From NCBI GenBank assembly GCA_003559395.1, contig PWLL01000037.1, positions 1 through 5,532 of the forward strand: a DNA stretch of 5,532 bases, in the 5' to 3' direction. The notes beneath the pieces are model-generated. The model did not search any database. It saw nothing but the letters and a program-made list of their open reading frames with translations, and had not been told where the DNA came from. Source of the DNA: Candidatus Iainarchaeum sp. Lineage in GTDB: Archaea > Iainarchaeota > Iainarchaeia > Iainarchaeales > CSSED10-239. Each line of letters begins with the position of its first letter. The stretch's first letter is position 1. Made by a program: the position numbers and the translations under genes. Shown piece by piece: positions 1 through 5,532 of this stretch.

Positions 1-170
1 ACGACCGCAACGCCCCGGGGTCTGGCGGACAGGGCGGCGGCGGCGACGGCGTCGTCATCGTCGCCTACGCGTACACCGAAGACACCGACGACCCGGCGAA
101 CCTGCAAGCGACGGTGGACGGGTCCGACGTGCACCTGACCTGGGACCCCTCACCGCTGGTGCCCGCATGA
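1..170 (+). CDS. 3' end of a glycine-rich minor tail-type protein (partial; the start lies upstream of the window)
   Basis: The frame is open from nt 3 to TGA 168-170. It translates to DRNAPGSGGQGGGGDGVVIVAYAYTEDTDDPANLQATVDGSDVHLTWDPSPLVPA*. A Gly run followed by DGVVIVAY is the C-terminal signature I associate with glycine-rich minor tail proteins of actinobacteriophages. The stop overlaps the next start (ATGA at 167-170). Confidence 0.7.
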   Translation, partial: DRNAPGSGGQGGGGDGVVIVAYAYTEDTDDPANLQATVDGSDVHLTWDPSPLVPA

Positions 171-511
171 GCTTAGACGTCCAGGTCGAGCACTGGTGGG
201 GTCATCTCCCACTTGAGATCTTCGATGGGCTCGATGGTCCATCGGGAGGGGTGACGCGCATCTATATCCGTCGTGGGGCCGAGACGATGATCCTGTCTGG
301 GTTCGACAACTACTGGATCGGTGGCGAAAGGTTCGGGCTCTTCAACGACGAAGAGAACTTCGACTGGTACGAGGGCGAACAATCGGCAGGGTGGTGTTGG
401 CCTGAAGGCAACAACCCTCGTCGTGACGATCTGCCGATCCCTGACGATGCGATCATGTGGCGTGGCGTGATGTTGCCTGACGATCAGGCGAAGGAAGTGG
501 GGCTGTTATGA
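167..511 (+). CDS. hypothetical Trp-rich 114-aa protein in the tail module
   Basis: This is the ORF given in the track. It has ATGA stop/start overlaps at both ends (167-170 and 508-511), which implies translational coupling with its neighbours. Its GC-rich codon usage matches the flanking genes. It has 7 Trp in 114 aa. I recognise no family. Confidence 0.7.
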   Translation: MSLDVQVEHWWGHLPLEIFDGLDGPSGGVTRIYIRRGAETMILSGFDNYWIGGERFGLFNDEENFDWYEGEQSAGWCWPEGNNPRRDDLPIPDDAIMWRGVMLPDDQAKEVGLL

Positions 512-3153
512 CCACCCGCTTCTTCTTCCAGAACACCTCCAATGAGCCTGGCACGGGGACCGACGAACCGCACGTCCGTGACCTTGCCGAAGCGCAAGGT
601 GATGCGGGGACGGTGTCGAACTCGGCGGGCAACACCTCTACCGACACGGAGGTGATGCGGTTCCAACGGCAGGTCGATGTCGAGGGCATCGAGAACATCG
701 CCGGGTCCATCCGGGTGACGGTGTTGACGGCCGACACGGCGTTCTCGCTGGAACTGCGACGCTACGACTCCAACGGCACGACCCTACTGGGGACGGGTGA
801 CAGGTCGCCTGAGTTCGACACGGTCGGGGTGCACACGTTCTCGCTGAACTCGTTGTCCCTGGACTGGCAAGAGGGCGACGTCCTTGCGATCACGGTCTAC
901 CACCGTCGTACGGGTGGACATGGCGGCAACGACTTCACGGTTGCGACCGGCGATGCGGATTCGTATGTAGATGTGAACGTGGTGGAGGCCGACCCGGTCG
1001 TTGAGGGCAGTGCTGATGATCTCGCCCCTTCAGCCATCGACGAAGTCGCGGGTTCGATCTCGGTCACAGGGTCAGCAACTGAACAAGCGCCTGTTGCTGA
1101 AGATCATGCTCAGGGCGACCTCATCGTCCCGCTTGAAGGGACGATCACTGATACAGCCCCAGTAGCCAGTGATCATGTCCAGGCTGAGGTAACGGTTGCG
1201 GCGACGGGAGAGGATCTCGCTTCCGCAGCTACCGACGAGGTTGCTGGATCGATAGAGATCACGGGGTCGATCGCCGATACAGCCCTTGCGGCAACCGATG
1301 AAGTTCAAGCTCAGGCCAGCGTCACTGGCTCTTCCCAGGACAGTGCTCCGTTAGCAACCGATCAGGTCTCGGGTTCGATCGGTGATGGGGTCGTCGGGTC
1401 CGCTACGGATGAAGCGCCATCGGCGAGTGACCATGCCGTCGGTGAGATCACTTCCACGATCACCTACTCCTCTGGTTCCAACGTCGTCACGGCGGAGATC
1501 GTTAGCGCTGTCGTCACAGGCGCGATCGATGACGCTGCTCCTGTTGCGAGCGATCACGCCGTAACTTCTTTCGCGGTAGACGCGACCGCTGAGGATCTCG
1601 CACCTGTTGCCACGGATCATGCACAGGTCGAGACCACGGTAGTTGTGACTGCCGATGATCTTGCGCCATCGGCGAGTGACCATGTCGAAAGCTCGATAGC
1701 TTCAGAGCCGGGTTCGATCACCGACATCGTGCCATCGGCGAGCGACCACGCTCAGGCCGAGATCACGGTCACGGCCTCAGCCGAGGATCAGGCTCCGAGT
1801 GCGACCGATCACGCAAGCCTCTCTCTGGCTCTTGAGGGTCAGGCGAGCGACGAGGCACTTGCAGCTCATGATCATGCTCAGGGGGAACTGAAGACTTCTG
1901 CTGCTGCGCAGGATGCTGCTGCCTCACCAACCGATCAGATCGAAGGCTCTACCGAGGTCGCGGGTCAGGCAGATGATGTCGCGGCTTCGCCTTCTGACCA
2001 TGTTGAAGGATCGTTCGAGGTTGCGGGTCAGATCGATGACGTTGCACCTTCGTCTTCCGACCATGTTGAAGGATCGGTTCAGGCTGAGCCAGGGACGATC
2101 GCAGATGTTGTTCCGGCTGCTGAGGATGTGGCAGAAGGATCGGCCACGGTCACGGGTACGGCTGATGACCTCGCCCCTTCGGCCACGGATGAGCTGACTG
2201 CAACCACTTCGGTTGTAGGGACGGCGAGCGATACATCCCTCGCAGCATCCGACGATGTGCTGGCAACGCTCATCGCGACTTCGACAGCGCACGATGTCGC
2301 GCCCCTTGCGAGTGACGCGCTCGAAGGAAGCCTCGGGGTCACAGGTCAGGTAGATGACCAGGCTCCTGTTGCACGAGATCATGTCCAGGCCGACATCCCG
2401 GCCGAGCCTGGGACGATCCACGACTTCGCTCCCTCCGTGCATGACGAGGCTCAGGCTCAGGTGAGCTTCTCGGGGAGCGCAGAAGATCTCGTCCCCGCAG
2501 CAAGTGACGAACTCCAGGTCCAGATCACCCTCGATGCTTCCCTGGATGACCAAGCCCCGGCTGCACACGATCAAGCTTCGGCTGAGACTCAGGTCACGGG
2601 GACGGGAGAGGATCAGGCTCTCGCTGCACAGGATCAGGCCGATGCCTCGATCACGGTCACCTCTACCACCGATGACCTCGCCCCTGTGGCGCATGACGAG
2701 GTCACGGGCACGATCACCGAGGCGACCACCGGCACGATCACCGACCAGGCTCCGTCGGCATCGGATCTCGCTCAGGCGGAACTTGCGGTCACTGCCAGCG
2801 TCTCCGACGAAGCGCCTGCGGCGTTCGACGAGATCGTCGGTGTCATACCAGCGATCGGTGACATCACCGACCTCGCTCCCGTGGCGTTCGACCACATCAC
2901 GGGCATCAGTGGTGAGATCCGAGCCATCAGGATCATCGTCGATGGTCCGGGTATCTCCAAGATCGTCCAGGGCGCGAACCGTGCGCAGTTCTTCACCCAC
3001 GGTCCTGGTCAGTCGCACCTCAGAGAGGGGATCGCGATCTCGTATGTGACCTCGGGGGTCGAGATCTCGGCGACTCATATCTTCGGACCAGGGGCATCTC
3101 GTAAGGTTGCGGGACCAGAGGGCTCACGCGTACCCACGGGTCCAGCGATTTAG
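508..3153 (+). CDS. 881-aa repeat-containing putative tail fibre or minor tail protein: N-terminal globular domain of about 168 aa, about 29 x 21-aa acidic repeats, and a 78-aa basic GPG-motif C-terminus
   Basis: It is the longest ORF in the window. An AAGGAAG Shine-Dalgarno sequence lies at 491-497, and the ATG at 508 overlaps the upstream stop. The repeat period of 63 nt is exactly 21 codons. Differences between repeat units are often synonymous, which argues for selection on this frame. It sits directly after a glycine-rich minor tail gene. The tail fibre function is inferred from position and architecture only. Confidence 0.88.
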   Translation: MTTRFFFQNTSNEPGTGTDEPHVRDLAEAQGDAGTVSNSAGNTSTDTEVMRFQRQVDVEGIENIAGSIRVTVLTADTAFSLELRRYDSNGTTLLGTGDRSPEFDTVGVHTFSLNSLSLDWQEGDVLAITVYHRRTGGHGGNDFTVATGDADSYVDVNVVEADPVVEGSADDLAPSAIDEVAGSISVTGSATEQAPVAEDHAQGDLIVPLEGTITDTAPVASDHVQAEVTVAATGEDLASAATDEVAGSIEITGSIADTALAATDEVQAQASVTGSSQDSAPLATDQVSGSIGDGVVGSATDEAPSASDHAVGEITSTITYSSGSNVVTAEIVSAVVTGAIDDAAPVASDHAVTSFAVDATAEDLAPVATDHAQVETTVVVTADDLAPSASDHVESSIASEPGSITDIVPSASDHAQAEITVTASAEDQAPSATDHASLSLALEGQASDEALAAHDHAQGELKTSAAAQDAAASPTDQIEGSTEVAGQADDVAASPSDHVEGSFEVAGQIDDVAPSSSDHVEGSVQAEPGTIADVVPAAEDVAEGSATVTGTADDLAPSATDELTATTSVVGTASDTSLAASDDVLATLIATSTAHDVAPLASDALEGSLGVTGQVDDQAPVARDHVQADIPAEPGTIHDFAPSVHDEAQAQVSFSGSAEDLVPAASDELQVQITLDASLDDQAPAAHDQASAETQVTGTGEDQALAAQDQADASITVTSTTDDLAPVAHDEVTGTITEATTGTITDQAPSASDLAQAELAVTASVSDEAPAAFDEIVGVIPAIGDITDLAPVAFDHITGISGEIRAIRIIVDGPGISKIVQGANRAQFFTHGPGQSHLREGIAISYVTSGVEISATHIFGPGASRKVAGPEGSRVPTGPAI
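1012..2916 (+). repeat. in-frame tandem array of about 29 degenerate 63-nt (21-codon) units inside the 881-aa CDS
   Basis: Residues 169-803 parse into units of 21 aa. A few are 22-23 aa, one is 41 aa and probably holds an extra degenerate unit, and the last is a partial 18-aa unit. The consensus is x-x-D-x-A-P-x-A-x-D-[HEQ]-[VA]-x-[GA]-x-[IV]-x-V-x-G-[ST]. Examples are ADDLAPSASDHVESSIASEPGS and ADDVAASPSDHVEGSFEVAGQ. Asp at unit position 10 is present in all 29 units. Asp at position 3 is present in 28 of 29. Confidence 0.9.
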
Positions 3154-3157
3154 GAGG
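3152..3157 (+). promoter_or_regulatory. Shine-Dalgarno sequence (AGGAGG) for the 113-aa ORF
   Basis: A perfect AGGAGG lies 4 nt upstream of ATG 3162. It overlaps the TAG stop (3151-3153) of the 881-aa gene. Confidence 0.8.
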
Positions 3158-3161
3158 CGAC

Positions 3162-3503
3162 ATGTCCATCACATTGCAGAGAGAGACGACCGAGTACGTC
3201 TACGTCGGGATCCAGGGCAGCACGGTCACCGGTGATGTCGAGATGGCGTTTCTCGAAGCTGGGCTGCGCCCGGACACCGTGGACTGGCACAGCTCGGTCA
3301 AGGTCGAGGACGACCAGAGCCCCCTCTGGGAGGATGCCCAGACTTCGGGGATCGATGGGGACTGGTTCGTCGCGTGTCTGGTCGGGGAGTTCGGCACCGG
3401 GGGCAAGGTGCTCACTCCCGGTGATTACCAGCCCTGGGTCAGGCTCACCGATGACGTCGAGCGACCGGTGCGTATCACCCCGGTCACGGTGGAGATCGCA
3501 TGA
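3162..3503 (+). CDS. hypothetical 113-aa small tail-module protein, predicted beta-rich
   Basis: This is the ORF in the track, with a strong AGGAGG ribosome-binding site and GC-rich codon usage. The pattern ...DW..S...(35 aa)...LTPGDYQPWVRLTDD..PVRI.PV.VEIA resembles small conserved proteins I recall downstream of minor tail genes in actinophages. That recollection is unverified. Confidence 0.8.
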   Translation: MSITLQRETTEYVYVGIQGSTVTGDVEMAFLEAGLRPDTVDWHSSVKVEDDQSPLWEDAQTSGIDGDWFVACLVGEFGTGGKVLTPGDYQPWVRLTDDVERPVRITPVTVEIA

Positions 3504-3530
3504 TCCCTGAAAGGAAGATCGCATGATCCC
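3493..3530 (+). repeat. exact 15-nt direct repeat AGATCGCATGATCCC (3493-3507 and 3516-3530), offset 23 nt, spanning a gene junction
   Basis: Read directly from the sequence. Copy 1 contains the TGA stop of the 113-aa ORF together with an overlapping ATG. Copy 2 contains the ATG of the 71-aa ORF together with an overlapping TGA. Confidence 0.9.
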
Positions 3531-3738
3531 GTGGTTGAGGGTCCCCTATGTTCATGATCCTGCGGATCTCTCATCGATCCACATGGCCGTGGTCACCAAG
3601 GAGATCGAGGAATCCGACTGGAGACCCGCGTACCGGGATACGGTCAAGGGTCAGAAGTACGTTCAGGTCAGGCACACGCTCAAGAAAGGGGAGCAGGTAT
3701 GGATCCGCGACTCGAACGGGATCCGACGAGCCATCTGA
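3523..3738 (+). CDS. hypothetical 71-aa protein, possibly a shortened paralog of the preceding 113-aa ORF
   Basis: This is the ORF in the track. A GAAAGGAAG Shine-Dalgarno sequence lies at 3509-3517, 5 nt before the ATG. It shares motifs with the upstream ORF: [VI]-x-M-A-[FV]..., DW[HR], and L-x-x-G-[DE]-x-(x)-W-[VI]-R. It is short, so the coding call is less certain. Confidence 0.6.
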   Translation: MIPWLRVPYVHDPADLSSIHMAVVTKEIEESDWRPAYRDTVKGQKYVQVRHTLKKGEQVWIRDSNGIRRAI

Positions 3739-3787
3739 CTCCGATGAGTTGTGGACGTGACCTGACAGACGCGCGACCATCGGATAA

Positions 3788-3852
3788 CGCGGCCCCCCGG
3801 TGCCTTCCCAGGTTCCTTCCCCTGATCTGGTTCTCCTCGCCGGGGGGTCGCG
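3788..3852 (+). terminator. GC-rich stem-loop at the module boundary; a non-canonical terminator or regulatory structure
   Basis: Positions 3788-3800 (CGCGGCCCCCCGG) pair with 3840-3852 (CCGGGGGGTCGCG). That gives 13 pairs including one G-U, and two more pairs are possible inward. The loop is about 35-39 nt and pyrimidine-rich. No U-tract follows, so this is not a canonical intrinsic terminator. It lies in the only sizeable intergenic gap (3739-3875), exactly where base composition changes. Confidence 0.35.
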
Positions 3853-3875
3853 CATGACTTCGGGGAGTTGATCTG

Positions 3876-5507
3876 ATGACGATCGATTTCACGCCCGAGG
3901 CAGGACCGAACTATGACGTGTTGGGTCGTGTCGTAACTGTGAATGTTCCGGGAGCTGAGATACTTGCTTCCGAACATGGTGTCGAATGGGCTCTTCGTGG
4001 CGCTACCACGATCGGACTCTCGTTTGGTAATGGGTATCACGGTGTTCTTTGGTTGGACCCCGGTAATGGGCAGGATGCTCAACTTTTCGTTCAAGTTGCT
4101 CGTTTAGATGACACAGGGAAGTTCGTCGATGGTGATTATGCAGTCTTCGATCATACTCATTTCTTCACCAAACTTGTTGATGGCTACCATGATGCGCGAA
4201 TAAATATCGAGGGGCATGAGAATATAGGGTATCCGTTCTTCAAGATCGTAGAACCTGGGAAGGTTCTTGTCGTTGCGAACATCTATGTTTCTAGCGATGA
4301 ACCTGGCTATGGCTCACAATTTAGGGTAGTGACGACTGCGATGGTGGTGTCGTACAGTGGTGGCAGCATCACGGTTGATTTCACTGAAACCTTCGATACG
4401 TACAACAACCCTATGAATCTCAGTGAGACAACATTTTCGTCATGGTTGGCCCAGACCAAACCTATCACTGCTGCTGTTGCATACAAAGATGGGATGTTGA
4501 ACCGCGTCGTTTATAGTCATGGTGGTTCGACGGAGCAGAGGGTCATCATCGTCGCGCAGTACATCGAGTATTCCAACGGGGTCATCGTCGCTCATGCTCC
4601 TTATATCATGCATGATTCCGATGACCTTCCAGAGGTCACGGCAGATCCATCAGCTTGGCTGGGTGCCACATCTGTCGAGATCGATGGCAAAGCGTTCATC
4701 TTCGACGCTATCAGCACAAGTACCGTCCATCCCATGGGGTATTACATCAATGTCTGTGATGAGAACTCGTTGATCGCGCAGCTCAATGTCAATGACCATA
4801 TCAGTCATACAGACTTGTTCAACTTCTGGGGAGCGGAAGAACTCAAGATCGGCAGATTGAAGAATGGCAACATCATCGTGGCGAAGATCGACGTGCGATA
4901 TTACCCCTATGTCTGGGACGTCATAGAAGTAGCGTATGACGGAACGAATCTCAGTGTTGTGAGTTCGACATCAGCCGAGATGTCAAGGTGGCTGTGCGGA
5001 TTCATCGAGTATGAAGACACGGTTGGGTTCTATGGACAGAATTGGGGTAACGAGAGTGTTAGTGGGCAAGAAGCCATCGATTATCATGAGCAGTTCGGAT
5101 TGCCTAATCATGATGAATCTGACGTGTTTACTATCACCATCACTGATGTCACGAGTGCGACTCCAGAGGGAGTGGTTGCACGAGATTATGAGATACCTTT
5201 CAGTTGGCATTATGATTACGGATATAGACTTGTGCAGGAACATCCTTTCACCCATTCCTACTTAGAGAACGGGATGCTCATCTCGATCGGATTGGTGGAT
5301 CCTACAGCAGTATTTAGCTGGGAGGCAGGTGATGTGAGTGGCCTTTCGGGTTGGACGATGCCACTTATCACTGATGATGTGGTCCCTAGTCTCCGCCTCA
5401 TCCAGCGGGACGATGACAACGAGTTCGGTTCCTCACGGATCGAACGGGTCCAGGTATCTTCAGCTCAGAAGAGCGGGAGGATCCCTGGTCCGAACGCCTA
5501 CTGGTGA
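3876..5507 (+). CDS. hypothetical 543-aa acidic, aromatic-rich protein that is compositionally foreign (low GC); candidate distal tail or receptor-binding protein, or a moron
   Basis: It is a 1632-nt open frame in DNA of about 40-50% GC, where stops would be frequent by chance. GGGGAG at 3862-3867 lies 8 nt before the ATG. The alternative-frame ORFs here are short. I recognised no catalytic or nucleotide-binding motif and no signal peptide or transmembrane segment. Confidence 0.85.
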   Translation: MTIDFTPEAGPNYDVLGRVVTVNVPGAEILASEHGVEWALRGATTIGLSFGNGYHGVLWLDPGNGQDAQLFVQVARLDDTGKFVDGDYAVFDHTHFFTKLVDGYHDARINIEGHENIGYPFFKIVEPGKVLVVANIYVSSDEPGYGSQFRVVTTAMVVSYSGGSITVDFTETFDTYNNPMNLSETTFSSWLAQTKPITAAVAYKDGMLNRVVYSHGGSTEQRVIIVAQYIEYSNGVIVAHAPYIMHDSDDLPEVTADPSAWLGATSVEIDGKAFIFDAISTSTVHPMGYYINVCDENSLIAQLNVNDHISHTDLFNFWGAEELKIGRLKNGNIIVAKIDVRYYPYVWDVIEVAYDGTNLSVVSSTSAEMSRWLCGFIEYEDTVGFYGQNWGNESVSGQEAIDYHEQFGLPNHDESDVFTITITDVTSATPEGVVARDYEIPFSWHYDYGYRLVQEHPFTHSYLENGMLISIGLVDPTAVFSWEAGDVSGLSGWTMPLITDDVVPSLRLIQRDDDNEFGSSRIERVQVSSAQKSGRIPGPNAYW

Positions 5508-5521
5508 GAAGAGTTCAGGAC

Positions 5522-5532
5522 ATGAACGATCA
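5522..5532 (+). CDS. possible 5' end of the next gene (ATG AAC GAT CA...)
   Basis: An ATG lies 14 nt after the TGA at 5505-5507. It is preceded by purine-rich GAGAAGAG (5506-5513) with an 8-nt spacer. Only 11 nt are visible. Confidence 0.2.

What the first reader, a model, noticed from the sequence alone, without database searches (positions are those of the whole stretch)
508..5507. System-level hypothesis: resident repeat shaft, two small accessory proteins and an imported tip form a modular host-range cassette
Four consecutive + strand genes follow the glycine-rich minor tail gene. They are a long regular-repeat protein, two small related beta-type ORFs, and a large ORF of strikingly different base composition separated by a GC-rich hairpin. 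This matches the usual logic of phage adsorption apparatus, with a conserved proximal part and an exchangeable distal specificity part. However, none of the four products matches a family I can name. If they act together, the unit is an undescribed adsorption or cell-surface-interaction module. An alternative is that the low-GC gene is unrelated cargo, such as a moron, exclusion gene or defence gene, inserted at the tail/lysis boundary.
Basis: inference. Interest (0 to 1): 0.6.

Follow-up and report, generated by a model that had tools for sequence, protein, structure and literature searches.

The report
Swappable phage surface-protein cassette island
This stretch of an uncultured soda-lake phage is a hot spot where whole surface-protein genes are exchanged between related phages, and its last gene joins interchangeable propeller-shaped "bodies" to a fixed 41-residue tail piece, an arrangement opposite to that of textbook phage receptor-binding proteins.

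Summary
The sequence features are real: an 881-aa protein with about 30 copies of a 21-aa repeat, a 113-aa ORF, a 71-aa ORF, a GC-rich hairpin, and a 543-aa ORF whose G+C drops from about 0.62 to 0.49. None of the products matches Pfam, PHROGs, NCBIfam, PADLOC, PDB sequences or 50,697 phage records.

Metagenomic relatives change the interpretation.
- The window edges (1-87 and 5390-5532) are 95-100% nucleotide-identical to other soda-lake contigs. Everything between them is replaceable.
- The repeat protein, the 113-aa gene and the 71-aa gene form a trio that recurs in distant phages. Here the trio is an alternative allele, not a resident part.
- The 543-aa gene is one of at least six unrelated bodies at the same locus. 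One body is Pfam RCC1. The others are read as Asp-box, PQQ-like or other all-beta proteins.
- All bodies end in the same tag, PSLRLxQRDDDNEFGSSRIERVQVSSAQKSGRIPGPNAYW. The tag is under purifying selection (13 synonymous against 2 non-synonymous codon changes).
- The terminase large subunit gene lies immediately downstream.
- A second backbone shows the same swap.
- In a third backbone the tagged gene occurs without the trio.

Best reading: this is a hypervariable island of virion-surface adhesin genes, and the tag is a conserved docking or assembly peptide. The function is inferred, not shown. The two small ORFs are not related to each other.

The parts
1..170 (+). 3' end of the glycine-rich (Gly_rich_2) protein gene. 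Bases 1-87 form the conserved left border of the variable island. Bases 88-167 encode a divergent FN3-like tail. The stop codon is at 168-170.
   Evidence: Window 1-49 is 100% and 33-87 is 95% nt-identical to L008/L009. The L008 702-aa product hits PF21722 at E = 1.1e-15. Identity ends after the peptide AYAYTEDT. The window lacks 35 codons that L008 has, at a GGC-rich direct repeat.
167..511 (+). 114-aa acidic ORF of unknown function. It is conserved upstream of the repeat proteins, and its stop overlaps the next start.
   Evidence: 40% identical to the L003 95-aa product (E = 1e-15) and 29% identical to the L001 97-aa product. All three share the C-terminus PDDxAxE(L/V)GLL.
508..1017 (+). N-terminal domain of the 881-aa protein (residues 1-170), predicted all-beta.
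   Evidence: It aligns from residue 1 with P0003. The AF2 model has strands only, with pLDDT 50-59 at best. There is no Pfam or PDB match.
1018..2931 (+). Array of about 30 repeats of 21 aa (63 nt). Consensus: D-x-A-P-x-A-S-D-H-A-Q-A-x-h-T-V-T-G-T-A-D.
   Evidence: The DNA copies are only 60-77% alike, with spacings that are multiples of 63 nt, so the array is old and not a recent slippage product. Shaft proteins of seven relatives have periods of 18-22 aa with unrelated repeat sequences.
2932..3153 (+). C-terminal domain of the 881-aa protein, about 73 aa built of 9-10-aa 'GPxxSxxxx' mini-repeats, plus the stop codon. This is the part shared with shaft proteins of relatives.
   Evidence: The alignment of six C-termini shows weak similarity, 17-36% identity. 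In every relative this domain lies immediately upstream of the 113-aa-family gene.
3162..3503 (+). 113-aa acidic protein, a member of a small conserved family that always follows a repeat-shaft gene.
   Evidence: 56-59% identical to the L012/L013 products and 31-37% identical to those of L001, L008 and L014. Twenty alignment columns are invariant, including ERPVR. No family or PDB match.
3523..3738 (+). 71-aa basic protein, the second small partner of the trio. It is unrelated to the 113-aa protein.
   Evidence: 40-41% identical to the L012/L013 homologues (E = 1e-10 to 1e-12). It shares only a W.R....P.DL motif with the 72-aa family of L001, L008 and L014. No similarity to the 113-aa protein.
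3788..3852 (+). GC-rich stem-loop with 15-bp arms (3788-3802 and 3838-3852) and no U-tract. It straddles the recombination joint.
   Evidence: The 5' arm is absent from L004, which carries the same downstream gene.
3808..3875 (+). Leader that travels with the 543-aa gene. It contains a fossil of the junction seen in L004 (GTGAG|CCAGGTTCCTTCCCCTGA) and a GGGGAG ribosome-binding site.
   Evidence: Window 3808-5532 is 99.8% identical to L004 141-1865, while the sequences upstream of the joint are unrelated. In L004 the joint lies 5 nt after the stop of the 72-aa gene.
3876..5381 (+). Low-GC body of the 543-aa protein (residues 1-502), probably a beta-propeller. This is the exchangeable cassette.
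   Evidence: GC 0.485. Only 4 full-length relatives were found among 1.84 billion representative proteins. The AF2 model has pTM 0.62 and is all-beta over residues 44-390. The best Foldseek hits are 7-bladed propellers (PL24/PL25/PL42 lyases, GH145, sialidases) at E = 6e-7, but TM-scores are only 0.36-0.41.
5382..5507 (+). 41-aa C-terminal tag VPSLRLIQRDDDNEFGSSRIERVQVSSAQKSGRIPGPNAYW plus the stop codon. Bases from about 5448 onward are nucleotide-identical to the backbone.
   Evidence: The tag is shared at 56-98% identity by proteins with unrelated bodies. Tag codons 1-22 show 13 synonymous against 2 non-synonymous differences between the window and L007. Codons 23-41 and the downstream DNA are identical.
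5508..5532 (+). Start of the conserved spacer. In relatives it leads, with or without an intervening 62-aa Cys/His-rich ORF, to the terminase large subunit gene.
   Evidence: Identical in L004, L007-L011, L015 and L016. The downstream gene hits PHROG 2, terminase large subunit, at E = 2e-6, and has a Walker A motif GMGGKS.

Best explanation
The finding lies inside a hypervariable island of about 5.3 kb (window ~88 to ~5447) in an uncultured, halophile-adapted tailed phage. The island is bounded on the left by the Gly_rich_2 domain of a fibre-type protein. It is bounded on the right by the second half of a 41-aa C-terminal tag and by the terminase large subunit region.

The island contains two sub-cassettes that assort independently.
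1. A fibre block. It consists of a shaft protein (variable N-terminal head, a repeat rod with an 18-22-aa period, and a weakly conserved C-terminal domain) plus two small obligate partners of about 100-113 aa and 71-74 aa. These partners are assembly factors or adaptors.
2. A single gene whose variable N-terminal body, here probably a 7-bladed beta-propeller, is joined to the invariant tag.

Proposed mechanism (inferred): the tag is a short peptide that folds on binding. It docks the interchangeable binding modules onto a conserved virion site, or nucleates their assembly there. Replacing the body by recombination retargets the virion without changing the docking interface. One crossover falls at the stop codon of the upstream gene and the other falls inside the tag.

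Shown here: the modular architecture, the breakpoints, the allelic series and the purifying selection on the tag.
Inferred: that the proteins are in the virion, that they act in adsorption, whether they sit on the tail or the head, and what the tag binds.
For: Backbone and island borders:
- Window 1-87 and 5390-5532 are 95-100% identical to L008, L009, L015 and L016, while the interior is unrelated to them.
- Window 3808-5532 is 99.8% identical to L004, whose upstream gene is different.

Allelic series:
- At least six bodies share flanks that are 92-99% identical.
- A second backbone (L001 against L021) has the flanks (~100-aa and ~73-aa genes; tag plus terminase) 87-90% identical, with the body and the shaft unrelated. 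The breakpoints fall at the same positions.
- Fossil 5' ends of a displaced PQQ-type gene (VSEVLAVKAYD...) lie upstream of the L008 and L015 cassettes.

Tag:
- It is conserved across unrelated bodies and across three or more backbone types.
- Its codon changes are 13:2, 9:1 and 15:4 synonymous to non-synonymous in three pairwise comparisons.
- AF2 gives it no confident fold on its own, with pLDDT 26-41.
- The same body family (w543, P0004, P0005, P0006, P0012) carries four different tag variants, so body and tag are independent modules.

Bodies are binding-type folds:
- P0010 matches Pfam RCC1_2 at E = 6e-22.
- P0011 contains repeated S-x-D-x-G-x-T-W Asp-box motifs, read directly from the sequence.
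- L001 carries a faint PQQ_2 annotation.
- The 543-aa protein is propeller-like.
- The N-terminus has no signal peptide or transmembrane segment (read directly).

Structural context:
- Gly_rich_2 protein upstream.
- PHROG 3758 'virion structural protein' two genes upstream of the shaft in L001.
- Fibre-like giant ORFs lie upstream of the terminase gene in more distant relatives.
- All island proteins except the 71-aa one have pI 4.05-4.4, whereas the terminase is near neutral.
- No hit to defence-system models.
Against: - There is no homology of any of the four products to any characterised tail-fibre, receptor-binding, chaperone or decoration family.
- Both structure models are weak (pLDDT 56 and 40).
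- In the third backbone type the tagged gene is preceded by zinc-ribbon and other small, non-structural-looking genes, not by the fibre trio. Its only constant neighbour is the terminase gene.
- In L012-L014 the trio lies between a Mu-like portal and the head protease and major capsid genes. A capsid location is therefore as compatible with the data as a tail location.
- A conserved C-terminus with a variable N-terminus is not the polarity of canonical receptor-binding proteins.
- No virion proteomics, host or complete genome is available.
Confidence: 0.52

Rival explanations
1. The tagged gene (3876-5507) is accessory cargo, such as a moron or an exclusion, defence or anti-defence factor. It sits in the recombination-prone gap between the end of the structural genes and the terminase gene and has no functional link to the fibre trio.
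For: Low GC confined to the body. In backbone type C it is flanked upstream by zinc-ribbon and other small genes, with no trio. Its constant neighbour is the terminase gene, not the shaft. A hairpin and a 137-nt spacer separate it from the trio. Rapid turnover of sensor-like propellers would also fit a conflict system.
Against: No PADLOC, Pfam or NCBIfam hit for six different bodies. The proteins have no effector domain, no transmembrane segment and no signal peptide. A 41-aa tag held under purifying selection on otherwise unrelated bodies implies a shared partner encoded by the phage backbone. The acidic pI matches the virion-exposed proteins of the same contigs and not the near-neutral terminase. 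The tight synteny with the trio holds in two backbones.
Confidence: 0.17
2. The tag is not a docking peptide but a C-terminal folding or oligomerisation nucleus, like the foldon of T4 fibritin or the C-terminal assembly modules of tail-fibre assembly proteins. It is conserved because any body needs it to assemble. Attachment to the virion, if there is any, occurs elsewhere.
For: Many fibrous phage proteins fold from a conserved C-terminal element (established knowledge). Tail-fibre assembly (Tfa) proteins have a variable N-terminal and a conserved C-terminal part (PMC7882524, citing North et al. 2019). The tag reads as a possible hairpin (SLRLIQ, turn, RIERVQV) followed by a terminal aromatic residue.
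Against: Beta-propellers are self-contained monomeric folds that need no trimerisation nucleus. If the tag only oligomerises, no conserved element remains to attach such diverse bodies. The tag has no Pfam DUF4376 or Peptidase_S74 match. At 41 aa it is much shorter than known intramolecular chaperone domains.
Confidence: 0.15
3. The trio and the tagged protein are head appendages (capsid fibres or decoration proteins anchored by their C-termini, as in T4 Hoc) and not tail fibres.
For: In L012-L014 the trio lies directly upstream of the Mu-like prohead protease, a 126-135-aa gene and the major capsid gene, with the portal gene upstream. In the tag clade the cluster abuts the terminase and Mu-like portal genes. 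C-terminal anchoring with outward-facing N-terminal domains is the polarity of Hoc (established knowledge).
Against: The left border is a Gly_rich_2 fibre-type protein. In circularly permuted genomes the end of the tail module normally abuts the terminase gene. Relatives L029-L031 have giant fibre-like ORFs in that position. This rival changes the location but not the adhesin logic of the main explanation.
Confidence: 0.12
4. Artefact: the window is a chimeric metagenome assembly, or the conserved tag only reflects a homology arm or an overlapping cis-acting site (pac site or promoter) with no role as a peptide.
For: The contigs at this locus are short, and the last ~60 nt of the gene plus the spacer are 100% identical among variants.
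Against: The joint at 3807/3808 shares only a 12-nt imperfect direct repeat, far below assembler k-mers (the related ENA contigs are named k141). Both window edges belong to the same backbone. The first 22 tag codons differ at many synonymous sites while the peptide is kept. Divergent backbones keep the peptide at 42-66% identity with diverged DNA.
Confidence: 0.04

Closest known systems
Horizontally shared host-recognition modules (tail fibre plus cognate chaperone) of phages, for example the Alteromonas phage module described in PMC10579305, and the classical tail-fibre mosaicism of T-even, lambdoid and P2/Mu phages
   Same: A block of fibre gene plus small downstream partner genes moves as a unit between otherwise unrelated phage backbones. 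The breakpoints fall at gene or domain borders. The left border is a conserved N-terminal domain of a fibre-type protein.
   Different: There is no sequence or profile similarity to any of those fibres or chaperones. The island is nested, with two sub-cassettes that assort independently. The last gene has its conserved part at the C-terminus.
Tail-fibre assembly proteins (Tfa of Mu, lambda and P2; DUF4376)
   Same: The gene lies downstream of a fibre gene. Its product has a variable N-terminal part and a conserved C-terminal part (PMC7882524, citing North et al. 2019). Some stay on the mature fibre.
   Different: Tfa proteins are about 175-200 aa with a DUF4376 C-terminal domain of roughly 100 aa. 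Here the bodies are 250-540-aa propeller-type domains, the conserved part is only 41 aa, and there is no Pfam hit.
T4 Hoc and similar capsid decoration adhesins
   Same: Outward-facing binding domains lie at the N-terminus and a conserved C-terminal element fixes the protein to the particle. The gene neighbourhood includes head genes.
   Different: Hoc uses Ig-like domains and a folded C-terminal capsid-binding domain. No homology was found. A capsid location is not shown here.
Dockerin-cohesin (cellulosome) and encapsulin cargo-loading peptides, as analogues of mechanism only
   Same: A short conserved C-terminal tag on many unrelated proteins directs them to one common scaffold.
   Different: There is no sequence relation and the biological context is different. 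The binding partner of the tag is unknown.
Receptor-binding proteins with a conserved N-terminal anchor and a swapped C-terminal head or depolymerase (lactococcal siphophages, Klebsiella phage tailspikes; established knowledge)
   Same: Plug-in exchange of the binding or enzymatic domain against a constant attachment element, giving population-level allelic series.
   Different: The polarity is inverted, with the constant element at the C-terminus. The bodies are propellers and not beta-helix spikes or jelly-roll heads.
Repeat shafts of viral fibres (the triple beta-spiral of adenovirus and reovirus fibres, and beta-helical phage fibres)
   Same: Long arrays of short repeats of constant period (here 21 aa, and 18-22 aa in relatives) with a conserved Pro/Gly turn and alternating small or hydrophobic residues. 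The period is conserved while the sequence is not.
   Different: The repeat consensus is new. The fold could not be modelled (pLDDT 40). The trimeric state is unknown.

Membership tests
Pfam Gly_rich_2 (PF21722) fibre-type protein (upstream gene, left border of the island) | Profile match to the glycine-rich domain above the gathering score | tested here: met
   The window holds only the last ~28 residues of the domain. The nearly identical gene in L008 (95-100% nt identity over window 1-87) scores 58.7 bits against a cutoff of 24.3, E = 1.1e-15.
Known phage tail-fibre, tailspike or receptor-binding families (Pfam, PHROGs, NCBIfam) | Significant profile match of any of the four products | tested here: not met
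   Zero significant families for the 881-, 113-, 71- and 543-aa products. tblastn against 50,697 phage records gave no match.
Tail-fibre assembly proteins (Tfa, DUF4376) | Conserved C-terminal DUF4376 domain; size about 175-200 aa; gene directly after the fibre gene | tested here: not met
   No Pfam hit for the 543-, 113- or 71-aa products. The conserved C-terminal element is 41 aa. Only the positional criterion and the variable-N/conserved-C logic are met.
C-terminal intramolecular chaperone domain of fibres and spikes (Peptidase_S74) | Conserved C-terminal domain of about 150 aa with an autocleavage serine | tested here: not met
   No Pfam match. The tag is 41 aa.
Beta-propeller fold (body of the 543-aa protein) | Six to eight four-stranded blades closing into a ring | tested here: inconclusive
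   The AF2 model has pTM 0.62 and mean pLDDT 56, with repeated strand groups over residues 44-390. The top Foldseek hits are all propellers at E = 6e-7, but TM-scores are 0.36-0.41 and rmsd is about 10 A.
Polysaccharide lyases PL24/PL25/PL42 or GH145 (top structural neighbours) | Conserved catalytic residues in the central cleft; sequence-family membership | not tested
   The resemblance is at fold level only, with 10-11% identity. The model is too weak to place catalytic residues.
Conserved trio 'repeat shaft + ~100-113-aa protein + ~71-74-aa protein' (defined here) | The three genes lie adjacent in this order; the shaft has an 18-22-aa period and a Pro/Gly mini-repeat C-terminus; the 113-aa family keeps its ERPVR motif | tested here: met
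   Window, L001, L008/L009, L012, L013, L014, L015 and L021.
Tagged-protein family (defined here) | C-terminal P-[SP]-L-R-L-x-[QRK]-R-D-D ... P-x-[AT]-Y-[WF] tag at the very end of the protein, on an unrelated body | tested here: met
   The 543-aa product ends in the tag. Eleven further proteins in the exhaustive search and extra metagenome loci carry it.
Invertible or diversity-generating host-range switches (Mu G segment, phiCh1 int1, DGR) | Long inverted repeats flanking the variable part plus an invertase, or a template repeat plus a reverse transcriptase | tested here: not met
   Only 17-23-nt imperfect inverted repeats occur in the window. No recombinase or reverse-transcriptase ORF is present in the window or in the related loci examined.
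Known anti-phage defence systems (PADLOC) | Profile match | tested here: not met
   Zero families for the five window products and five alternative bodies.

The most novel reading that the evidence does not exclude
The 41-aa tag is a new plug-in docking peptide, a phage 'dockerin'. Through it, unrelated beta-propeller adhesins or enzymes are mounted by their C-terminus on one conserved virion socket. Host range is then changed by swapping whole bodies in a single double crossover. The shaft proteins of the same island show the same inverted polarity (variable N-terminal heads, conserved C-terminal domain next to two small adaptors). This would define a previously undescribed way of attaching receptor-binding modules in tailed phages.
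Probability: 0.33. Interest if true: 0.75.

Novelty: new variant of a known kind. Interest (0 to 1): 0.56.

Why it matters
Modular exchange of host-recognition genes is well known. In nearly all studied cases, however, the constant attachment element is N-terminal and belongs to a recognisable family.

Here an uncharacterised phage lineage has no relatives among 50,697 reference phage records, and its 543-aa protein has only a dozen relatives among 1.84 billion representative proteins. This lineage shows a natural allelic series of at least six unrelated bodies on one constant 41-residue C-terminal tag. The recombination breakpoints can be mapped to the codon.

If the tag is a docking peptide, it would be a minimal, portable handle for mounting arbitrary binding domains on a virion, which is useful for phage engineering. 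It would also be a sequence signature for finding receptor-binding genes in viral dark matter.

The island is also a clean example of nested cassette exchange, with the fibre block and the tip assorting independently within one environmental population.

Tried and rejected
Searches that found nothing:
- Megablast of the whole window, and tblastn of the 881-, 543- and 114-aa products and of the relatives' terminase, against the phage collection.
- Exact-sequence look-ups of the 543- and 881-aa products.
- IMG/VR scans with the 543-aa protein, the N-terminal domain of the 881-aa protein and the tag.
- A genome-contig scan with the 113-aa family.
- The third word-indexed protein search, run with the family alignment, returned only the query's own cluster.
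- Rfam (gathering thresholds), a tRNA scan and PADLOC.
- Promoter and terminator consensus scans were at chance level.

Matches rejected as spurious:
- The tag hit in a Rhizobium MAG (L020) is out of frame and contains stop codons.
- The PDB hit 9mt4_Q to the repeat region (E = 0.05-0.06) is compositional, judged from the alignment.
- The gp30/gp29 'gateway' PDB hits to the 543-aa family profile (E = 0.002, 80 residues) were not pursued, being weak and local.

Analyses that failed or were blocked:
- The AF2 model of the 881-aa protein has pLDDT 40.5 and was not used for fold search.

Ideas tested and dropped:
- That the C-terminus of the L003 1200-aa protein contains a fused 113-aa-type domain. 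hhalign probability was 0.3%.
- That the two small ORFs are paralogues.
- That the tagged protein is a small terminase subunit because it sits directly upstream of the large subunit gene. The bodies are 250-540-aa propellers with no DNA-binding or oligomerisation features. This was rejected by reasoning, not by a test.
Full report
**1. What is in the window**

The + strand carries these features:
- the end of an ORF (1-170);
- a 114-aa ORF (167-511);
- an 881-aa ORF (508-3153);
- a 113-aa ORF (3162-3503);
- a 71-aa ORF (3523-3738);
- a 137-nt spacer;
- a 543-aa ORF (3876-5507).

The 881-aa product has three parts: an N-terminal domain (residues 1-170), an array of about 30 units with consensus D-x-A-P-x-A-S-D-H-A-Q-A-x-h-T-V-T-G-T-A-D, and a 73-aa C-terminal domain made of 9-10-aa GPxxSxxxx mini-repeats. 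Twenty of the 28 spacings between repeat anchors are exactly 21 residues. The lag-21 autocorrelation is 0.46 against a shuffled maximum of -0.39 +/- 0.03. At DNA level the copies are only 60-77% alike, so the array is old and is maintained at protein level.

G+C is 0.58-0.64 up to about 3900 and 0.46-0.51 within the 543-aa gene. The drop is confined to the gene body (0.485). The last 129 nt return to 0.597.

The spacer folds into a 15-bp GC-rich stem (3788-3802 with 3838-3852; -63.4 kcal/mol, z = -3.0) and has no U-tract.

The two small ORFs are not related to each other (no BLASTP alignment at E <= 100). A 114-aa gene lies between the glycine-rich gene and the 881-aa gene.

**2. No known family**

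The following searches returned nothing significant for any of the products:
- Pfam, PHROGs, NCBIfam and PADLOC;
- PDB sequence searches;
- megablast and tblastn against 50,697 phage records;
- Rfam and a tRNA scan.

The word-indexed search of 5.8 billion proteins found only the 543-aa protein's own cluster (P0001) and two relatives of the 881-aa protein.

The exhaustive phmmer search of 1.84 billion representatives found 12 proteins for the 543-aa query. Four are full-length relatives at 30-43% identity. Seven match only its last ~42 residues, at 56-95% identity.

**3. The C-terminal tag**

The seven partial matches are 293-537 aa long and have bodies unrelated to the query and mostly to each other.
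- P0010 hits Pfam RCC1_2 at E = 6e-22.
- P0011 carries repeated S-x-D-x-G-x-T-W Asp-box motifs, read directly from the sequence.
- P0009, P0013 and the L001 428-aa protein are PQQ-like (faint annotation).
- P0007 and P0008 appear related to each other from their sequences (not formally aligned) and are all-beta. P0014 is different again.

All end in (I/V)PSLRLxQRDD(D/S)NEFGSSRIERVQVSSAQKSGRIPGPNAYW.

More divergent variants of the tag occur in other backbones:
- type B: ...NDHGHPRI(S/A)REQVTSEQKSIRRGPGTY(W/F);
- type C: IPPLRLK(R/K)RDDHNKYGSPRL...TPNTYW;
- a shortened form in P0004;
- further forms in L019 and L044.

The same body family (the 543-aa protein, P0004, P0005, P0006 and P0012) carries four different tag variants, and one tag variant carries at least six bodies. 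Body and tag are therefore independent modules.

Codon comparison shows what is selected. Between the window and L007, 13 of the first 22 tag codons differ synonymously and only 2 differ non-synonymously. Other pairs give 9:1 and 15:4. Codons 23-41 and the downstream spacer are nucleotide-identical. The peptide is thus under purifying selection, and one recombination breakpoint lies inside the tag.

**4. The allelic series and the breakpoints**

Contigs from soda-lake sediment and related ENA/Logan assemblies share two flanks at 92-99% nt identity. These contigs are L004, L007-L011 and L015-L018 (samples JGI SL_1KL_011_SED and SL_3KL_010_SED, and ERZ27301261-63). The shared flanks are the upstream 72-aa gene (ending ...VGYVRPSS*) and the downstream spacer plus terminase gene. 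Between the flanks they carry bodies of 543, 515, 537, 372, 326/334 or 293 aa.

The downstream gene is a terminase large subunit. It has a Walker A motif GMGGKS and hits PHROG 2 at E = 2e-6, with a weak Terminase_6C match.

L004 carries the very same 543-aa gene as the window (99.8% identical over window 3808-5532). Its upstream sequence is the 72-aa gene, not the window's 71-aa gene. The joint lies 5 nt after that gene's stop codon.

Upstream of the L008 and L015 cassettes lie fossil 5' ends (11 to about 40 codons, VSEVLAVKAYD...) of a PQQ-type gene like P0013 or the L001 428-aa gene. These are scars of replacement.

A second backbone behaves in the same way. L001 and L021 are 87% identical over the 103- and 73-aa genes and 90% identical from the start of the tag into the terminase gene. 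Their bodies (a 428-aa PQQ-like protein against a 551-aa member of the window's family) and their shaft genes are unrelated.

**5. The 'resident' part is also a cassette**

Window 1-87 is 95-100% nt-identical to the glycine-rich gene of L008/L009, whose 702-aa product hits Gly_rich_2 (PF21722) at E = 1e-15. Identity stops right after the end of that domain (AYAYTEDT).

Beyond that point the two versions differ.
- In L008 the same polypeptide continues into 20-aa repeats and a C-terminal domain, followed by 102- and 72-aa genes.
- In the window it ends in a short FN3-like tail, followed by the 114-, 881-, 113- and 71-aa genes.

The window's 113- and 71-aa proteins belong to the subfamily of the IMG/VR phages L012 and L013 (56-59% and 40-41% identity). 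They do not belong to the subfamily of L008, L001 and L014.

Both window edges therefore belong to the same backbone as L004 and L008, and the whole interior (~88 to ~5447) is variable. It comprises two sub-cassettes that assort independently: the fibre block (88-3807) and the tagged body. Relative to an L004-like genome it is the fibre block, not the low-GC gene, that is the newcomer. The low GC shows only that the body has a different, older origin. Other bodies range from 0.49 to 0.56.

**6. The trio**

The order 'shaft protein, then a ~100-113-aa protein, then a ~71-74-aa protein' is conserved in the window, L001, L008/L009, L015, L021, L012, L013 and L014.

The shafts differ completely in their N-terminal heads:
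- a WD40-like propeller in L001 (weak Pfam hits);
- Asp-box propeller and lectin-like parts in L014 (read from the sequence);
- FN3-like domains in L021 (read from the sequence);
- Gly_rich_2 in L008 (Pfam).

They also differ in repeat sequence. They share a period of 18-22 aa and a weakly similar Pro/Gly mini-repeat C-terminus.

The AF2 model of the 881-aa protein was unusable (pLDDT 40.5). It shows only one long strand per repeat.

The small proteins have no detectable relatives of known function.

In L012-L014 the trio has no tagged gene after it. It sits directly upstream of a Mu-like prohead protease (PF10123), a 126-135-aa gene and the major capsid gene. In L013 a Mu-like portal gene and lysis genes lie further upstream and a tail-tube gene lies downstream.

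In the tag clade the terminase gene is followed by a Mu-like portal gene (L022).

**7. The body of the 543-aa protein**

The AF2 model, built with a 5-sequence alignment, has pTM 0.62 and mean pLDDT 56. It is all-beta, with repeated strand groups over residues 44-390 and a disordered C-terminus that includes the tag.

The best Foldseek matches are seven-bladed propellers: PL24/PL25 ulvan lyases, a PL42 lyase, GH145 enzymes and sialidases. E-values reach 6e-7, but TM-scores are only 0.36-0.41. In BFVD the matches are mostly uncharacterised phage proteins, plus a T7-type fibre with a propeller body.

I take 'propeller-like binding or glycan-active domain' as likely and draw no conclusion about enzymatic activity.

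**8. Interpretation**

Shown here:
- the nested modular island and its codon-level breakpoints;
- the allelic series in two backbones;
- purifying selection on the tag;
- the conserved trio;
- the structural-gene context, comprising Gly_rich_2, PHROG 3758 'virion structural protein' in L001 and fibre-like giant ORFs upstream of the terminase gene in more distant relatives.

Inferred: that these are virion-surface adhesins, and that the tag docks the bodies to a conserved virion site.

The main caveats are the following.
- There is no homology to characterised proteins.
- The structure models are weak.
- The tagged gene occurs without the trio in a third backbone, where it follows zinc-ribbon and other small genes (L022-L024, L005 and L044).
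- The trio occurs next to head genes in L012-L014.

The four genes are therefore not an obligate unit, and a head location cannot be separated from a tail location.

The rivals are cargo or moron, a foldon-like assembly element, head decoration, and artefact. They are scored in the rival-explanations section.

**9. Comparison with known systems**

The logic matches horizontally shared host-recognition modules (for example PMC10579305) and classical fibre mosaicism.

The variable-N, conserved-C layout recalls Tfa chaperones (PMC7882524, citing North et al. 2019) and the C-terminal anchoring of T4 Hoc. The one-tag-many-cargo logic recalls dockerins and encapsulin loading peptides.

Membership in every one of these families was tested where possible and was not met.

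I therefore class the finding as a new variant of a known kind. The components are undescribed protein families, and the polarity of the exchangeable gene is inverted.

**10. Verdict**

Interest is 0.56. The most novel reading still open is a portable C-terminal docking peptide for plug-in receptor-binding modules. I give it a probability of about one third.

Noticed in passing
window 3788-3852 with the joint at 3807/3808: The GC-rich hairpin is assembled from two segments of different origin. The 5' arm belongs to the fibre block and the 3' arm belongs to the leader that travels with the 543-aa gene. L004, which has the same gene, lacks the 5' arm. I have no explanation for why a 15-bp complementarity spans a recombination joint. 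It might mark a shared recombination or termination element in the donor.
   Followed up: partly
window 1-87 compared with L008 1244-1438: The window's glycine-rich gene lacks 35 codons (PDPTTGAPSHGVDGTGGGGGGGNRQEETGGGPGGDG in L008). The gap lies between two GGC-rich direct repeats, which points to an in-frame slippage or recombination deletion inside the glycine-rich domain.
   Followed up: partly
L008 3252-3401; L015 ~1446-1640; window 3808-3826: Fossil 5' ends of a displaced PQQ-type cassette (VSEVLAVKAYD..., like P0013 and the L001 428-aa gene) remain upstream of the newer RCC1-type and Asp-box-type genes. A 7-codon remnant (VSQVPSP*) is present in L004 and is partly retained in the window's leader.
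   Followed up: yes
L007 1949-2137, L009 3481-3669, L016 ~505-693; absent in L015 and L001: A 62-aa Cys/His-rich ORF (MRHDDHYRNLPW...) is present or absent between the tagged gene and the terminase gene in otherwise near-identical backbones. This is a second small indel polymorphism.
   Followed up: no
window ORFs and L001, L003, L009 proteins: The island proteins are extremely acidic (pI 4.05-4.4), apart from the 71-aa protein (pI 9.5). The terminase (pI 5.5-6.3), the 62-aa ORF (6.4) and some L003 proteins (10.5-11.6) are not. This suggests virions exposed to brine and a 'salt-out' bacterial host, rather than a haloarchaeon. L013, a distant relative that carries the 113/71 pair, encodes amidase-like and GH19-like (GRGYIQLTG motif) lysis genes, so its host is a bacterium.
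   Followed up: partly
L003 5091-10445: In L003 the 1200-aa repeat protein has no 113/71 partners and a different, larger C-terminal region. It is followed on the same strand by what I read as connector-like, major-capsid-like (433 aa) and scaffold-like (277 aa) genes. These labels are my reading only (the 433-aa product has no Pfam hit). This gene order is unusual and was not examined further.
   Followed up: no
L004, L005, L010, L011, L017, L018 and other contigs of 1.2-2.9 kb: Assemblies break repeatedly at this locus. The contigs end at the conserved flanks, as expected when many alleles share identical borders in one sample. This means complete genomes of this phage group are probably systematically missing from short-read assemblies.
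   Followed up: no
L019 (GC 0.68) 3-1346; L044 1982-3352: More distant tag variants (VPPLRLFQRDDD...NVYL and EPPLRMRQRDDQSEKWG...ANTYW) occur in other GC contexts. The one in L044 again lies directly upstream of a terminase gene and after a zinc-ribbon gene. The tag is therefore older and more widespread than the soda-lake population.
   Followed up: partly
L008 84-593; L083 1516-2286: A protein with repeated W...G..Y..G..V.H.G..W...N.WEPG motifs, which look like CBM5/12-type carbohydrate-binding repeats to me, lies next to the glycine-rich gene in L008 and directly upstream of the terminase gene in L083. The L008 protein has no Pfam hit.
   Followed up: no

Follow-up and report, generated by a model that had tools for sequence, protein, structure and literature searches.

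A gene given over for the most part to a short tandem repeat raises the question of what its product builds, and in which biological setting. Within the window, meaning the whole 5,532-nucleotide stretch of DNA analysed here, ORF calling places such a gene at 508–3153 (coordinates are those of the + strand of the window unless given as residues or for another contig), encoding a fibre-like 881-aa protein of pI 4.05 with 0.3% Lys and 16.8% Asp+Glu, with P0001 and P0002 as homologues. The ORF probably encodes a virion fibre protein, for which the tail is the most probable location, and the virus would be an uncultured, tailed one of hypersaline soda-lake sediments. The fibre probably has a homotrimeric, acidic shaft; the 29-repeat region is most likely the shaft itself.

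The 21-residue repeat array

Hand parsing resolves the protein into 29 consecutive in-phase tandem units of 21 (occasionally 22–23) residues at aa 171–808 (1018–2931), accounting for 638/881 aa (72.4%), in agreement with the initial annotation, which had counted about 29 such repeats over 72% of the protein with a span (1012–2916) a few residues off. Each unit comprises a loop, D-x-A-P-x-A-x-D, followed by an amphipathic β-strand, giving the consensus D-x-A-P-x-A-x-D-[HEQ]-[AV]-x-[GA]-x-[IL]-x-V-x-G-x-[AI]-x, which had been recognised correctly apart from a register shift of 2. Conservation is concentrated at D1 (28/29 units), D8 (29/29), A3 and A6 (25/29 each), P4 (22/29) and V16, the last also strongly conserved. 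Across positions 9–21, hydrophobic/polar alternation is strict, with small or aliphatic residues (A/V, G/A, I/L, V, G/A, A/I) at even positions of the strand and polar or acidic residues at odd positions, within a repeat composition dominated by A, S, T, D, E, V, G and P.

The lag-21 autocorrelation of the protein is 0.289 (maximum 0.158 in 200 shuffles), and an independent HMM built solely from the repeats of P0001 and P0002, with the 881-aa protein excluded, recovers 27 units within it, compared with a mean of 0.14 matches in the shuffled repeat region. The period is not ‘exactly 63 nt’ as first described: 22 units measure 21 aa, but six are longer (three of 22 aa, three of 23 aa), and unit 7 (aa 301–341; 1408–1530) reaches 41 aa through a ~20-aa insertion (TSTITYSSGSNVVTAEIVSAVV) that interrupts the period, the unit forming two long strands (E308–320 and E327–341) in the AlphaFold2 (AF2) model. 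Longer ‘...EPGxIx’ units return every 5–6 units, which accounts for the secondary peaks of the autocorrelation at lags 106 and 127. Regularity far above that usual for phage fibres, as had been claimed, is an overstatement, since viral fibres commonly have regular shaft repeats. The array is followed by a fairly basic, K/R/H-rich C-terminal tail with GPG motifs (aa 809–881; 2932–3150), in which similarity to P0001 stops at ~aa 833 and AF2 pLDDT is below 50 from aa 824. A 384-aa antisense ORF (1924–3078) and other ORFs overlapping the repeats were without independent support, and were taken as by-products of GC-rich repetitive coding sequence.

At the DNA level the repeat is nearly invisible, with Tandem Repeats Finder reporting two copies only (1953–2076, period 63, 83% matches). 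Unit-to-unit nucleotide identity averages 0.50 overall, 0.58 and 0.59 at the first and second codon positions and 0.33 at the third; the array is thus ancient and maintained by protein-level selection, and is neither a recent expansion nor an assembly artefact. The closest neighbouring copies, units 14–16 (1912–2103; 67–78% nt identity), are the youngest local duplication in the array. GC3 falls from 0.81 in the N-terminal domain to 0.60 across the array, a difference in keeping with modular exchange.

None of the five proteins of the window scored above threshold against Pfam, PHROGs or NCBIfam, a 63-column profile of the repeat found no match in the PDB, and the literature search found no paper joining ‘21-residue repeat’ with phage fibre terms. 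Two candidates, a single PDB sequence match of low identity (9mt4_Q; E 0.063) and Pfam DUF7094 (11.9 bits against a gathering threshold of 27; E 0.27), were read as composition-driven and rejected. The 21-mer appears to represent an undescribed family, in keeping with its original placement outside named families. Its distinction from RTX, collagen, hexapeptide and ice-nucleation repeats likewise holds: the RTX nonapeptide motif GGxGxDxUx is absent from the repeat, collagen (PF01391) would show a period-3 glycine pattern that is not seen, lags 6, 16 and 18 are not among the top peaks for comparison with hexapeptide (PF00132) or 16-mer ice-nucleation repeats, and no Pfam match to any of these was obtained for a repeat of period 21.

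Relatives of the repeat protein are few among billions of proteins, bringing the copy numbers observed in four halophile proteins to 29, 21, 30 and at least 9, with the amphipathic alternation retained at merely 27–36% identity. P0001 combines the same shaft with a different N-terminus and a β-propeller; P0002 contains both the 21-mer and a Gly/Ser/Thr-rich repeat of ~22 aa. Analogous 21–22-residue repeats were identified in fibre-like proteins of other phages, P0016 (‘DTLPSMSDAASGGTV..’), P0041 (‘ETIPAPVEA..’), P0015 (‘xAPKHVQS..G.V.I.G’) and P0035 (‘LPFLEQ..’), all lacking annotation or structural characterisation and all in phage structural contexts, where they adjoin a GpA terminase (L009) or end a structural block (L010). 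These proteins match the 21-mer in period and in the layout xx[AL/IV]-P-x3-[D/E/Q]-x3-G-x-hydrophobic-x-hydrophobic-x-G, but differ in a composition that is not halophilic and in their other fused domains (Laminin_G_3, phytase-like propeller). In profile–profile comparison the repeat aligns in register with P0016 (P 3.8e-6) and P0041 (P 5.9e-6), whereas the coiled-coil control fails (0.15); P0015 (5e-4) and P0035 (0.07) are linked weakly, which leaves a shared origin of the entire set unproven. The control, P0043 (E 2e-5), is a coiled coil with a 21-residue period that had been rejected as a periodicity artefact.

The N-terminal domain and the viral context

The first 165 residues (508–1002) form a predicted jelly-roll β-sandwich (AF2 pLDDT ~90 over aa 1–160) belonging to a widespread family that lacks annotation, with which full-length alignments reach E-values as low as 1e-17 among non-identical members. 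Family motifs include M..R.YLRNTQT.PGTGG.VYDLS..QG at the N-terminus, RR.GGHGN and DADSYVD, with strong conservation from residue 1 onwards, a pattern that would be typical of an assembly interface. Around 45 of the 57 representative matches align to this domain alone, nearly always at the N-terminus of the target, and the domain also occurs as stand-alone proteins of ~165 aa; named relatives are all ‘hypothetical’, with no Pfam domain. Foldseek searches of the PDB return generic jelly-rolls resembling carbohydrate-binding module (CBM), TNF-like and capsid folds, with a cyanopodophage needle and a cyanophage short-tail-fibre domain among the neighbours. In BFVD, the domain aligns over ~174 columns (rmsd 4.0–4.6 Å, E 5e-7 to 1.5e-5) with uncultured Caudovirales proteins annotated with collagen triple helix, peptidase S74/intramolecular chaperone and glycine-rich domains; collagen and S74-chaperone domains mark trimeric fibres.

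Modular exchange is evident from a contig of Cock Soda Lake sediment (L004), which shares 76% DNA identity with the window over a stretch that starts in the upstream gene and stops at nt 998, where the N-terminal domain ends (84% aa identity within the domain), and beyond this point encodes a different, Gly/Ser/Thr-rich repeat of ~22 aa. With the repeat swapped in L004 and the N-terminal part swapped in P0001, the architecture is a mosaic of conserved terminal domain and exchangeable rod, and the shaft is exchanged as a module between viruses. The ‘Halomonas’ label carried by L004 derives from the binning of a 2.5-kb contig.

The genes of the window lie close together on a single strand, with overlaps between stop and start codons and with Shine-Dalgarno-like motifs; no Rfam family, tRNA, promoter or terminator was detected in scans of the window. 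Upstream lies the 3′ end of a gene (3–167; C-terminal 54 aa plus stop) with a glycine-rich stretch (‘...GGQGGGGDGVVIVAY...’) followed by ‘...LTWDPSPLVPA*’, the stop codon overlapping the next start codon; its homologues are a longer protein in L004 (Pfam Gly_rich_2, PF21722, E 8e-4, below gathering score) and a 401-aa Gly/Ser-rich repeat protein in L003 with the same C-terminal motif. Directly preceding the repeat protein, and joined to it by an ATGA overlap, is a conserved small acidic protein of 114 aa (167–511), 40% identical to L003 1205–1492 and sharing the C-terminal motif PD[DE]xA[KR]E[LV]GLL with its counterparts in L001 and L004. Directly downstream, preceded by AGGAGG, is a conserved acidic protein of 113 aa (3162–3503; 34% identity to L001 5201–5512, E 3.5e-10), then a basic protein of 71 aa (3523–3738; pI 9.5) amid acidic neighbours, in the position of a 73-aa protein of L001 (5512–5733), and a 543-aa protein of lower G+C (3876–5507), the last 44 aa of which are 61% identical to the C-terminus of a 428-aa β-propeller protein of L001. 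The 543-aa, 114-aa and 113-aa proteins have no family match in Pfam, PHROGs or NCBIfam.

Related contig L001 encodes a terminase large subunit (phrog_9, 3.7e-6), and a structural, fibre-like virion protein, as initially annotated, is supported. Assignment to a tail module has its support in related loci: Pfam, PHROGs and NCBIfam annotate none of the window neighbours and recognise no tail function among them, but in IMG/VR viral contigs proteins with the N-terminal domain are found just downstream of a tape-measure gene (L008; phrog_339/24, with a minor tail protein, phrog_290, 4e-32) or, in L005, flanked on one side by a fibre-like gene and on the other by genes for the tail sheath (phrog_23, 1.8e-68) and tube, and the repeat analogues lie at the ends of structural blocks. 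Placement in the tail draws on distant relatives of the N-terminal domain, not on the virus of the window itself.

In blastn and tblastn searches of 50,697 GenBank phages, the window, the 881-aa and 543-aa proteins and the L001 terminase were all unmatched, and no close relative of the window was found in IMG/VR; on these comparisons the virus would belong to a lineage with no detectable similarity to the deposited genomes of those 50,697 phages. A 1.2-kb contig from a soda-lake sediment metagenome (L012, JGI) is 99.75% identical to window 2723–3934, and most neighbouring proteins have a pI of ~4 and less than 2% Lys, both observations pointing to a halophile origin. The L001 terminase has a pI of 6.3 and several small proteins are basic, in contrast to the extremely acidic structural proteins.

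The fold of the probable shaft and competing readings

Two AF2 monomer predictions from different alignments are both all-β, with strands in every unit (mean pLDDT ~61 each; moderate confidence at ~55–73, never above ~73 in the repeats and below 50 in units 1–7), and differ in topology: model 1 has one unbroken ~14-residue strand per unit, model 2 two 8-residue strands in a regular 8+3+8+2 strand/turn pattern. The initial annotation had envisaged a monomeric β-solenoid, in which each unit would be one coil, the even positions the core, and 29 coils a rod of ~14 nm on a single chain. β-helix coils typically comprise 21–22 residues, and the period, the strict alternation and the pattern of model 2 all fit this reading, as do the sub-threshold Foldseek neighbours of the repeat-only model, nearly all of them β-helices (GlmU, LpxD, pectate lyases, ice-binding proteins, SufBD). 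None of these neighbours is significant, however (best E 0.45; TM mostly ≤0.3, maximum 0.43), four of the five models of the repeat segment score pLDDT 40–49, and the 14-residue strands and 7-residue connections of model 1 would be geometrically incapable of forming a parallel solenoid. The putative core, mostly Ala and Gly, is thin for a self-sufficient solenoid, the structural relatives of the N-terminal domain sit in proteins of trimeric-fibre type, and there is no Pfam match to Beta_helix or pectate-lyase families, for which three strands per 22-residue coil would be expected, not the one or two modelled by AF2. With the models of moderate confidence and discordant topology, the solenoid and its length are neither confirmed nor refuted, and a solenoid of a novel type is conceivable; overall, a monomeric solenoid is considered rather unlikely. 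It is very improbable that the repeats form an acidic low-complexity linker or ‘brush’, for the most part disordered, in place of a folded rod: the composition and the low pLDDT of units 1–7 would suit it, but the position-specific conservation, the alternation kept between distant proteins, the divergence of codon position 3 far beyond positions 1 and 2 and the regular strands in every unit of both AF2 runs argue for a folded structure.

A different use for the same architecture, as a head fibre or decoration, or as a halophile cell-surface adhesin in which the jelly-roll would be a distal carbohydrate-binding head on a repetitive stalk, is suggested by the CBM, TNF-like and capsid resemblances and by the lack of tail annotation among the window neighbours. 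In the cellular protein P0039, which features a signal peptide, PKD and SprB repeats and a T9SS sorting domain, the N-terminal domain is at the distal end; with the stand-alone proteins, this indicates that the domain could be a distal binding head and not an anchor, so that the fibre may have either polarity. Against this reading stand the lack of a signal peptide in the 881-aa protein (N-terminus MTTRFFFQNTSNEPGTG), the packed single-strand genes, the terminase of the related contig, the tail modules in which IMG/VR relatives fall and the assembly-interface-like conservation from residue 1; it is quite improbable.

A trimeric fibre, which the initial annotation had named as an alternative, appears better supported than a β-solenoid, and a trimeric fibre shaft is favoured because the N-terminal fold matches collagen- and S74-containing phage proteins and because the shaft is exchanged as a module. 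Such a fibre would comprise three modules: a jelly-roll of ~165 aa, probably the conserved virion-proximal module for attachment and trimerisation; a shaft of 29 β-repeats; and a short basic C-terminal tail. Each unit would contribute a proline-containing loop bracketed by the two invariant aspartates and an amphipathic β-strand, the apolar faces of which would be buried along the three-fold axis of what is most likely a homotrimer. Stacked units would generate a long, rigid and highly acidic rod, soluble in brine, presumably acting as a spacer that sets the reach of the fibre, with its length tuned by copy number (21–30 units in relatives) and with the rod passing between viruses as a cassette.

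A further reading, possible if doubtful, is that the D-x-A-P-x-A-x-D-plus-strand 21-mer is a new β-repeat fold, serving phages widely as a length-tunable cassette shaft with an Asp ladder. Such a fold may be neither a classical three-sided solenoid nor a 15-residue triple β-spiral, its users may range from soda-lake halophile phages to phages of ordinary bacteria, and the two invariant Asp residues, with His frequently next in sequence, may provide a regular capping or cation-binding ladder along the rod.

Comparison with known fibres and repeat folds

Fibre shafts set the reach of viruses and are natural engineering scaffolds, and the shaft repeats of known structure are, to our knowledge, limited to a few folds (triple β-spiral, triple β-helix, collagen and coiled coil). 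An unannotated repeat with no structural template, 29 clean copies and cousins in unrelated phages is a good target for structure determination, which could add a new shaft architecture, and the family of the N-terminal domain, whose dozens of representatives are without exception labelled ‘hypothetical’, could receive an annotation as a fibre module. The protein also illustrates how extremely acidic virion-surface proteins can become in soda-lake brines.

Among known systems, the triple β-spiral shafts of the trimeric adenovirus fibre and reovirus σ1 attachment proteins, with 15–16-residue repeats (~22 in adenovirus type 2), are alike in their short tandem β-repeats, amphipathic strand with Pro/Gly turn and length set by copy number, but differ from the 21-mer in period and consensus, and no PDB sequence or profile match connects the two. 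The RTX β-roll (HemolysinCabind), a Ca2+-dependent fold of nonapeptide motifs with 18 residues per turn, shares short tandem repeats with invariant Asp at turns, and AF2 model 2, with its two strands per 21-residue unit, would allow a reading as a two-sided, RTX-like roll; the scarcity of free Ca2+ and Mg2+ in soda-lake brines makes a Ca-dependent fold unlikely. Phage fibres with collagen or S74 domains (T5 pb1 and K1F endosialidase type; Caudovirales proteins of BFVD) share the jelly-roll fold (E ~1e-6, rmsd ~4.3 Å) and the arrangement of a conserved domain with a long repetitive rod, whereas the 881-aa protein lacks G-X-Y repeats and an S74 domain, has a different rod and ends in a short basic C-terminus. 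The only solved halophile-virus tail fibre found in the literature, gp42 of the haloarchaeal siphovirus HFTV1, was determined by cryo-EM as a metal-ion-stabilised homotrimer of ~19 nm with a β-helix segment and stalk (PMC12494034); it is alike as the tail fibre of a halophile virus, but is reported with no 21-residue repeat (PMC12494034) and has no sequence similarity to the 881-aa protein detectable in PDB sequence searches. A spacer rod within an attachment fibre is a function that would not surprise a specialist, and the repeat adds a new building block to a type of structure already familiar and does not represent a new kind of system.

The repeat array and its relatives

The 881-residue repeat protein is encoded by a single long ORF (508..3153, plus strand), and its residues 171–808 (nt 1018–2931; 72.4% of the protein), anchored on a recurrent D..P...D motif, divide into 29 consecutive units with the consensus D-[LQV]-A-P-[SAV]-A-[ST]-D-[HEQ]-[AV]-x-[GA]-[SE]-[IL]-x-V-T-G-[TS]-[AI]-x, which upholds that of the initial annotation with the register moved by two positions. 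D1 is retained in 28 of the 29 units and D8 in all of them; A3, P4 and A6 are each kept in 22–25. The protein autocorrelation at lag 21 reaches 0.289 (maximum of 200 shuffles, 0.158), and an HMM built from the units of the two homologs alone recovers 27 units (shuffled sequence mean, 0.14). The spacing departs from the period of exactly 63 nt originally described: 22 units have 21 residues, three have 22, three have 23, and unit 7 carries a 20-residue insertion. The longer units share a characteristic '...EPGxIx' ending and recur every 5–6 units; the resulting super-period accounts for further autocorrelation peaks at lags 106 and 127, and a similar super-repeat of five units is present in P0002, a database protein with a related acidic repeat.

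DNA identity among units is only ~50%, with only two copies of the array DNA detected by Tandem Repeats Finder, and unit-to-unit identity by codon position is 0.58/0.59 at positions 1/2 and 0.33 at position 3; this low identity and the excess at positions 1 and 2 indicate an old array conserved at the protein level. The array is neither an artefact nor a recent expansion. An antisense ORF of 384 residues (1924–3078, minus strand) and several other long ORFs overlap the array; nothing independent supports them, and they most likely arise incidentally from repetitive, GC-rich coding sequence. Per-position statistics for 66 units from four proteins describe a clean amphipathic strand, with A/V, A/G, V/I/L, V, G/A and A/I/V at the even positions from 10 to 20 and polar or acidic residues at the odd ones; such a strand must hide its apolar face, by packing within one chain (solenoid or sandwich) or between chains (trimer).

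Neither the repeat protein nor any of its neighbours in the window has a match in Pfam, PHROGs or NCBIfam; PDB searches by sequence, with the protein or a 63-column repeat profile, returned nothing credible, in keeping with the earlier statement that the repeat could not be assigned to a named family, and neither blastn nor tblastn matched a GenBank phage. When 1.84 billion cluster representatives were scanned exhaustively with HMMER, 57 matched the protein, ~45 of them within its first ~165 residues only; among the 57, the same acidic D-x-A-P-type repeat occurs only in P0001 (21 units), P0002 (30) and P0047 (at least nine). Five non-halophilic proteins (P0015, P0016, P0035, P0041 and P0054) feature 21–22-residue repeats of the same layout, xx[A/L/I/V]-P-x3-[D/E/Q]-x3-G-x-hydrophobic-x-hydrophobic-x-G. 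Because P0043, a coiled-coil with a 21-residue period, also scored (E 2e-5), these analogues were assessed by profile–profile alignment of two-unit profiles with P0043 as control. The halophile repeat aligned with P0016 (P 3.8e-6, probability 73%) and P0041 (5.9e-6), weakly with P0015 (5e-4), and had no direct match to P0035 (0.07); the control alignment failed (0.15), and P0043 was rejected as a relative. A wider repeat family spanning halophile and non-halophile proteins is plausible and, by these profiles, moderately supported.

Module exchange, gene context and protein acidity

The related contig L004 shares 76% DNA identity with the window over a stretch that starts in the upstream gene and reaches nt 998, where the N-terminal domain (residues 1–165) ends; beyond this point its protein continues with an unrelated Gly/Ser/Thr-rich repeat of ~22 residues; P0002 carries both repeat types in series, and in P0001 the D-x-A-P repeat follows a different N-terminus and a beta-propeller. 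Exchange of this kind is a mosaic pattern, as is typical for receptor-binding fibres. Between the N-terminal domain (508–1002) and the array (1018–2931), GC3 drops from 0.81 to 0.60, a shift coinciding with the end of L004 homology at nt 998 and consistent with a recombination junction, although codon constraints of the repeat could alternatively produce it. The second repeat type, exemplified by TGTFTGSGAGSGSVAGQVTTTG and unrelated to the D-x-A-P repeat, is found in the upstream gene product (window 3–167; related contig L003, 3–1208; L004, 2–450) and right behind the N-terminal domain in L004 (792–2561) and P0002 (residues 170–260). At its C-terminus the upstream protein has a glycine-rich segment and the conserved tail '...L.WD.SP...', and its L004 homolog matches Pfam Gly_rich_2 weakly (E 8e-4). 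Several repeat-rod proteins seem to be encoded next to one another in these viruses.

Two related contigs, L001 and L003, share with the window the order of genes around the repeat protein; in all three, small acidic proteins adjoin it directly upstream and directly downstream. The upstream one (95–114 residues; window 167–511; L001 1529–1822; L003 1205–1492; L004 about 450–795) is invariably encoded ahead of the fibre gene, its stop codon overlapping the start codon that follows (ATGA), bears a strongly conserved terminal motif, [ML][IVL]PD[DE]xA[KR]E[LV]GLL, and matches no family; it may be an adaptor or assembly factor of the fibre. Viral nature and placement in a structural module are read from the loci of relatives. 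In L001, a terminase large subunit lies four genes downstream of the repeat protein; in the IMG/VR viral contig L008, a 679-residue protein with the N-terminal domain, a third repeat type of ~20 residues (HSAKxALxGxAxLxAKxxVx) and a C-terminal domain (10001–12040) follows a tape-measure protein and three small ORFs; and in L005, also from IMG/VR, a stand-alone N-terminal domain sits between a 1,094-residue fibre-like protein and tail sheath and tube genes. P0016, which combines Laminin_G_3 with repeats, is encoded two genes ahead of a GpA-type terminase, and P0041, whose phytase-like propeller is flanked by repeats, is encoded by the final large gene in a structural block opening with a 1,502-residue protein.

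Two genes downstream of the 679-residue L008 protein, a 387-residue protein (12351–13514) has, by eye, N-terminal-domain-like motifs such as 'TTDSFVEVP', and the two may be tandem paralogous fibre genes. A 543-residue ORF of the window (3876–5507) has a G+C of 0.49 and GC3 of 0.54, against 0.58–0.64 and GC3 of up to 0.83–0.91 in the rest of the window; its protein is conserved only in the last 44 residues, which are 61% identical to the C-terminus of an L001 protein, a 428-residue beta-propeller (PQQ_2) in the same relative position. Its composition and conservation suggest a cassette acquired by recent exchange, with a conserved docking peptide at the C-terminus, and it may itself be the receptor-binding protein.

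The structural-looking proteins of the window and related contigs are all extremely acidic (pI ~4), with a Lys content of 0.3% in the repeat protein. The C-terminal tail of the latter (2932–3150; residues 809–881) is K/R/H-rich with spaced GPG or GP motifs, unlike the very acidic remainder, and 'EPR' motifs occupy the corresponding stretch of P0001. Non-acidic proteins are the putative terminase (pI 6.3) and a number of small, strongly basic ones (pI 9.5–11.6); they lie at L001 7134–8549, L003 5091–5474 and 7511–8137, and window 3523–3738. Acidification seems confined to virion-exposed proteins, a pattern compatible with a host whose cytoplasm is low in salt. L012, a near-identical JGI contig from soda-lake sediment, is 99.75% identical to window 2723–3934, and sediment of Cock Soda Lake (PMC6704655) is the source of L004, to which the N-terminal part is most closely related. 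These origins place the sequence in a virus population of hypersaline soda lakes. The invariant Asp pair bracketing the proline loop is followed by His in 13 of the 29 units; the equivalent positions hold E or Q in the non-halophile analogues, and P0002 lacks the His. The pair, often with His, may cap the loop or bind cations and, since divalent cations are scarce in soda-lake brines, we lean, speculatively, towards structural capping.

The N-terminal domain, the probable shaft and the likely role of the protein

The N-terminal domain is the best clue to role and quaternary structure. Its PDB matches are generic jelly-rolls (CocE C-domain, TNF-like folds, CBMs, capsid proteins), including a cyanopodophage needle and a cyanophage short-tail-fibre domain. 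Foldseek comparison with the BFVD structure set aligns ~174 columns (rmsd 4.0–4.6 Å; E 5e-7 to 1.5e-5) with several long proteins of uncultured Caudovirales whose annotations are collagen triple-helix repeats, peptidase S74/intramolecular chaperone, or glycine-rich domains, features by which trimeric tail fibres and spikes are recognised. The N-terminal domain sits nearly always at the extreme N-terminus, conserved from residue 1, and also occurs as stand-alone proteins. It also directly follows the signal peptide of P0039, a cellular protein of 1285 residues that combines PKD and SprB repeats with a C-terminal T9SS sorting domain, and so is found outside viruses as well. In P0039 it would lie at the cell-distal end and, given this and the stand-alone occurrences, it could be a binding head rather than an anchor, so that the fibre may have either polarity.

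AlphaFold2 modelling of the full-length protein (alignment of 45 sequences) gave a confident beta-sandwich for residues 1–160 (pLDDT ~90) and, in units 8–26, one ~14-residue strand per unit (pLDDT 55–73) with the D-x-A-P-x-A-x-D motif in the 7-residue loops between strands; units 1–7 and the C-terminal tail fell below 50. A second run on residues 406–638, using non-overlapping repeat tiles from the protein and its relatives, gave two 8-residue strands per unit (8+3+8+2), with a mean pLDDT of 60.7 for the best model and 40–49 for the other four. The region is thus predicted to be all-beta in both runs; the topology differs between them at moderate pLDDT and is not robust. A disordered linker, for which the poorly scored units would speak, is very improbable beside these strands. 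The repeat-only model has no significant neighbour among PDB structures (best E 0.45), and its sub-threshold neighbours, mostly beta-helix proteins, are at most a hint of the fold; the repeat itself falls outside beta-helix Pfam families, RTX, collagen, hexapeptide and ice-nucleation repeats and the 15-residue beta-spiral.

The reading that best suits the repeat protein is a fibre of the virion, most likely a tail fibre, in which the 29 repeats would form the shaft, a rigid acidic spacer whose length copy number would set and which passes between viruses as a cassette. In line with the structural relatives of the N-terminal domain, a homotrimer, which would bury the apolar face between chains, is favoured at even or slightly better odds; a monomeric beta-solenoid, burying that face within one chain as the beta-helix neighbours might hint, is rather unlikely. 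P0039 would accord with a non-tail appendage or cellular adhesin, a reading that, beside the viral loci of the relatives, has a small chance of being correct.

A fibre shaft holds no conceptual surprise; the repeat and N-terminal-domain families are both unannotated and lack a structural template, the virus lineage is without cultured or deposited relatives, and for structure determination the protein offers a well-defined and uncommonly clean target. By its repeat, the 29-unit region lies outside the 15-residue triple beta-spiral class; in its putative function it is like the triple beta-spiral shafts of adenovirus and reovirus and other repeat shafts of phage fibres.

Follow-up and report, generated by a model that had tools for sequence, protein, structure and literature searches.

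In fibers of the T7 type, the N-terminus is conserved and the C-terminus varies. Programmed tail-fiber switches, which include Mu Gin, P1 Cin, shufflons, the int1 inversion of phiCh1, and DGRs, give rise to alternative proteins for host recognition with one part in common. In these switches, the common part is at the N-terminus, a single genome encodes all of the alternatives, and the gene of a recombinase or reverse transcriptase is adjacent to them. Endosialidases are attached through N-terminal domains and possess a C-terminal intramolecular chaperone that is cleaved off. T4 Hoc has a C-terminal capsid-binding domain, and encapsulin cargo proteins have C-terminal loading peptides.

The hypervariable islands of co-occurring environmental phages are dominated by host-recognition genes (Mizuno et al. 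2014, PMC3909814). The variable genes of such metaviromic islands are enriched in carbohydrate-binding, lectin-like, tail-fiber, and receptor-binding functions, and in the usual phage fiber or receptor-binding protein, the N-terminal anchor is conserved while the C-terminal tip varies (PMC3909814).

The locus described here lies in the window, i.e., the whole 5,532-nt stretch of DNA that was analyzed, and centers on its last gene, ORF E, whose coordinates (3876-5507) and length (543 aa) were given correctly in the initial annotation. On balance, we favor the reading that a clade of uncultured tailed phages from hypersaline soda lakes possesses a hypervariable "slot" gene of which ORF E is one allele, consisting of a propeller-type recognition body and a docking tail and exchanged by recombination. 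As in metaviromic islands, near-identical backbones of one habitat, here with 97-100% identity in the flanks, differ at a single locus where unrelated genes interchange. The slot differs from those islands in that whole bodies are swapped while a short C-terminal tail is kept, in its position ahead of the large terminase gene (TerL), and in a consistent GC deficit. The polarity of the slot protein is also the reverse of that of the usual fiber, with ~500 variable residues at the N-terminus and conservation of the last ~41. Unlike the products of programmed switches, the slot alternatives are alleles of different genomes, and ORF E contains no inverted or template repeats. An invertible, shufflon, or DGR architecture was considered and rejected, as the repeats in ORF E are only chance-like, the variation is N-terminal, and neither a recombinase nor a reverse transcriptase is encoded in the available flanks.

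Allelic replacement between fiber-like genes and the terminase

The features of the window are listed in Table 1.

Table 1. Coordinates of genes, gene parts, and spacers in the window
Feature	Coordinates	Strand	Remarks
Glycine-rich-domain structural gene, 3′ end (GGQGGGGDGVVIVAYAYTED, ending ...LTWDPSPLVPA and stop)	1..166	+	
ORF B, 881 aa	508..3153	+	Very acidic, pI 4.05, 0.3% Lys
ORF C, 113 aa	3162..3503	+	Conserved backbone gene
ORF D, 71 aa	3523..3738	+	Basic, pI 9.5; last backbone gene ahead of slot
Upstream 118-nt spacer	3739..3856	+	Two-tier hairpin; ends in ATG 3854-3856
Cassette-specific leader	3857..3875	+	Sequence read directly
ORF E body, residues 1-502	3876..5381	+	Exchangeable part; low GC; predicted ~7-bladed beta-propeller
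C-terminal tail, residues 503-543, VPSLRLIQRDDDNEFGSSRIERVQVSSAQKSGRIPGPNAYW, and stop codon	5382..5507	+	
Downstream spacer, first 25 nt of conserved 118 nt	5508..5532	+	Window ends inside block

The structural gene at the start of the window is mosaic with respect to loci L018 and L014, with a breakpoint near position 88. Its 702-aa relative in L014 matches phrog_2295 (E = 3.6e-43) as well as phrog_863 (tail fiber assembly; E = 1.4e-5), and an upstream structural gene matches phrog_3758 (virion structural protein; E = 2.4e-23). ORF B, in which a periodic repeat of 63 nt (21 aa) recurs in ~30 units, has a fiber-like appearance, and a search for protein families gave no match. ORF C has syntenic homologs of 31-34% identity in L014, L015, and L041, and L027 carries an ORF C-like gene of 103 aa directly 5′ of TerL. 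An identical ORF D protein is encoded on eight contigs, where it is followed by differing genes. The label "tail module", which had been given to this region initially, is plausible, but the upstream PHROG matches are weak or indirect and ORF B matches nothing; the upstream block, with its phrog_3758 and phrog_863 matches and repeat-rich ORF B, contains no securely identified tail protein, and the downstream neighbor is TerL.

The slot is located between the fiber-like structural genes and TerL. The TerL downstream of it matches phrog_2 (E = 2.3e-6), and is followed by a portal gene (phrog_113, E = 1.8e-80) and then by head-morphogenesis and protease genes. At least seven unrelated slot genes, including RCC1-like, PQQ-like, and Asp-box-like genes and the ORF E family, occur on contigs whose flanks are nearly identical. 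The 5′ flank, up to position 3856, is 97.6-99.8% identical in L018-L024, and a 3′ block starting at 5383-5401 is 88-100% identical in loci whose bodies are unrelated. For instance, L019 possesses ORFs C and D of the window (97-99% identical DNA) followed by an unrelated 455-aa gene. Conversely, the same cassette (99.8% identical) is found behind two upstream genes, namely ORF D in the window and an L015-type gene of 72 aa in L001. L014 and L015 show the same gene order, with a slot gene of 372 aa.

Alternative alleles also occur within one community. A single sample, ERZ27301261, yielded at least five alternative slot genes (P0002, P0005, P0008, P0009, P0010, and the L019 gene), and P0001, P0005, P0006, and P0007 were found together in ERZ27301263. 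Both this coexistence and the presence of unrelated genes between near-identical flanks are defining traits of metaviromic islands. Contig ends cluster at the borders of the shared blocks. At the level of DNA sequence, these comparisons demonstrate allelic replacement at the slot, and the initial description of ORF E as "horizontally swapped" is borne out by the one cassette behind two upstream genes and by the alternative gene that follows ORFs C and D in L019. A slot gene is present in some relatives but is missing from L027 (79% TerL identity), which implies that the gene may be dispensable.

Every slot body that could be classified appears, from family matches and motifs, to be a beta-propeller, and the families concerned are unrelated to one another. 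P0008 matches RCC1/WD40_RLD and P0007 matches PQQ_2 (E = 8.8e-5), while P0009 is "Asp-box-like" by reading of its S-x-D-x(3)-W repeats only.

With regard to the host, a haloarchaeal virus was first suspected from the acidic proteins and ~60% GC, and was set aside since the TerL relatives sit in bacterial assemblies. These relatives (a 4.2-kb binned contig and distant prophages) favor a bacterial host, which is probably a "salt-in" halophile.

The conserved tail and the borders of the cassette

A tail of ~41 aa with the pattern PSLRLxQRDD...PGPNAYW ends every slot protein. It is shared, for example, by P0005-P0009, P0011, and P0012, whose bodies are unrelated, and its DNA is 88-100% identical among genes with unrelated bodies. 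Among loci, 22 of the 41 tail codons are variable, only four of which alter the amino acid, and pairs of tails differ by up to 15-16 synonymous versus four non-synonymous codons. Judged by this codon pattern, the tail is under purifying selection. Divergent variants, which accompany TerL genes of 62-87% identity, retain both ends of the tail, i.e., LRL-x-(Q/R)R and (T/A)Y(W/F). Alone, the tail is predicted to be disordered.

The tail is absent from Pfam, PHROGs, and the PDB. Its comparison with Pfam gave no match at E <= 10 apart from a spurious one (E = 0.1), the PDB had no match to a profile of the tail at the same cutoff, and a search for the tail peptide in viral contigs and reference genomes found nothing. 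Among the Pfam models of known C-terminal sorting or anchor domains (e.g., T9SS CTD, Peptidase_S74 chaperone), none was matched by the tail, which thus shows no similarity to the endosialidase chaperone.

The 5′ border of the cassette is marked by a spacer that is a diverged copy of the hairpin spacer preceding TerL elsewhere. The outer helix of its hairpin pairs 3788-3802 with 3838-3852. Homology to loci with alternative cassettes stops exactly at 3856, and the L001 breakpoint, at 3808, lies within the hairpin loop. The ATG at 3854 opens a 5-codon uORF with its stop at 3869-3871, and a GGGGAG motif is located ~9 nt 5′ of the ORF E start codon, which is backed by an N-terminal alignment with P0002.

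On the 3′ side, the downstream spacer in other loci runs on into a hairpin, after which TerL or an optional gene of 62 aa starts. Most loci of the commonest tail type are followed by the conserved 118-nt spacer, whose hairpin is supported by covariation. The hairpin is present once per locus, 5′ of the slot in some loci and 3′ in others, and none follows the cassette in L019, L033, and L006. An obligatory recombination site that brackets the cassette was rejected, as most loci have the hairpin on a single side of the slot. Integron architecture was rejected on the grounds of the single hairpin per locus, its absence after the cassette in the three loci just named, and the lack of an integrase in the available flanks. 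Rfam, searched with the window, L002, and L015, contains no family for the hairpin or any other part. At the borders of the slot, signals of sigma-70 promoters and of intrinsic terminators were not above chance, in a scan that may not suit the host, and the hairpin has no U-tract.

Predicted fold and candidate roles of the slot protein

ORF E is acidic (pI 4.43) and is richer in Tyr, Trp, Phe, Asn, and Ile than its large neighbor ORF B, as had been noted initially; the "beta-rich" character that was proposed along with this composition holds in the predicted model. That model, made with AlphaFold2 from a 7-sequence alignment, has a pTM of 0.74 and a mean pLDDT of only 65, while a single-sequence model (pLDDT 34) was discarded. 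It depicts ORF E as a predicted beta-propeller of ~7 blades, for which the fold class only is supported. Foldseek matches to the model include PL24 ulvan lyase (E = 5e-9), phi92 endosialidase (E = 5e-7), a PL42 lyase, Photorhabdus lectins, and a phage endosialidase propeller in BFVD, with TM-scores of 0.35-0.44, identity of 8-11%, and rmsd of 11-14 Å. Repeated domains, which had been suggested from two pairs of motifs, are upheld by the predicted fold in the form of repeated four-stranded units, but the motif pairs themselves were rejected as sequence repeats, since 44/1000 and 189/1000 shuffles score equally well.

Searches with the sequence of ORF E gave no match in Pfam, PHROGs, NCBIfam, or PADLOC scans, or in megablast and tblastn comparisons with phage records. 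Protein homology searches with full ORF E and with the family alignment returned the self-hit only, ORF E and ORF C as queries detected no related loci in viral contigs, and a profile of the ORF E family found nothing in a PDB sequence search. No signal peptide is evident by eye.

Modular phage receptor-binding proteins and depolymerases with propeller heads, such as the K1F and phi92 endosialidases (PDB 4hiz, 3ju4), are among the closest counterparts in that they share with ORF E a propeller (predicted in the latter), a gene position behind fiber-like genes, and modular exchange. They differ in that ORF E has no sequence similarity to them (8-11% identity) and superimposes with TM-scores of 0.3-0.4. 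A role of ORF E in binding receptors or glycans is plausible, and fits both the propeller model and the position behind fiber-like genes.

Each slot protein consists of a wholly replaceable body and a ~41-aa tail, which is part of the phage backbone and whose divergence parallels that of TerL. In the mechanism that we propose, the propeller would serve as a module for recognition of the host surface, probably by binding or cleaving glycans, and the tail as a docking peptide that could attach any propeller to a backbone-encoded partner, most likely on the virion. Bodies would be swapped between co-occurring phage lineages by recombination, as is partly shown and partly presumed. The 3′ crossover would fall in the shared block of tail, spacer, and TerL, and the 5′ crossover at the start codon or shortly before it, in many cases where the conserved hairpin spacer ends.

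A bolder form of this proposal is offered tentatively, as one that may well prove wrong: the slot could represent an undescribed "plug-and-play" display, in which a ~41-aa docking tail mounts unrelated propellers, the tail sequence and hairpin spacer act as a recombination handle, the polarity is reversed, and cassettes are drawn from their own low-GC pool. While a low-GC gene behind fiber genes is ordinary by itself, this locus is of interest because its tail is conserved, because only propellers replace one another, and because hairpins mark its boundaries. If the mechanism is true, the tail would be a minimal transferable adaptor for structurally unrelated propellers on a phage particle. 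This would help to explain host-range diversification in extreme environments, and could possibly be of use in the engineering of receptor-binding modules.

In many phages, the position of the slot is taken by morons or by the gene of the small terminase, and the region before the packaging genes is moron-prone. The slot gene might accordingly be a moron or other accessory gene, i.e., dispensable, non-structural cargo such as a secreted or host-modifying enzyme or a superinfection-exclusion factor, in which case the tail would be a targeting, secretion, or regulatory peptide. Atypical composition and presence/absence, as in L027, are what is expected of morons. In addition, the slot gene is immediately 5′ of TerL, has a short leader of its own, and is separated from its neighbors by a strong hairpin. 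However, the gene follows closely behind structural genes on the same strand, the promoter and terminator scan and the missing U-tract lend no weight to an independent transcription unit, and there was no match to defense systems or NCBIfam models. Consistent propeller bodies joined to a strictly conserved, backbone-linked tail suit a structural adaptor better, and we consider a moron unlikely.

A protein associated with the capsid is another alternative. Here, by analogy with T4 Hoc and encapsulin cargo, the tail would be a capsid-binding or targeting peptide, and the propellers either decoration or adhesion modules or packaged proteins. The slot proteins resemble those systems in that a short, conserved C-terminal segment occurs on diverse domains and seems to be linked to the particle or backbone, and the conserved part is short, C-terminal, and predicted to be disordered alone. 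The slot gene abuts the head module, and the tail type tracks the downstream TerL/head module rather than the upstream fiber-like genes. For example, L019 shares the window's upstream genes at 97.6%, yet has another tail type and another TerL variant. Co-variation with TerL is, however, also expected from simple linkage, and the slot tail has no detected sequence or structural similarity to those of T4 Hoc and encapsulin cargo, nor to known capsid-binding peptides in Pfam and the PDB. Display or packaging on the capsid is regarded as distinctly unlikely in comparison with a docking tail for host-recognition propellers.

Size, reality, and source of the GC drop

The thirteen GC values of 60-nt segments in the initial annotation were all reproduced exactly. 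In 200-nt windows, GC is 0.618 +/- 0.031 upstream (minimum 0.575) and 0.491 +/- 0.042 in the ORF E body (maximum 0.550). The abrupt fall is therefore real, but it averages 12.7 points, and the "about 20 points" first reported applies to the local extremes (65-67% to 40-43%). A maximum-likelihood changepoint in GC was placed at 3866-3909 with an LLR of 37.8, whereas 300 block shuffles gave LLRs of 3.2 on average and 10.2 at most. GC3 is 0.54 in ORF E versus 0.64-0.83 in ORFs A-D. As GC is reduced at every codon position of ORF E, the drop is more than an amino-acid effect. The body of the gene has a GC of 0.485 and a GC3 of 0.525, and the tail-coding segment a GC of 0.60.

Chimeric joining of a low-GC gene to a high-GC flank during assembly would create such a step, and the window and many related contigs do terminate at or near the breakpoints (3856, and 18-130 nt past the stop codon). 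In a polymorphic population, however, branching of the assembly graph causes contigs to end where a shared block begins or stops. L021 (Logan SRR7083934) matches window positions 3385-5430 at 99.85%, L022 (JGI SL_3KL_010_SED) matches 2723-3934 at 99.75%, and L001 matches 3808-5532 at 99.8%. L021 and L022 independently cross the junction of ORF D and ORF E. With independent contigs across both junctions, the drop is not a chimera, and the probability of an assembly artifact is negligible.

The initial annotation considered ORF E to be a possible recent import, in which a core segment from a much lower-GC donor would lie, unameliorated, between resident gene ends. The abrupt drop in GC and GC3 indeed coincides with a homology breakpoint, and more distant TerL relatives exist that are of lower GC (0.53 in L034 and L035, 0.35 in L032). 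One of the two ends is resident as proposed: the tail and downstream sequence are common to other loci, and GC does rise toward the 3′ end, in coincidence with that common block (from 5383-5401 onward). The 5′ end of "intermediate" GC is not resident, as homology to other loci stops 5′ of the start codon (at 3856 or 3808). No donor was found outside the clade. An exhaustive HMMER search of 1.84 billion representative proteins gave only 12 matches, all tail-bearing and none from outside the clade, and phage records, viral contigs, and reference genomes contained no homolog outside it. Members of the ORF E family, at 23-43% identity, all occupy the same slot and carry the tail, which argues for long residence. 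Equal composition in relatives had been named at the outset as a sign of ancient acquisition, and it was observed: GC is 0.487 in the L006 homolog, which is 43% identical, and 0.485 in P0010, and unrelated slot genes are low as well. Recent import is consequently very unlikely, and ORF E is probably a swappable host-recognition module instead.

Because a homolog of only 43% identity is equally low in GC, the low GC appears, on sequence comparison, to be a long-standing property of slot genes and not a sign of recent arrival. A phage gene can show a sharp drop of GC for reasons other than recent import, and here the drop is a stable feature of a hypervariable slot. Candidate causes are a cassette pool with a composition of its own, a relaxation of selection on codons, or the exclusion of slot genes from homologous recombination and from GC-biased gene conversion. 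The locus offers a means to separate such causes of a GC deficit, i.e., cassette-pool composition, relaxed selection, and exclusion from GC-biased gene conversion. Slot gene bodies have a GC of 0.45-0.54 versus 0.57-0.70 in backbone genes; none of 1318 backbone windows falls below 52% GC, while such low values are found for every slot gene except one. P0003 of L041, a member of the ORF E family, has a GC near that of the backbone, at 0.563, and its GC3 of 0.70 is the single hint of an import followed by amelioration.

Exchange and gene order at the slot

ORF E occupies a variable gene position, termed the slot, between fibre-like structural genes and the large terminase (TerL). On the 3′ side, DNA shared with loci whose slot-gene bodies are unrelated starts at window 5383–5401 and continues to the window end. 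The common block (alignment A1) takes in the codons of a C-terminal tail (residues 503–543), the stop codon, and a spacer of 118 nt, which runs up to the ATG of the following gene. This spacer differs by 0–1 mismatches among loci L002, L003, L005, L013, and L014. On the 5′ side, four related loci (L018, L019, L023, and L024) match the window to exactly 3856, past which L019 carries a different 455-aa gene with a variant tail. In L001, an ENA contig, a 72-aa gene of the L015 type is followed by window-type sequence from 3808, no more than ~4 nt from the stop codon of that gene. Thus, one cassette is found behind two neighbours, and each neighbour is found with two cassettes. This is allelic exchange, and the horizontal swap of ORF E suspected in the initial annotation is borne out by the same cassette behind different neighbours in the window and L001.

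An assembly chimera, against which the initial annotation had cautioned, is contradicted by independent assemblies that cross the junctions (L021, L022, and L001; see the table) and is vanishingly improbable. Contig ends do fall at slot borders in many contigs, the window's own included, an expected result because the assembly graph branches in a polymorphic population.

Coordinates of features in the window and related loci
Feature	Location	Details
C-terminal end of glycine-rich-domain protein	window 1–166	GC 73%
Match to interior of a 702-aa gene in L014/L015	window 1–87	95–100%
ORF B	window 508–3153	881 aa
Periodic repeat in ORF B	window 1024–2880	~30 units of 63 nt (21 aa)
Inverted repeat, ORF B with tail coding start	window 1121–1143 with 5394–5416	23 nt, 83% complementary
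Match to L022 (JGI SL_3KL_010_SED)	window 2723–3934	99.75%
ORF C	window 3162–3503	113 aa
Match to L021 (Logan SRR7083934)	window 3385–5430	99.85%
ORF D	window 3523–3738	71 aa
Upstream spacer	window 3739–3856	118 nt, same length as downstream spacer
Hairpin	window 3788–3852	~65 nt
Outer helix of hairpin	window 3788–3802 with 3838–3852	15 bp
Match to L001	window 3808–5532	99.8%
uORF	window 3854–3871	5 codons, MTSGS-stop
Best GC changepoint	window 3866–3909	LLR 37.8
ORF E	window 3876–5507 (+)	543 aa, pI 4.43
Hairpin copy	L002:444–500	
62-aa gene	L002:508–696	
Hairpin copy	L041:~4915–4982	
Region with 103-aa gene before TerL	L027:1180–1595	
67-aa hydrophobic protein	L006:1775–1978	
Spacer 3′ of P0010 gene	L042:1665–1808	

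Tail-bearing proteins are encoded on contigs from metagenomes of soda lakes, whose hypersaline sediments have been described as a habitat (PMC6146748). The gene order at the slot locus is as follows: large Gly-rich or fibre-like proteins, a 102–113 aa gene resembling ORF C (31–34% identity), a 71–73 aa gene, the slot gene with its tail, a spacer, an optional 62-aa Cys/His-rich gene, a 471-aa large terminase (phrog_2, E = 2.3e-6), and a portal gene (phrog_113, E = 1.8e-80) followed by head-morphogenesis and protease genes. One upstream product is a virion structural protein (phrog_3758, E = 2.4e-23), and another weakly matches tail fiber assembly. In this clade, the slot gene sits at the usual small terminase position, and the region 5′ of TerL has no recognisable small terminase.

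The right-hand neighbour is not always the terminase, since in L006 the P0002 slot gene (type-4 tail) is followed, in place of TerL, by the gene for a hydrophobic protein, perhaps membrane-spanning or holin-like. L027 (79% TerL identity) has neither ORF D nor a slot gene; the gene immediately 5′ of its TerL resembles ORF C. The 62-aa gene (MRHDDHYRNLPW...CRCELKSGHDGDH...) lies between the hairpin spacer and TerL in L002, L005, L014, and L015, overlaps the TerL start codon (ATGA), and is absent from L013, L003, L019, and L041. Its product matches no family; a small protein that binds zinc or is HNH-like is one possibility. The repeat of ORF B has a rough consensus of D-x-A-P-x-A-x-D-H-x-Q-x-x-x-x-V-T-G; the protein looks fibre-like, with 0.3% Lys, no Cys and no family match. 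At the left end of the window, L018 matches only from position 89, which marks a second mosaic breakpoint within the glycine-rich coding region.

A contig assigned by binning to a soda-lake Bacteroidetes MAG carries the TerL relative at 71% identity, and those at 46–47% are on megabase-scale contigs of Ca. Marinacidobacterales. Because these relatives lie in bacterial assemblies and the best matches among cultured phages are only 22–28% identical, the phages are taken to form an uncultured bacteriophage clade. The very acidic proteins, poor in Lys, make a "salt-in" halophile the probable host.

Base composition

The initial annotation was correct on the coordinates, length, and acidic character of ORF E, and every one of its 60-nt GC values was reproduced on recount. 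In 200-nt windows, GC averages 0.618 upstream (sd 0.031, minimum 0.575) and 0.491 inside ORF E (maximum 0.550). The drop is real at a mean of 12.7 points, while the figure of about 20 points first proposed describes local extremes only. The changepoint compares with a maximum LLR of 10.2 in 300 block shuffles, and GC is lowered at all three codon positions (GC3 0.54 vs. 0.64–0.83 in the upstream ORFs A–D).

Eight slot bodies have a GC of 0.47–0.54 (GC3 0.45–0.68), backbone genes 0.57–0.70 (GC3 0.61–0.89), and the L033 slot gene 0.46. None of 1318 500-nt windows from ~70 kb of related backbone falls below 0.52, and no slot window exceeds that value except in L041 (P0003 at 0.565). The 43%-identical homolog in L006 and P0010 are as low in GC as ORF E. 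With low GC in these and other slot genes and none in the backbone, the deficit is slot-specific and old. Recent import from a low-GC donor, as first suggested, is contradicted by this pattern and is quite unlikely; no donor outside the clade was found in searches that included HMMER on 1.84 billion representative proteins. Homologs sharing the composition, named in the initial annotation as a sign of ancient acquisition, are what was found. A GC drop alone is ordinary; what is unusual is a conserved tail on unrelated propellers, in a fixed slot before the terminase.

Propeller bodies and the conserved tail

ORF E was unrecognised by Pfam, PHROGs, NCBIfam, and PADLOC and had no match among phage records. 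The HMMER search, run without a word index, returned only 12 matches. P0002–P0006 and P0010 are full-length relatives (23–43% identity; alignment A3). P0007, P0008, P0009, P0011, and P0012 have unrelated bodies of 293–479 aa; what is common to them is confined to the final ~41 residues, with 89–95% identity. Among these bodies, P0007 and P0011 are PQQ_2-like, P0008 is RCC1/WD40_RLD, and P0009 shows S-x-D-x3-W repeats by eye.

The AlphaFold2 model of ORF E, from a 7-sequence alignment (pTM 0.74; 239 residues at pLDDT >= 70), is all-beta: its ~29 strands form about seven units of four, and residues 500–543 are disordered. Foldseek matched it to seven-bladed polysaccharide lyases (PL24 6byt, E = 5e-9; PL42; PL25), phage endosialidases (4hiz and 3ju4), Photorhabdus fucose lectins, and uncharacterised Caudovirales proteins. 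With TM-scores of 0.35–0.44 and identities of 8–11%, these matches support only the fold class. All classifiable slot proteins are thus predicted beta-propellers from different families. The motif pairs first read as signs of repeated domains are not significant as sequence repeats and probably reflect recurring propeller blades.

The tail, of the form PSLRLxQRDDDNEFGSSRIERVQVSSAQKSGRIPGPNAYW, is present in all 12 matches and has no match in Pfam or PDB. Even more divergent variants retain the LRL-x-(Q/R)R start and (T/A)Y(W/F) end. Among loci, 22 of the 41 tail codons vary, with a changed residue in only 4, and synonymous differences are concentrated in the 5′ half; this pattern is read here as purifying selection on the peptide together with crossovers inside the tail.

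The best-supported reading, at slightly better than even confidence, is that ORF E would be a host-recognition propeller, presumably displayed on the virion, that binds or cleaves glycans. The tail would mount it on a backbone-encoded partner, and such genes would be exchanged among co-occurring lineages by recombination in their common flanks. Of these points, the data establish allelic exchange, selection on the tail, and the fold class, and leave virion display, the ligand, and docking through the tail as inferences. An accessory or moron gene, also raised in the initial annotation, is unlikely. Capsid-associated display or cargo would fit the observation that tail type goes with the TerL side and not with the upstream genes, but linkage accounts for this equally well, and that alternative is quite unlikely. 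Among known concepts, the locus comes nearest to metaviromic islands, in which host-recognition genes are enriched (PMC3909814); the slot likewise has identical flanks and co-occurring alleles. Unlike the usual polarity of fibre or receptor-binding proteins, however, the N-terminal body is variable and the C-terminal tail constant. None of the defining features of integrons, shufflons, or DGRs were found at the slot locus.

Hairpin spacers and the start region

The upstream and downstream spacers align over ~65 nt (score 34 vs. 16.3 +/- 2.8 in shuffles). Each forms a two-tier hairpin with a folding energy of -41 to -42 kcal/mol (z about -3.7), and the hairpin stops 2–3 nt short of an ATG. Depending on the locus, this ATG is part of the slot gene region or the start codon of TerL or the 62-aa gene. 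Across four variants, 100% of cells in the outer helix are paired, with five pairs changed on both sides; slid controls had 40–60% of cells paired and no such changes. G.U pairs are confined to the + strand, so that a structure in sense-strand RNA or ssDNA is favoured. With no Rfam family and no U-tract, the hairpin is treated here as a regulatory or RNA-stability element and as a source of homology at the slot border. It was rejected as an obligatory recombination site, since each locus has one copy, on either side of the slot.

The right arm of the hairpin, GGGGGT, is similar to a Shine-Dalgarno sequence, which pairing in the stem would mask. The ATG closing the spacer opens the uORF just 5′ of the ORF E start; in L019, this ATG shares the reading frame of the slot ORF and could be the actual start codon. 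In L042, the spacer 3′ of the P0010 gene (type-3 tail) lacks the common hairpin and has another inverted repeat (GACATGACGAGACCACGA ... TCGTGGTTGGTCTGTCATC) directly 3′ of the stop codon. The inverted repeat between ORF B and the tail coding start is probably a chance match.
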